A stretch of 64,000 nt of DNA, from contig JAJREF010000001.1 of assembly GCA_047459655.1 (NCBI GenBank), positions 264,219 through 328,218 of the forward strand. The letters are read 5' to 3'. The translations under genes and the position numbers were made by a program. Source of the stretch: Rhabdochlamydiaceae bacterium (lineage in GTDB: Bacteria; Chlamydiota; Chlamydiia; Chlamydiales; Rhabdochlamydiaceae). Numbering within the stretch: position 1 is the first letter of the stretch; every line of letters starts with the position of its first letter. The notes under the pieces were generated by a model. The model did not search any database and had not been told where the DNA came from. It worked only from the letters and a program-made list of their open reading frames with translations. Positions 1 to 64,000 of this stretch are shown here, in pieces.

Positions 1-951
1 GTCGGATAACACAAAAAGTCTCTATTCCAAATCCCTAATAGCGCCGATAGCAGTGGAAGATTCTGCATAGGGTCGGGTGTAAGGGCATGTCTGTCCATTG
101 CATGAGCGCCTTTTAAAAACTCCATAAAGTGATCGATCCCAACAAGAAAAGCAATTACAACACCCCCGACCATAGACGTTACCGAATACCTTCCTCCAAT
201 ATAGTCCCACATATAAAATGAGGCCAAATACTGGGAAGGATCGTCCATAGGACTTCCTTTTTGCGTAACTGCCATAAAATGTTTTTCCGGTTTAAGACCT
301 GCTTTTTTAAACAGGTCTCTTGCAAAGTTTCATTGGTCATGGTTTCTAAGGTAGAGCCAGATTTAGACACCACAATCACACCCGTCTTGGAAAGATCAAG
401 GTTTTTAAGAACAGAAGAAAGCTCATCAGGGTCAACGTTAGAAACAAAAAAAGCTTTTTTTCTTGCCTATGGAAAGCCCCCAAACTATCACAAATTGCTT
501 CAGGACCAAGGGATGACCCCCCAATTCCAATCTGGACAAGCGTTGTAAAGTGATCCATCTTGGGAAGGAATTTTTGTAGCTTCTCAATTTCTTGCAGGGC
601 TAAAGCAGACGCTTGTTTAGCATCTGAACTAGCTTGAGGATGATCAAAAAAATCTCTCATAGCCGTGTGCAAAGCAGGCCGATTCTCAGAAGTATACCCT
701 TGAATGGCGTTCACCTTTTCTCCTGCCTGCATAGCAGCCATTTTTTGAACTGCCTTAGCATCCTGAGCAAGCTCACAGAGAGTCTCTAAGATCTCATCCG
801 ATACACGCTCTGTTGCAAAAAACAACTTGAGCCCTAACGATTTAACTAAACAAGCCTTTACACGCTGGGGGGTAAGCGCAGAGCGTAGATCTACTTTGCT
901 TTCTGCAAGTTTAAGAAGTTTCAAGTAAGAAGGATATTTTGAAAACGCCAT
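1..951 (-). CDS. pgi: glucose-6-phosphate isomerase, N-terminal ~315 codons (runs off the left edge); frame broken twice in this sequence
   Basis: ORF 376..1116 (real ATG at 951, MAFSKYPSYL) carries IGIGGSSLGPE. ORF 179..379 carries VVSKSGSTLET. A third frame open to position 1 reads DYIGGRYSVTSMVGG...LLGIWNRDF. Frame changes sit at the A7/T7 runs 446-461 and near 335. Confidence 0.9.
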
Positions 952-1091
952 TTCAACATGGTATAGCGAAATCACTATTTTTAAGCGAGATCTAAAAATA
1001 GAGGTAGTTGCAAAACTCAGGGTTCTTCGACTGAACCTGAGTTTTGCAATTACCTCATAAATAAAACGTTGTTTTAAAAACGGGTTTGCGA

Positions 1092-1892
1092 TTAGAATCG
1101 GTCCCGTTCGGAGCATAGCGCAGTTTGGCTAGCGCAACTGCTTTGGGAGCAGTGGGTCGGGGGTTCAAATCCCTCTGCTCCGAACCTTATAACCTCTCCT
1201 CCTGTTGCTAAAAACCCCATAATCTTTCTTCTTCCTTGGGGGCTAACGGATCCATCTACAATTATTAATTGATCTAGTCCATGCCACAGCTCTAAAAGGC
1301 GCGCTTCTGGAATCACTCTATACTTTTGTCCTTCTAAATAAGAGAGTAGCTTTTCTAAAGAAGCCTCTACAGAGGGTATTAAAAAATTATCTTCAGGTAG
1401 AAGTACGCCTTTGGGATACTGTTCAGGTTCTTGTAAAGAAAGTTCTAAGTGCCAAAATCTATCTTTAGAAGTTAGCTGTAAGAGACGGGCTCTAGAAAAG
1501 GAATGGGGGCCTTCAAAAAGGCAAAAAGGTTTTATCTCTTCAGGAAGGAACGAGGCGAGCCTGTGAAAATATTCTGCAAACATAGAAGCAGCCATCAAAT
1601 CTTGGTCTCCCTCTTCTGTGACCAATACGCGCAAAAAGACATCTGGAGATCCTCTATATAAAACAACCCCAACACTTCTTTCTTTGAACTCCAGGTAAAG
1701 GGTTTTAACAAACTGTTCAATAGCCAGTGTATAAGAAAAAAAGACACCCGCATCGTTAAGTGAAATATTTTTAATAGGAAAGCCAAAATCGAATTCCCAC
1801 AAAATAGGCCCTTCTGATTGGATAGCAAGTTCTCTTGGGCCAATCCAATTCAGATCAGAATCTAAAGAAGCCTCTAGACTAATAGAATTCAT
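1092..1892 (-). CDS. hypothetical protein; start overlaps the trmB stop by ATGA
   Basis: 266-codon ORF with no motif I recognise. Its last ~30 codons are the reverse complement of tRNA-Pro, so the true 3' end is uncertain. Confidence 0.45.
   Translation of the reverse strand: MNSISLEASLDSDLNWIGPRELAIQSEGPILWEFDFGFPIKNISLNDAGVFFSYTLAIEQFVKTLYLEFKERSVGVVLYRGSPDVFLRVLVTEEGDQDLMAASMFAEYFHRLASFLPEEIKPFCLFEGPHSFSRARLLQLTSKDRFWHLELSLQEPEQYPKGVLLPEDNFLIPSVEASLEKLLSYLEGQKYRVIPEARLLELWHGLDQLIIVDGSVSPQGRRKIMGFLATGGEVIRFGAEGFEPPTHCSQSSCASQTALCSERDRF
1109..1183 (+). tRNA. tRNA-Pro (anticodon UGG)
   Basis: A 75-nt cloverleaf folded by eye. Acceptor CGGAGCA/TGCTCCG, D stem GCGC/GCGC, anticodon stem ACTGC/GCAGT with loop TTTGGGA, T arm GGGGG-TTCAAAT-CCCTC. 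No encoded CCA. Confidence 0.9.
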
Positions 1893-2560
1893 ATGCGCTC
1901 AAATTGAAAATAATGGATGTTTTTCCCTTGTGATCTCCAAAGAGCATCGAAGTAAGAATCTCCATACCCTGGCCAATCAATAATGTAATAGGGATAGGCA
2001 AAATTGGGAGTGAAAAAATTGTTTTGCGCAATTGTTTCTCCAATCTGTGTTGAATACCCTTCATCATCTGTTGCAACGATGATTTTTCCTGTAGGCTGTA
2101 AAACACGAGATAGTTGATCGATAAAGGGTGCTTGGAAAAGGCGGTTTTTAGCATGTCTTTCTTTGGGCCAGGGATCAGGAAAATTGACATACACCCCTGC
2201 GATGGAGTGATTCGGGATATACTCCTTTGTAAAAGTGAGCGCTTCTCCTGCAACAATTAATAAATTGGAAAGATGTTCATTTTTCATTTTCGACCAAATT
2301 TTACGAGCTCTTTCAAATCGCCATTCAACAGCCACCCAATTTTGATCAGGAAATTGCCTTGCTTTATCAATAATCCACGCACCGTTACCGGAGCAATACT
2401 CGATGTTCACAGGGTTGCCATTTTCAAACAGGAAATTCCATCCGGGAAAGATCCACTCTCCGTAGGCTGTGTAATAATCGGGAACGTAGAGAACCTTATC
2501 TGCAAAATAAGTGCATCTATCCTTCCATCTAAACGGGTACTTTAAATTTTTTGGCTTCAT
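1889..2560 (-). CDS. trmB: tRNA (guanine-N7)-methyltransferase
   Basis: 223 aa with EYCSGNGAW (SAM motif I), VAVEWRFERA and VNFPDPWPKERHAKNRL, typical of the TrmB family. Confidence 0.9.
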   Translation of the reverse strand: MKPKNLKYPFRWKDRCTYFADKVLYVPDYYTAYGEWIFPGWNFLFENGNPVNIEYCSGNGAWIIDKARQFPDQNWVAVEWRFERARKIWSKMKNEHLSNLLIVAGEALTFTKEYIPNHSIAGVYVNFPDPWPKERHAKNRLFQAPFIDQLSRVLQPTGKIIVATDDEGYSTQIGETIAQNNFFTPNFAYPYYIIDWPGYGDSYFDALWRSQGKNIHYFQFERI

Positions 2561-2624
2561 ATTTTCATCAGAGAAATAAGAATACCTGAATTGAAAATCT
2601 TGATCAATAGTAGAAATTTTTGGT

Positions 2625-3725
2625 ATGTTAAGACAAAACTGTTATTCGAGGGCATACGTGAAAAATATTTTTCTTCTAGCTTTATGTTTGAGCTACCTTT
2701 CTGCTGAAGAGTCTCAAGAAACCAGCTTAAACCTCCTTTCTCTTGAACTTCCCGCAGAATCGATACAAACTCCTGAGCCTACAGAAACTTTAGCACAACA
2801 AAAAATCGAATCTTTTTTTGAAATCGATGAGGTTGATGCAGATCTTTTTCGGCCTGAACAAACCCCGTCACTTACAACGGCTGCCCTTAAAGAGGAGCCT
2901 GCTTTAGAAAAAGATCCTAAAATGGTAATGACCAGCCTCCCTGCTTTTGTAGAAAATAAAAATCTTGTTAACGAGGAAGATTTTTTAGATCTTACCTCTA
3001 TTGACACTCCTTCCGGTGATGCAGGAATTACCTTAGAAAAACAGGAAATAGCGGCCACAGAGCCAGAGATCTTTGAAACAGAAAATGAAACACCGGCAAA
3101 AACATCAGGCGTCGTTATTGATTTCGGAAAGGTCTTTGCTGGATCCCCTACGATCTATTCTTTTTTAATCCTTCTTTCAATGGGAAGTTTCTTCATTTGG
3201 CTCTACACAACGCTTTCTTTACGAACATCACAACTTCTTCCTAAAAACACGCTTAAAATCTTAAGAGAAAAACTGACAAACAAACAGTATCCAGAAGCTC
3301 TAAATATCTGCGAAACAAATAACTCGCTCATCTTTAAAATGCTAGCCTCTGGCCTATCTTCAAGAACGCAAGGAACCAGTGTCATGATGGAAGCGATTAA
3401 CTCTGCAGGAAAAAGAGCAACAGGTGCCCATTGGCAGAAAATCGGCTTACTCAATGATATTGCTATCATAGCCCCAATGCTTGGACTTCTCGGAACAGTT
3501 CTTGGGATGTTCTATGCTTTTTATGATGTGAACCGATCGGTAGAAGGTATTTCTGCATTCTTCGATGGCCTTGGTATTTCTGTAGGAACAACTGTCGGAG
3601 GACTGCTTGTGGCCATCCTTGCGATGGTTTTCCACTCCTTGACAAAGTATAAACTTGTCAAACAGTTGAATTTAATTGAAAATGAAGCGAAAACATTGAC
3701 TCATTTGATCGATTTAAAGGAATAA
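2625..3725 (+). CDS. tolQ: MotA/TolQ/ExbB-family proton channel with a long N-terminal extension
   Basis: The C-terminal ~200 aa has three TM segments and IAPMLGLLGTVLGM. The N-terminal ~160 aa is a signal-like segment plus an acidic, Pro-rich region. Confidence 0.85.
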   Translation: MLRQNCYSRAYVKNIFLLALCLSYLSAEESQETSLNLLSLELPAESIQTPEPTETLAQQKIESFFEIDEVDADLFRPEQTPSLTTAALKEEPALEKDPKMVMTSLPAFVENKNLVNEEDFLDLTSIDTPSGDAGITLEKQEIAATEPEIFETENETPAKTSGVVIDFGKVFAGSPTIYSFLILLSMGSFFIWLYTTLSLRTSQLLPKNTLKILREKLTNKQYPEALNICETNNSLIFKMLASGLSSRTQGTSVMMEAINSAGKRATGAHWQKIGLLNDIAIIAPMLGLLGTVLGMFYAFYDVNRSVEGISAFFDGLGISVGTTVGGLLVAILAMVFHSLTKYKLVKQLNLIENEAKTLTHLIDLKE

Positions 3726-3731
3726 AAATTT

Positions 3732-4190
3732 ATGAATTTAGTCCCAGAAGAAGAGTTCAAACGCAGCATTAGCATGAACCTTGCCTTCATGGTTGACTTT
3801 TTGTTCTTGATCATTGCAATGTTTGCAACGATGGCTATCACGAAATCCTACCTCGTTGACAACGACATCAGCCTTGTTGCAATGAAGCCCAAAAAAGAGG
3901 TCATTTCCCCTTCTCATGAAGCCTCTTGCCTTGTGAACATTAGCATTACAGAAGATGGTCATTACAAATGGATGACAGAAGTCAATGAATTCCTTATTGC
4001 AAGCCCTCAGGGGATTCAATCAGAGTTAAATAGACAACAAAAAAGTGGACTCATTCCTTCCAACAAAGAGCAGACAAGAGTCCTCTTACATATCGATAAA
4101 GGTGCGCAGTGGGACTCTATTGCCCAAGCCATCTTTGCTATTAAACAATCAGGATTTCAAATTTATCCTGTATATGAACCATCGGAATAA
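3732..4190 (+). CDS. tolR: ExbD/TolR-family protein
   Basis: 152 aa with a single N-terminal TM (LAFMVDFLFLIIAMFATMAI). It starts 7 nt after the TolQ/ExbB-family gene. Confidence 0.8.
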   Translation: MNLVPEEEFKRSISMNLAFMVDFLFLIIAMFATMAITKSYLVDNDISLVAMKPKKEVISPSHEASCLVNISITEDGHYKWMTEVNEFLIASPQGIQSELNRQQKSGLIPSNKEQTRVLLHIDKGAQWDSIAQAIFAIKQSGFQIYPVYEPSE

Positions 4191-4303
4191 CAAAGGTAAA
4201 ACATATGAGTAAATCTAAAGACGCCCGTAAAGAAGAAAGAAAAAACCATCAAAGAGCCTCAAAGAGAAAAGACTGGCCAAAGCAGAAAAAAGAAATCAAA
4301 GAA

Positions 4304-5557
4304 TTAGATTTCTTGGAAGAGAAAGATCGTCTCCATCTCTTCCCTAGACAGGCCGCCGTGCATGGCATAAAACTTTTGCTCGAAACGCCGCTTTTGGTAC
4401 CACCAAACAGATTGGTTCTTAAAAGGCAAAATCACGAGATTCCCTACCCTCTCTAGAAATCGCTCAGAGGGTAGGGCTTTTCCAAATAACCCTGCTTTAA
4501 TCAACTCTGATGTCTTATAGACAGTAGCAACCCCCTTAAGAGCTTCCGTAAGAAGGGCTCTGCACTCCTCCTTCTTTAATTCTTCGGCATGTATAAAAAA
4601 TCGCGGCAAGAGCCTGCAGGAACAAGAAGCTGCCCTTCTTTATTTTTACAGATATAAGAACTCAGATTAGGAATTTTCTCATTAAGGTAAAAGGTCGTGC
4701 TCGGATCGATGGCTGTCATTCCGTGATCTGCTACAAGAATAAGTGCTGTTTTTTTACCATTTTTATTGAGCTTTTTTAAAAATACATTCTCCAAATTCTG
4801 GAAACAGAAATCCATCGCTTTTCTAACCTCCTCTGACTCTAATCCATGGCGGTGAGCCTGTGCATCGATATCTCCAAAATAGAGATAAAAATACCCCCCT
4901 TTCCAATAGCTTCAGCTAGAGAGGCAAGTCCCGAGCTAAAATCATTGTATGGATGATTTTCTGCTCCCTGGAATAAAACAGAGGAATAAGGAGATGTCGC
5001 AATGTGCTTCTGTTGGAAAACAGAAGAAGAAACGCCCGCTTTTTTTAATGTCTGGTAAAAAGTGGCACGGGGATAGATATCTTCAGGAGATGCCCCTATT
5101 TTTGATAATGTTCCTATCTCTTTATCTCCTGCAAAAGAAAAGAGTAAGGGTGAAATCATCTGATCTAAAATCGGTTCATAATAAAACCATTCATAGACAC
5201 CGCTCTGCCCTACTTCAAGACCTGTATTTAGACATGTCACATGTGCAGCTGTTGTAGAAGGAAACTGAGAGGTGATCTTAGAAACAATCCCCTCTTTTAC
5301 AAACCGTTGTAGAAAGGGATATCTATCGGTATTCTTTTGTAAAAATTGCCATCCAAATCCATCTATCAGTAAAAGAATTACCGCATCATAAGAGTCATCT
5401 CCCGTGCAATCTAGGGGCAGCCCCCTTTTTCTCCTTTCAAAAGACGTAAAATTGTATGAGGAATTTGGGAAAAACAGTAACTTTCATATAGAGGCTTACA
5501 TCCATCTGTGCCAAAAGAACTCTTTGCAACAGCTTTTATAGAAAGATCGTTGATCAT
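4304..5557 (-). CDS. alkaline-phosphatase-superfamily nucleotide pyrophosphatase/phosphodiesterase; frame broken at least 4 times
   Basis: Fragments 4304..4609, 4576..4815 and 4839..5240, plus unlisted pieces up to the ATG at 5557. Motifs LLIDGFGW (read by eye), FPSTTAAHVT (read by eye in a shifted frame, overlapping the MTCLNTG start of ORF 4839..5240) and LILVADHGM match the metal and nucleophile sites of this family. Confidence 0.7.
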
Positions 5558-5639
5558 ATTTTTTCCACATTACGGGGAAGAGAAAAAATGGCAACAAATC
5601 TCTCTTTTCAATTAGATTCAAAAATAAAGTGGGAATTTT

Positions 5640-7013
5640 ATGTTCAGAAAATCATTAAGCACTTTTATGCTTGCCATGATGACAGTAGCGGCTATTGGGG
5701 GGTTAAAAAATTGGCCCACAGTCGCTGAATATGGCTTTTCCTCCCTGTTCCTATTCCTTTTGGCAACGGTGGTATTTTTTATACCTACAGCGCTTGTTTC
5801 AGCAGAGCTTGCTACAGGCTGGCCAAAAATTGGAGGAGTCTATGTATGGGTGAAAGAAGCCTTTGGACGCAAGATGGGTTTTCTATCGATATGGCTTCTA
5901 TGGATACAAAATGTGGTTTGGTATCCAACGATTTTATCTTTTATTGCGGGCTCAATTGCATACCTCATTAATCCTGCTCTTATCTACAATAAGTTCTACA
6001 TGATTTCTATTATTGTCCCCGTGTTTTGGGTCATTACTTGCGTAAATTTACGAGGGATGCACATATCGGGATGGATTAGCTCTTTTGGGGTTATTGCTGG
6101 CAATTTCCTCCCGGGACTTATTATCATCGTGCTAGGAGCTTTGTGGTATTTTCAAGGAAAACCCTTACAAATCCCTCTAGATAGAGCCCATGTACTTCCT
6201 AACTTTTCCAGTCTTGAGCATCTTGTCTTCTTTGCTGGCTTAATACTTGCCCTTTGTGGGATAGAGATGACAGCTGTTCATGCAAAAGACGTTGAAAACC
6301 CACAAAAGAATTATCCTAAGGCAATATTAATTTCCGCCTTACTCATTATTGGCTCTTCCATTTTGGGAGTTTTAGCAATCAGTGCTGTTGTGCCCAAAAG
6401 AGATCAGTTTAATGGCAGGCTCTATGCAAGCTATTTACGCGCTCTTTGAAGCTTACCACCTCTCAGCGCTTGTTCCTCTTGTAGCTGTTCTAATTGTCAT
6501 AGGAGCTCTTGCCTCTCTAAGCACATGGACAGCAGGGCCCAGTAGAGGCCTTTTAGCAGCTGCAGAAGGAGGAGATCTCCTCCTTTTTTCCGCAAACTAA
6601 ACAAGCGTAACATGCCTGTGAACCTTTTAATTGCGCAAGCGATCATCATGACCATCCTCTCTCTTTTATTCATTTTTATGCCAACAGTCGATAGCGCTTT
6701 TTGGATTTTGACAGCTCTTGTTGCTCAAGCCTATCTTGTGATGTATCTTCTCCTTTTTGCAGCGGCTATCAGGCTGCGCTACACAAGAGCTAGCACACCC
6801 AGAGCCTACAGGGTTCCTGGAGGGAATCTAGGGATGTGGGTAGTGGGGACCCTGGGCATCCTAAGCTCTCTTTTTGCCATTATTGTTAGTTTTTTACCCC
6901 CTGCTCAAATACCCACAGGAAATGCAACCTTCTATATCACCTTTCTTGCAATCGGTCTGACCTTGATTTGTGTTGTCCCATTTGTTATCCTGTGGTCAAA
7001 AAAATGTTCGTGA
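5640..7013 (+). CDS. APC-family amino acid permease (GadC/YjeM-like); frame broken twice
   Basis: Three consecutive ORFs (5640..6449, 6382..6600, 6612..7013) together give about 12 TM segments. The first contains GWPKIGGVYVWVKEAFG. Junctions lie near 6400 and 6575. Confidence 0.8.
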
Positions 7014-7024
7014 GATAAATTTTA

Positions 7025-7769
7025 ATGGAAACATCTTGGGAAAACTCTCATAGCTGGTATGATAAAACAGTTGGCGAAAGAGGACACTACTACCATCAAA
7101 GTGTTATTTTTCCCAAAACCCTCAATCTGCTAAAATTTAAAAAGGAGATAAGCTCCTGGATCTTGCCTGCGGGCAAGGCGTGCTAGCAAGGCAGTTACCC
7201 CCTCAAGTAGGATACCTTGGAATCGATGCCTCTCATTCCCTCATCAAGCAAGCAAAGGATACTCTCACTCGCATGCCTTTCTTCTTGGTGATGTCACAAA
7301 AGAGATCAAAACCCCTGAAAAAGACTTTTCCCATGCGACAATTATCCTAGCACTGCAAAATATCGAAAAGCCTGATCTTGTCTTGAAAAACGCCCACCTG
7401 CTATTAAAGCCTCAAGGGAAGCTCCTTATCGTCCTGAACCACCCCTGTTTTCGAATACCTCGCCAATCCAGCTGGGGTGTCGATGAACCAAAAAAACTTC
7501 AATACCGCCGTATTGACCGCTACCTTTCTCCGCTTAAAATCCCTATCCAAACCCACCCAGGCAAGCAACATGATTCCCAAGAAACCTGGTCCTTCCACCA
7601 CCCCCTCTCCGATTACACCCGCTGGCTGCAAGAAGCCGGCTTTACGATAGAGATCATTGAAGAATGGATCTCTGATAAAACAAGCACAGGGGGCCATGCT
7701 AAAATGGAAAATAGAAGCAGGGCGGAATTCCCTCTTTTTTTGGCTATATTAGCTTGCAAACTTCCGTAG
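7025..7769 (+). CDS. class I SAM-dependent methyltransferase; frame broken twice
   Basis: ATG at 7025 (METSWENSHSWYDK). The shifted frame reads LLDLACGQGVLARQL (motif I). The C-terminal ORF 7383..7769 continues the protein. Confidence 0.65.
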
Positions 7770-7887
7770 ATGAGCTTTTCAAATATTTTTTTAATCTCTC
7801 ATCCTCCACTTCTTTTCTTATTCCTAAACTCCGCATCCTTTATACGCCTTTCCCTGCGATTGCCTGCTTCCTCGTAGCGTCTTTTCT

Positions 7888-8301
7888 CTAGGGGGTCTCA
7901 GGGGTAACAGAGGGAACCTCTGTTGGTTTCTTATTTTCATCTAGAGCGATGAATGTAAAATAGGCAGAGATAATATGCCTTTTTTCTCCGGTTTCAAACC
8001 TTTCTGCCTCTACACGGATGCCGATCTCCATAGAGCTTCTCCAGGAGCGATTGATTGCTGCGTGGAAAAGAAGCACGTCTCCTTCTCCAGCAGGTCTTAG
8101 AAAATGCATCGAGTCAACAGAGGCTGTAACGCAAGTCTTTTGGCTATGCCTTTCTGCGACTACAAGAGCAATCCTGTCACAAATTGCCATGATCATCCCT
8201 CCAAAAGCCGTTCCATAATGATTTAAATCATTAGGGAAAATTTTATATGTGTGGTTGTCCACAGCTGATTCCTTGACTTTTTTAGAAAGTTTGTGCGTCA
8301 T
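7888..8301 (-). CDS. acyl-CoA thioesterase (hotdog fold, YciA-like)
   Basis: 137 aa. IFPNDLNHYGTAFGGMIMAICD and VTASVDSMHFLRP match the hotdog acyl-CoA thioester hydrolase pattern. Confidence 0.8.
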   Translation of the reverse strand: MTHKLSKKVKESAVDNHTYKIFPNDLNHYGTAFGGMIMAICDRIALVVAERHSQKTCVTASVDSMHFLRPAGEGDVLLFHAAINRSWRSSMEIGIRVEAERFETGEKRHIISAYFTFIALDENKKPTEVPSVTPETP

Positions 8302-8424
8302 GCTTTTTTTACATTCCCTACAGCAAGATTTTATGCTATGATCCAGTTCAGATAAGTCGTCAATAAATAAATTTAAAATTGCAGACTATTTGACGATGTT
8401 TACCATAATTTTAGGGTATAGCAC

Positions 8425-10264
8425 ATGTGTGGAATATTTGGGTATGTAGGGCCTAGAATTCAGCCGAAAATTGCTTTTTAGGGTTAAAGAAGCTTCAATA
8501 TCGAGGATACGACTCTGCAGGAGTTGCAGGGATTGGGATCGATGATGGACAGCTCCACTTCTGCAAACAAGTCGGCACGATCGATGCGCTAACAACTGCC
8601 TGGAACAGCCGCCCTCCTGCTCACCTAGGCCTTGCAATTGGCCACACCCGCTGGGCAACGCACGGCAAGCCCTCCTATGAAAATGCCCATCCTCACTTCG
8701 ATGAGAAGTTCAATATCGCCGTCGTCCATAATGGCATCATCGAAAACCACAATAGCCTTCGCGATATGTTGAAAAGCTATGAAATCTCTTTTGAGACCGA
8801 TACAGATACAGAAGTGATTGCTAAATTGATTGCTTATTTCTACGAAGGTGACCTACTCACGTCTGTACGGAAAGCTCTTTCTTTGATGCACGGATTTTGG
8901 GCCCTTGCCGTTATTCATAAAAGCCATCCTGATATCATTGTAGCTGCCGCAAGAGAAAACCCCCTGATCATCGCGCAACATCAGCGCAAACAAGAAACCT
9001 ACATCTCCTCCGATCCAAATGCATTCCATCTCCCTGATCTCGATCTTATTTTCTTAAGAAATGATGAAATTGCCCTCATTAAATCAACCTCTGTTGAAAT
9101 CTTCGATGAAAGCCACCATCCTGTTGTCAAAACAACCGAGCGCATGATCCTAGACAATGAAACCCAAAGCAAGGGATCTTTTGATCATTTCATGCAGAAA
9201 GAAATCTTCGAACAACCTAAAACAATACAGCAAGCGCTCCACAACCGCTTCATTGAAGAGTTTGGAACGGTTGAATTTGAGAATTTCAATTTTACACCGC
9301 AGGAGCTTCTGGCTGTGAAGCGAATTGTCATTTTAGGCTGCGGTACGTCTTGGCATGCGGCAAGCATTGGAGCGCTACTTCTGGAAGAGAAAGCAAGAAT
9401 CCCTGCACAAGCAGAAATTGCTTCGGAATTTAGGTATAAAAATCCCATCATTACAGAAGATACGCTTGTGATTGCGATCTCTCAGTCGGGTGAGACTCTT
9501 GACACGATTGCAGCTGTTCGCGAAGTCCAAAGAAAAGGGGCTAAAGTCATTGGCATTTGCAACGTGCGTAAATTCCACCTTAGCAAGAGAAGTTGATTCT
9601 GTTCTCTTTGAAGAGCGGGTCCTGAAATTAGCGTCTGCTCCACAAAAGCCTTTACTTCTCAAATCACCGTTCTTTCTCTTTTTGCGCTTCTCATGGGAAG
9701 ACTCCACCATATTAGCAAGGAAGATGGACAAGCTTTCCTCAACGAGCTGCGCTCTCTTCCTAAAGTTATCGAAGAAATACTAGCCCAAAGCGACACTATT
9801 GAAGCGCTTGCTAAAAAATATGCCCATTTTGAGAACTTCTTTTTCTTGGCAGAAATCACATGCATATCACGAGTCTAGAAGCGGCCCTTAAACTAAAAGA
9901 AATCTCCTACCTCAACGCGATTGGCTACCCAGCCGGCGAGATGAAACACGGCCCTATTGCCCTAGCAAGCCCCGAACTTGCGATCATCGGGCTCTGTGGC
10001 AATCAAAAAACGTATGAAAAAACCCTTAGCAATCTCACAGAAGTCAAATCCAGAGGCACCCCGATCCTAGCCTTTGCTTTTGAAGGTTCTCGGGAAATTG
10101 AAAGGATCGCAGACGATGTCTTCTACCTACCCCCTATTTGCGATGAACTAGCCAGCATCCCCTTTTCTGTTGCCCTCCAGCTCGTCGCTTATTACATGGC
10201 CAAAGAAAGAGGCACTGACATCGACCAACCCCGTAATCTAGCAAAATCAGTGACCGTAGAATAA
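8425..10264 (+). CDS. glmS: glutamine--fructose-6-phosphate aminotransferase; frame broken at least 4 times
   Basis: The N-terminus MCGIFGYVG starts at 8425. HTRWATHG was read by eye in a shifted frame. ORFs 8766..9596, 9693..9878 and 9860..10264 carry the SIS domains and the ending NLAKSVTVE. The first shift is at the T5 run 8475-8479. Confidence 0.9.
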
Positions 10265-10433
10265 CTCTCTCATTTTGAACACATTACAAACAAAAAAATC
10301 TGACTATCGGTGTTGCAGATTTTATCTGTAATTAACTTAAAATCAAAAAGATGTGAAAACCACCGATGGCAGGCACTTGATTTTATTATTCAAATCTTAT
10401 AAAATGGTAATAAATATTTAAAAGGAGTGTTTT

Positions 10434-21410: not shown

Positions 21411-22296
21411 CTAAAACCTCCGATAAAATCTCATCTGGAATAGGACTACAATATTCCCCTCCAAACGGTAAAGGCTCCCCTATTTTTTGTAAAAGCACAA
21501 AACGGGGCATCCCTTCTTTAGATTTTTTGTCTCTTGCCATTGCATTTTTTAGCGCTTCTTGAGAATAGAGAATCTCTTTTTTGGAAAAAGGGTTTGAATG
21601 AGGCTCCAATCCTTCTCTTTCAGAAGACCCATACGATAGGCACACTGACATTCTACCCGGACTCCTAGACTCACAGCTTCTCCGTGGGACATTTCATATT
21701 TAGAGAGGCGCTCAAGAGCATGGCCTACGGTGTGTCCCAAGTTGAGCAAGCGCCGCCGACCTATTTCTTGATCATCAAGCGCGATGATCCTACGCTTAAC
21801 CTCAATTGCCTGAAAAATGTCTTGCGTATGCAAAAGGCTCTCATCGGCAATGAGACCCATTTTCATGATTTCTACTTTCCCGTTATACTTTTCTTTCTCT
21901 GGAAGTGTTTTTAAAAAAAGGGGATCGATGATCACTTTTTGTGGATGGTAAATAGCCCCAATCATGTTTTTTCCAAGAGGAGTATTGACCCCATTTTTAC
22001 CCCCAATAGCAGCATCCACCATTCCTACGAGTGTTGTTGGGATTAAAATGAGTGGAACACCTCTACAAAAAGTAGCTGCCAAATAGCCTGCCATATCTGT
22101 AACGACCCCCCCCGAGGCCTATAATCACGGTGTCCCTGCCATGCCCTGATTCCAAAAGCAGATCTTCTAGCTTTTCTTTCGTCTCTCTTGTTTTATACTT
22201 TTCTCCAGGAGGAAAAGAAAAAACAGACACATTTCTATTCGCATATTTCCCGTATAGAGCTTCTACGGTATGATCTGTGATCATTGCATACTGCAT
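21376..22296 (-). CDS. aroB: 3-dehydroquinate synthase; frame broken twice
   Basis: ORFs 22063..22296 (GRDTVIIGLGGG), 21549..22094 (IPTTLVGMVDAAIGGKNGVN, LNLGHTVGHALE) and 21376..21651 carry the N-terminal, middle and C-terminal parts. Confidence 0.85.
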
Positions 22297-22299
22297 GTT

Positions 22300-23378
22300 T
22301 TACAACCTGGCACAGCGGTTAAGGAGAAGAGCATCTGCTAGCACTAGAGAGAGCATTGCTTGCACAACTGGAACAGCTCTAACTGCAACGCAAGGATCAT
22401 GTTTAGAGCCTGATGGCAAATGGAAAACGCCCGGTTGTTTCTCTAAAGAAAGCGTTTCTTGCTGGGCATATATGCTCGATGTTGGCTTAAAGGCGACAGA
22501 TCCCATAAGAGGCATGCCTGTAGAAATACCTCCTAAGACACCACCTGCGTGATTGGTTTTTGTTGTCACTTTCCCCTCTTCACAAAAAAAAGCATCGTTG
22601 TGATAAGAGCCTTGCATAGAAACAGAAGAAAAACCAGACCCTATTTCAAACCCCTTGGTTGCAGGGATAGAAAGCATCGCCTTCGCTAAATTAGCTTCTA
22701 ATTTTTCATACACAGGATCTCCCAATCCCGTTGGAAGACCTAAGGCAACAAAATTAATTGCTCCTCCAAGAGAGTCCCCTGATTGCTTGACCTCTGCTAT
22801 TTTTTGTTTCATTTCTTCCTCTTTGACTGGGTCAGGACAAAAAATAGTGCTTTCTTCAATCAAGTGTAAACAAGAAAGATCAACCTCTGCACATATGCCC
22901 CCAACCTGCGCAAGATAGGCAAAACAAGAGACTCCAAAATGAGCAAGTAGTTTTTGAGCAATAGCACCAGCTGCAACCCTGCAGGCCGTTTCCCTTCCAG
23001 AAGCTCTTCCCCTCCCCTATGATCAAACACTCCATACTTCTCTAAATAAGTATAGTTAGCGTGCCCAGGTCTTAGCAAATGCTTCACTAAGTTGTATTTT
23101 GTAGAATCAGGATTACAATTGGGGATGAGAATAGAAATCGGAGCGCCCGTTGTTTTTCCCTCAAATACGCCTGAGAGGATTTCAGCTAAATCAGATTCTT
23201 GTCTAGGTGATGTCAGAGGATGGTTCCCCGGAGATCTTTTTCTCAGCGCTTTTCGAACATCTTCCTCAGAAATTTCTAGTCCTGCAGGACAACCATCGAC
23301 GACAACGCCGATAGCTTTTCCATGAGATTCTCCCCATGTCGTGATCTGCAAGAGAGTTCCAAATGAGTTATGTCCCAA
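22300..23378 (-). CDS. aroC: chorismate synthase; frame broken once
   Basis: TTG start at 23378. N-terminal ORF has [21 protein letters not shown] and [11 protein letters not shown]-terminal ORF 22300..22863 has GGISTGMP and [13 protein letters not shown]. The junction is near 23000. Confidence 0.9.
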
Positions 23379-23794
23379 ATTGCCTCGTAGATAGATACTC
23401 TCCGAGAGTACATATCCTCAAATTCCCTTTCAATATCTTTTCCTAAAAAAAATGCAGGATAAGGCTTTTGCAAAAGACGCGCTTTCACAACTGCTTTTTC
23501 TTCTTTGATGTAGATGATCTTACCAATCTTTTTAAATAAGGCAACATTGTCAGGATCAAGAATAGCTCCACCCCCTGTTGCAATGACGGCACGTTCTACG
23601 GTTTCTAGGAAGGCAATCGCTTGTTTTTCAGCTAATCTAAAGGCCTCTTCTCCTACTTTTTCATAAAAAGTCCGGCAGTCATCTGCTATGAGATAATCTG
23701 TATCGATAAAATCATAGCCAATTTTTTTAGCTAAAGCCTTGCCAAACGTTGTTTTCCCACATCCCTTAAACCCGCATATAACTAGATTACTCAA
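23276..23794 (-). CDS. aroK: shikimate kinase (3' end overlaps aroC, uncertain)
   Basis: Walker [18 protein letters not shown], plus DTDYLI and [11 protein letters not shown]. Confidence 0.85.
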
Positions 23795-25053
23795 TATGAG
23801 CTCCTAAGCCTTTGAGTTGCTCAAAAAAGCGTGCATAACTTTTAACCACACATTCACTCCCTTCGATAATCGAACCTCCTTCAGCCCCTAGGCTGGCAAC
23901 TGCCAGTGACATTGCCATACGGTGATCAGCGTGAGATTCTAAAAAAGCACCTTTTAAATCAGAAGACTTTACTGTAACCCCATCCTTTTGCTCTGTGATA
24001 TGCGCGCCCATCTTTTTCAACTCTGCGACAATGCAACTAATACGATCTGACTCCTTTTTGCGAGCAATTGCTCCCCCAATAAGTTTAGTTGTTCCCTCTG
24101 CAAAGCACCCTACAACAGCTAAAAGAGGAAGAGCATCGATAAACTCATTTACATCGACATCTACCCCCTGCAATTTAGGTCCTTTAAGCACCTGGATTGT
24201 TTTTTCCAAAGGATCAATTTTAATACGCGCTCCCATGCGCTGCAGAAGAAAAATCACCTCCTTATCCCCTTGAACATCGTCGATATCAACATCCGTCAGA
24301 GTGAGCTCAGAATGAGTGATGATTGCAGCTACAATCGAATAACTAGCAGAACTCAGATCAGAGGGCACTGTGAAGTTAAAGCCGTGAATGATAGATCCCC
24401 CGGAAGGAAATATCTTTCAAAACGATCATGCTCATAAGCAATACCTAATCTGTCAAACCAATCCAACGTCAACCGAATCCAAGCCTTCTCACCAGGGTTC
24501 TCCACAAATAGCTCTGTTGCCCCTTGCGCAAAGGCAGAGGCAATCAGTAGCCCTGAAATAGGCTGAGAATCTTCCCCATTTACAAGAGCAGCCCCCCCCT
24601 TAGTGGCCCTTTGACGATGATAGGGGCATGCCCATCTCCTCGCAAAGAGACAGCAAAAGCACCCAATTGTGAAAGGCCCTCCAAAAGCGGCAGAACAGGC
24701 CTAGAATGCCTTATTGAGTGATCGCCAGTAACAACGCCATATCCGGGGAAAAGCGCTAAAACAGCCCCTACAAAACGTAAAACCTGCCCAGAATTACCCG
24801 CATCGATAACATCTTCTGGAGGGTGTAAATGCCCCCTAATTTCTAGGCGCTCATCAAAAACCGTAATATGGGCTCCCAGCTGCCTACAGGCCTTGATCAT
24901 TGCCTCGGTATCAGGGGAGTGGAGATAATTACAAATTACTGACTCTCCATGAGCCAGTGTGGCAAACAGAATCGCTCTTAATGTATGTGATTTAGAAGGA
25001 GGAACCTGGATAGTTCCCCCCAGAGAAGAGGGCCTTAAATAAACCGAGACCAT
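23787..25053 (-). CDS. aroA: 3-phosphoshikimate 1-carboxyvinyltransferase (EPSP synthase); frame broken at least twice
   Basis: N-terminal ORF 24580..25053 (VPPSKSHTLRAILFATLA, DAGNSGQVLRF). C-terminal ORF 23787..24368 (DHRMAMSLAVASL). The middle part, 24368-24600, is readable only with frame changes. Confidence 0.9.
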
Positions 25054-25689
25054 CTACAAACCAGCACTTGCCTCATCATTGATCCCTAAAAGCTCCATTT
25101 CAAAGATCAAAGTCGAGCAAGGTGCGATTTCATTCCCAAAACCTGACTCCCCATAAGCTAAATAATGAGGCACAAAGATATTCCACTTATCTCCTACGCG
25201 CATGAGTTGAAGCGCTTCAGACCACCCAGCAATCACACGGTTTACAGGAAACACATGGGGTTTATCTCTCTCATAAGAGCTATCAAAGACCCTTCCATCG
25301 ATGAATTTTCCACGGTAGTGCACAGTCACAACATCGACAAGTGTTGGCTTAGCCCCATTTCCTTGCTCTAGCACCTGGTATTGCAGGCCTGATGTTAGAG
25401 TCATTATCCCTGGTTCTTCTTTGTTTTTGGCTAAAAAGGATTCCCCTTCTTTCCTATTATGTTCAGAGAGTTTTGTGATGAATTCGCGCTGCTGCTTTTC
25501 AACTTGTTGCTTAAGCGCTTGCATGATAGAGGAAACCTCTTCTGGAGGTAGCTTTTGAGACTTACCAAAAAGAGCATCATTGACACCCTCTAGTAAGCGC
25601 TGATATTCAATATCTGAGAATTGTCTGAGTAAATTTCTAACCGTTTCTAGACCGATACAATAGCTAACCTTTTCCTTCATTGAGTCCAT
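25054..25689 (-). CDS. FKBP-type peptidyl-prolyl cis-trans isomerase (FklB/Mip-like)
   Basis: 211 aa with LQYQVLEQGNG, VTVHYRGKFIDGRVFDSSY, VIAGWSEALQLM and LAYGESG. Its stop codon abuts the aroA ATG. Confidence 0.85.
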   Translation of the reverse strand: MDSMKEKVSYCIGLETVRNLLRQFSDIEYQRLLEGVNDALFGKSQKLPPEEVSSIMQALKQQVEKQQREFITKLSEHNRKEGESFLAKNKEEPGIMTLTSGLQYQVLEQGNGAKPTLVDVVTVHYRGKFIDGRVFDSSYERDKPHVFPVNRVIAGWSEALQLMRVGDKWNIFVPHYLAYGESGFGNEIAPCSTLIFEMELLGINDEASAGL

Positions 25690-25778
25690 TATAAAACCTC
25701 CCTTTTAAAGAAGCTTATAACGAACCTGTGAAAAGCTGGCAATTAAAAGAAAATGTTTTAACATTTGACGAACCTTAA

Positions 25779-25940
25779 GGAGCCTCTGGATAAGTGCTTT
25801 GTCAGAGATTGCTGATCAATTTTTCGAAGAAGACGATTTTGGAGAGCGCAGCTAACATGCAGAATGTTCGTGAGTTCGAAAAATTTAGTATTCGCAAAAA
25901 TTGAAAGCAAGATTCGGCAAATGACTTGTCCAGAAACTCC
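25779..25940 (+). mobile_element. 162-bp MITE-like palindromic element, copy A
   Basis: The termini GGAGCCTCTGGATAAGTGCTTTG and CAAATGACTTGTCCAGAAACTCC are inverted repeats. The element is flanked by TTAA at 25775-25778 and 25941-25944. It is about 90% identical by eye to copy D. Confidence 0.8.
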
Positions 25941-26182
25941 TTAAAGTGCAGAACTTATTCCTTCACTTAAGACATTTTCCTTGTTAAAAAAAAGCATGTA
26001 TTTTTCCTTAGCCCTTCTCACATATACCATCACTTTGTGTGAAAATAGAATCTGATGGGAAAACAAGGCATAACAAGACCTCTCTAGCAACGCCAATGAA
26101 AAGCCCCGTCCTTGTAAAAAAAGATGGTATTTCCAACTGTAGACTCATTAGGAAACACCATCTAATTCTACTTACAAGAATT

Positions 26183-26488
26183 TTACCTGCAATAAAAGAT
26201 AATCCTTCTACAACTAATGGTCTGATCTGCTGCGGCACTATGCATTTCCATCGGAAGATCATTACTATCAGGCGTTTCCAGTTGAGCTGTTAAAATAATA
26301 GAAGAAGCTATCCTTGCCGCTGCAGCTGATCCCGCAAGCCACATTGCCGTGTAAGCAGGAGCTACACAAACAGTTGATGCAAGAACAACGTAAGTAGCAG
26401 CTCCATCTACAAGAAACCTGCCTAACTGATGGCAGTGAGGATGAGTTTCCCGATCGATGTAACTTCTTATGCCGCTTATTAGATTCAT
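26183..26488 (-). CDS. hypothetical hydrophobic protein, possibly a fragment of one larger broken gene spanning 26008..27569
   Basis: 101-codon ORF with a hydrophobic core (AATYVVLASTVCVAPAYTAMWLAGSAAAA). Its ATG overlaps the TGA of a short open frame upstream. ORF 26008..26262 could continue it after a frame change. Confidence 0.3.
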   Translation of the reverse strand: MNLISGIRSYIDRETHPHCHQLGRFLVDGAATYVVLASTVCVAPAYTAMWLAGSAAAARIASSIILTAQLETPDSNDLPMEMHSAAADQTISCRRIIFYCR

Positions 26489-26663
26489 GTTACACCCCAG
26501 ATCATGTCGTAACCATGGCCAGCCATATTAGCAAAGGTATCTGTAGAACCAATAGTCGCACCTACAAAAATAGCTCCACTGACATTTCTAACCGTTTCGA
26601 TCTGCGGTTTGTGAGTCTGGCAAATATTCTACTACAGTCTTTCCAAATTTTGCCTTAGGGGGA

Positions 26664-27569
26664 TTAGCTGTTTCTGGAGTACAAGTATCTTTCTCCAGGA
26701 TTATTTATCCAGTCTTGATCATTCGGATCTTCTTGCTCATCTACATAAGCACCCACACTCGTTGCTTCTTCTAATGCATCGAGTCCTTTCCCAACCATAT
26801 GAAGAGTTGGCTCATAAGAAAGAGCCGCTGCAATCAAACACGTAGCTCCGCTAACTTGCTGAACAGTTCGCAAAACTGGCTTATAAGCCTTAATTTGGTT
26901 TGCTAATACAGTTCCAGCGCTGATTGGAGATCTAATAGCCAAAAACTCTTGAACTAGCTTATCGGTTGGGACCAGTCCATTAGCAGCCTCTGGCAATTCA
27001 GAAATAGTTGGTTGTGAAGGTTGCAAACCACTCAATGCTTCATCAAGATAGGAAACATCTTCTATATCCCTTTTAGGAACATTCCCCAATAACGAACTCA
27101 CCATAGTAGAAGCTATCCCGACATTTCCTTGAGAACCTCTTAGAAGGCTATGAACTCGATCTGCAATAGACAAGACCCCGATCGCACCAACTGCCCCTGC
27201 AGCAACTGTAAATAATGTAGGGTTCTTCTTATAGTTTGCATAAGCCATAATGATTGCTAATAAGACATTCCCCAACGGAACCCCAATCAATGGAGTCAAA
27301 GCTGAAGCTCCCAAAAATGTAAGAAGAAAAACGGCCCTAATTTTTTTAGACAGGCTGCTCTCCGAAAGGATTTGAACAGCACCTAAACCAATTCCTATAT
27401 GCGTATATTGAGTCACTGCGACATAAGAAGTAAGCACACGCAAAGCTAAGCATGTAACGGTTGAGGAGGGCAGAATACTATAGACCTCTTCTAATCCCAA
27501 TTTCTTCAGACCTCTTTCTAGGACTGATTGATCAGCACCAACTTTAACAGCAGCATTATCAACATCCAT
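26664..27569 (-). CDS. hypothetical multi-pass membrane protein (Inc/effector-like candidate)
   Basis: 301-codon ORF behind a 346-bp AT-rich leader (27570-27915). Several hydrophobic segments (AVFLLTFLGASALTPLIGVPLGNVLLAIIMAY, TVAAGAVGAIGVLSI). No known domain recognised. Confidence 0.5.
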   Translation of the reverse strand: MDVDNAAVKVGADQSVLERGLKKLGLEEVYSILPSSTVTCLALRVLTSYVAVTQYTHIGIGLGAVQILSESSLSKKIRAVFLLTFLGASALTPLIGVPLGNVLLAIIMAYANYKKNPTLFTVAAGAVGAIGVLSIADRVHSLLRGSQGNVGIASTMVSSLLGNVPKRDIEDVSYLDEALSGLQPSQPTISELPEAANGLVPTDKLVQEFLAIRSPISAGTVLANQIKAYKPVLRTVQQVSGATCLIAAALSYEPTLHMVGKGLDALEEATSVGAYVDEQEDPNDQDWINNPGERYLYSRNS

Positions 27570-27915
27570 AAAAACAACTCCTTTTTATTATTATAATTTA
27601 ACTTTTATACTAATATTATATTATAATGTTTAATTGAAGTAAACAAATTTATATATAAAATCGCGTTTTAATTTTAATTAACTTAATGCACATGTAAAAT
27701 ATTTTACGCACAAAAAAACAGCAGAATATACTCATAAACTATTGTCTATAAATAAGTTATAAACCATTCATTATCAAAGCGCCTATACCGATATTCCTTA
27801 AAATTACAACAAGCTTATTATCAATAGATTACAAAAGCAGTGCCCATTGCATTTGAAAAATTCGCAAAAACAGCACTACTCGATTTAGACTCATATATGC
27901 TATACTTCCTCTCTT

Positions 27916-28734
27916 ATGAAAATGATTGTTGAAACACCCGCTCTCATCTTAGACATTTTGCAGCAGCTGAGCCCCGACAGTTCAAAAAATAATTTGAAAT
28001 CGTGGATCGAACAAGGAAGGGTCGCAATTGATGGTAGGCTCTCCTTGCGATGGAATAGACGCGTGCTTAGAGGTGAAGAAGTTGTCGTGCGACCAAAAGT
28101 CCAACTAATCGGTGGAGGGGTTAAACTACTCTTCGAAGACGACCACCTCGTAATCATCGAAAAACCCGTTAAATTACTTTCAGTTGCTAGTGAGACCGAG
28201 TTCGAAAAAACCGCCCACAACATTTTAAAACGCAGAACAAAAAACCGCGTATGGCCTGTACACCGCCTTGACAAAGATACATCTGGCGTGATGATGTTTG
28301 CGTATACAGAAGAGGCAAGAGATAAACTCAAAGAGAAGTTTGAAATTCACGATATTGAAAGAGAATACCATGGCCTTGTTGAGGGAATTCTAACACCTCC
28401 AAAAGGAACATGGGAGAGTAACCTTGTTGAAGATGCAAACTACTTTGTTAGAAGTGATGAAACAGGTAGAAGAGCTGTGACCCACTACACCGTCATCTCT
28501 CAAAACGCAACCGTTGCTCTTGTGAAATTTCAGTTAGAAACAGGAAGAAAAAACCAAATTAGAGTGCACTGCTCTGATGCAGGACACCCGATTGCAGGCG
28601 ATCTTAAATATGGCTCAAAAATCCGATTCTTTAAACGCCTCTGCTTACATGCTTCCCTCTTAGGATTTGAGCATCCGATCACTAAAAAGAAGATGTCTTT
28701 TACCGCCCCTCTACCACCTTTCTTTCATGCTTGA
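27916..28734 (+). CDS. RluA-family pseudouridine synthase with an N-terminal S4-like domain
   Basis: 272 aa with the catalytic motif VHRLDKDTSGVMMFA, plus GRKNQIRVH and LHASLLGFEHP. Confidence 0.9.
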   Translation: MKMIVETPALILDILQQLSPDSSKNNLKSWIEQGRVAIDGRLSLRWNRRVLRGEEVVVRPKVQLIGGGVKLLFEDDHLVIIEKPVKLLSVASETEFEKTAHNILKRRTKNRVWPVHRLDKDTSGVMMFAYTEEARDKLKEKFEIHDIEREYHGLVEGILTPPKGTWESNLVEDANYFVRSDETGRRAVTHYTVISQNATVALVKFQLETGRKNQIRVHCSDAGHPIAGDLKYGSKIRFFKRLCLHASLLGFEHPITKKKMSFTAPLPPFFHA

Positions 28735-28854
28735 ATTTAGAGGTAATTGCAAACTCAGGTTCAGTCAAATTTGTGGATTATTTTGACGAACGCTGAATTT
28801 AAAATTACCTCTTTATATATAAGTCTGTTAGAATCCCTTGTAAAAGGAGTTCAT

Positions 28855-29358
28855 ATGACAACTGTGACCATGAAAGGCAAGCCCGTTTCCATCAAAGGAT
28901 CTTTCCCTAAACAGGGATCTCATGCTCCTGATTTTTCTTTAGTCGATGGAGAGCTAAAAGATAAAACTCTTGCTGATTACAAAGGGGGAAAAAAGATCAT
29001 TTCTATTGTGCCCAGTTTAGACACTCCGACCTGCTCTATTTCTGCTAAGAAATTTAACGATGCAGCCCTCAAAGATAAAGATTGGGTATTCATCGTCGTC
29101 TCTTGCGACCTCCCTTTTGCCCAGAAGAGGTTTTGTATTGCAGAAGAGGCAAAACACGCCATTACACTCTCCATGATGCGCTCTAAGAAATTTGCCGAAG
29201 ATTATGGTGTGCTTATCCAAGACGGCCCTTTAGCTGGTCTTTGCACACGAGGCGTACTCGTCCTAGATGAAAACAATAAAGTGCTCCATGCAGAACTCGT
29301 CCCTGAAATCACCAGCGAGCCTAATTATAAGGCTGCTTTGGATGCTCTCAGGTCTTAG
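28855..29358 (+). CDS. tpx: thiol peroxidase
   Basis: ATG at 28855 sits behind AAAGGAG. APDFSLVD, SIVPSLDTPTCS (peroxidatic Cys) and VVSCDLPFAQKRFC (resolving Cys) match Tpx. Confidence 0.9.
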   Translation: MTTVTMKGKPVSIKGSFPKQGSHAPDFSLVDGELKDKTLADYKGGKKIISIVPSLDTPTCSISAKKFNDAALKDKDWVFIVVSCDLPFAQKRFCIAEEAKHAITLSMMRSKKFAEDYGVLIQDGPLAGLCTRGVLVLDENNKVLHAELVPEITSEPNYKAALDALRS

Positions 29359-29575
29359 GAACGCAGTGTTTAATAACTTCTTTATCAATATGGGGTTTGC
29401 AGGATATGAACTCGTCTAATGGAACATTATTTGGAATCAGCCTTTCGACCCCTTGACTGTCTCTGTAGACCATGTCTTTATCTCTAAATTCCTGCATTAA
29501 CCATGATTTTATAGATCGCTATTAACGCTCATGCCCTTAAGGAATTTCTGGAGAAAGATCACGTATTAACATTAA

Positions 29576-29737
29576 GGAACCTCTGGACAAGTCATTTGCC
29601 GAATCTTGCCGCCAATTTTTGCGAATACTAGATTTTTCGAACTCGCTAACATTCTGCATGTTAGCTGCGTTCTCCAAAATCGTCGTCTTCGAAAAATTGA
29701 TCAGCAATCTCCGACAAAGCACTTGTCCAGAGGTTCC
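29576..29737 (-). mobile_element. 162-bp MITE-like palindromic element, copy B (inverted relative to A, C and D)
   Basis: GGAACCTCTGGACAAGT...ACTTGTCCAGAGGTTCC, flanked by TTAA at 29572-29575 and 29738-29741. A degenerate end-like sequence, TTAA-GGAATTTCTGGAGAAAG, lies at 29537-29557. Confidence 0.85.
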
Positions 29738-29953
29738 TTAAGGCTCAAGCTAGCTGTTTAATAAAATTTTTAATATATTTTAATGCTGGCTAAAACAAAA
29801 ACATTATCTTATTTTTCAATGCTTTAGGGCAGTCCATAAACTATGCAAGATAAAAAAAAATTTAATTTACTAAAAATCAAACATTATATAATATATACGC
29901 AACATCAAATTAATAGATGTTTTTTATAATTAAAAAAATAAAAAGAGGATTAT

Positions 29954-30481
29954 ATGTCACCAATAATAACATGCGTCAAATACGTAATGGAATCATTTCC
30001 TAGCTTTACGCTGATGCCGAGTAAACATATTACAGAGACTTCAGACAAGATATTTCGATTCGCTGTTGCTTCTACACACTCAGCTGGAGAAAAAGCGGAA
30101 AAAATGATCGATTTTCTTGCCACACAAAAATCCTTGACCGTTATTCCTAAAGAAGCATTGGACTACACAATAACTTTTTTCAATGACCTACATAAAGAAA
30201 TAAATTTTTCAACAGCTCACGCTTTTAATAATATACATATTAACCTTCAAAGATACAGGAACCTTAATACGTATATGAATCTAGGTGGACTTGGCTTGTT
30301 ATGTGGTGGGCTTGTAGGACGTGCCTATACTCCTGAGGCAAACAAAAAAACCCGCTGGGCTTATACAGCACTTGGGGTTGCAGGTGCCGCTTGTATCGTC
30401 TTAGCAAGTGTACACACCCACTTTGCTACAAGAAAGATAATAGCAACGTTAATTCAACCAAAATTGATTGGACTGTTATGA
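29954..30481 (+). CDS. hypothetical protein with a bilobed hydrophobic domain (Inc-like candidate)
   Basis: 175 codons behind an AT-rich leader, with AGAGGA at 29944-29949. Two TM-like lobes, LGGLGLLCGGLVGRAY and WAYTALGVAGAACIVLASV, are about 13 residues apart. Confidence 0.5.
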   Translation: MSPIITCVKYVMESFPSFTLMPSKHITETSDKIFRFAVASTHSAGEKAEKMIDFLATQKSLTVIPKEALDYTITFFNDLHKEINFSTAHAFNNIHINLQRYRNLNTYMNLGGLGLLCGGLVGRAYTPEANKKTRWAYTALGVAGAACIVLASVHTHFATRKIIATLIQPKLIGLL

Positions 30482-30534
30482 CTCAATTGCGTGGGAGGGA
30501 GCAATTCAGCTCCCATCCTCGCATATCTTACCTT

Positions 30535-32275
30535 CTAGACAACATCTGCCGCACAACGGAAACCATAGGTGCCGTTCATGGTACCTGGGTTATTGCGATG
30601 GCGATGAGAGCTACGCATATCTTCTTTGAGACTTTTCCAGCAGCCACCCCTTAGGACGCGGTAGACACCTTGGACAGGACCCCTGGGATTATTGGGTTCT
30701 TGGACGGAAATGTCATAGTAATGGTAATCATACCAATCTTGGCACCACTCGTAGACGTTACCTGCCATGTCATAGAGTCCAAAAGCGTTGGGTGGATAGC
30801 TCATCACACCGGTTGTATCTGAGCTAAAGAAATTCGCTTGTGATCTTTCAATGGTTTTTCCTGTGGGATAGATACTATCTTCCGAGGCAGAAGAGGCTGC
30901 AACTTCCCATTCAGCTTCTGTAGGAAGTCTTTTTCCAACCCACTTGGCATAGGCGACTGCTCCATACCAAGCAACACCTACAACAGGGTGCCTTGCATAC
31001 CCAGACTCGATTGTGAGTTTACCACCAAACCGCTTGATGCGAGAATCACGCAACCGAATGATATCGTTGTTATTATGATCTTTTTCCCTCCCATTGCTTC
31101 GAGGAATCTGACAAACTGCTCATTTGTTACAGGGTGCTTATCGATAGCAAAAGAGCTGAGGTTCACGAGATGGCGAGGGATTTCATCCCTACCACCTGAA
31201 AGGCTTCCTCTATAAAATGCGCCCCTCTGATGATGACCATATCTGTTAAGAGCGGCTCGATCTCTTTGTGCTCTTGCGGTTTGGGAAGGTACTTAGCAAC
31301 GGTTGTCTCTAGCTGAAAAATAGCGGCAGGATCAGCATCAAACTGAGGCCTTACAATTTCCCCTGGTTTGAGGATGGGTTTAGGTGCATCTTGAGATGAC
31401 TTGGGAGAAAGATGTAAGATCTCTTCGAGAGCTTGCTGCAGGCAAGCAGGCCTTTTCGATGGATCTTGTTGGAGACACGCTTTGATGAGTTTATCCCAGT
31501 TTAGTTTATAGTGCGGTGTAATCTCTGAAGGAAGAGCAAAAACACCCTCAGGAAATTGCTGGGTGAGAAGGTAATAAACAACGACCCCAAACGCATAGGT
31601 GTCTGTTTTTGTGGTTTTTGTATGGTAAGAAGGAGATTTTTGTTCAGGTGCTAAAAAAAGAAAAGTGTGTAAAAAGGCCTGATGCAGCTTGGGGAGCTCT
31701 TGTTCACTTTTACCTACACTTTCAGACACTATTTTGTATGTTTTAGCAAGCAAGTTCCCTGCTCCCATGATACGCCCTAGGCCAAAGTCAGAGAGATGAA
31801 CCGTGATACCCGCTTGCCCTTTTTTGACCAAGATATTGGAAAGCTTGAGCCCTTCATGAGAAAAGGGAAGGCCATCTTGTATTTTTTCATGGGCAAAATC
31901 AAGAGCAGATGCTATCTGGGAAGCAATACTTACAACCTCTGCCTCTTCAAGAGAACCTTCTTGCTCTATAAGATAATCAGCAAGGTTGAGTGATCTTCCT
32001 TCATTAAGAACACAATCGGTCACAAGAAAATAAGTGCCCTGATCTTCTGATACGGTATGTATTTTGACAATGTTGGGATGGTCAAGGGTAGCTAAGAGAG
32101 AGACTTCTTTTTCAAATCTATATAAAAAATCTGCATCAAGACCAAAATCTGCTGATAAGATTTTTAACGCATAGGGTCTTTTTAAAAAGCGGTGCTGCGC
32201 TAAGACAACCTCTCCTAGAGCGCCCTCTCCAATCGTCTTGACAATCTCATAATCCCCTAAGCAGGTCTTTAACAT
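30535..32275 (-). CDS. pkn1: Ser/Thr-kinase-like domain fused to an FGE-sulfatase (SUMF1) domain, Pkn1-like; frame broken twice
   Basis: ORF 31163..32275 has [15 protein letters not shown] and LSDFGLG. ORFs 30978..31166 and 30535..31053 have [36 protein letters not shown] and GFRCA. Confidence 0.8.
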
Positions 32276-32322
32276 ACATTCTCACAGCTTTTGTATTACT
32301 TTCATGATTTCATCTAATTTGG

Positions 32323-34304
32323 TCAAGGGTGGAAGACACTGACCTCTTTTACAGATATATACCGTTGTTTCTTGGTTGATAGAGATTTTATCTGCATGTA
32401 GGAGCTGATTTTCCTTCCAAAAAACCGCTGCATGGGGCAAAAACAAGACCCCAAGGCATTGAGGATTTCTTCCTTGCCAGATTTCTTGTCATTCAGCGCT
32501 ATCACAACTGTGGGAGCCCCATTGTCTAGATAACGCTGAAGAGCCATCAGGTTGTAGCTTGCTGCAGGGGCAAATACGTCGATATAGCCCTTGGCTGCTT
32601 TTAAAATGTCTTCTGCTTGCCTTAAATACCCTTCCTCCCAGGTGAGTTGATAGAGGCGGATAAGATTTTCTGCATGCACTCCGTTGCCAGAAGGCTCTGC
32701 GCCGTCATAAAAATCACACTTGCGTAAAATAAGAGGATCTTTCCCATCCGTCTGGTAGAAAGCTCCCTCTATCTCTTTGAATTCTTTCTCAGCAATTTTT
32801 GTAAGGGTAATAGCCCACTCTAAAAACTCACCACCGGCACCCCTTTCAAAAAGTGAAAGAAGCCCTTTAATCAGATACGCATAGTCTTCGAGTGTCGCAG
32901 AAAATTTGACATCTTTTGCAATGTAGCGGCGCAACAATGTAGATCCATTCCACATATTATTTTTTAAAAAAAGAGCCGCTTTCATTGCAGCTTCTAGATA
33001 TCTTGGCTGATTGAAAGCCGTAGAGGCCTGTGCAAGCACATCGATCATGAGGCCATTCCAGGCTGTTAGGACTGTCTCATCTTTAAAAGGTCGCACTCTA
33101 GCAGATCTTCTTTCAAAAAGGGTCTTTTTCCACTCTTCTGAGTTTTTCTTTAAACACCCCTTCATCGAGCAACATAGAAGAGGCAAATTCTTCTATAGCA
33201 GCTTCTATATGAAGCACATTTCTCCCCTCGAAATTTCCTTGATACGTGACATCGAAAAGAGCTGCAAATCTCTCCGTCTTCCCCAGGAATGACATCTTGG
33301 ATCTCTGCAGGGGTCCAGGTGTAATAAAAGCCTTCTTTCCCTTCTGTATCTGAATCTTCCCCTGAGAAAAAACCACCTTCTTTATATTGCAGCTCACGCA
33401 AAACATAATCGAGGGTATTTATTACAGTCTCTTTATATACATCTTTCCTAGAGAGTTTCCATGCTTCTAAATACGCTTTGGATAAAATAGCATTATCATA
33501 GAGCATTTTTTCAAAATGGGGAATCGTCCACTGTTCATCGATAGCATACCGTGCAAATCCACCCCTAGATGATCGTAGATTCCACCTCTGCACATATGAT
33601 CAAGAGTAAGATCGACGTAATAAAGAGCCCTGCTGTCTGCTTGCACCTTTGTATAAGCTAGTAAGAACTCTAGCTGGTACCCCAAGGGAAATTTGGGAAC
33701 CCCTTTTAATCCTCCATTAACAGGATCGGCGATCTTAAAAATTTGCTGAGCCCCTTCAACAACCGATTCTTTAGAGGAAGTTCATGCCCCGTTGCATTCG
33801 CTGTGTGTGCAAAAATCTCAACTAGTTTAGCTGCCTCTTCAAGAAACACACTTCTTTCCTCACTTTGCCACATCTCACGGATGTGAGAGATCAGCTGAGG
33901 AAAACCTACAAATCCATTTTTATTCACAGGGGAAGGTAAGTGATCGCAAAAAAGGGTTGTAAGTCAGGCGTTAAAACCAGATTCAAAGGCCAGCCGCCTC
34001 CTGATGACATCAAGACCTGAGCAAATTCCATATAGATCGCGTTCACCTCAGGGTGTTCTTCTCTATCGACCTGAATATTGACAAAAGCCTCATTCATCTG
34101 CTTAGCAATTTCAGGATTTTCGAAAGATTCCTTAGCCATCACATGGCACCAGTGACATGTCGAATATCCAATCGATAGAAAAACGGGCTTATCCTGTGCC
34201 TTAGCCGCCTGAAAAGCATCAGAGCCCCAGGAATACCACTCAACAGGGTTACTTGCATGTTGTAAAAGGTAGGGGGATTTTTCCTTAGCTAACCTATTTG
34301 CCAT
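32323..34304 (-). CDS. thioredoxin-domain protein of the DUF255/YyaL type with a six-hairpin (N-acylglucosamine 2-epimerase-like) domain; frame broken at least 5 times
   Basis: N-terminal ORF 33924..34304 has [18 protein letters not shown] and [20 protein letters not shown]. Fragments 33706..33927, 33467..33685, 33162..33593 and 32323..33186 continue the protein. Confidence 0.8.
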
Positions 34305-34307
34305 TTC

Positions 34308-34685
34308 TTAAAGCACACCTAAAAATTTAGCTAAATACCAAGCTACAACCAAAATAACAGCTGCGATACCTGCCCAGATAAGCGACGGCATCCACTTTAC
34401 CCCGCCTCCTAAACTGCCCCTGACTTCAAGCGTGCCAATTCCATAGGTAAAATCGTGCTTCTGAGGCTCCCCTTGAAAAACAAAGGGATTGTCTTGCATA
34501 ATTCTGTCGATATCAACCCCTAAAAAAGATCCATACTGCCTTGTAAATCCTTGTGCATAGACAGCAGCTACATGCTCATTGATCGTGCCCTCTTCAATAG
34601 CTTCTAAATGGCTTGTACGAATGGACGTCGCATTTTCTACTTCTTTCAGAGACAAGTTAAGCTCTTTTCTTTTCAGCTGATACAT
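34308..34685 (-). CDS. rodZ: short RodZ-like protein (XRE-type HTH plus a C-terminal TM)
   Basis: 125 aa. The HTH is LKRKELNLSLKEVENATSIRTSHLEAIEEG, followed by YAQGFTRQY and the TM IWAGIAAVILVVAWYLAKF. Confidence 0.65.
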   Translation of the reverse strand: MYQLKRKELNLSLKEVENATSIRTSHLEAIEEGTINEHVAAVYAQGFTRQYGSFLGVDIDRIMQDNPFVFQGEPQKHDFTYGIGTLEVRGSLGGGVKWMPSLIWAGIAAVILVVAWYLAKFLGVL

Positions 34686-34825
34686 CTCACCTAAAATGCT
34701 TTAATTCTTTACTCATATAACCACCTGTATTCAAACAGAGCACCAGCTTTCCTGATATTCCATTTTCTTTGTTAAAATCAATAGAATACAGAGATGCTCA
34801 ATTGATTATAAGAGGTAATTCATAA

Positions 34826-34987
34826 GGAACCTCTGGACAAGTGCTTTTGTCGGAGATTGCTGATCAATTTTTCGAAGATGACGATTTTAGAGAACGTAGC
34901 TAACATGCAGAATGTTAGAAAGGTCGAAAAATCTAGTATTCGAAAAATTGGCAGCAAGATTCGGAAAATGAATTGTCCAGAGGTTCC
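34826..34987 (+). mobile_element. 162-bp MITE-like palindromic element, copy C
   Basis: GGAACCTCTGGACAAGTGC...AATTGTCCAGAGGTTCC, flanked by ATAA at 34822-34825 and 34988-34991. It lies in the divergent rodZ/rnhC intergenic region. Confidence 0.85.
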
Positions 34988-35033
34988 ATAAGATACTTCT
35001 TGTGTTTTTTTTCGGCGCTGCAAAAATCCAAAC

Positions 35034-35930
35034 ATGACAAGTTCTTTTATCGCAACCATCGACCTCTCTTTAGCAGCAAAGATGCAAGGAGATCTTTTAG
35101 AACAAGGGTTTACCTTTACCACTCCCCCTTACACAGTATTTTCAGCCCAAAAACAGGGCGTCTCTTGCACGCTCTACACATCGGGTAAATTAGTCGTGCA
35201 GGGAAAAGAAAAAGAGGAATTCATTACGTTCTACCTCGAGCCAGAAATTTTACAACAACTATCTTTCTCCTACCCCGAGCTCGGCGTTGATATGGAAGCG
35301 AGAATAGGGGTAGACGAAGCAGGAAAGGAGATTTTTTTGGCCCTCTCTGCATAGCAGGCGTGCAGGCAGATGAAGAAGGAATCAAAGCCCTCCTATCGAT
35401 CGGTGTCAAAGACAGCAAAAAAATGTCTGACACCGCCGTTCGCACGATGGCCAAAAAAATCAAAGAGAGATGCCCTCACACCGTCATTGCTATATCCCCT
35501 AAAAAATATAATGAACTCTATGAAACTTTCCATAACCTCAACCACCTACTCGCCTGGGGACATAGCACAGCGATTGCCGAACTCATTGAAAAAACTGGAT
35601 GTAAAAATGTTCTTATCGATCAGTTCGCAAGTGAGCACGTCGTGATCAATGCCCTCAAGAAAAAAATGTAGTTGCCAATTTAAAACAACGCACCCATGCA
35701 GAAGCAGATCCCGTTGTCGCAGCCGCCTCGATTCTTGCAAGAGCCGGTTTTTTAGAAGGCTTAGAGCGCCTCTCAGAAAACATCAAATCATTCTCCCCAA
35801 GGGAGCCAGCGCGCTCGTCCTCCAAATGGGGGTTACCCTCGTCCGCAAGCACGGCAAAGAAATTCTTACAGAAGTGGCCAAGCTTCACTTCAAAACCACC
35901 CTCGAAGTCTTAGCAAGAGCAAGTAAATAA
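35034..35930 (+). CDS. rnhC: ribonuclease HIII; frame broken twice
   Basis: The N-terminal ORF has the RNase HIII-specific domain (VFSAQKQGVSCTLYTSGKLVVQGK) and GVDEAGKG. ORF 35360..35671 has GVKDSKKMSD. A third frame carries the C-terminus. Confidence 0.85.
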
Positions 35931-36000
35931 TTAAACCATTAATTGCACTTGTCTTCTCCTATAAATGTATCGTATAATCCATGCAATTTTTAGGAGCTAT

Positions 36001-36645
36001 ATGACTTTCCGAGTTGAAGAAAGCAAAAATATGTTTATCAATAAGCTAGCACAGCTAGAAGCTGCCTTTGCACCCAAATCTGGTCTTTTAGTCGATGAAA
36101 ATCTCCATGTCATACATAGAGGCCGCTTTTGGTGGGTTCTATCTTTGCTAAGACCTTTCTATGCAATCTTGGGAAGAGATCCCTATAGCCATGTCAGAAT
36201 CGAACGCGTTGTTAAGCATTTTTTTAAGTATGTTGAAGCCAATCAATCTTTTCTGCAAGAGGACCTTAGTTTGGTGGGTAGAATTCAAACTCAACTTTTA
36301 GAAAAAATAGAAACAAGAACAAGAAAGGATTTTTCATTTTATAAGTCAGCTACCGCAGGCCTTGGAATTAATCCAGACCCGTGCATATGGCCACTTGATC
36401 GAGACCGCATATGGGAAGGGATGATTTTACCAACTTATCCTCAGGCGAGAAAGGCTTTTATACAGATTTTAGAAGCACAAACTAGAGCAGCTGTACTTGC
36501 TATAGTTAACCTGTATCAACTAGGGTCACATGGGTTTAATGGTAATTATGAATTTGTTAAAAATGATGATACACGCCATGTGGTTATTCAGCCTTGTCAC
36601 TACCCACAAATACCAAGAAAAAAATTTAATAAAAATGACAAGTAA
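36001..36645 (+). CDS. hypothetical protein
   Basis: ATG at 36001 sits 4 nt after AGGAG (35992-35996), with a TATAAT at 35973-35978. 214 codons with no recognisable domain. Confidence 0.5.
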   Translation: MTFRVEESKNMFINKLAQLEAAFAPKSGLLVDENLHVIHRGRFWWVLSLLRPFYAILGRDPYSHVRIERVVKHFFKYVEANQSFLQEDLSLVGRIQTQLLEKIETRTRKDFSFYKSATAGLGINPDPCIWPLDRDRIWEGMILPTYPQARKAFIQILEAQTRAAVLAIVNLYQLGSHGFNGNYEFVKNDDTRHVVIQPCHYPQIPRKKFNKNDK

Positions 36646-36705
36646 ATAGTTTATTATATACATCGAATATTGTATAATTTTTCTCCTAAACAATAGGAGA
36701 TCAAT

Positions 36706-38045
36706 ATGTTAAATCATCAAAACTGGGTTTTAAAACAATGGCCTTCATATCTGTTTTTTGATCAAAGGCATCAAAAAGAGTGCTCAACATCGCGTTAGCG
36801 ATGTTGAGACTTCCTTCAGCTTCTATTCCGAAGCGATTTGAGGTTCAAAAAGAAATCAAAGGTTGTTATCGTTTTCTCAATAACAAGGCAGTCAATCATC
36901 AAATGTTACAAGGCGAACACTACAAAAATGTCCTTGCAGAAGCAGCTTCAGCACCGGGAAGAGTTCTTTTTATCCAGGATGGAAGTGAGCTAATTTATAA
37001 TAATCTCAAGTGGACAGAGCTAGGACCTACCGCTGATGCAAACGGTAATGGGATTATGTTCCATACCTGCCTTGCTGTTAAAATTGTTGACAATCAACCT
37101 CAAGTCATTGGACTTACCGGGCAAAAAGCTTGGATTAGAAGGCACAAAAAAGAAAAAGCCAATCGTAAGGCGCAAGAAGCACGTGAATCTAAAGTATGGA
37201 AAGAAATGATAGACCTCATAGGCTCCGTGCCTATGAATTGCAAATGGACAACTGTGGGAGATCGGGGAGCTGATATTTTCTCATTTGTGGAATCACTTCC
37301 TCCTGGATGGGACTTTGTTGTTCGCTCAAAACATGACCGTAAAATTTTAGTCAATGATGAGGAACAGAACTTGAGGAAATATATTCGAGGGCTCCCTTCC
37401 ATGGGCACAACAATTCATTCTCTACGAGCAAGAAAAGGCCCTTCTCGAGAAGTCACGCTGCAGATCAGCTGGCATGAGGTTGATGTGCTGCCTCCGGCAG
37501 CAGAAAAAAACAAAAAGCCTATTAGAGGCTGTTATGTGCGTGCTTGGTCTGAAGAAGATCCAGATCTGGAGTGGATTTTATTTACTCGCCCCACGATAAC
37601 TTCCTTCGAAGAAGCCTTAGAAATCGTGACGATATATAAATATCGATGGCTAATCGAAGAATATCACAAATGTTTAAAAACCGGATGCAAGATTGAAGAG
37701 GCTCAACTCAAAACCTCAGATCGCATACTGACGCTTTTTGGCTTGCTAGGTGTTATTGCTACGCAGCTCCTGCAGCTCAAAACCCTTTCACGAATGAACC
37801 CCGATGATCTAGCTGATAAATATGTAGACAAAGACTCAATCCTTGTTTTACAGAGTATTTACAACTTGAAGATGCCCTGGACCGTAAAAGAATACTGGAG
37901 AAGAGTTGGGATGCTTGTTGGTTTTATGGGAAGAAAATCAGATGGAGGTCCTGGGTGGCAAAAAATCTGGGAAGGCTGGGTTAAGCTGCGAGATCTATGT
38001 CGAGGAGTTGAGATCGGAAGGAAGTTAGGTGCAGTATGTGTTTAA
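36706..38045 (+). CDS. IS4-family (Tn5/IS50-like) DDE transposase; one frame change near the 5' end
   Basis: ATG at 36706; the frame changes at the A5 run 36773-36777. SIPKRFEVQKEIKGCYRFLNN (N-terminal DNA-binding region), VGDRGADIF, and YKYRWLIEEYHKCLKTGCKIEE (YREK-region signature of Tn5-like transposases). Confidence 0.85.
36706..38045 (+). mobile_element. insertion sequence core (IS4 family); terminal inverted repeats not located
   Basis: A transposase gene is present. I compared 36646-36705 with the reverse complement of 38046-38124 by eye and found no convincing inverted repeat or 9-bp duplication, so the true ends are unknown. Confidence 0.4.
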
Positions 38046-38124
38046 AAAATTTGCTTGGAAGTTGTGGGTAACGACAAGGGTTATTCAGCTTCAATCACGT
38101 GCAGGACCACTAATCAATACACAA

Positions 38125-39151
38125 ATGCCTGTTCCCCTTTCTATGACCTTTGAAACTACGGCGGATAGAAAGCTATCCCGGGTGTTTATACAGACAAAAC
38201 ATGTAATCGCTGCGGGAGGAGAAAGAAAGGTTAAACTATCAGCCGACCTCCTAACAGGCAAGTGGTTTATTAGAAAACGGGTAATCCAAGGCGATAGCTC
38301 AGAATTAGGCCTCCTAAGCCACTTTCGAGATAATCCGCACCGTGGCATCGCTGAAGTCACCTGCTTATTTGAAAAAGCAACTAAAAAAGGGCCCTCCCCC
38401 AAAAATGATGGTGTTACAGCCTCTATATGATGGGACTATGAAAGATTTCCTGGGTTCTGAGCAACTAACAGAGTGGGATACAAGAGTTGGGCTCATGAAA
38501 GATATTGCAAATGGGCTCAATGCGTTACATGCTTTATCTACAGAAATAAAATTTAGTAATGGGTCTCATGCAAAGCTAAAAATGTTCCACATGGATCTAA
38601 AACCATCTAATATTCTTGTTCGCAGACAAAATGGGCAGTTAACCGCTGCAATAACAGATTTTGGAATGGCGGGTAGTTATACAAAGAGAGGAGGATCCCT
38701 TGGCTACAAGGCTCCAGAAGAAGCGCGGTTAGAACAAAGAGGAAATCTTACAGATACGATGGTTGAAGAACATAATACACTCTACGGACAAGCAATGAAT
38801 GTATGGGCACTGGGACTTCTTTTTATGGATCTTGCAGTTAATAAACCACTAACATTTTTAGATAATCAAAAACCGACTGTCTTTACTCAGCTCCCTTGTA
38901 TACATGAATGCATTTTTAATGCCCAGGGAACGAACAGTTTTGTATTACAGCCTTCCCTAGATAACAAAAAATACGACATATTTCTAGCTTCTCTAGAACA
39001 AAAACAAGTTGATCTTAGTATAAATAAAATCCGCGCACAAGAATCTTTGACTGGGTTCCAACCAGGTCAAGCGAATGTTTGGGACCTAATTTTATTAATG
39101 CTCAGAGTCAATCCTGAGGAGAGAATGTTTGTAAAAAACATCACCCTTTGA
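38125..39151 (+). CDS. eukaryotic-like Ser/Thr protein kinase, kinase domain only; frame broken once
   Basis: G-loop-like IAAGGERKV, Lys in WFIRKRV, catalytic loop FHMDLKPSNILV, ITDFGMA, and GYKAPEE. The frame change lies in the A6-G3-C3-T-C5-A5 tract at 38383-38405. Confidence 0.75.
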
Positions 39152-39203
39152 AAAATATATCGCGATATGTACACTAAGATTTTTTCTCTAATATAGGAAG
39201 TCT

Positions 39204-40118
39204 ATGTGTAAGACAGGTATTTGGTCGATAACTATAACAGGGTCTCTGCTCGTGTCTTCTGCCTACGGCGTTTCTTATGGATTTTCAGACTATTATTTCG
39301 TAGATCCCAATACCCACTGGCACATGGAAGGACGCTACCGCCATATCGGAGCAGCTGAATTTGAGAAGCATAAATACGGACACATCAATTACGCGGACGC
39401 AAATACAGGTATTTTTTATAATCACTCCTTCGACGAAGACAATGCCATTTCTTATGAAGTAGAATATGACTACCTCAAAGTCGATTGGGCCAAAAATCCT
39501 AGATTTAGAGAAACGGTCTTCAACTACTTTGGTGGCTCTGTAGGGTTTATTTCAACAGAGATTGAAAAGTGGCGCTGGGTTATGAATGCAGGCTTTTCTG
39601 TCGATGCAGACGGTTTTAACTTTGGAAAAACAGGCGTCTATCACGGTATGCTCTGGGGAAGGTATAATTTTGCAGACGGGGCTGGAGTCAATGTTGGAGT
39701 GATGGGCTGGTATGGTATTTTGAACGGCTATGTGATGCCGATTTTTGGATTTGATTGGTTTTGGGGTAAACACACAAAATTCAACCTAATCTTTCCGCTC
39801 AATGCTTCTATCACCTACTCGTTTAACCCTCACTGGTCTTTAGAAGCGCTCTACTCAGGCTTTGGCGGTCCCTATAAATATCCAAGAAGAGCCTCTGAGG
39901 GAATAGGCGATTACCATAATCCCATCTTTAAGTTGTACTCTTCAGGAGCCGATTTAAACCTCAACTATGCTTATAACAATACTATCCGCGCCTCTGTTGG
40001 CGGTGGATGGAACTTTGGCGGATGGATGTTAATTAAAAACCACACTAACCACCACGGAAGCTACTACAAGTACAACTCTGCGCCCTATGCGCAAGGCTCA
40101 CTTGCCTTTTCGTTCTAG
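39204..40118 (+). CDS. putative outer-membrane beta-barrel protein
   Basis: 304 aa with a signal-like N-terminus, alternating aromatic/Gly-rich strands and the C-terminal LAFSF (terminal Phe). Confidence 0.55.
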   Translation: MCKTGIWSITITGSLLVSSAYGVSYGFSDYYFVDPNTHWHMEGRYRHIGAAEFEKHKYGHINYADANTGIFYNHSFDEDNAISYEVEYDYLKVDWAKNPRFRETVFNYFGGSVGFISTEIEKWRWVMNAGFSVDADGFNFGKTGVYHGMLWGRYNFADGAGVNVGVMGWYGILNGYVMPIFGFDWFWGKHTKFNLIFPLNASITYSFNPHWSLEALYSGFGGPYKYPRRASEGIGDYHNPIFKLYSSGADLNLNYAYNNTIRASVGGGWNFGGWMLIKNHTNHHGSYYKYNSAPYAQGSLAFSF

Positions 40119-40125
40119 ACAGGGC

Positions 40126-40749
40126 TTATTTATTACGCGTAGTCTTAATAGTATCATCTTCTAGGAGTTTAAATGACTCTACAAAGTTTTTAAAGTGTAC
40201 TTCGTCATAGTTTTTGATTTCACATTCCATAGCCATAAGATAGAGGCTATTTTTAACCATGATCGCTCTGCCTTTAAAGTAGACACCACCTGTGCGAATA
40301 AAGAAATCCATCCCTGGGTTACCGTTAATAAGGATCAGATCAGCAAAAATTAACTGATTCTGATTGTTATGTGTGAGGATTCCATTTAAAAAGCTCTCCA
40401 AACTCATTTGGGCATAAGATGAGTCAACAAAGTCAGGGTACTGTGCAATTAAGAGCATAAAAACCGTTTGTTGATCCATAGATGAGATATAAGCATCATA
40501 TTTGAGCTCATAGCCACCTTCTGGCATTCTGAGATTTTCAGAAACATGCTCAGGAGAGTCTGGAAATGTCACTTTGCATTTTCCTGCAACAGAATGAAAT
40601 TCTTTCCAAGACACCATGCTACTATTTTTTGATTTGCTCGATTCTTTGCTTGACGCTCCATATAGAGCAAATGGACTAACTAAACAAAGCAATCCTGTGA
40701 CGCCTGTCATCAGCCCTCTCAAGACCCCTCGTAATTTTTGTTTTTCCAT
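40126..40749 (-). CDS. hypothetical secreted protein
   Basis: 207 aa. Signal peptide GLMTGVTGLLCLVSPFALYGAS. No known domain recognised. Confidence 0.5.
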   Translation of the reverse strand: MEKQKLRGVLRGLMTGVTGLLCLVSPFALYGASSKESSKSKNSSMVSWKEFHSVAGKCKVTFPDSPEHVSENLRMPEGGYELKYDAYISSMDQQTVFMLLIAQYPDFVDSSYAQMSLESFLNGILTHNNQNQLIFADLILINGNPGMDFFIRTGGVYFKGRAIMVKNSLYLMAMECEIKNYDEVHFKNFVESFKLLEDDTIKTTRNK

Positions 40750-40775
40750 AACCCCTTCCCCCTTATTATTATTTT

Positions 40776-41420
40776 TTAACTTAAACCAGGCACTGTCATA
40801 AGTCTGTAACAGATCCAGCTAACAAACCAAAATGTCATCGTTAACATGAAAAATGGGATGATGACATTGAGCAGGGCTTTCCAAGCGGAAAAGCCTTGTA
40901 CTTCTCCAAGCGTTTGCAACCCCATAAAAAAGCCCCATACAGAGGCAATGATTTGTGCCAAAAATCCGAAAAAGACAATCGACAGTTGATACCCTACAAA
41001 AACCGTGTCAGCAAAGGTACTCATGAATAGTTGCGTGCCAAATACTCCTATTAAGAGAAACCAAACCACTGCATTCACAACACTAGGAACGTATGCCCAG
41101 GCAATCGCAGCTTTTATATTAGTAAAAGAGCTTTTTCCACCTATCCATTTGCCTGTCCAGTAGATAAGGCCTCCGAAAATATTGAAAACCAACACACCAA
41201 GACCAACAGAAAGAACGAGAGCCCCTCCGATAATCCAAGGTAAAGACATCTGAAGTCCCAGCGAAAAATCTTGAGCTATCTGCAGGAGCATCATGAAACC
41301 ATAAACCCCTGATAAGAAGTAGAAAAAGTGTTTAGGATTGGAAGCGGTAATCGCACGGATAGTTTCTCTGGGGCTTACCCAAATCTTCAACCATGGATTG
41401 AATGGCAGTTTTTCCTTCAT
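40776..41420 (-). CDS. Yip1-domain-like integral membrane protein
   Basis: ATG at 41420 (MKEKLPFNPW). Five predicted TM segments after an NPWLKIWVSPRETIR head, a Yip1/DUF1282-like topology. Confidence 0.55.
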   Translation of the reverse strand: MKEKLPFNPWLKIWVSPRETIRAITASNPKHFFYFLSGVYGFMMLLQIAQDFSLGLQMSLPWIIGGALVLSVGLGVLVFNIFGGLIYWTGKWIGGKSSFTNIKAAIAWAYVPSVVNAVVWFLLIGVFGTQLFMSTFADTVFVGYQLSIVFFGFLAQIIASVWGFFMGLQTLGEVQGFSAWKALLNVIIPFFMLTMTFWFVSWICYRLMTVPGLS

Positions 41421-41518
41421 CTTATTCCCCTCACTCTGTTTATTCAAATTACATATAAAAAAATAAATTGTCAATTACTTTTTAAAATAAAATAATTTGA
41501 AATCAATTATTTTTAATA

Positions 41519-42410
41519 TTATATGCTAAATAAATAATCAATTAATGAAGGATGTTCAAAAGAAAATCCGCTAGTTAGTAACTGCTCAGGAATAGCTCGT
41601 GTGCTGGAAAGAAGAGCCTCATCAGCCAGCTCTCCGAAAACAAACCTTAGAATAGATCGTGGAATGTGAAAAAAAGCAGGCCTATGTAAAGAATCTGCTA
41701 AGATTTTAGTAAATTCACTGTTGGTAACAGGATTGGGTGAAGTAAAATTAAAAGGACCTGCCAAATTGGAGTGCTTCCTTGTAAAGTCAATCGCTCTTAT
41801 TAAATCTTCTATAGAAATCCAACTCATCCACTGTGTGCCAGGCCCCAATCTTCCTCCCAAGCCACAGCGGAAAATAGGAAGTACTTTAGCTAAAAGCCCC
41901 CCCTTAGGAGATAAGACTACCCCAAATCTGCCATGGACAACACGAGCTCCCTTTTTCTCTAAGAGATTAGAAGCACTTTCCCATTTTACACACACCTCTG
42001 CAAGGAATCCATCCCCCGGCGGTGATGATTCAGTGAGTAGTTTGCCTGCTTGACTCCCATAGTAGCCAACTGCAGAAGCAGAAAAAAAATAGGAAGGGGG
42101 TTTGTTTAGCTGGGCAAAAGCCTTAGTGAGCAGCCATGTATCTCTACACCGGCTGAGAAAAATCTCCTCTTTTTTGAGCCGTCCACCTACCTTGGAAAAT
42201 AGGACTACCGGCCAAATGAATCACCTCATCGATACCGATCAACTGCTTAGGATCTATCGCTCCCGCTTCAGGGTCCCAATAAATCGAATCTGTCTCTGAA
42301 GGATCTTTCCTTCTGACAAGGCGAACGACCGTATTTTTCTTTTCACGCAGGTAGCGAACTAATTCCTTGCCAATGAAGCCAGAGGAGCCTGAGACAAGAA
42401 TTTTCGTCAT
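41519..42410 (-). CDS. TIGR01777/YfcH-type NAD-dependent epimerase-family protein (DUF1731 C-terminus); frame broken
   Basis: N-terminal ORF 42144..42410 has the Rossmann motif ILVSGSSGFIGKEL. C-terminal ORF 41519..41995 ends with PEQLLTSGFSFEHPSLIDYL. The 42000-42150 segment needs frame changes. Confidence 0.75.
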
Positions 42411-42431
42411 TACTCCTCTCTTGGCCCAGAC

Positions 42432-42680
42432 TTATCTACAGCAGCCAGAACCTTTATTATTATCATTACTGCTGCAGCCACAGATCGCCTTACATTTACT
42501 TAAAAATCCAAGACCCCATACGCCAGCTAACCCTACGATTGAATAAATCACACGCGCCATAGGATTCGTTTGGCCATGTGCTAACCAAGCAACTAAATCA
42601 AATTGAAAAAATCCCCATAGTCCCCAGTTAAGTGCACCTACTAGGATCAATAACAAAGCTAAAAAATTCAATGTTTTCAT
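42432..42680 (-). CDS. DUF378-family small membrane protein with a Cys-rich tail
   Basis: ATG at 42680. LLILVGALNWGLWGFFQFDLVAW is the DUF378 signature. The tail is CKAICGCSSNDNNKGSGCC. Confidence 0.65.
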   Translation of the reverse strand: MKTLNFLALLLILVGALNWGLWGFFQFDLVAWLAHGQTNPMARVIYSIVGLAGVWGLGFLSKCKAICGCSSNDNNKGSGCCR

Positions 42681-42784
42681 AAGATTCTCCGAATGTTTTA
42701 ATAAGCCTAGGCAATCGTTGATTCCGCCCTTACCACCACAGTATAGAAAAAGTTTCACTCTTTGTCATTCTTTTTTTGTTCCCT

Positions 42785-42853
42785 GAACCTATCCCGATAA
42801 TAAGATTTCAAAGAACCCAAAAATCAACAGAAATTTATTATCGGGATAGATTC
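42785..42853. repeat. 69-bp palindromic element, an internally deleted relative of the 130-bp element at 60144
   Basis: GAACCTATCCCGATAATAAGATTTC...GAAATTTATTATCGGGATAGATTC matches the outer parts of both arms of the element at 60144..60273. Confidence 0.7.
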
Positions 42854-42913
42854 TCTCTCTTGAAGTTAATTATTACACCTGGTATCGTGACCCAACCTCA
42901 TTAGAGATTTATT

Positions 42914-43204
42914 ATGAATAAAGAAGATCTAAAAAAATTAGCTAAATTATGCAGGATTTCCTGTACAAAAGAGGAAGAAGAAAAGTTCTTAGAAAGCCTT
43001 AGTGAAGTGCTTGCTCATGTCGAAGAATTAAAAAAAGTTGATACCCAAGGAGTTCCCTGCTGTAATATGGTACTCGACACTCTTTCAAATGTCTTGCGTG
43101 AGGATACTCCCGGAAATCTGCTCTCTAGAGAAGCGTTTCTTGCTAACACCCCTGCCCATGTAGGTGGTATGGTCAAAGTCCCTCCTGTTTTAAAGCAAGG
43201 ATAA
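42914..43204 (+). CDS. gatC: Asp/Glu-tRNA amidotransferase subunit C
   Basis: 96 aa. The sequence, including LAKLCRISCTKEEEEKF, resembles GatC, and the gene lies immediately upstream of gatA and gatB. Confidence 0.9.
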   Translation: MNKEDLKKLAKLCRISCTKEEEEKFLESLSEVLAHVEELKKVDTQGVPCCNMVLDTLSNVLREDTPGNLLSREAFLANTPAHVGGMVKVPPVLKQG

Positions 43205-43207
43205 TCT

Positions 43208-44682
43208 ATGACATATCGCTACTCTGCGCACGAATTACACGAACTTTTTCTGAAGGGAGAAATCTCTGCACAAGAAATTGTTGCAAAGACGTTAGCTCGC
43301 ATTGATAAACATGATGCTAAGGTAGGCGCCTCTCTCTCTCTCTTTGGCGATAAATGTATAGAAAAAGCAAAAGCTCTTGATCTCAAACGCTCTCGCAAAG
43401 AAAAGGTCGGCAAACTCGCAGGGGTTGTGATCGCAATCAAAGATAATCTCCACAAAAGGGAGAAATCACCACCTGCGGTTCTAAATTTTTATCTAACTAC
43501 AGGGCTGTTTTTGATTCTACCGTTGTCCGCCTTTTAGAAGAGGAAGATGCCCTCATCATTGGAAAAACCAATCTCGATGAATTTGCGATGGGTTCATCGA
43601 CAGAAAACTCTGCGTACCAGCTCACACATAATCCTTGGAATCTTGATTGCTCACCAGGAGGATCCTCCGGAGGATCTTCTGCTGCGGTTGCGGCAAGATT
43701 CTGCCCGCTAGCTTTTGGCAGCGATACCGGTGGATCGATCCGCCAGCCCGCTGCTCTGACTGGGATCGTAGGCTTTAAACCCACCTATGGAAGAGTTTCC
43801 CGATTTGGGCTTGTAGCTTTTGCCTCTTCTTTAGATCAAGTAGGACCTTTTGCAACGTCAGTGAAAGATGCCGCTCTTGCGATGGAAGTGATCGGGAAGC
43901 ATTGCAAATATGACTCAACTAGCCTACAGACACCTCCACAGGATTATGTCAAAGGGTTGGATACTGCCATCCAAGGGATGAAAATTGGCGTGCCAACAAG
44001 TGCTATAAAAAACTTAGACCCTGAAGCAAGGGAAAATTTCTATGCCTCTCTCAAAACACTCGAAAGTCTCGGCTGCTCCATCATAGAGATTAACCTAGAC
44101 CTTACCCAACACTCGATTGCCATGTATTATATTCTTGCAACTGCAGAAGCCTCTACCAACTTAGCTAGGTTTGATGGGATCCGCTATGGCAATAGATCTT
44201 CTAAAGCTACAACCGTAGAAGAGGTCTTTGACCTTTCAAGGGCAGAGGGATTTGGGGCTGAAGTGAAAAGGCGTATTTTGCTGGGCACCTATGTTGCCTC
44301 TTCTGGGTACCAAGATGCCTACTATAAAAAAGCACAAAAAGTGAGATACTTGCTGATCCAAGAATTTAATAAAGCATTCAAATTCTGCTCGGCAATTGTC
44401 TCTCCTACAGCCCCCACTACGGCATTTAAATTAGGTGCCATCCAAAATCCCCTTCAGATGTACCTCCAAGATATCTACACTATCCCACCCAATCTTGCGG
44501 GTCTTCCTGCCATCTCCATCCCTGCAGGCTTTAGTAAAGATGGAAAACCATTTGGACTCCATCTGACAGGACCTCAAATGCACGACCTTCAAATACTTTC
44601 TCTTGCGCACCATTTTGAAAAAGCAACGGGCTTTAATAGAAAAATTCCACCCCTTTTTGACGATGAGGCAAACAGTGACTGA
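43208..44682 (+). CDS. gatA: Asp/Glu-tRNA amidotransferase subunit A; frame broken once
   Basis: Amidase signature GGSSGGSSAAVAA and GSDTGGSIRQPAA. The shifted segment reads ITTCGSKFLSNY...DSTVV. The frame change lies in the A4G3 run 43454-43460. Confidence 0.9.
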
Positions 44683-46126
44683 TCTTAATTATGAAAACTG
44701 GCAGCCCGTGATTGGCCTTGAGATTCACGTACAGCTGAATACAAAAACAAAGCTGTTCGGAGAAGAAAGATACCTATTCGGGACTGAACCCAATACTGAT
44801 ATAGGCGTTGTCTGCACAGGTCAACCCGGCGCTCTTCCCGTTCTAAACAAAGAAGCTGTTCGCAAAGCCGTCCAGTTTGGTTGCGCAATCCACGCCAACA
44901 TCTCGCCTGTGTCTAAGTTTGATCGTAAATCCTATTTTTATCCCGATAGCCCTAAAAACTTTCAAATCACCCAGTTTGACCAGCCCATTATTACAGGTGG
45001 TATCATCACCTGTGAAGTAGAAGAGCAGGTTAAACACTTCAAAGTCAATAGAGCCCATATTGAAGAAGATTCTGGGATGCTCAAGCACTTCACGAACTTC
45101 TCTGGGATTGATTATAATAGAGCAGGGGCTGCCCTACTTGAAATCGTCTCAGAGCCTTGCCTCCACTCTCCTAAAGATGCTGTTGCTTACGCAACATCCA
45201 TCAAAGCCATCATGGAGTATATCGATGCTTCTGACTGCAACATGGATGAAGGCTCTTTACGTATTGATGTCAATATCTCTATAAAACATAAAGATGAACA
45301 AACTCTCCGTAATAAAGTTGAAATCAAAAACATGAACTCTTTCTCTTATATGGCAATTGCCATAGAAGAAGAAATCCGCCGCCAGATCAAATTCTACACC
45401 TCCCATCCCCATGATAAAATAGAGCAAGGCACCTACCGTTTTGATCCCGACAAAAAGGCCCTCGTTTTGATGCGGATTAAAGAAAATGCAGAAGACTATG
45501 GCTACATCCCTGAACCTGACATACCTCCTATCATGCTCGCTGCTTCCTTCATCGAAGAAATAAGAGCTGCTCTTCCAGAACTCCCTTATGCGCGCTACAA
45601 GAGATATCTCTCAGAACTCAAGCTTCCCGTTCAGTTCGCAGAAGTCTTAGTGAGCAGCAAAAAGCTTTCCGACTATTTTGAAGGAGCCCTTGCGATCACC
45701 CCCAATGCCCGATCGCTTGCCAACTGGATCACCGTTGAATTTGCCGGCAGGCTCAAAGAAAGTGGTAAAATGCTCTGGGACCTTCCTATCCCCTTCTCTC
45801 ACATCGCAGAGCTCGTCTCTCTCATCGATCAAGGAACCATCAACGGAAAAATTGCCAAAAGTGTTGCGGATGACATGTGCCTTTCTCCGGGCAAGTCCCC
45901 TTCCGACATTGTAAAAGCCAACCCCGACTACCAACCTGTGAATGACACGAAAGAAATTGAAGGCCTGATTGATCAAGTGCTCGCTGAAAATTCCCAGTCC
46001 ATCACAGACTACAAAGCGGGTAAAACAAAAGCCTTTGCCTTCCTCGTAGGACAAGTCATGAAGCTCTGCAAAGGAAAAGCCTCCCCCACGCTCGTTAATG
46101 AAATCTTAAACAAGAAGTTGCTATGA
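44663..46126 (+). CDS. gatB: Asp/Glu-tRNA amidotransferase subunit B
   Basis: ATG at 44663 (MRQTVTDLNYENW). IGLEIHVQLNT, FDRKSYFYPDSPKNFQITQ and EEDSGML match GatB. Confidence 0.9.
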   Translation: MRQTVTDLNYENWQPVIGLEIHVQLNTKTKLFGEERYLFGTEPNTDIGVVCTGQPGALPVLNKEAVRKAVQFGCAIHANISPVSKFDRKSYFYPDSPKNFQITQFDQPIITGGIITCEVEEQVKHFKVNRAHIEEDSGMLKHFTNFSGIDYNRAGAALLEIVSEPCLHSPKDAVAYATSIKAIMEYIDASDCNMDEGSLRIDVNISIKHKDEQTLRNKVEIKNMNSFSYMAIAIEEEIRRQIKFYTSHPHDKIEQGTYRFDPDKKALVLMRIKENAEDYGYIPEPDIPPIMLAASFIEEIRAALPELPYARYKRYLSELKLPVQFAEVLVSSKKLSDYFEGALAITPNARSLANWITVEFAGRLKESGKMLWDLPIPFSHIAELVSLIDQGTINGKIAKSVADDMCLSPGKSPSDIVKANPDYQPVNDTKEIEGLIDQVLAENSQSITDYKAGKTKAFAFLVGQVMKLCKGKASPTLVNEILNKKLL

Positions 46127-46854
46127 CAACATCCATGCCTGCCTTTACAGCTGAAGAACAATCCGTTAGAAAAAAGTGGCTCACGCTTTTTAAATTCTCT
46201 GTTGCATTTGCTTTTTTCCCCTCGATGCTCGTTGCCGTTGCCCTTTGTTTTACAAATCCCATTTATCTTCTATGGTATATTCCACTCTTGGTAATTATAT
46301 TTTTTGTTTTTCATTATTCCCTTTACCATTGTGCCTATAAACACCAAGGAACAACTGTATTAACGATTGACATAATATTTTTTATAATTTTCGCTGTATG
46401 GTCATTCCTTGCTATTCTTTTCTTATCTTATGGTTTTGAAAGACCTTATGACATTGGTTATTTACTCTGTATGCTTATATTGGATGTTTTTTGGATCTTT
46501 CCTAGTATTAAATTAAGAAAAATAAATAAAAAATACTCAAAATTAGCCTCTGAGAAGAAATGTGAATACCTTAGCTTAGAAATACAAAAGGCTTCCACCC
46601 TAGGAGAACTCGACATACGCCGTCACTTTGCATTTCAAACCCTTCCTTCCTTTGAAGCTCGTTTTTCTGAAGTATATGCAAAGAAAAGAGGAGCTGGAAC
46701 TCCTCTTATCTGTGATGACAGAAAAGTCTATCTAAAATTGCTCGCTAAAGCCAAACAACTATTTGCTTGTCGTATGTTGCGTGTAGCGCCTGCAAGGCAG
46801 CATATACCTAGCGTTGTTAATGCTAAACCTGCTCTCATGATTGCAGTATGGTGA
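46123..46854 (+). CDS. hypothetical membrane protein (start overlaps the gatB stop by ATGA; 3' end uncertain)
   Basis: 243 codons with four hydrophobic segments in the first 130 aa. The last ~40 codons are antisense to the convergent ORF 46728..47654. Confidence 0.4.
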   Translation: MTTSMPAFTAEEQSVRKKWLTLFKFSVAFAFFPSMLVAVALCFTNPIYLLWYIPLLVIIFFVFHYSLYHCAYKHQGTTVLTIDIIFFIIFAVWSFLAILFLSYGFERPYDIGYLLCMLILDVFWIFPSIKLRKINKKYSKLASEKKCEYLSLEIQKASTLGELDIRRHFAFQTLPSFEARFSEVYAKKRGAGTPLICDDRKVYLKLLAKAKQLFACRMLRVAPARQHIPSVVNAKPALMIAVW

Positions 46855-47654
46855 ATCTGGATAAATTTATTGATTCTTTGATAAAGATCATGATTTCTTG
46901 ATTCAGAGTGACTTCCCTGCGTGCTAGGTTTATAGCAATAAGCCACAGATAAACAGATTGCTCCGAAAGCAACCAAACAGATGCCGATAATATTCAAGCG
47001 GAAACTTAAAGCATTTTGCGCTTTTACTACACAAGTTTGCATGCTTGTCATTCCATCTCTCAAATGGTTGAGTGCTGCGTTTGCTTGCTGTTGTATTTGA
47101 GCCATCATTGTATCTTTTTCTGTAACGGTTACTTCCAAGGTTGCACAGCGATCAGCCAGTGTTTTGCTTAAATCTTGCGCCCCACCCAATTCACTGCGTA
47201 AGCCTTGAATAGTAGCATTGGCTTGCTCTTGCATTTGAGTCATCATTGTATCTTTTGCTACAACGGTTGTTTCTAGGCTCGTGCAACGATTAACCAGCAC
47301 TTTCCCTAGTTCTTGACTTTGATTGAGTTGGTTCTGCAAATCCGTAGCATGATCTACTAAAGCATCTAAGGTTTCTTCAGCCTGATCAAATAGTGCATCG
47401 ACTGCATTTTCAGGAAATACAGATAAAACAGGCTCTGCTTCAAAATCAATTTCGTCCAAAATATTTGCTGCTAATGCAGCTTGTTGATCGGCTGGTAATT
47501 GAGGGGTCATATTACCCAAATTTTCCTTGACCATTGTTGTAATTGCATCCATGCACCGCTTCATTGGAACGGGAATCTCTATTTCAGACGCTTCCATTAT
47601 TCGATACATGCTACACAAGCATGCTTCTGCAAGTTTCCTAGGATTAATTGTCAT
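46728..47654 (-). CDS. hypothetical coiled-coil protein with C-terminal paired hydrophobic segments (Inc-like candidate)
   Basis: 308 codons. Acidic N-terminus, two ~46-aa repeats (LVNRCTSLETTVVAKDTMMTQMQEQANA / LADRCATLEVTVTEKDTMMAQIQQQANA), then IIGICLVAFGAICLSVAYCY and AGLALTTLGICCLAGA. Confidence 0.5.
   Translation of the reverse strand: MTINPRKLAEACLCSMYRIMEASEIEIPVPMKRCMDAITTMVKENLGNMTPQLPADQQAALAANILDEIDFEAEPVLSVFPENAVDALFDQAEETLDALVDHATDLQNQLNQSQELGKVLVNRCTSLETTVVAKDTMMTQMQEQANATIQGLRSELGGAQDLSKTLADRCATLEVTVTEKDTMMAQIQQQANAALNHLRDGMTSMQTCVVKAQNALSFRLNIIGICLVAFGAICLSVAYCYKPSTQGSHSESRNHDLYQRINKFIQIHHTAIMRAGLALTTLGICCLAGATRNIRQANSCLALASNFR
47040..47303 (-). repeat. two tandem ~138-nt in-frame repeat units inside the coiled-coil gene
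   Basis: DNA and protein units align by eye with about 70% nucleotide identity. The period is 46 codons. Confidence 0.6.
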
Positions 47655-47787
47655 ATAAAGCCTCCATTATTAATGTCGAATAATTTTACATAATAATGAA
47701 GATTTCATCTATGTAAAATAAAATCTGAGCATAAAAAACAAAATAAAGATATTTTGACTAAAAAGCTGGGAAGAATATAGTGCGCTT

Positions 47788-49200
47788 ATGAGGCGTGCAA
47801 TCTTTCTTCTTCCGATTTTGCTATGCTCCTGCTTTGCGAATAGAGCAGCAATCAACCCCTATTCCTACGCCCCACAAAGGCAAAATAAATTTTGGAAACC
47901 AGGCGGTAAAGATAAAGAAAAGATCGAAGGGTTAGAAGAAGACACCGGCCCTCTTTCTTTAGCAGAGATTGTTGATATTTCGCTGAGAAATAATCCAGAA
48001 ACAAGGGTTACCTGGGCAGATGCAAGGGTTGCAGCTGCACAGTATGGACAATCGCAGAGTTCTGATTTTCCCACATTAACAAGCACCTATGCATGGTCAA
48101 GATTTAGAAACGTCTTAACAGCAGCAGATGGTTACGGCGGAACGGTTGCTGAACCCTATTTCTTTAGCCAGTGGGGCCCGCAGCTACAGCTTTCTTACAC
48201 CCTCCTTGATTTTGGGCAGGGAAGGGCTGCTGCGCAAACAGCCAAAGAGCTTTTATATAGCGCAGGCTACATCCATAACCGTAAGATACAGACGGTGATT
48301 CAGCAAGTCACTTCTGATTATTACAGCTACATCTACCAGCAAGAGCTTTTAAAAGCTAATGAGCAAGATGTCATTACAGCTGAAACCACGTATGAAGCAG
48401 CCAAGGTCAGTTTTGATGCGGGCATTAAAAGTCTTTCCGATCTTCTCCAGGCCAAAACAAAATTACTCCAAGCTCAGATCCAGCTTGTGACTCAAAATCA
48501 GACTCTTGTCGTTTCTTTAGCGAACTTGCTAACCGACATGGGGCTAAAAGCAAATCAAAAAATTCCCATTCGCAACATGCCTGAAGTTCCTCCCATTGAA
48601 GAAATGCTGGCAAGTGCGCAAGATCTTCTCAATGTCGCTTTAGAAAAACGCGCAGACCTGTTAGCTGCGCAAGCAAAGGTTCAATCGGAAGAGTACAATA
48701 TCGTCGCTGTACGGAGGCAATTTTTCCCAACGGTGACCTATAACCTGAACTTTGGAGAGACCTCTTATTCAAAAATAGGAAGTGACCGGTATGACTTTGT
48801 AACCACATTTTCTTTGAACTTTCCTATTTTTTCAGGATTTTCAACTCTGAATTCTCTTAAAATAGCAGAAGCTAATAAGGAAAAAGCAGAGGCAGAGCTT
48901 GCTCAAACACAACTTCAAGTTGTGAAAGATATCACGACATCCCACAGCGCTGTAGAGCAAGCTTTCGAAGCCCTCAAATTTTCTTCTGAGCTTTTAAAAG
49001 TAGCAGAAGAGCAGTACCAAGTAGCAATTGCCCTCTACAAAGCAGGCACAGGTAATATCTTAGAAGTCGTCTCTGCACAGGGTTCTCTTGCCAATGCAAG
49101 AGCGCAGTGTGCAAATGCTAATAATGAGTGGTTCACATCTCTCATCAATTTAAGTTATGCAGCTGGCTCTTTACAGCCTCCGGAGGCCAAAACTCTATGA
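47788..49200 (+). CDS. TolC/OprM-family outer-membrane efflux protein (lipoprotein signal)
   Basis: 470 aa with lipobox ILLCSC. It has the two-repeat OEP architecture, with DFPTLTSTYAW and FFPTVTYNLNF segments. Confidence 0.85.
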   Translation: MRRAIFLLPILLCSCFANRAAINPYSYAPQRQNKFWKPGGKDKEKIEGLEEDTGPLSLAEIVDISLRNNPETRVTWADARVAAAQYGQSQSSDFPTLTSTYAWSRFRNVLTAADGYGGTVAEPYFFSQWGPQLQLSYTLLDFGQGRAAAQTAKELLYSAGYIHNRKIQTVIQQVTSDYYSYIYQQELLKANEQDVITAETTYEAAKVSFDAGIKSLSDLLQAKTKLLQAQIQLVTQNQTLVVSLANLLTDMGLKANQKIPIRNMPEVPPIEEMLASAQDLLNVALEKRADLLAAQAKVQSEEYNIVAVRRQFFPTVTYNLNFGETSYSKIGSDRYDFVTTFSLNFPIFSGFSTLNSLKIAEANKEKAEAELAQTQLQVVKDITTSHSAVEQAFEALKFSSELLKVAEEQYQVAIALYKAGTGNILEVVSAQGSLANARAQCANANNEWFTSLINLSYAAGSLQPPEAKTL

Positions 49201-49201
49201 A

Positions 49202-49364
49202 GAGACCTCTACACAACTCTGGTAAACCGCTAAAATCGCGCTTTTTCCGCAGATTTTATTTTTCATATCTCGCCTACTCCATTGAGTATGTCTTCGATAT
49301 AAAATCAAAAATTTGCAAAAAAATCTTCGATTTTTTCGATTTGCCAGAGTTGTGCAGAGGTCTC
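49202..49364. mobile_element. 163-bp MITE-like element inserted between the tolC-like and MFP genes
   Basis: Its 21-bp terminal inverted repeats, GAGACCTCTACACAACTCTGG and CCAGAGTTGTGCAGAGGTCTC, differ at one position. It is flanked by the direct repeat ATGAA at 49197-49201 and 49365-49369. Confidence 0.8.
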
Positions 49365-50435
49365 ATGAAATGGGCATATTGGACTATTCCCCTACTTTTG
49401 CTTGGCTGCTCTAAAAAAGAGGTTCCACCTCCTACGCCCCCCTATGTTACAACCGGACAGGCCTCCTCCCAAAATGTCCCTTTTTATTTTGAATATGTAG
49501 GACACGTTGAAGCCTACCAATCGGTTGAAATCAAAGCTCAAGTCACCGGACTCATCAATGGACAATACTTCACCGAAGGACAAGAGGTGAAAGCAGGAGA
49601 TCTCCTTGTCACTATCGATGACCGCCCTTTTAGAGCAGCCCTCTCTAAGGCAGAGGCTGAACTTGCACAAAATATTGCAACTTTAAGGCAAGCAAGAGAA
49701 ACCGTTGAAAGGTACTCTCTCCTAGTAAAAGAAAGCTATATCTCTCAACTTGACTACGATCAGTTTGTGACAAACGTCTACACAGGTGAAGCAGCTATTA
49801 AGCAAAATTATGCAGATATTGAAACAGCTACGATCAACCTCAATTACTGCACAATCACCGCTCCCATCACTGGTGTTACAAGCAAGCTGCTCATCAACGT
49901 AGGAAATTACATCCCCGTCGGCGGAGAGAATCCCCTGATGAGCATTAACCAAGTCAAACCCATCAAAGTTGAGTTCAATGCTCCTGAAAAAGATCTTCCC
50001 TATATTACGCTTGCACAAAGCAAAGAGCCCCTCAAAGTGATTGCTTACTTGCAAGGAGCCCCCATTGAAGGAAAATTGCACCTGATCGACAACCAAGTCA
50101 ATACGGGGACGGGCATGATCCTTTTACAAGCGGTTTTTCCCAATGAAGATATGCGTCTATGGCCTGGAGAATTTGTTGATGTACGCGTCATTGTTGAGAT
50201 CAAAAAAGATGCTACAGTTATTCCAGCACAAGCTGTTTTACTTGGACAAGATGGACCTTATGTCTATGTATTAACAGAAAATAGGACGGTTGAATTGCGC
50301 CCTGTTTTACCTGGTCTCAAGGAAGGTAGCATGGTAGTCATTGATAAAGGAGTTTTTCCTGGAGAAACTGTGATTATCGAAGGGCAGATTAATCTTTCTC
50401 CTGGCGCCTCTGTTAGCATTAAAAACAAAATATGA
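49365..50435 (+). CDS. RND efflux membrane fusion protein (AcrA/MexA family lipoprotein)
   Basis: ATG at 49365 gives MKWAYWTIPLLLLGCSKKE (lipobox LLGC). YVGHVEAYQSVEIKAQVTG and NLNYCTITAPITG are HlyD/MFP-like. Confidence 0.85.
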   Translation: MKWAYWTIPLLLLGCSKKEVPPPTPPYVTTGQASSQNVPFYFEYVGHVEAYQSVEIKAQVTGLINGQYFTEGQEVKAGDLLVTIDDRPFRAALSKAEAELAQNIATLRQARETVERYSLLVKESYISQLDYDQFVTNVYTGEAAIKQNYADIETATINLNYCTITAPITGVTSKLLINVGNYIPVGGENPLMSINQVKPIKVEFNAPEKDLPYITLAQSKEPLKVIAYLQGAPIEGKLHLIDNQVNTGTGMILLQAVFPNEDMRLWPGEFVDVRVIVEIKKDATVIPAQAVLLGQDGPYVYVLTENRTVELRPVLPGLKEGSMVVIDKGVFPGETVIIEGQINLSPGASVSIKNKI

Positions 50436-53400
50436 ATATATCTAAGATCTTTATTGAGCGTCCTATCATGACAACACTTGTGATGATAGCGATTTTATTC
50501 TTTGGGATTTTTGCTTATAAAGCGCTGCCTGTCAGTGATCTGCCCGATGTTGAATTCCCAGCCATCACCGTTACAACGAATTATCCAGGTGCAAGCCCTG
50601 AGACAATCGCCAACAATGTGTCAACCCCTCTTGAACAAGCATTTTTAACTATTGGGGGTTTAAAAAACATTATCTCGACAAGTAGCACGGGAAGCTCTTC
50701 CATCGTTTTGCAATTTGCTATAGACAGATCAATCGATGCTGCAGCGCAAGATGTACAAGCAGCCATTAACCAAGCAACTCCCCATTTGCCGCAAGATCTT
50801 CCTTTTGCACCGACCTATCAAAAAGTTAATCCTTCCCAGACCCCTATCGTCTGGTTTGCGATCTCCTCTGCTACGATGCCCTCCTACCAACTCTATGATT
50901 ACGCCTATTCTTTTATAGGTGAACGTATCAGTACCATTGATGGTGTAGCGCAGGTTGTCGTCTTTGGAAGCCCCTTTGCAGTCAGAGTACAGGTAGACCC
51001 TCTGAAACTTGCAGCTAAAGGCATTGGACTTGAGGACGTTGCCTCTGCGTTAAAATCTCAAAACGTCAATATCCCAACCGGAAACCTTTACGGTAAACAC
51101 ACTGAGTTTTTCATCAATGTCGATGGACAGTTAAGTAAAGCAGCAGCCTACAACTCTATCATCATTAAAAACGAAGATGGAGCTATTGTGCGTTTGCAAG
51201 ATATCGGACAAGCTTTAGATAGCCTCTCCAATGACAAACAGTATCTTCGCTTTATCTCATCAGAAAAAGATCTCAACACCGTTGTTTTTGGAGTCAGGAC
51301 CCAGGCAGGGACAAACTCCATGACTGTGATCGAAAACATCAATACTATCCTGCCCCATCTTGAATCTGCCTTACCAGGGTCTGTACATCTTCGCCGCGTG
51401 TTTGATAAATCGATTTTTATTGAAGAATCAGTTGTCGATGTTCAATCCACTCTTTTGATTGCCTTCTTACTAGTTGTCTTGGTGGTTTTTTTCTACCTTG
51501 GAAAAGCAAAAAATACACTCATCCCAATGCTCGCTCTTCCCATATCTGTGATTGGAACATTTATCGTCATGTCTGTGATTGGCTATACCATCGATATCCT
51601 CTCGCTCCTGGCCATTACACTCTGTATCGGTTTTCTTGTCGATGATGCAATTGTTGTATTAGAAAACATCGTAAGACACGTAGAAATGGGAAAATCAGCC
51701 CTACAATCTGCCCTAGATGGATCAAAAGAGATCTCTTTTACCATCCTCTCAATGACCCTTTCTCTAGCCTCTATTTTTATTCCTCTCTTGTTCATGGGGG
51801 GATCATCGGAAGGATCTTTCATGAATTTGCAGTCGTCATTTTAACGGCTGTTTTAATATCTGGTTTTGTATCGCTCTCTCTTACACCCATGCTCTCCTCC
51901 CGCTTTATTGATACGGAGCACATAAAAAAAACATGGGTAGAAAAAATCGCGGGCATCTTCAATAAAACACTCCTCAACCTATATGAAAAAGGGTTAAGAA
52001 AGGTCTTTGCACACCCACGCATCACGTTATGTTTGGGGATTTTTAGCGTTGCGCTTAGCATCTTTCTATTCAAACAGCTACCGACAGATTTTTTGCCTCA
52101 GGAAGACCTTGGGGCTTTTCAAGTGTTTTCCCAATCTGTCGACGGAACTTCCACCTTCCAGACAGCAGAATACCAAAAAAAGATCAACCGCACCATCCAA
52201 CAATGCCCCCATGTCGATACAGCCTGCTCATTCTCTTCTTATCCTGATGACAATAAAGGATTAGTGTTTGTGAACCTGAAGCCATTTAATCAGCGCCCCT
52301 CTATTGAAAAAATCATGAAAGAGATGAAAGCAGAGCTTCAAGCCATCCCTGGCCTGCAGATTTTTTGTAAACCAATTCCCCTGATCGATCTCGATGTAGC
52401 AACCTCTTCTACAAAATCAGCCTACCAATATACGCTCCAAGGACTCGAAATAGATAGCCTCTATGCAGCTTCTAGCGTCATGCTCAAAAAGATCACAGCG
52501 CTTCCAGGGTTTAAACAAGTATCAACCGATTTAGAGCTTGGCCAACCTCAACTCATGGTGCATATTTTAAGAGATAAAGCCTCTTCTCTGAATATCTCTT
52601 CTCAAGCTATCGAACAAGCACTTTCCTATGCCTATGGAGCAACCTACCTATCCCCCATCAATACACCTCAAAATCAATATTATGTCATACTCGAGGTAGA
52701 GCCGAAGTTCTATAGAGATCCCACCATGTTATCCCTACTCTATGTGAAATCGATGACAGGCGACCTGATCCCTCTAAGCTCTGTTACCAAGATGGAACAA
52801 AAAGCAAGCCCCCTCAATATCAACCGCATTGCAGGCCTACCAGCTGTGAACATCTTCTTTGATCTTGATCAAGTTCCCCTTGGAACAGCGCTAGAGCAGA
52901 TCCACCAGATTGCCTTAGATGTACTACCACCCGATGTTACAGGTACACTTGTTGGAACAGCCAGCACTTTTAAAGAGTCGTTCAAAAATCTAAATTTTCT
53001 TCTACTTATCGCTTTTTTTCTCATCTACATTATCTTAGGAATTCTCTATGAGAACTTTTTTCATCCTCTTACGGTGATGTCAACACTGCCCCCCGCTGCC
53101 CTAGGAGGAATCCTTACCCTTCTCCTATTTGGCCATCCCCTTTCTCTTTATGCATTTGTCGGATTCATGCTACTTCTCGGCATTGTGATGAAAAATGGAA
53201 TTATCTTGATTGATTTTGCAAATGCAGCCATTCAGCAAGGAAAAGATCCCGTAGAAGCGATTACAAGCGCATGTCTTACACGCTTTCGCCCTATACTTAT
53301 GACTACTTTTTCAGCCCTCATGGGAGCTGTTCCGATTGCTTTGGGAATAGGTGGCATGACAGCCCAAGGAAGGATCCCTCTTGGCCTTGTGATTGTAGGA

Positions 53401-53490
53401 GGGCTTCTCTTTTCCCAGCTTCTCACCCTCTTTTTTACACCGATTGTCTATCTCTATTTAGAAAAAATCCGTGAAAAGATCTCTACCTAA
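50432..53490 (+). CDS. RND multidrug efflux transporter (AcrB/MexB family); frame broken once
   Basis: FIERPIMTTLVM starts the protein. Also GFLVDDAIVVLENI, and the C-terminal half 51889..53490 with MKNGILLIDFA. The frame change is at the G6 run 51796-51801. Confidence 0.9.
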
Positions 53491-53521
53491 GGATTTGTAA
53501 AGCTATTTTCGACAAAAGAAG

Positions 53522-53549
53522 GGCACCTCTGCTAAAAAGCAGAGATGCC
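53522..53549. terminator. hairpin between the convergent RND and porin genes, a likely intrinsic terminator at least for the porin transcript
   Basis: GGCACCTCTGC-TAAAAA-GCAGAGATGCC pairs at 10 of 11 positions. On the minus strand it is followed by CTTCTTTTG. Confidence 0.45.
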
Positions 53550-53564
53550 TGAAAGGAAGGAATC

Positions 53565-54671
53565 TTAGAAATCAAAAGCAGCTGACACAGTAAGACCTTG
53601 GAAGTAAAGGTTACCTGGCGAGGTGCCATTAAGACCACTTAAACTAGCTGAATACCAGTTGATCATGTTTTGATTCCCATACACCTGAAACTCATACGTT
53701 GCAGAAACATCAAGATGATATCTTTGGTTGCATAGATAAGTTCCCCAACCGAGTCCTGCCTGAGCATCCCCAATAGCGCGAACACGATTTTGAGCTGGAG
53801 CTTCTAGGTTTAAATCAGGACTTGAAGCTACTTGTGTTTGTGCAAAATATTTGATTGCATTGTAGCGTGTAAATGTCAATGCACCGCCAACGCTGCCGAT
53901 CATACGAAACCCAGCCCCTAAGAGGAAATTTCCCCCGATTTCAAAAGCAGGACCAACAGCCCAAGAATCTGTTTTTCCATATGCCGTTCTAGGATTCAAA
54001 GCTGATCCATATACATTCCCATTAATTGTATATTTTTGGTTCAACAAAACACCTCTTAATCCAAAAGAAGGATTAACTGTTAGTCTTGTTCCTTGGTAGA
54101 AAGGTCTACTTACCATAAGATCGATAACATCCAAGTCTATCTTCCACTTATTAGAACTTGCTGTGACGACATCTCCATTTGTATAATCAAAGGGCGTTAT
54201 TTTTGCCTGGAGAAAATTGGAAACTAAAAAAGAACCATCTGGCTGATTTTTGGTAACATTGTGCCGAAACCATGTGTACTCGGCAGTCACAACCCAATCA
54301 TCAAATGGTGTATTCCAACCAAGACCTACTTTAAACCCAGATCTGTATGTATCATCGAAAGTTAATACACTTGTTGGCTCTCTGTTAGAGGTAGCAGTAT
54401 TAGCAGCAAATAAAGGACCTATTTCCATTCCTTCTTGGAAAACATTCCAATATAAATATTTAGCTGTTAAAAACATATCCCAGTCACTAGTTGTATTCAC
54501 TCTTGCAGGATGGTTATATCCAGCTGCCATCTGAGAACCAGTCATCGGCTCGCCCTGGTTAACAGGCATTGCTTGCGTTTTTTTAGTAGGCTGCGATCTT
54601 TCATCTCCAAAAAGAGATGCTGAAAAAAGCACTAGCGCAGAACACGCTATCATACTGATATTTCTTTTCAT
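53565..54671 (-). CDS. MOMP-like or Legionella-MOMP-family porin candidate
   Basis: ATG at 54671 gives the signal peptide MKRNISMIACSALVLFSASLFG. The protein is beta-strand-rich, Cys-poor, and ends in SAAFDF. Confidence 0.55.
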   Translation of the reverse strand: MKRNISMIACSALVLFSASLFGDERSQPTKKTQAMPVNQGEPMTGSQMAAGYNHPARVNTTSDWDMFLTAKYLYWNVFQEGMEIGPLFAANTATSNREPTSVLTFDDTYRSGFKVGLGWNTPFDDWVVTAEYTWFRHNVTKNQPDGSFLVSNFLQAKITPFDYTNGDVVTASSNKWKIDLDVIDLMVSRPFYQGTRLTVNPSFGLRGVLLNQKYTINGNVYGSALNPRTAYGKTDSWAVGPAFEIGGNFLLGAGFRMIGSVGGALTFTRYNAIKYFAQTQVASSPDLNLEAPAQNRVRAIGDAQAGLGWGTYLCNQRYHLDVSATYEFQVYGNQNMINWYSASLSGLNGTSPGNLYFQGLTVSAAFDF

Positions 54672-54804
54672 TTTTTTCCTTATATTGGGTTTAAGCTTAC
54701 ACCAAATCTCGTCAACAATACCCTCTCCAAGAAAGATCATTACAGACATTTGTTGTAAATTAGTTCAAACCTAAAAGAATTTAAAAAAAAACTCAAGAAA
54801 AAGT

Positions 54805-55671
54805 TTATTGACGTGGATGAAATTGGGAAAAAGCCTCGTGCAAATGTTTGTGACTGATATGTGTGTAACGATCTGTTGTGCCAATGCTTGCATGTCCAAG
54901 CATTTCCTGAATCACACGCAAGTCCGCACCATTTTCTAATAGATGTGTAGCAAAGGAATGACGCAATGTGTGGGGTGAGATGTTTTTTAAAATGCCTGCT
55001 TTTTTTGCATAAAATTTAATCCGCCCCCAAATGGTGATACGATCAATCCTGTTTCCTTTAACCGATAAAAAAAGGGCTTCTTGTTTCTCTGAATTCTTCC
55101 GAAAATTTGTCAAATAAAAATCGATTGCTAAAACCGCTTGTTTAGCAATAGGAACAACGCGTTCTTTATTTCCTTTTCCTTTCACCCTGACATAATCATC
55201 CGCAACATCAAAAAGGTTGAGTGAGCAGACTTCTGAGACCCGTAGCCCCGAAGCATATAACACCTCTAATATAGCTTTGTCTCTTGCTCCAACAAGCGCA
55301 TCGGCCTTAGGCACACTCAAAAGGGTAGAGACTTCTTGCATGGTAAGAACCTCAGGAATGAGTTGCCACAATTTAGGACTGTCTAGATGGAGAGTAGGGT
55401 CTTTAGAAATAATATTTTCTCGTTTCAGATAACGAAAAAAAACCTTCAGCGAAACAACGAGTCGACACAGCGAAGCTGCTGCATACTGCTTATCCTTCAT
55501 CTCTCTAAGAAACGTTAAAATATGATCTGTATTAATAGATGAGACAAGAAGAGAATCTATAAACTGGAATAAAAATCGCAGGTCTCTTGCGTAAGACTCA
55601 AGCGTATTACGACTCAGTCCTTTTTCCGCCCCTAGATATGATAAAAAATCTGCGAGGTATTGCTCATTCAT
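54805..55671 (-). CDS. xerD: tyrosine recombinase XerD (or XerC)
   Basis: GLSRNTLESYARDL at the N-terminus, then ASGLRVSEVCSL, HTLRHSFATHLLENGADLRVIQEMLGH and the catalytic RYTH. Confidence 0.85.
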   Translation of the reverse strand: MNEQYLADFLSYLGAEKGLSRNTLESYARDLRFLFQFIDSLLVSSINTDHILTFLREMKDKQYAAASLCRLVVSLKVFFRYLKRENIISKDPTLHLDSPKLWQLIPEVLTMQEVSTLLSVPKADALVGARDKAILEVLYASGLRVSEVCSLNLFDVADDYVRVKGKGNKERVVPIAKQAVLAIDFYLTNFRKNSEKQEALFLSVKGNRIDRITIWGRIKFYAKKAGILKNISPHTLRHSFATHLLENGADLRVIQEMLGHASIGTTDRYTHISHKHLHEAFSQFHPRQ

Positions 55672-55805
55672 TAGATCAGATCATAGTTTAGAGCAGACTT
55701 CTTGTATAGAATGTTACCGAGCTTAAAAATCCAGTATTTGATTGATGAGATTTTGAACTCATCTTAGAGATCGTCCAATTATTGCACGATTCCTAGGGCG
55801 AAGTG

Positions 55806-57806
55806 CTAGTTACCCTCTCTACCATAAATATCTTCTTCATCCTCTTTATATGTTTGAAAGTAAAAGGATGTTAGGACATTCCCTTCTTGAGGCTGTTTTT
55901 GTCCTACTACTTTATCAGCATCCTTAGCCATACGATCATATTGAAAGAACTCTTCGGAGGGTACGCGTTCATAATCTTCTACCATTGGATCTTCTTCCAT
56001 GTTTAACTCATTATACGATATTTTTGCATAATCCGGATAATCCGATGAAGAAACAACCACGCTTTTAATAAAGCCTTCTTTAACCAGCCTATTGTAACTT
56101 TTCATAAAGCTAGCCCGTGCATCTTCTTTTATTTCATCATTCCATTCTTTGATTTTTTCTAATAAAATACTTATTGAACCTTCTTCTGAAACACCTCTAA
56201 AAATATGATCTTCATCTGGAGTAACAAATTTTTCAACGAACTGTTTATGTAGATGCTTGCGCACCTCTGGTTTATTGAATGCCTCTTTAAATAAATCATA
56301 TCCATATTTATCAAGTAACGATTTTATGAAAGGAGAAGAATCGCTACGCTTCAGCAAGTTTTCTTCACTTAATAATTGCTGTTCTAATCTACTTATTTTT
56401 ACCCTACTATTCCAAATTTGAGAGATAGCAAAGATGTGAAAGCCTAAAGAAGGAAGCTGAGCAGAGGTAATAGCTGCTGTTGTAGATGAAGGTAGACCGC
56501 CATAGGATCCCATCCAGCCAATAGAACAAATAGAAAAGAGCACTAAAATAACGTTTAGATGGATAAGCGCTTTGTCTAACCTTGTACAATTCTCCAACTC
56601 TTTAGAATCCATGAAGGGCAATTTAGATATCCCACCTTTAGCAATAGTGTTGATCAACATACCTAAATTAAAGATCGTAAGAGCAACAAGGCCGTGTGGA
56701 GTGAATATAATAGATCCTAGAACAAGCGCTTTTAGTACAAAGCATACATACTGAAAACTAGGAGATCCTTCAGATATATGCATAAGTAGCGGGAAAGCAA
56801 GAGTCGTTGAGACGGACAAAGCAATCAAGCTCATAACAGCCGTACCCAAGATAAAATTCAGTGTGTCTAAAACAAGCCTTTGGCGACAGATGCTCATGAC
56901 TTGCTTATATAAGGCATCAGTTGGACTTTGTGTATTTCTCATCTTGTTAACAAGAGTAGCGCCCTCTTTCCCGAAAACACGCTCAATCTCCCGATGAAGG
57001 GATTGCCGCTCTAACATCACTCTAACATAAAGTCCAAACGCTTCCACAAGATCTTCAGTTTTACCTTTACATTCGGCCCAAATCTCTGCATTTTTAATGA
57101 GCTCTGTGTTTCCCTCTGTAAGAAGCTTGTTTATCTCATCATCAAGTTTTTCGTCTAAGTTGTCGCTAGATAATTTTCCTTTTATACTGTATTCCTTTTC
57201 TGCTCTTTTAAGAAAATCTCTGATCTTATCTTTAAAATAATCATAGGCTAACTTTTTTAGCTCGGCTTTATCACTATATTTTTTTGAGACTGCTTCTACA
57301 GTAGAAAATTGCATCTTTTTATGAAGTGCGTCCTTACTAAGAAGCGCCCATTTAGCATTTTCGTAAATCTTATACCCTGTAACGGTCATAAAAAGAACAA
57401 CAACAACGTTTTGCAATTGATAAGCAAGAGATTTGAATCCATAAGAAACCCTTCCTACAAGGGAAGGAGAGTTTGCTTCTACAGAAGCCCCCGTTATGAG
57501 CGCAGCTAAATTAAGAGGTTCTGCGCCTGCGCAAGCTAGAGATCTAATGCCACTTAAAACAGAGGACGCAACTCTGACAGTTTTCATGGTTGACCCGTCT
57601 TGCGTAGGATTGAGAGCTGCGGAAAACGAATGAACTGCTGACGTTGCGTAGGCAGCGCTCATCAATCCAGGACCTCCTGTTGCAACTTGAGCTATTCTTT
57701 CTATAGGAGTGAATGCGTGTGCATTTAACTTTGGAACTACATTATCTTGGTGTAAAGAGTCGGATCCTACGAGTGGGGCCAGTGTGGAGGATCTTGAAAA
57801 TTCCAT
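55806..57806 (-). CDS. hypothetical large membrane protein (effector/Inc-like candidate)
   Basis: 666 codons behind an AT-rich leader. It has a polar N-terminus, a charged helical middle, a cluster of about 6 TM segments at aa ~310-480, and an acidic C-terminal tail. Confidence 0.5.
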   Translation of the reverse strand: MEFSRSSTLAPLVGSDSLHQDNVVPKLNAHAFTPIERIAQVATGGPGLMSAAYATSAVHSFSAALNPTQDGSTMKTVRVASSVLSGIRSLACAGAEPLNLAALITGASVEANSPSLVGRVSYGFKSLAYQLQNVVVVLFMTVTGYKIYENAKWALLSKDALHKKMQFSTVEAVSKKYSDKAELKKLAYDYFKDKIRDFLKRAEKEYSIKGKLSSDNLDEKLDDEINKLLTEGNTELIKNAEIWAECKGKTEDLVEAFGLYVRVMLERQSLHREIERVFGKEGATLVNKMRNTQSPTDALYKQVMSICRQRLVLDTLNFILGTAVMSLIALSVSTTLAFPLLMHISEGSPSFQYVCFVLKALVLGSIIFTPHGLVALTIFNLGMLINTIAKGGISKLPFMDSKELENCTRLDKALIHLNVILVLFSICSIGWMGSYGGLPSSTTAAITSAQLPSLGFHIFAISQIWNSRVKISRLEQQLLSEENLLKRSDSSPFIKSLLDKYGYDLFKEAFNKPEVRKHLHKQFVEKFVTPDEDHIFRGVSEEGSISILLEKIKEWNDEIKEDARASFMKSYNRLVKEGFIKSVVVSSSDYPDYAKISYNELNMEEDPMVEDYERVPSEEFFQYDRMAKDADKVVGQKQPQEGNVLTSFYFQTYKEDEEDIYGREGN

Positions 57807-57900
57807 AATTTTTTATTCGCTTTTTTGATTTATATAACTATATTTTACTACAATTGAATTAAAATATAAACTATATGCGAATAAAAAATTACAATAACTG

Positions 57901-58545
57901 CTATTTTTCGCTATGACTCAGTAAATCAGAAAGTTGGATCAAAACATCCCTTAAAACCTCTAAAGGCCGCTGATCAGCGTCAAAACGAGAGATAATCGCG
58001 TCGGGATAATCTTTAAGAAGCGCAACCGTCTCATTTTTATAGACTTCCATTCTTGTTTTAAGCACTTTTTCATCGAGATCATCCATCCGTCTTTCAATCA
58101 GAGCCCTTCTTTTCATACGGCGTATAAGACCTTCTACATCAGACATTTCTAACACAATGATCTTCAAAACGTTAAGATGCTTTTTTAACAAATGCGCCTG
58201 CCCAACGGTTCTAGGAACTCCATCCAAAAGCAAGATCTGTTGGTCGGGACTATAGCGATTAGTTGCAATAAGACCCTCTACATAATTATGCCAAATCTCA
58301 ACGGTTGCTTCATCAGGTAAAAGATGCCCTTTGCTCGCATAACTATAATAGAGTTTTCCCGCAGGAGATTCAGGAGAAAGGCCTCTGAAAATATCTCCCG
58401 AAGATAGGTGAAAGTGGTTTCCCGCAGAACTTAAAAATTTACCCAACGTCCCCTTTCCTGAGCCTGGGGGCCCAAAAATAAGAACAGAGCGTAAAGGATG
58501 GTCAAATTTCTCCAGAAGCGGTTGATTTCGAGTAGTTTTAGGCAT
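57901..58545 (-). CDS. adenylate-kinase-family nucleoside monophosphate kinase with a ~30-aa N-terminal extension
   Basis: ATG at 58545. P-loop IFGPPGSGKGTLGK, SSGDIFRG, and LLDGVPRTVGQA. Confidence 0.7.
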   Translation of the reverse strand: MPKTTRNQPLLEKFDHPLRSVLIFGPPGSGKGTLGKFLSSAGNHFHLSSGDIFRGLSPESPAGKLYYSYASKGHLLPDEATVEIWHNYVEGLIATNRYSPDQQILLLDGVPRTVGQAHLLKKHLNVLKIIVLEMSDVEGLIRRMKRRALIERRMDDLDEKVLKTRMEVYKNETVALLKDYPDAIISRFDADQRPLEVLRDVLIQLSDLLSHSEK

Positions 58546-58685
58546 AAAGTCTCTCTTGCTAAAAAGCCATTCTAGGCCATAACAACTTATCTTGCAACGC
58601 CTTCCATAAATCAAAAAATATTTAACAAATAATCAATAATTTATGTTAAAATTAAAATATAAATTACTAATGGAGCTTGAATAAT

Positions 58686-58859
58686 ATGGATAATAAAGAC
58701 CTCTATAGAAAAATAGCTGCTCTTGAAAGCCAGTTAGACATGGCTGAATCAGAACTCTCTTACGTGAATGGACTCTTAGTTAAGTGTGGATTTGAAGAGG
58801 GAACAGAGGGTCTTAAATCGACACTTCATGAGATCTTAGACGAAACCTCTAGCCTCTAA
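58686..58859 (+). CDS. small hypothetical coiled-coil protein (57 aa)
   Basis: ATG at 58686 lies 10 nt after TGGAG. The track ORF starts at a TTG at 58677. The protein is a short amphipathic helix with no known domain. Confidence 0.3.
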   Translation: MDNKDLYRKIAALESQLDMAESELSYVNGLLVKCGFEEGTEGLKSTLHEILDETSSL

Positions 58860-58863
58860 ATAC

Positions 58864-58892
58864 TTGACGAAATCAAAATCAACAACTAAGAT
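58864..58892 (+). promoter_or_regulatory. sigma-70-like promoter candidate for tRNA-Leu
   Basis: TTGACG (58864-58869), a 17-nt spacer, then TAAGAT (58887-58892). The tRNA starts 20 nt downstream of the -10 element. Confidence 0.35.
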
Positions 58893-58911
58893 GATCCATC
58901 ATGCTTTTTTT

Positions 58912-58995
58912 GCCCAGATGGTGGAATTGGTAGACACAACAGATTTAGGTTCTGTTATCCGCAAGGGTATGTAGGTTCGAGTCCTATTCTGGGCA
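58912..58995 (+). tRNA. tRNA-Leu (anticodon UAG), class II with a long variable arm
   Basis: Acceptor GCCCAGA/TCTGGGC, anticodon stem ACAGA/TCTGT with loop TTTAGGT, T arm GTAGG-TTCGAGT-CCTAT (second pair is a T-T mismatch). 84 nt. Confidence 0.9.
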
Positions 58996-59056
58996 TATTC
59001 TTATGAGGTAGTTGCAAAAATCAGGTTCAAAAGAACCTAAGTCTTTCAGCCGTATC

Positions 59057-60120
59057 TTATTTTTTTCCGGTTCCTAAATAACTCTTAAAAAACTGGACGG
59101 CTTCTACGCCGACTTCATGGTGAACCTGTCTTCTGTCTACAAGCGGAGGATCAAAGGCTATCTTTTTATCCAGCAACATTTTGCCCCCTTTTGTTACTTC
59201 ATTCAGAAAGATGTAGTGGTTAGCAGCTCCTGGAATGAGGTTAAAGATCGCTTTTGCGATCTTGGTTGCAAAAAACTTGGCGTTGGTTTCAAAAGGCACA
59301 ATGTGATCGCTCTCAGGAGCAACGATGTAGACAGGCACTTGAATAGCCTCTAGGCTCGCAACATCAAAAAGATCCCCTAAAGCAGGCGCCATTAAAAAGA
59401 AAGCAGACACCCTAGGGTCTCTATAAGACTCTTTCGAAGGAGAAAAGTCGATAGAGTCGATCACCTCTTGCGTAACGATGTTGGGGATTTGGTCTGCAGG
59501 GATTTCACTCAATACAGGTTTGTCAAATCGATCTAATTTTCCACCTGCCATCCACACACCTGTCTGACCACCTAGAGAATAGCCAACAAATCCAATTTTT
59601 TCAGGATTGATATGAGATCCAAAGCGAGGATCTTTGAGAATTTGGTCTATCACAAAGCTCACATCTTTAGGTCTCTCCCAAATCTTTACAAAACACTCAG
59701 CAATTTTATTGTTCCAAGTGTTACCATGATGATCCATAGCAGCCACAATAAAACCGTTGGCAGCCAAAATCTCTGCAATCCACGAGCAGTTCATCCGGTC
59801 AGAGCCATTACCATGAGACATCATAATGAGAGGATATTTACGAGAGTTCTGCTTTAAAGGGGCATCCCGCGCTTCAGGGCAGCGAAGCCACACGCCCGTG
59901 ACAGGCTGAGCTACAGTGCTCTCCTCTACAGGATACCAAACTTCTGTAATCAGAGGACGGTCTCTAACTTGATCAAAATAACAAACAGTGGTTATGCCTG
60001 TTTTTTGAGGGTTAACATTAACCGTTTTTGAATTTCCTCCCCAGCCACAACCAGAAAAAATAAACAGGCTACCAACAATAAAACAATTTTCTTTCGTTTA
60101 CTTACAAATCTCATTAACAT
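59057..60120 (-). CDS. alpha/beta hydrolase (PAF-acetylhydrolase / dienelactone-hydrolase-like), secreted; frame broken near the 5' end
   Basis: ORF 59057..59893 has PLIMMSHGNGSDR and the nucleophile elbow VGYSLGGQTG. The ATG at 60120 gives the signal-like MLMRFVSKRKKIVLLLVA in another frame. Confidence 0.7.
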
Positions 60121-60143
60121 AATCTATCCATTACAGGTTCTCT

Positions 60144-60273
60144 GAACCTATTCCCGATAATAAGGTTTCTCTCGATTTTTGGACTCTTTTGCTAGGGTAA
60201 TATCCACCGCTTATATAACCCCTCGCAAAAGAGTCCAAAAATCGAGAGAAACCTTATTATCGGGAATAGGTTC
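60144..60273. repeat. 130-bp palindromic element with perfect 49-bp inverted arms and a 32-bp spacer
   Basis: The left arm 60144-60192 (GAACCTATTCCCGATAATAAGGTTTCTCTCGATTTTTGGACTCTTTTGC) is the exact reverse complement of 60225-60273. Confidence 0.85.
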
Positions 60274-60389
60274 CTATAATGCACATAATGCGAACAAGGG
60301 TAAAAACTTTCAAGTCCTTTGTTGCTTTTTGCTTGATACGATTCATCTCTATCCTTATATGTAGATTTTTAGGAGCTTTGTATATACAG

Positions 60390-61592
60390 ATGAGATTTTT
60401 TCTACTCTTTTTTCTGATTTTTATGAGCTCTCTCTTCTGCGCTGCACAGGAAAACACCTCTATTCAGAAGAAAAAAATCTTAATTCTGTCCAGTAATGGA
60501 GGCTACGGCCACAGAGCAGCTGAGAAAACCCTAGAAGTTATTTTAGGGAAAAATTATGAATTTAAGGTCATCTGTCCCATAGAAGAAATCAAGATGTGGG
60601 GAGTCAGTGGAAGTGAAGAAGTCTATAACTATTTACTCAAAGAAGGCTGGATCCATTCGACTAACATCATCAGCAAGCATGTTGCTCCGAAATTATTTAG
60701 AAACAGGCGCAGGGCTATTGAACGACTCATCGACAGACACATTGAGTGTGCAAAACCAGATATTATTATTTCTTTGATTCCGTTCATTAATTATCCCGCC
60801 ACAGAAGCAGCTAGAAAAAGAGAGGTACCTTATCTTCTCATTACAACCGATAATGACCTTCGTAATTGGGTGCATGGTCTTCACTGCGTCACTCATCCCA
60901 ACTTTAAAATAACGGTAGGTGCTAATCTTCCCTCTACATGTGGCCTTCTAAAACAACGCCATATTCCAGAAAAAGACATCAATATCATCGGACTACCTAT
61001 TAGAACCTCTTTTAAGGCCTCTAAAAATATTGAACAGCTTTATCAAGAGTATGCGATTCCTAAGGAAAAACCCACCATCTTAATCATGATGGGAGGAGCA
61101 GGTGGAAAAAAATGTTTAGAGTATACACACGCTATTGGAATTTTGCCTATAGGAGTGCATTTGATTGTCTGCACAGGAAAAAATGAGCAGCTAAAAGAAA
61201 AGCTTGGCAAGATAAAACTACATCCCGCAAATTCAATAACCATCATGGGTTTTACAGACAAGATAGCAGATCTCATGACTCTTTCTGACCTAATGATTAC
61301 AAAACCAGGTCCTGGCGTTATCAACGAAGCAATTGCAACTCATCTACCGGTCCTAATCGATAAAACTGTCTCTCCCATAAGTTGGGAAAAAGCAAATATC
61401 AACCTAGTTATGCAATACGGAATTGGAGATGCAGTCAGAGACATGAAAGACCTGCCGCAACTTCTAAATAAGTACCTCTTTAACGCTCCATTTCAACAAA
61501 AACTGGAAGAAGCATTTAATCAACTACCCTCTAACGAGTTCAATGAAAAGGTCAAAGATGTAGTCGACTCTATGTGCGCTCACAACCCTTGA
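60390..61592 (+). CDS. MGDG-synthase-like (UgtP/processive diacylglycerol glycosyltransferase family) glycosyltransferase
   Basis: ATG at 60390 gives an N-terminal TM. ILILSSNGGYGHRAAEKTL and ITKPGPGVINEAIATHLPVLI are the family N- and C-terminal signatures. Confidence 0.8.
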   Translation: MRFFLLFFLIFMSSLFCAAQENTSIQKKKILILSSNGGYGHRAAEKTLEVILGKNYEFKVICPIEEIKMWGVSGSEEVYNYLLKEGWIHSTNIISKHVAPKLFRNRRRAIERLIDRHIECAKPDIIISLIPFINYPATEAARKREVPYLLITTDNDLRNWVHGLHCVTHPNFKITVGANLPSTCGLLKQRHIPEKDINIIGLPIRTSFKASKNIEQLYQEYAIPKEKPTILIMMGGAGGKKCLEYTHAIGILPIGVHLIVCTGKNEQLKEKLGKIKLHPANSITIMGFTDKIADLMTLSDLMITKPGPGVINEAIATHLPVLIDKTVSPISWEKANINLVMQYGIGDAVRDMKDLPQLLNKYLFNAPFQQKLEEAFNQLPSNEFNEKVKDVVDSMCAHNP

Positions 61593-61594
61593 GA

Positions 61595-61646
61595 TATTTG
61601 CAAAAATTGGCAACAAGATTCGGCAAGTGACTTGTCCAGAGGTTCC
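61595..61646 (+). repeat. 52-bp right-end fragment of the 162-bp MITE family
   Basis: TATTTGCAAAAATTGGCAACAAGATTCGGCAAGTGACTTGTCCAGAGGTTCC matches the last third of the full copies. It starts 3 nt after the glycosyltransferase stop codon. Confidence 0.75.
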
Positions 61647-61650
61647 TCAA

Positions 61651-61812
61651 GGAGCCTCTGGATAAGTGCTTTGTCGGAGATTGCTGATCAATTTTTCGAA
61701 GACGACGATTTTGGAAAACGCAGCTAACATGCAGAATGTTAGCGAGTTTGAAAAATCTAGTATTCGCAAAAATTGGCAGCAAGATTCGGCAAATGACTTG
61801 TCCAGAGGTTCC
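61651..61812 (+). mobile_element. 162-bp MITE-like palindromic element, copy D
   Basis: GGAGCCTCTGGATAAGTGC...GACTTGTCCAGAGGTTCC, flanked by TCAA at 61647-61650 and 61813-61816. Confidence 0.85.
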
Positions 61813-61983
61813 TCAAGGAGCATTTAACGCATCAGCCTCTTCATAGTCCACATCTTCATTCTCATCTCCACCATCTTGCTGCCACTGTTGCGTATTTTTA
61901 TCCTTCTCTACGCGAGATTCCTTCTCTTTGGGGCTAGAACACGACGCAAAAATAAATACCAACAAACCTAAGCATGTATGCAT
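61813..61983 (-). CDS. possible small acidic lipoprotein (56 aa, below the ORF-track cutoff)
   Basis: Read by eye: MHTCLGLLVFIFASCSSPKEKESRVEKDKNTQQWQQDGGDENEDVDYEEADALNAP. It has a signal peptide with a lipobox-like FASC. Its TGA is the TCAA target repeat of MITE copy D. Confidence 0.3.
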   Translation of the reverse strand: MHTCLGLLVFIFASCSSPKEKESRVEKDKNTQQWQQDGGDENEDVDYEEADALNAP

Positions 61984-62079
61984 GATCTTATACCATTATA
62001 GGCAAGAGGCCTAAATTTTTTTTCAGTTTACTCTTGCACCTCATTCATTAACACATCTGAAAACAGGACGTCAATGTTA

Positions 62080-62140
62080 TTTTCTAGCGATTTCAAAAAA
62101 TTGATCAGCAATTTCCGATAAAGCACTTGTCCAGAGGCTC
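62080..62140 (-). repeat. ~60-bp end fragment of the 162-bp MITE family (inverted)
   Basis: ...AAAAAATTGATCAGCAATTTCCGATAAAGCACTTGTCCAGAGGCTCC matches the left third of the family in reverse orientation. It ends 56 nt upstream of the peptidase ATG. Confidence 0.7.
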
Positions 62141-62196
62141 CTTCAAATTCTTCATGTCTATTTGATTTTTTAACGCTAAAAAACTATGCTTATGAT

Positions 62197-64000
62197 ATGC
62201 AAAAAACATATCCTTGTGGACTTTGGCCTTCTTCTATCACAACTGCCATGGTTACCTCTGCACAAAAGCGCTTTGACAACATCGTGATCGACAATGGAGA
62301 AATCTATTGGAGTGAAATGCGCCCAACAGAGGGTGGAAGATGTGTCATTGTCAAAAGAGCAAAAGATGGGAAAATCGAAGATGTTCTACCTCCTCCCTAC
62401 AGCGCGCGCTCAAGGGTTCACGAATATGGCGGATTATCATTTGCTGTAGGACAAGGAGCTGTCTATTTTGTAAACGACAAAGACCAACGCATCTACATCA
62501 AAGACAAACCCCTGACAGAAGCAGGCACTCGATTTGCAGATCTTCGAGTTGTAGGCAAACATCTCATTGCAGTTGGGGAAAAGGGAAAGATAACTTCCTT
62601 GCTGCTATTGATATTAGCACAGGCAAACACGAGATCATAGCCTCAGGAAAAGATTTTTATGCCTCCCCTGAATTAAGCCCCGATGGAAAAAAACTCGCTT
62701 TTTTGACCTGGAGCTGCGCTCGCATGCCATGGGATGGCAGTGATTTATGGGTAGGGGATTTTCAAGAGGCTCATCTATCAAATATGCAACAAGTCGCTGG
62801 CAGTGAGACAGAATCGATTTTCCAGCCTCAGTGGTCTCCTCAAGGAATATTACATTTCATCTCTGACAAATCAGGATTTTGGAATTTATATAAATTAGGA
62901 AAAGAGGGCGTAGAAGCTATTTGTCCTAAAAAGGCAGAGTTCGGATTGCCTCAGTGGGTCTTTGGACTTTCTACCTATGCTTTTTTAGGAGATCAAATCT
63001 TAGCCACTTATGAAGAAAAAGGGGTTTGGCAGGTAGCCACTCTCCCTCCTTTTAAAAAACTAGAGATCCCAGGAAGTTATTTCTCTCAGATTAAAATCCA
63101 AGATGGGCACATCGCTTTTATTCAAGGCTCTTTTTCAGAAGGCAAATCGATTGCTTATCTCCCCCTTCCAACCGTTGACTTCTGAAAGCATTCAGACGCT
63201 TTCTCACAACCGAGTTCCCCATCTAGATAAGAAAGACTTTTCTATCCCTCAATTCATCTCTTTTCCTAGCAACAACGGAAGAGTCGTCCACGGATTTTAC
63301 TATCCTCCTGCTAACCAAAACTTCAAGCTTCGGCCTGAAGAGCTGCCACCTCTCATTGTCAAAACGCACGGAGGCCCCACAGGATGTGCCCCCAATACCT
63401 TTGATCTTAAAATCCAATACTGGACAAATAGAGGGTTTGCCATACTCGATGTTGACTACAGTGGAAGTACGGGCTATGGAAAAGCCTACAGAGATCTACT
63501 CAAGGGAAACTGGGGTATCGTCGATGTGGAAGATTGTGAGGCGGGCGCTAAATTTTTGATCGAACAGAAACTTGCAGACCCCCAGAAGCTTGCCATCACC
63601 GGAGGGAGTGCAGGAGGTTTTACAACACTTGCCGCTCTTACCTTTGGAAAGATGTTCACGGTGGGAGCTAGCTACTACGGCGTCTCAGACCTCTCTCTTT
63701 TAGCCAATGAAACCCACAAGGCAGAATCCCACTACCTTGATCAACTGATTGCTCCTTATCCAGAGAAAAAGAGATCTACGATGCTAGATCCCCTATCTTC
63801 TCCGTTGATAAACTCCACTGCCCCGTTATTTTTTTCAAGGCCTTGAAGACAAAGTTGTCCCTCCGAACCAAGCAGAAAAAATGTATACCGCCTTAAGAAA
63901 GCACGGCATTCATACAGAGCTCATCATGTATGAAGGAGAGCAGCACGGTTTTCGCAAAGCAGAAAATATCCGAGACTCTCTTGAAAAAGAACTCGCCTTT
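62197..64000 (+). CDS. S9-family serine peptidase (prolyl oligopeptidase / acylaminoacyl-peptidase-like), runs off the right edge; frame broken at least 3 times
   Basis: The beta-propeller part is in ORFs 62197..62640 and 62340..63185 ([19 protein letters not shown]). The hydrolase part is in 63103..63846, with the nucleophile motif ITGGSAGGF. The final frame reads [12 protein letters not shown]. Confidence 0.8.

Follow-up and report, generated by a model that had tools for sequence, protein, structure and literature searches.

A dispersed 162-bp palindromic repeat, very probably a MITE family, in the genome of an uncultured Rhabdochlamydiaceae bacterium

Results

Copies of the repeat within the window

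The window, by which we mean the whole 64,000-nucleotide stretch of DNA analysed here, contains four full copies of a repeat, each exactly 162 bp long, with pairwise identities of 87-97%. Copy c1 (25779-25940, plus strand; TTAA target site duplication, TSD, at 25775-25778 and 25941-25944) lies 89 bp upstream of the start codon of the FKBP-aro operon (25689, minus strand). Copy c2 (29576-29737, minus strand; TSD TTAA at 29572-29575 and 29738-29741), whose terminal inverted repeat (TIR) is perfect over 17 of 17 positions, is located between tpx and an Inc-like 175-aa ORF. Copy c3 (34826-34987, plus strand; TSD ATAA at 34822-34825 and 34988-34991) occupies a divergent promoter region, 47 bp upstream of the rnhC ATG, and copy c4 (61651-61812, plus strand; TSD TCAA at 61647-61650 and 61813-61816) is found between two convergent genes, encoding a glycosyltransferase and a 56-aa lipoprotein-like protein, with the stop codon of the latter falling inside the TCAA duplication. 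These are the copies that had been reported from the sequence-only reading, with the same coordinates and strands. The 56-aa ORF itself (61819-61985, minus strand) looks unannotated, carries a lipoprotein-type signal (…LVFIFASC…) and ends in a TGA stop; the JGI annotation has a 56-aa gene at the same place beside c4 (L026, 8711-8881).

The terminal 17-mer GGAACCTCTGGACAAGT has 11 matches in the window at three mismatches or fewer, against 0.12 expected from dinucleotide-preserving shuffles. These matches comprise both ends of the four full copies and solo ends at 15311, 61630-61646 and 62125-62141, and a repeat finder run on the window recovered the same families. The consensus of the terminus is GGA(A/G)CCTCTGGA(C/T)AAGT, which agrees overall with the form GG(A/G)(A/G)...(C/T)AAGT proposed earlier but differs at position 3, where A is invariant. 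The TIRs of the full copies are 17 nt long and perfect to near-perfect, and they reach approximately 26 nt across a 2-nt bulge. Every copy is an imperfect palindrome, and the consensus hairpin holds 65 pairs around GCTAACAT-GCAGA-ATGTTAGC, as expected from the claim that the element folds back along its whole length around a central hairpin with a 5-nt loop. Folding, which had been proposed as a check, gave -87.8 kcal/mol (z = -14.7) for one strand of c2 and -65.7 kcal/mol (z = -8.6) for the other. At 162 bp the element has no coding capacity for a transposase; its open frames are palindrome-mirrored 54-codon reads with no family match.

Several partial copies accompany the full ones. The right end of a truncated older copy (element positions ~111-162) is found at 61595-61646 on the plus strand, adjoining c4 via the shared TCAA. 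An inverted half element, representing the left end (positions 1-52 clearly, perhaps to ~70), lies on the minus strand at 62074-62143 (clear part ~62092-62143), in the divergent region upstream of an S9-peptidase/TolB-like ORF that starts at 62197. A left-end fragment (positions 1-42; 15311-15352, plus strand) has TTAA before it (15307-15310). ORF 13458-15347 runs into this fragment, which contributes its final 12 codons and stop codon, and the end of this ORF is 9 bp from the stop of a convergent aldolase gene. All three fragments had been listed before, the second as 62080-62140. The fourth fragment of that list, at 29541-29571 (plus strand, preceded by TTAA and adjoining c2), is doubtful: it matches the TIR at 12 of 17 positions, shows no terminus match at three mismatches or fewer, and may at most be a degenerate remnant of the element. 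The statement that all copies are intergenic holds for the four full copies but not for the fragment at 15311, which ends an ORF.

Two further hairpin elements were observed in the window. The first (49202-49364) is palindromic and 163 bp long, with 37-nt arms that are 86% complementary; its termini, GAGACCTCTACACAACT, match the terminus of the main family at 12 of 17 positions, its interior is unrelated, and it has direct ATGAA/ATGAA flanks. Its position coincides exactly with an apparent ATGA overlap of the stop of ORF 47788-49200 and the start of the following gene (ATG at 49365), and both genes therefore keep their signals. This element probably represents a related MITE subfamily. The second (60144-60273) is 130 bp long with 54-nt arms that are 98% complementary, and GAACCTAT in its ends, GAACCTATTCCCG..., is also found in the terminus of an IS5-family insertion sequence (IS) on the Rhabdochlamydia oedothoracis plasmid (NZ_CP075588, 32663-33583). 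A 26-nt solo end of this element is present at 42785-42809.

Copies beyond the window and lineage restriction

The host contig corresponds to Ga0496538_1545 (1,340,546 bp) of JGI metagenome 3300045937, which at NCBI is part of a Rhabdochlamydiaceae MAG with locus tags LVR00_. The aldolase encoded at 15357-16412 is found with identical sequence on Ga0496538_1545, and the window matches that contig with 99.986% identity over 21 kb, the JGI and NCBI assemblies differing by three single-base indels in this interval, all in short homopolymers. Several genes that are intact in relatives are split in the host (window 20232-25053, 30535-34304 and 35034-35930; locus L025, 10954-11761). AroA is encoded as 157 + 193 aa versus 422 aa in relatives and a kinase/FGE-sulfatase as 370 + 172 aa versus 580 aa, a DsbH-like gene, which encodes 675 aa in relatives, is fragmented, and rnhC and lgt are in three pieces each. 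Given the 1-nt homopolymer indels between assemblies, some of what looks like gene decay here may instead stem from errors in the long-read consensus.

The prediction that copies would occur beyond the window was borne out by seven further full copies: three at locus L025, one each on contigs L012 and L015, and two that annotated ORFs of the same MAG read through. The documented total is thus at least 11 full copies, at nine or more loci. Nine of them have been sequenced (four in the window, three at L025, and those of L012 and L015) and show pairwise identities of 83-99%, while the two copies read by ORFs are known via the proteins. Locus L025 is on the same 1.34-Mb contig, approximately 135 kb away, and holds full copies at 10240-10401, 13688-13848 and 13853-14014. 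We scanned sequence collections for exact matches to an invariant internal 21-mer of the element, and among the metagenome contigs (JGI/NCBI set) the only real matches were L012 and L015, short contigs from other metagenomes that carry one 162-bp copy each, 95-96% identical to the window copies. Their flanks are unlike the window, and no flanking sequence is common to the copies. L012 encodes an L33 protein identical to that of the host MAG, and contig L032 (JACCDG010687320.1), from the same assembly as L015, contains the same L33 gene, from which it follows that the host organism is present in both assemblies. Position 1 of L032, a contig end, falls at about the place that the MITE copy occupies in L012, which suggests that the repeat breaks short-read assemblies of this organism.

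The same scan of 185,579 species-representative genomes, a set in which the host species is evidently not included, gave seven single chance matches, none accompanied by a terminus. A terminus-pair pattern had no match in viral contigs, blastn of the consensus against PLSDB plasmids gave two chance matches of ~20 nt only, and the 9.85 kb directly to the right of the window contain no copies. The density is accordingly four full copies in 73.9 kb of contiguous sequence which, if uniform, would extrapolate very roughly to 70 copies in the genome.

Searching translated frames of the element against 5.8 billion proteins matched three ORFs (P0011, P0012 and P0013), all on the 1.34-Mb host contig. 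One of them corresponds to copy L025a; the other two, the M61 peptidase P0011 (LVR00_04415) and P0013 (LVR00_02715), read through copies at further loci. In P0011 and P0013 the C-terminal or central ~54 residues are translated MITE, the M61 peptidase ending in ...PLDRSFAESCCQFLRTLDFSNSLTFCMLAAF..., so the element creates chimeric ORF ends in the annotation.

Target site duplications and tandem arrangements

Perfect 4-bp direct flanks are present on eight of the nine sequenced copies (TTAA five times, and ATAA, TCAA and TAAA); the ninth copy, which is the most diverged, is flanked by TTAT and TCAT. ATAA, TCAA and TAAA are non-palindromic tetramers and are repeated in direct rather than inverted orientation, indicating that the flanks are duplications and not an extension of the inverted repeat. 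The sequence-only reading had assigned TTAA, TTAA, ATAA and TCAA to the four window copies and regarded them as target duplications; the tetramers are exactly as it gave them, and the direct repetition of the non-palindromic ones bears out their interpretation.

An arrangement of two elements separated by 4 bp occurs at two loci, in the window at 61595-61812 and in L025 at 13688-14014, where the latter two copies of that locus are arranged as TTAA-E-TTAA-E-TTAA (E being the element). Such tandems are attributed to the fact that each insertion of a TTAA-seeking element regenerates its target at both borders.

Orthologous sites in relatives

Two kinds of relatives keep the synteny tpx - pseudouridine synthase - two ORFs - FKBP - aroA, with FKBP proteins at least 90% identical to that of the host and genes 79-85% identical at the DNA level. 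No copy was found in ~45 kb of syntenic DNA of relatives, which includes the sites of c1, c2 and c3. At the c1 site (relatives L017 and L023) the block upstream of FKBP is kept and the element is missing. At the c2 site the relatives have a 96-bp spacer, versus ~1.1-1.18 kb in the window, where the element and a lineage-specific Inc-like ORF are found. The hydrophobic segment of this 175-aa ORF (29954-30481) is bilobed, as is typical of chlamydial inclusion-membrane (Inc) proteins; the ORF shows no family match and belongs to a ~1.1-kb stretch missing from the closest relatives. For the c3 site, located in L030 and L029 via its HTH/RodZ-like neighbour, conservation reaches ~10-20 bp from both element borders, and between these conserved borders the relatives have unrelated DNA or a different gene, and no element. 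The orthologous sites, whose inspection had been suggested together with the original description, are thus free of the element for c1, c2 and c3, in alignments that are not base-precise at the ~80-85% nucleotide identity of these relatives, a single unduplicated TTAA not being directly observed.

Identity of the family and proposed mechanism of insertion

We conclude that the family is very probably a non-autonomous DNA transposon (MITE) of an uncultured Rhabdochlamydiaceae bacterium. Its members are noncoding and shorter than 300 bp, carry TIRs and TSDs, occur as dispersed copies and are missing from orthologous sites; among the structural features of MITEs, the exception is a parent IS. Further copies elsewhere, together with the absence of the element at the sites of relatives, support the mobile-element reading with which the analysis started.

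In the mechanism that we propose, the 17-nt termini would be bound and cut by a transposase supplied in trans, which would make a 4-nt staggered cut at a TTAA-like target, and repair of the gaps would then duplicate the four target bases on each side of the element. With TTAA rebuilt at both borders, new copies would sometimes insert beside old ones, giving element-TTAA-element tandems.

Possible functions at the RNA level

No sigma-70-like promoter consensus was found in any copy, and a terminator scan gave one copy-specific terminator-like site only, at background frequency. The earlier suggestion that the copies supply promoters or terminators is therefore not supported, as these consensus scans gave background only. 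Effects on neighbouring genes through a long RNA hairpin, or a role in RNA stability, are possible.

The stability of the hairpin on its better strand raises the question of whether the repeats could be a structured-RNA family, i.e. a regulatory or processing hairpin kept by selection instead of spread by transposition. In all nine sequenced copies the same strand has the better fold, by 4.5-30 kcal/mol, the consensus foldback register holds nine G.T and one C.A, and three pairs show a stepwise A-T/G-T/G-C or C-G/T-G/T-A series. Against this, neither covariation (112/500) nor the percentage of paired positions (147/500) exceeds that of column shuffles, and the bias among copy-specific changes (14 G.U versus 8 A.C cells) is not significant, from which it follows that the strand asymmetry is a property of the founder sequence. 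The copies show no consistent orientation with respect to adjacent genes, and variable target duplications and insertion beside or inside ORF ends are features of transposons. The element has no Rfam match at the gathering score, and at E <= 1 the best match is the hairpin-shaped plant MIR2606, with 36.9 bits versus a gathering score of 139.7. We consider an origin as a structured-RNA family to be very unlikely.

It is slightly easier to imagine, although still improbable, that a family spread by transposition was later co-opted as a strand-specific RNA element, with selection for a double-stranded hairpin that would act, for example, as an RNase III substrate. Such co-option would account for the one-strand folding advantage, the 9:1 excess of G.T over C.A and the A-T/G-T/G-C series. 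If it were true, the hairpin could tune the stability or read-through of the FKBP-aro, rnhC and tpx transcripts in a chlamydial symbiont. Even less likely than co-option is a variant with no bacterial transposase, in which the enzyme that moves the TTAA-targeting element comes from outside the chromosome.

The mobilising enzyme and remaining alternatives

For the MITE reading preferred here, an IS5-type (IS5 family) transposase is a tentative candidate for the mobilising enzyme, with a likelihood that we place slightly below even; it is suggested by the 4-bp T/A-rich duplication and the terminus GGAA..T..G.ACAAGT. The combination of a 4-bp duplication and a terminus starting with GG is one that we take to point to the IS5 group. 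An Escherichia coli copy of IS5, 1195 bp long, ends on the right in GGAAGGTGCGAACAAGT and lies between duplicated TTAG tetramers. This right end matches the MITE terminus at 12 of 17 positions (chance ~1e-4 for a single comparison), but the comparison was a selected one and should be read as a lead and not as a test. With respect to the IS5 target YTAR, TTAA (five of nine flanks) fits, and ATAA, TCAA and TAAA fall outside. Table S4 of PMC9723776 records IS5-family elements in Rhabdochlamydia, from the IS1031, IS427 and ISL2 groups, and the IS5-family element of the R. oedothoracis plasmid has the terminus GAACCTATCTTGAATT, which matches the MITE terminus at 10 of 17 positions.

We searched ~94 kb of host DNA (of 1.34 Mb) by tblastn with the transposases of E. 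coli IS5 and of the IS630, IS30 and IS5-family elements of the R. oedothoracis plasmid, and found none. Among the best 120 relatives of a Rhabdochlamydia IS5-family DDE transposase none is on the host contig, and no terminus matching the MITE is present on the R. oedothoracis plasmid. The youngest pairs of copies are 98-99% identical, which suggests that an enzyme was available recently. A piggyBac-like origin, which was considered on account of the TTAA flanks, is unlikely; only five of the nine flanks are perfect TTAA, and the ends differ, those of piggyBac starting with CCC.

The element could also belong to the IS630/Tc1-mariner type and duplicate TA only, the outer T and A of TTAA being part of the element or of a target preference. 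Five of the nine flanks are TTAA, with a central TA, and IS630-family elements are among the most abundant in R. oedothoracis (PMC9723776) and are also found on its plasmid. The TCAA and TAAA flanks would, on the other hand, mean duplications of CA and AA and not TA, the outermost A of ATAA is repeated on both sides of c3, which a 2-bp model cannot explain, and the plasmid IS630 transposases had no tblastn match in the ~94 kb of host DNA. We regard this type of origin as highly improbable.

The concentration of four copies and several fragments in 47 kb of the window could point to a local segmental duplication, or to a regulatory box that is repeated in one region and does not move. This is hardly credible for copies that are also found at a distance of 135 kb and at further loci whose flanks are unrelated, have no flanking sequence in common, carry their own 4-bp duplication each and are missing from the same sites in relatives. 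Sequence comparison thus confirms what appears to be a lineage-restricted, mobile MITE family and not a local duplication. REP/BIME elements, which are RAYT-mobilised 20-40-bp palindromes with GTAG/CGTC heads and no target duplication, are ruled out by the length of 162 bp, the GGA(A/G)CC termini and the 4-bp duplications.

Discussion

Significance of the family

A full-text search of a literature library found no description of MITEs in Chlamydiota, and work on genome reduction in Rhabdochlamydia counted transposase-bearing insertion sequences only. The family is previously undescribed, while the kind of element is ordinary and leaves the understanding of MITEs in general unchanged. Its relevance lies in the fact that a transposase-free family, present here at about one copy per 15-20 kb, escapes IS counts that are based on transposases. 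Its consequences include spurious or chimeric ORF ends (M61 peptidase P0011, 832-aa ORF), copies in promoter regions and, as L032 suggests, broken short-read assemblies. Cataloguing the family would improve the annotation of these MAGs, would provide a marker for strain typing, and would help to trace how these symbiont genomes evolve and how active transposition has recently been in an obligate intracellular lineage.

Comparison with known systems

The family resembles IS5-family elements in its 4-bp target duplication at a T/A-rich tetranucleotide (TTAG for the E. coli IS5 copy) and in its terminus, GGAACCTCTGGACAAGT sharing 12 of 17 positions with GGAAGGTGCGAACAAGT of IS5, and the IS5 family is present in Rhabdochlamydia. 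It is unlike IS5 in having no transposase gene, in its length of 162 bp versus 1195 bp, in a foldback interior unrelated to IS5, in that three of nine targets fall outside YTAR, and in that no cognate full-length element was found among ~94 kb of host DNA and in the protein search.

Correia elements (CREE/NEMIS) of Neisseria are intergenic MITEs of ~100-160 bp with inverted termini of ~26 bp. They are often located beside genes, can form long RNA hairpins, duplicate TA, and carry promoter and IHF-site features. The family described here is similar in size and in its gene-adjacent setting, but differs in its 4-bp duplication, has no promoter or terminator consensus and shows no sequence relationship to them. 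Rickettsia palindromic elements (RPE) are ~100-150 bp long and insert in frame, without clear terminal repeats or target duplications. Like them, the family is palindromic, resides in an obligate intracellular bacterium, and has some copies that are read through by ORFs (P0011, P0012 and P0013). RPE-like in-frame insertion was nevertheless rejected, as the element together with its duplication lengthens the site by 166 bp, a number not divisible by three, only the mirrored frames are open, and ORFs that enter a copy end within it or soon after.

MITECca01, from the Cardinium endosymbiont of Oedothorax gibbosus, is a 240-bp element derived from IS982, with its parent ISCca4 in the same genome; it is lineage-specific, having multiplied within the genome of an intracellular symbiont whose sister strains lack it (PMC9769881). 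In terms of lifestyle it is the closest published precedent for the family described here, whose host belongs to a different phylum, the Chlamydiota.

Follow-up and report, generated by a model that had tools for sequence, protein, structure and literature searches.

Small mobile elements in bacterial operons

The element reported here, 163 bp long and lodged in a tripartite efflux operon of an uncultured Rhabdochlamydiaceae bacterium, resembles several described bacterial repeats. Chunjie, a MITE from Geobacter uraniireducens Rf4 (Chen et al. 2008, Genetics 179:2291), is 178-235 bp long, has 9-bp direct repeats and occurs in dozens of copies (PMC3184786, PMC10969869). Like Chunjie, the present element is small, A+T-rich and hairpin-forming, bears terminal inverted repeats of 21 bp along with direct repeats, and appears to be a recent insertion inside a transporter operon, with an operon structure that in the Chunjie case was reportedly left undisturbed. 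By contrast, it has a 5-bp (or 4-bp) direct repeat and one known copy, and it lies exactly in a stop/start overlap, both codons of which are recreated; the two show no sequence relationship and come from different phyla. Mycobacterial interspersed repetitive units (MIRUs; Supply et al. 1997) are mobile-looking repeats at start codons between operon genes, and the MIRU ORF overlaps its neighbouring gene by 4 nt, an arrangement thought to keep coupling and to make the insertion harmless (PMC12548453, PMC3184786). The present element likewise occupies the start codon of an operon gene and retains a 4-nt overlap to the upstream ORF (the left ATGA). However, the stop of the MIRU ORF overlaps the downstream start, whereas here the frame of the element fuses to the adaptor gene as an N-terminal extension, and MIRUs are shorter (46-101 bp), often tandem, and without long terminal inverted repeats.

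The Rickettsia palindromic elements (Ogata et al. 2000), of about 150 bp, come from an obligate intracellular bacterium and add peptide segments to proteins (PMC10969869). They are palindromic, stop-free and in frame with the host ORF, all of which holds for the 163-bp element, and the likeness is one of description, with no sequence similarity established. They differ in lying inside coding sequences, whereas the 163-bp element lies between two genes and extends a signal peptide that would be removed by cleavage. The Correia elements are a Neisseria MITE, a copy of which lies in the mtrCDE transcript, where the repeat duplex is cut by RNase III and expression is changed (PMC10969869). Here too a tripartite RND efflux operon has a MITE-like element in its transcript. 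By contrast, Correia elements have a TA duplication, 26-bp repeats, an IHF site and hundreds of copies, and the mtrCDE copy is in the leader and not in a gene-gene overlap. Assignment to the Correia elements was rejected, as the direct repeat here is ATGAA, not TA, and the repeats are unrelated by direct reading.

The element, its empty sites and a related family

The window is the whole 64-kb stretch of DNA that was analyzed, and all coordinates refer to it. The operon and the element comprise the following features.

47788-49200, + strand: gene for a TolC-family outer-membrane efflux protein (OEP), 470 aa (Pfam OEP, E = 7.8e-59)
49182-49186, + strand: Shine-Dalgarno-like GGAGG, read from the sequence, 10 nt upstream of the left ATG
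49197-49201: left target copy ATGAA, with the original ATGA overlap (ATG 49197-49199, TolC stop TGA 49198-49200)
49202-49364: MITE-like non-coding transposable element, 163 bp, 37% G+C, a single long hairpin
49202-49222: left terminal inverted repeat GAGACCTCTACACAACTCTGG, 21 nt
49344-49364: right terminal inverted repeat, 21 nt, one mismatch to the left
49365-49369: right target copy ATGAA, giving the ATG of the 356-aa adaptor ORF
49365-50435, + strand: gene for an RND periplasmic adaptor (membrane-fusion protein, MFP; Pfam HlyD_D23 and HlyD_3)
50432-53490, + strand: RND (AcrB-type) transporter gene, in ATGA overlap with the adaptor stop and split into ORFs of 470 aa and 533 aa

The three genes lie on one strand with overlapping stops and starts, and their Pfam families (OEP, HlyD and ACR_tran) mark them as an OEP-MFP-RND tripartite RND efflux operon. 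The TolC-like protein (MFS8563132.1, 'TolC family protein' in NCBI) has the same length of 470 aa in all relatives, and the 356-aa adaptor ORF, which carries a lipoprotein signal peptide (MKWAYWTIPLLLLGC), is 100% identical to MFS8563133.1 (356 aa). Both genes are intact and of ancestral length. The adaptor/RND junction is an ATGA overlap here, and relatives have ATGA at both junctions.

A sequence-only reading of this DNA had described a 163-bp element with 21-bp inverted repeats differing at one base, bracketed by ATGAA, and both the arms and the flanking pentamers were recovered at the positions listed above. The junction reads ...AAAACTCT ATGAA, GAGACCTCTACACAACTCTGG ... CCAGAGTTGTGCAGAGGTCTC, ATGAA ATGGGC, with an end repeat of GAGACCTCTRCACAACTCTGG and a looser motif of RVMCTCTNNAYAA. 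The terminal repeats match at 20 of 21 bases (such matches arose in 0/100 dinucleotide shuffles of the window), and looser pairing extends the arms to 37 nt at 86%. The two copies of the direct repeat are identical (5/5), although the true duplication may be the 4 bp TGAA, a length like that in the related family described below, with the fifth base, A, matching by chance. The computed hairpin energy is -66 kcal/mol for the element alone and -76 kcal/mol in context (z = -9.9), and the hairpin base is a near-perfect duplex of about 25 bp. The element has no coding capacity recognized in Pfam, and searches with its peptide against 5.8 billion clustered proteins and 1.84 billion representatives gave no homologue. 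No Rfam family matches it at gathering scores; permissive Rfam matches to plant microRNA-precursor families (47.6 bits against a cut-off of 140) were rejected as reflecting a generic long hairpin.

The sequence-only reading also held that the OEP and MFP genes had overlapped in ATGA before the insertion, and comparison with relatives bears this out. Every related locus recovered, in four lineages, has an uninterrupted 4-base ATGA in which the OEP stop meets the MFP start, with neither an ordinary intergenic spacer nor the element.

L001/L002/L012: lineage with 86% MFP identity, uninterrupted ATGA
L005/L006: lineage with 80% MFP identity, uninterrupted ATGA
L008: lineage with 74% MFP identity, uninterrupted ATGA
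L009=L011: lineage with 75% MFP identity, uninterrupted ATGA

In three of these four lineages the empty site has the whole pentamer ATGAA, and synteny is kept on both sides, with OEP-MFP-RND followed by a Legionella_OMP gene in the relatives as here. The loci L013-L017 (33-47% identity) are too distant to inform on the junction. The combination of inverted repeats, a direct repeat and empty sites is the standard signature of transposition. Of the features of a prokaryotic MITE, those found here are a 163-bp length without a transposase, terminal inverted repeats, a direct repeat, and filled versus empty sites. Because related lineages have the same operon with an uninterrupted ATGA and no insert, the transposition is best read as recent, and the near-perfect inverted repeats likewise indicate a young insertion. 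At the level of sequence, the target duplication is shown to have rebuilt the stop of the TolC-like gene in the left copy and the start of the adaptor gene in the right copy, the codons being present as the sequence-only reading had stated. The mobility of the element itself we infer from this one event, with one known copy and no autonomous insertion sequence with matching ends found.

Two alternatives are highly improbable, namely an ancestral element that the relatives lost by precise excision and an assembly artefact. Nothing specific speaks for them beyond the confinement of the element to one genome lineage. Ancestry would require scar-free excision in each of four lineages, while both the inverted repeats (20/21) and the direct repeat (5/5) show almost no decay. 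An artefact is at odds with the complete architecture of repeats and duplication, which mis-joins do not create, and with the record of the 412-aa read-through product on two JGI contigs besides the NCBI record. This product is annotated identically by JGI/IMG on both contigs (P0121), so the insertion and its frame are not peculiar to one annotation of one record.

Searches for further copies of the 163-bp element gave none in the 64-kb window. The exact 21-mer repeat is absent from GTDB representative genomes, JGI metagenomes and IMG/VR, the two-arm repeat pattern has no match in JGI metagenomes, and blastn with the element found nothing in PLSDB plasmids or among all fetched loci. Neither was an autonomous partner detected, as no ORF within the window is flanked by matching ends, and the ten ORFs scanned beside the repeats contain no transposase domain. 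The window does, however, contain four full and three partial copies of a different, 162-bp element, here termed family 2. The full copies are as follows.

25779-25940: family-2 copy, 162 bp, flanked by TTAA
29576-29737: family-2 copy, inverted, flanked by TTAA
34826-34987: family-2 copy, flanked by ATAA
61651-61812: family-2 copy, flanked by TCAA and abutting a partial copy (61595-61646)

Family 2 resembles the 163-bp element in size, hairpin form, stop-poor frames and termini (GGAACCTCTGGACAAGT vs GAGACCTCTRCACAACT), of which 12-14 of 20 anchored positions match (at least 13/20 is reached by random 20-mers of the window at a rate of about 3e-4). By contrast, the interiors do not align, and family 2 is 162 bp long, multi-copy, and flanked by 4-bp direct repeats (TTAA, TTAA, ATAA and TCAA). 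The two probably use a related transposase. The label 'MITE' given by the sequence-only reading therefore stands as a reasonable one, since the ends of the element resemble those of a multi-copy family in the same window, although the searches yielded no second copy of the element itself. TIMEs (Tn3-derived inverted-repeat miniature elements) have a consensus of a 5-bp duplication and Tn3-type repeats of about 38 bp (GGGG...TAAG). A Tn3-derived TIME, suggested by the 5-bp repeat and 37-nt arms, was rejected, as the ends start with GAGACC and contain no Tn3-type motif, and family 2 makes 4-bp repeats. Four IMG/VR matches to the family-2 end pattern were dismissed as chance, comprising the 18-20-mer alone, with three of the four loci sharing their surrounding sequence. 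The family-2 peptide has one match, a hypothetical protein in IMG from the same organism.

Probable translation across the element

The left ATG opens a frame that passes through the whole element into the adaptor gene, as the sequence-only reading had noted in placing a 56-codon extension ahead of the signal peptide.

49197-49364, + strand: 56-codon stop-free frame from the left ATG, 168 nt, in frame with the adaptor gene and giving a 412-aa product

This frame is stop-free in 3.65% of composition-matched shuffles. Both element families are stop-poor, with one to three of six frames open (two or more are open in at most 2.4% of shuffles), and since this is a trait of both families, read-through needs no special selection at this locus. 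The frame of the TolC-like gene, which runs through the element to the right TGA, has two internal stops, no start and no usable ORF. The databases differ on the adaptor start, with a long form of 412 aa in IMG and a short form of 356 aa in NCBI. Upstream of the left ATG, the GGAGG at 49182-49186 lies within the palindrome CCTCCGGAGG, and the closest relative has the same CCGGAGG. Opening of the region from -18 to +12 is computed to cost 8.7 kcal/mol at the left AUG, 9.0 kcal/mol at the reconstructed empty site and 12.0 kcal/mol at the right AUG, the last being about 3 kcal/mol costlier than either the ancestral site or the left AUG.

The following sequence of events is proposed. An element without a transposase was mobilized in trans and inserted into the ATGAA stop/start overlap, and repair of the staggered cut duplicated ATGAA, leaving the upstream TGA in the left copy and recreating the adaptor ATG in the right copy. 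After finishing the TolC-like gene, ribosomes would most likely start again at the left ATG, since the ancestral ATGA overlap and the GGAGG 10 nt upstream are kept and the 168 nt are open and in frame. They would then melt the hairpin during elongation, yielding a 412-aa precursor with a basic 56-residue extension ahead of the lipoprotein signal peptide. Because of this position, cleavage by signal peptidase II ahead of the lipobox cysteine would remove the extension, and the mature adaptor would stay as it was. A separate start at the right ATG would be disfavoured, as this codon abuts the stem and its sole Shine-Dalgarno-like motif (AGAGG at 49356-49360, inside the right repeat and 4 nt before the ATG) is paired within it. 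The duplex of about 25 bp at the hairpin base is a plausible RNase III substrate, and cleavage there could leave the adaptor and transporter less expressed than the TolC-like gene. The account as a whole, insertion into an ATGAA overlap with read-through likely, is held with good confidence. The statement of the sequence-only reading that coupling is now interrupted is thus probably too strong, given the intact left ATGA and GGAGG and the open frame, through which translation could continue into the MFP gene.

It is rather unlikely, though worth weighing, that the inserted 168 nt are a simple spacer and, in line with the sequence-only reading, leave the two genes uncoupled, the adaptor being made from the right ATG only, at a changed level. 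This is the start chosen by the NCBI pipeline, with AGAGG 4 nt before it, and RNase III cleavage in the stem could free it. In addition, coupling is reported to be weaker where structure directly follows a stop codon (PMC12548453), so that the left ATG may be poorly used. Against these points, the right AUG is the dearer to open by about 3 kcal/mol, its Shine-Dalgarno-like motif is both stem-paired and badly spaced, and the ancestral overlap and GGAGG are still present at the left ATG, which is in frame and has no stop before the adaptor.

A more elaborate possibility, that the hairpin has taken on the role of a cis-regulatory RNA (an RNase III site, an mRNA stabilizer or an attenuator) and is maintained for that function, is improbable. 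The hairpin is very stable, and there is precedent in REP and Correia elements, which change the stability of mRNA segments when they lie within operons (PMC10969869, PMC3184786). However, the element is carried by one lineage while four related lineages do without it, its near-perfect repeats point to a young insertion, and it has no Rfam family at threshold. A promoter-like site does fall within the element (49208-49236, 9/12 matches), but such sites are no more numerous in the region than in shuffles, and the element contains no terminator-like site and no U-tract for termination.

Possible decay of the operon and significance

A -1 frameshift interrupts the RND gene at a G6 run (51796-51801) and is identical in sequence in an independently assembled Logan contig, whereas the protein is intact in relatives (1024-1026 aa). 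Other genes in the window are also split, including those for an MFS transporter (in three pieces), chorismate synthase, EPSP synthase and an S9 peptidase. Pure homopolymer sequencing error is unsupported for the breaks in the MFS transporter, where there is no long run, but is conceivable at the G6 run. The frameshift, which the sequence-only reading had missed, bears on whether the stoichiometry of the pump still matters.

With its RND gene frameshifted, the pump may already be defective, and it is a real possibility, if somewhat short of an even one, that the insertion is neutral, falling in the operon of a dead pump whose RND gene is a pseudogene in a decaying genome, with no selection on the effect of the element on expression. 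The recurrence of the frameshift in the Logan contig and the other split genes, such as the MFS transporter without long homopolymers at its breaks, favour this, as does the documented insertion-sequence expansion with pseudogenization in Rhabdochlamydia (PMC9723776). However, the TolC-like and adaptor genes have kept their integrity and ancestral length, and the RND gene, its one frameshift aside, shows no additional stop and matches the relative's protein at 86-91% identity. The frameshift, lying in a G6 run, could also be a consensus error or reversible slippage.

The case adds a neat example to events of a known kind and does not represent a new kind of system, and it leaves the understanding of such elements unchanged. 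It illustrates that a transposon can enter the tightest of operon junctions without destroying either gene, because the duplicated target holds both the stop and the start. The junction with and without the 168-nt in-frame hairpin provides a pair for testing re-initiation versus RNA unfolding in coupling, and the same pair could test the length of N-terminal extension that a lipoprotein signal peptide tolerates. The two database entries for the adaptor, 356 aa in NCBI and 412 aa in IMG, leave its annotated start ambiguous.

A broader and doubtful proposal is that the lineage hosts a superfamily of stop-poor hairpin transposons that prefer targets in which stops tend to occur (TTAA, ATAA, TCAA and TGAA), rebuild the codons and are translated through, in-frame read-through at the TolC/adaptor junction being a coupling-preserving design of the family rather than luck. 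If this were true, insertions would fall at the ends of genes and in stop/start overlaps, in a 'translation-tolerant' strategy uniting features of MIRUs and the Rickettsia palindromic elements, for which the searchable literature holds no description in Chlamydiota. For the Rhabdochlamydiaceae, in which only insertion-sequence expansion has been reported so far (PMC9723776), the 163-bp element, family 2 and the many split genes together indicate that small transposons are active and genes are decaying in this environmental chlamydial lineage.

Structure and origin of the insertion

The efflux operon and the element that separates its first two genes are arranged as follows.

47788-49200: TolC-family outer-membrane efflux protein (OEP) ORF, upstream of the element
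49202-49364: inverted-repeat element
49365-50435: RND periplasmic adaptor ORF with lipoprotein signal peptide MKWAYWTIPLLLLGC, downstream of the element
50432-53490: AcrB-type transporter gene, in ATGA overlap with the adaptor gene

The adaptor is 100% identical to MFS8563133.1 in NCBI ('MAG: efflux RND transporter periplasmic adaptor subunit [Rhabdochlamydiaceae bacterium]'), and the same organism is also present in JGI/IMG. Just upstream of the operon, a 308-aa ORF without a Pfam domain (46728-47654, minus strand) contains two direct repeats of about 101 nt (47077-47315, spacing 138 nt, 74% identity).

Positions 49170-49400 read ...CCTCCGGAGGCCAAAACTCT-ATGAA-[ GAGACCTCTACACAACTCTGG ... CCAGAGTTGTGCAGAGGTCTC ]-ATGAA-ATGGGCATAT, with the element in brackets. 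The element is 163 bp long, with 37% G+C (41.6% for the window), and a repeat finder returns arms of 37 nt with 86% complementarity (49202-49238 and 49328-49364), the outermost 21 nt of which differ by one mismatch. This 21-nt repeat has no further match in the window at up to 3 mismatches, and none of 100 shuffles gave any. The element RNA is predicted to fold into one hairpin with paired ends (-66 kcal/mol alone, -76 kcal/mol in a 231-nt context; z = -9.9 against shuffles). From the left ATG (49197), 168 nt or 56 stop-free codons run in phase into the downstream ORF.

The junction was compared with that at loci encoding the nearest adaptor homologues, which fall into four lineages.

Related loci and adaptor identity to the window
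L001, L002 and L012 (the last a 'Parachlamydiales bacterium' MAG): 86%
L005 and L006: 80%
L009, identical to L011: 75%
L008: 74%

All share the gene order OEP (470 aa), adaptor (354-356 aa), RND transporter (1024-1026 aa) and a Legionella_OMP-family gene. The sequence-only reading had reconstructed an ATGA stop/start overlap by removing the element and one ATGAA, and had proposed looking for that overlap, uninterrupted, in related genomes; the four-base overlap of OEP stop and adaptor start is present at every related locus, without an insert (...TATGAAA...; three lineages have ATGAA and one has ATGAG), and the reconstructed window sequence is exactly the relatives' arrangement. At the level of sequence, the inverted repeats, the direct repeat and the empty orthologous sites combine to establish that the element arrived by transposition. 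By the same comparison the insertion postdates divergence from the 86% lineage, and the near-perfect repeats indicate that it is young.

The label of MITE given in that reading fits the small size, lack of coding capacity, terminal inverted repeats, target duplication, and filled and empty sites, while a second copy was not found in the window, the 64 kb of the source genome read here. The 21-mer repeat has no match in GTDB representative genomes, JGI metagenomes or IMG/VR, the two-arm pattern none in JGI metagenomes, and no copy was found in PLSDB plasmids; the element peptide has no homologue among 5.8 billion and 1.84 billion proteins.

A second family of small elements in the window

The window also contains a separate family of elements ('family 2'), with four copies of exactly 162 bp showing 91-96% identity to a reference copy.

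25779-25940: full copy, direct repeat TTAA
29576-29737: full copy, direct repeat TTAA
34826-34987: full copy, direct repeat ATAA
61651-61812: full copy, direct repeat TCAA
15311-15352, 61595-61646 and 62092-62143: partial copies

These are hairpins with terminal inverted repeats (GGAACCTCTGGACAAGT...), which, anchored at the termini, agree with the element end GAGACCTCTRCACAACT at 12-14 positions out of 20; for 20-mers drawn at random from the window, a score of at least 13 has a frequency of about 3e-4. The shared end motif occurs in the window at these termini and one other place only, and the interiors of the two families do not align. On these sequence comparisons we place the element as a diverged member of a local group of small transposons with inverted repeats, whose movement probably depends on related transposases. 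A target duplication of 5 bp is the direct reading at the adaptor junction; family 2 has 4-bp repeats, and by that analogy the duplication could instead be TGAA plus a chance A.

Both families are stop-poor, with 1-3 of six frames open (two or more are open in at most 2.4% of shuffles), so the open frame at the junction, found in only 3.65% of element shuffles, need not reflect selection at that site. Inserted at random, this element would be open roughly one time in three.

The four full family 2 copies share one open frame, whose peptide has a sole public protein match, an IMG hypothetical protein of the source organism. Directly beside the end of one partial copy, a full copy has inserted. 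In a 629-aa ORF without a Pfam domain (13458-15347), the final 12 codons and stop come from a partial element preceded by TTAA (15307-15310), so that a transposon remnant now stands in place of the original C-terminus. A 130-bp near-perfect palindrome (60144-60273; 54-nt arms, 98% complementary, beginning GAACCT...) stops 5 nt upstream of the ATG of a glycosyltransferase-like ORF (60279-61592), and a shorter related palindrome lies at 42785-42853.

Start-codon choice at the adaptor gene

The left ATG retains all ancestral start features, namely its ATGA overlap with the stop of the TolC-like gene and a GGAGG 10 nt upstream. The right ATG (49365) directly adjoins the stem, and the one Shine-Dalgarno-like motif it has, an AGAGG 4 nt upstream, is base-paired within that stem in the computed fold.

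Computed cost of opening positions -18 to +12
Left AUG: 8.7 kcal/mol
Reconstructed empty site: 9.0 kcal/mol
Right AUG: 12.0 kcal/mol

The GGAGG lies within a perfect 10-nt palindrome at the end of the TolC-like gene (49178-49187, CCTCCGGAGG), which is also found in the closest relative, so the adaptor ribosome-binding site may have been partly masked even before the insertion.

Ribosomes re-initiating at the left ATG would find the insert open and in phase, and would therefore continue through the hairpin to produce a 412-aa precursor. Public annotations of the same sequence differ on this start (IMG, 412 aa, P0121, 49197; NCBI, 356 aa, MFS8563133.1, 49365). The 56 extra residues are basic (12 K/R versus 5 D/E), too low in hydrophobicity for a membrane segment, and precede the lipobox. 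In lipoprotein maturation, signal peptidase II cuts before the lipidated cysteine, so the extension would be removed together with the signal peptide, and the mature adaptor would be the same as before the insertion, provided that targeting still works. Where the sequence-only reading had the coupling interrupted, we think, given the intact left ATG context, the open frame and the costlier right ATG, that it was instead redirected. As caveats, coupling is reportedly lowered by structure just after the stop codon (PMC12548453), and the duplex of about 25 bp at the stem base would, by analogy, be the kind of substrate cut by RNase III, which cleaves such duplexes in Correia-containing mtrCDE transcripts (PMC10969869).

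Probable transporter decay and known systems

The AcrB-type transporter ORF, intact in the relatives, is broken into pieces of 470 and 533 aa. Comparison with four relatives maps a one-base loss to ATGGGGGG-ATCATC, where they read ATGGGAGGCATCATC, and the -1 frameshift site is a G6 run (51796-51801). A consensus error at this run is a possible explanation; an independent Logan contig (run SRR17230300) matches at 100% identity across 1,500 bp that take in the G6 run, and IMG records the 470-aa fragment on two contigs. Splits also affect further genes in the window. An MFS sugar transporter is in three pieces, without a long homopolymer where it breaks, and chorismate synthase is in two; EPSP synthase is truncated, and an S9 peptidase is fragmented, with one fragment sharing a 90% cluster with a 644-aa protein.

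16982-18221, minus strand: split-gene region
22300-24368, minus strand: split-gene region
62197-63846, plus strand: split-gene region

This suggests either a pseudogene-rich genome or an indel-error-prone assembly; the pattern has the look of true gene decay, such as that described in Rhabdochlamydia oedothoracis (PMC9723776). With a dead transporter, what the insertion does to pump stoichiometry would not matter.

The element combines known themes. Like the Chunjie MITE of Geobacter, it lies inside a transporter operon, which in that case was reportedly undisturbed (Chen et al. 2008, as cited in PMC3184786 and PMC10969869), and it is in frame with the adaptor ORF, as Rickettsia palindromic elements and Coxiella QMITEs are with host ORFs (PMC10969869, PMC5896051). 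What sets it apart is that it landed in an ATGA overlap, that both codons were regenerated and that its open frame is fused to a cleavable signal peptide. A non-exhaustive literature search found no report of MITEs in Chlamydiota. The insertion into the overlap is real and a textbook-style example, correctly read from sequence alone in all its factual statements (length, repeats, ATGAA flanks and 56-codon open frame). Its significance would grow if the whole genome showed such elements systematically targeting stop codons and being translated through.
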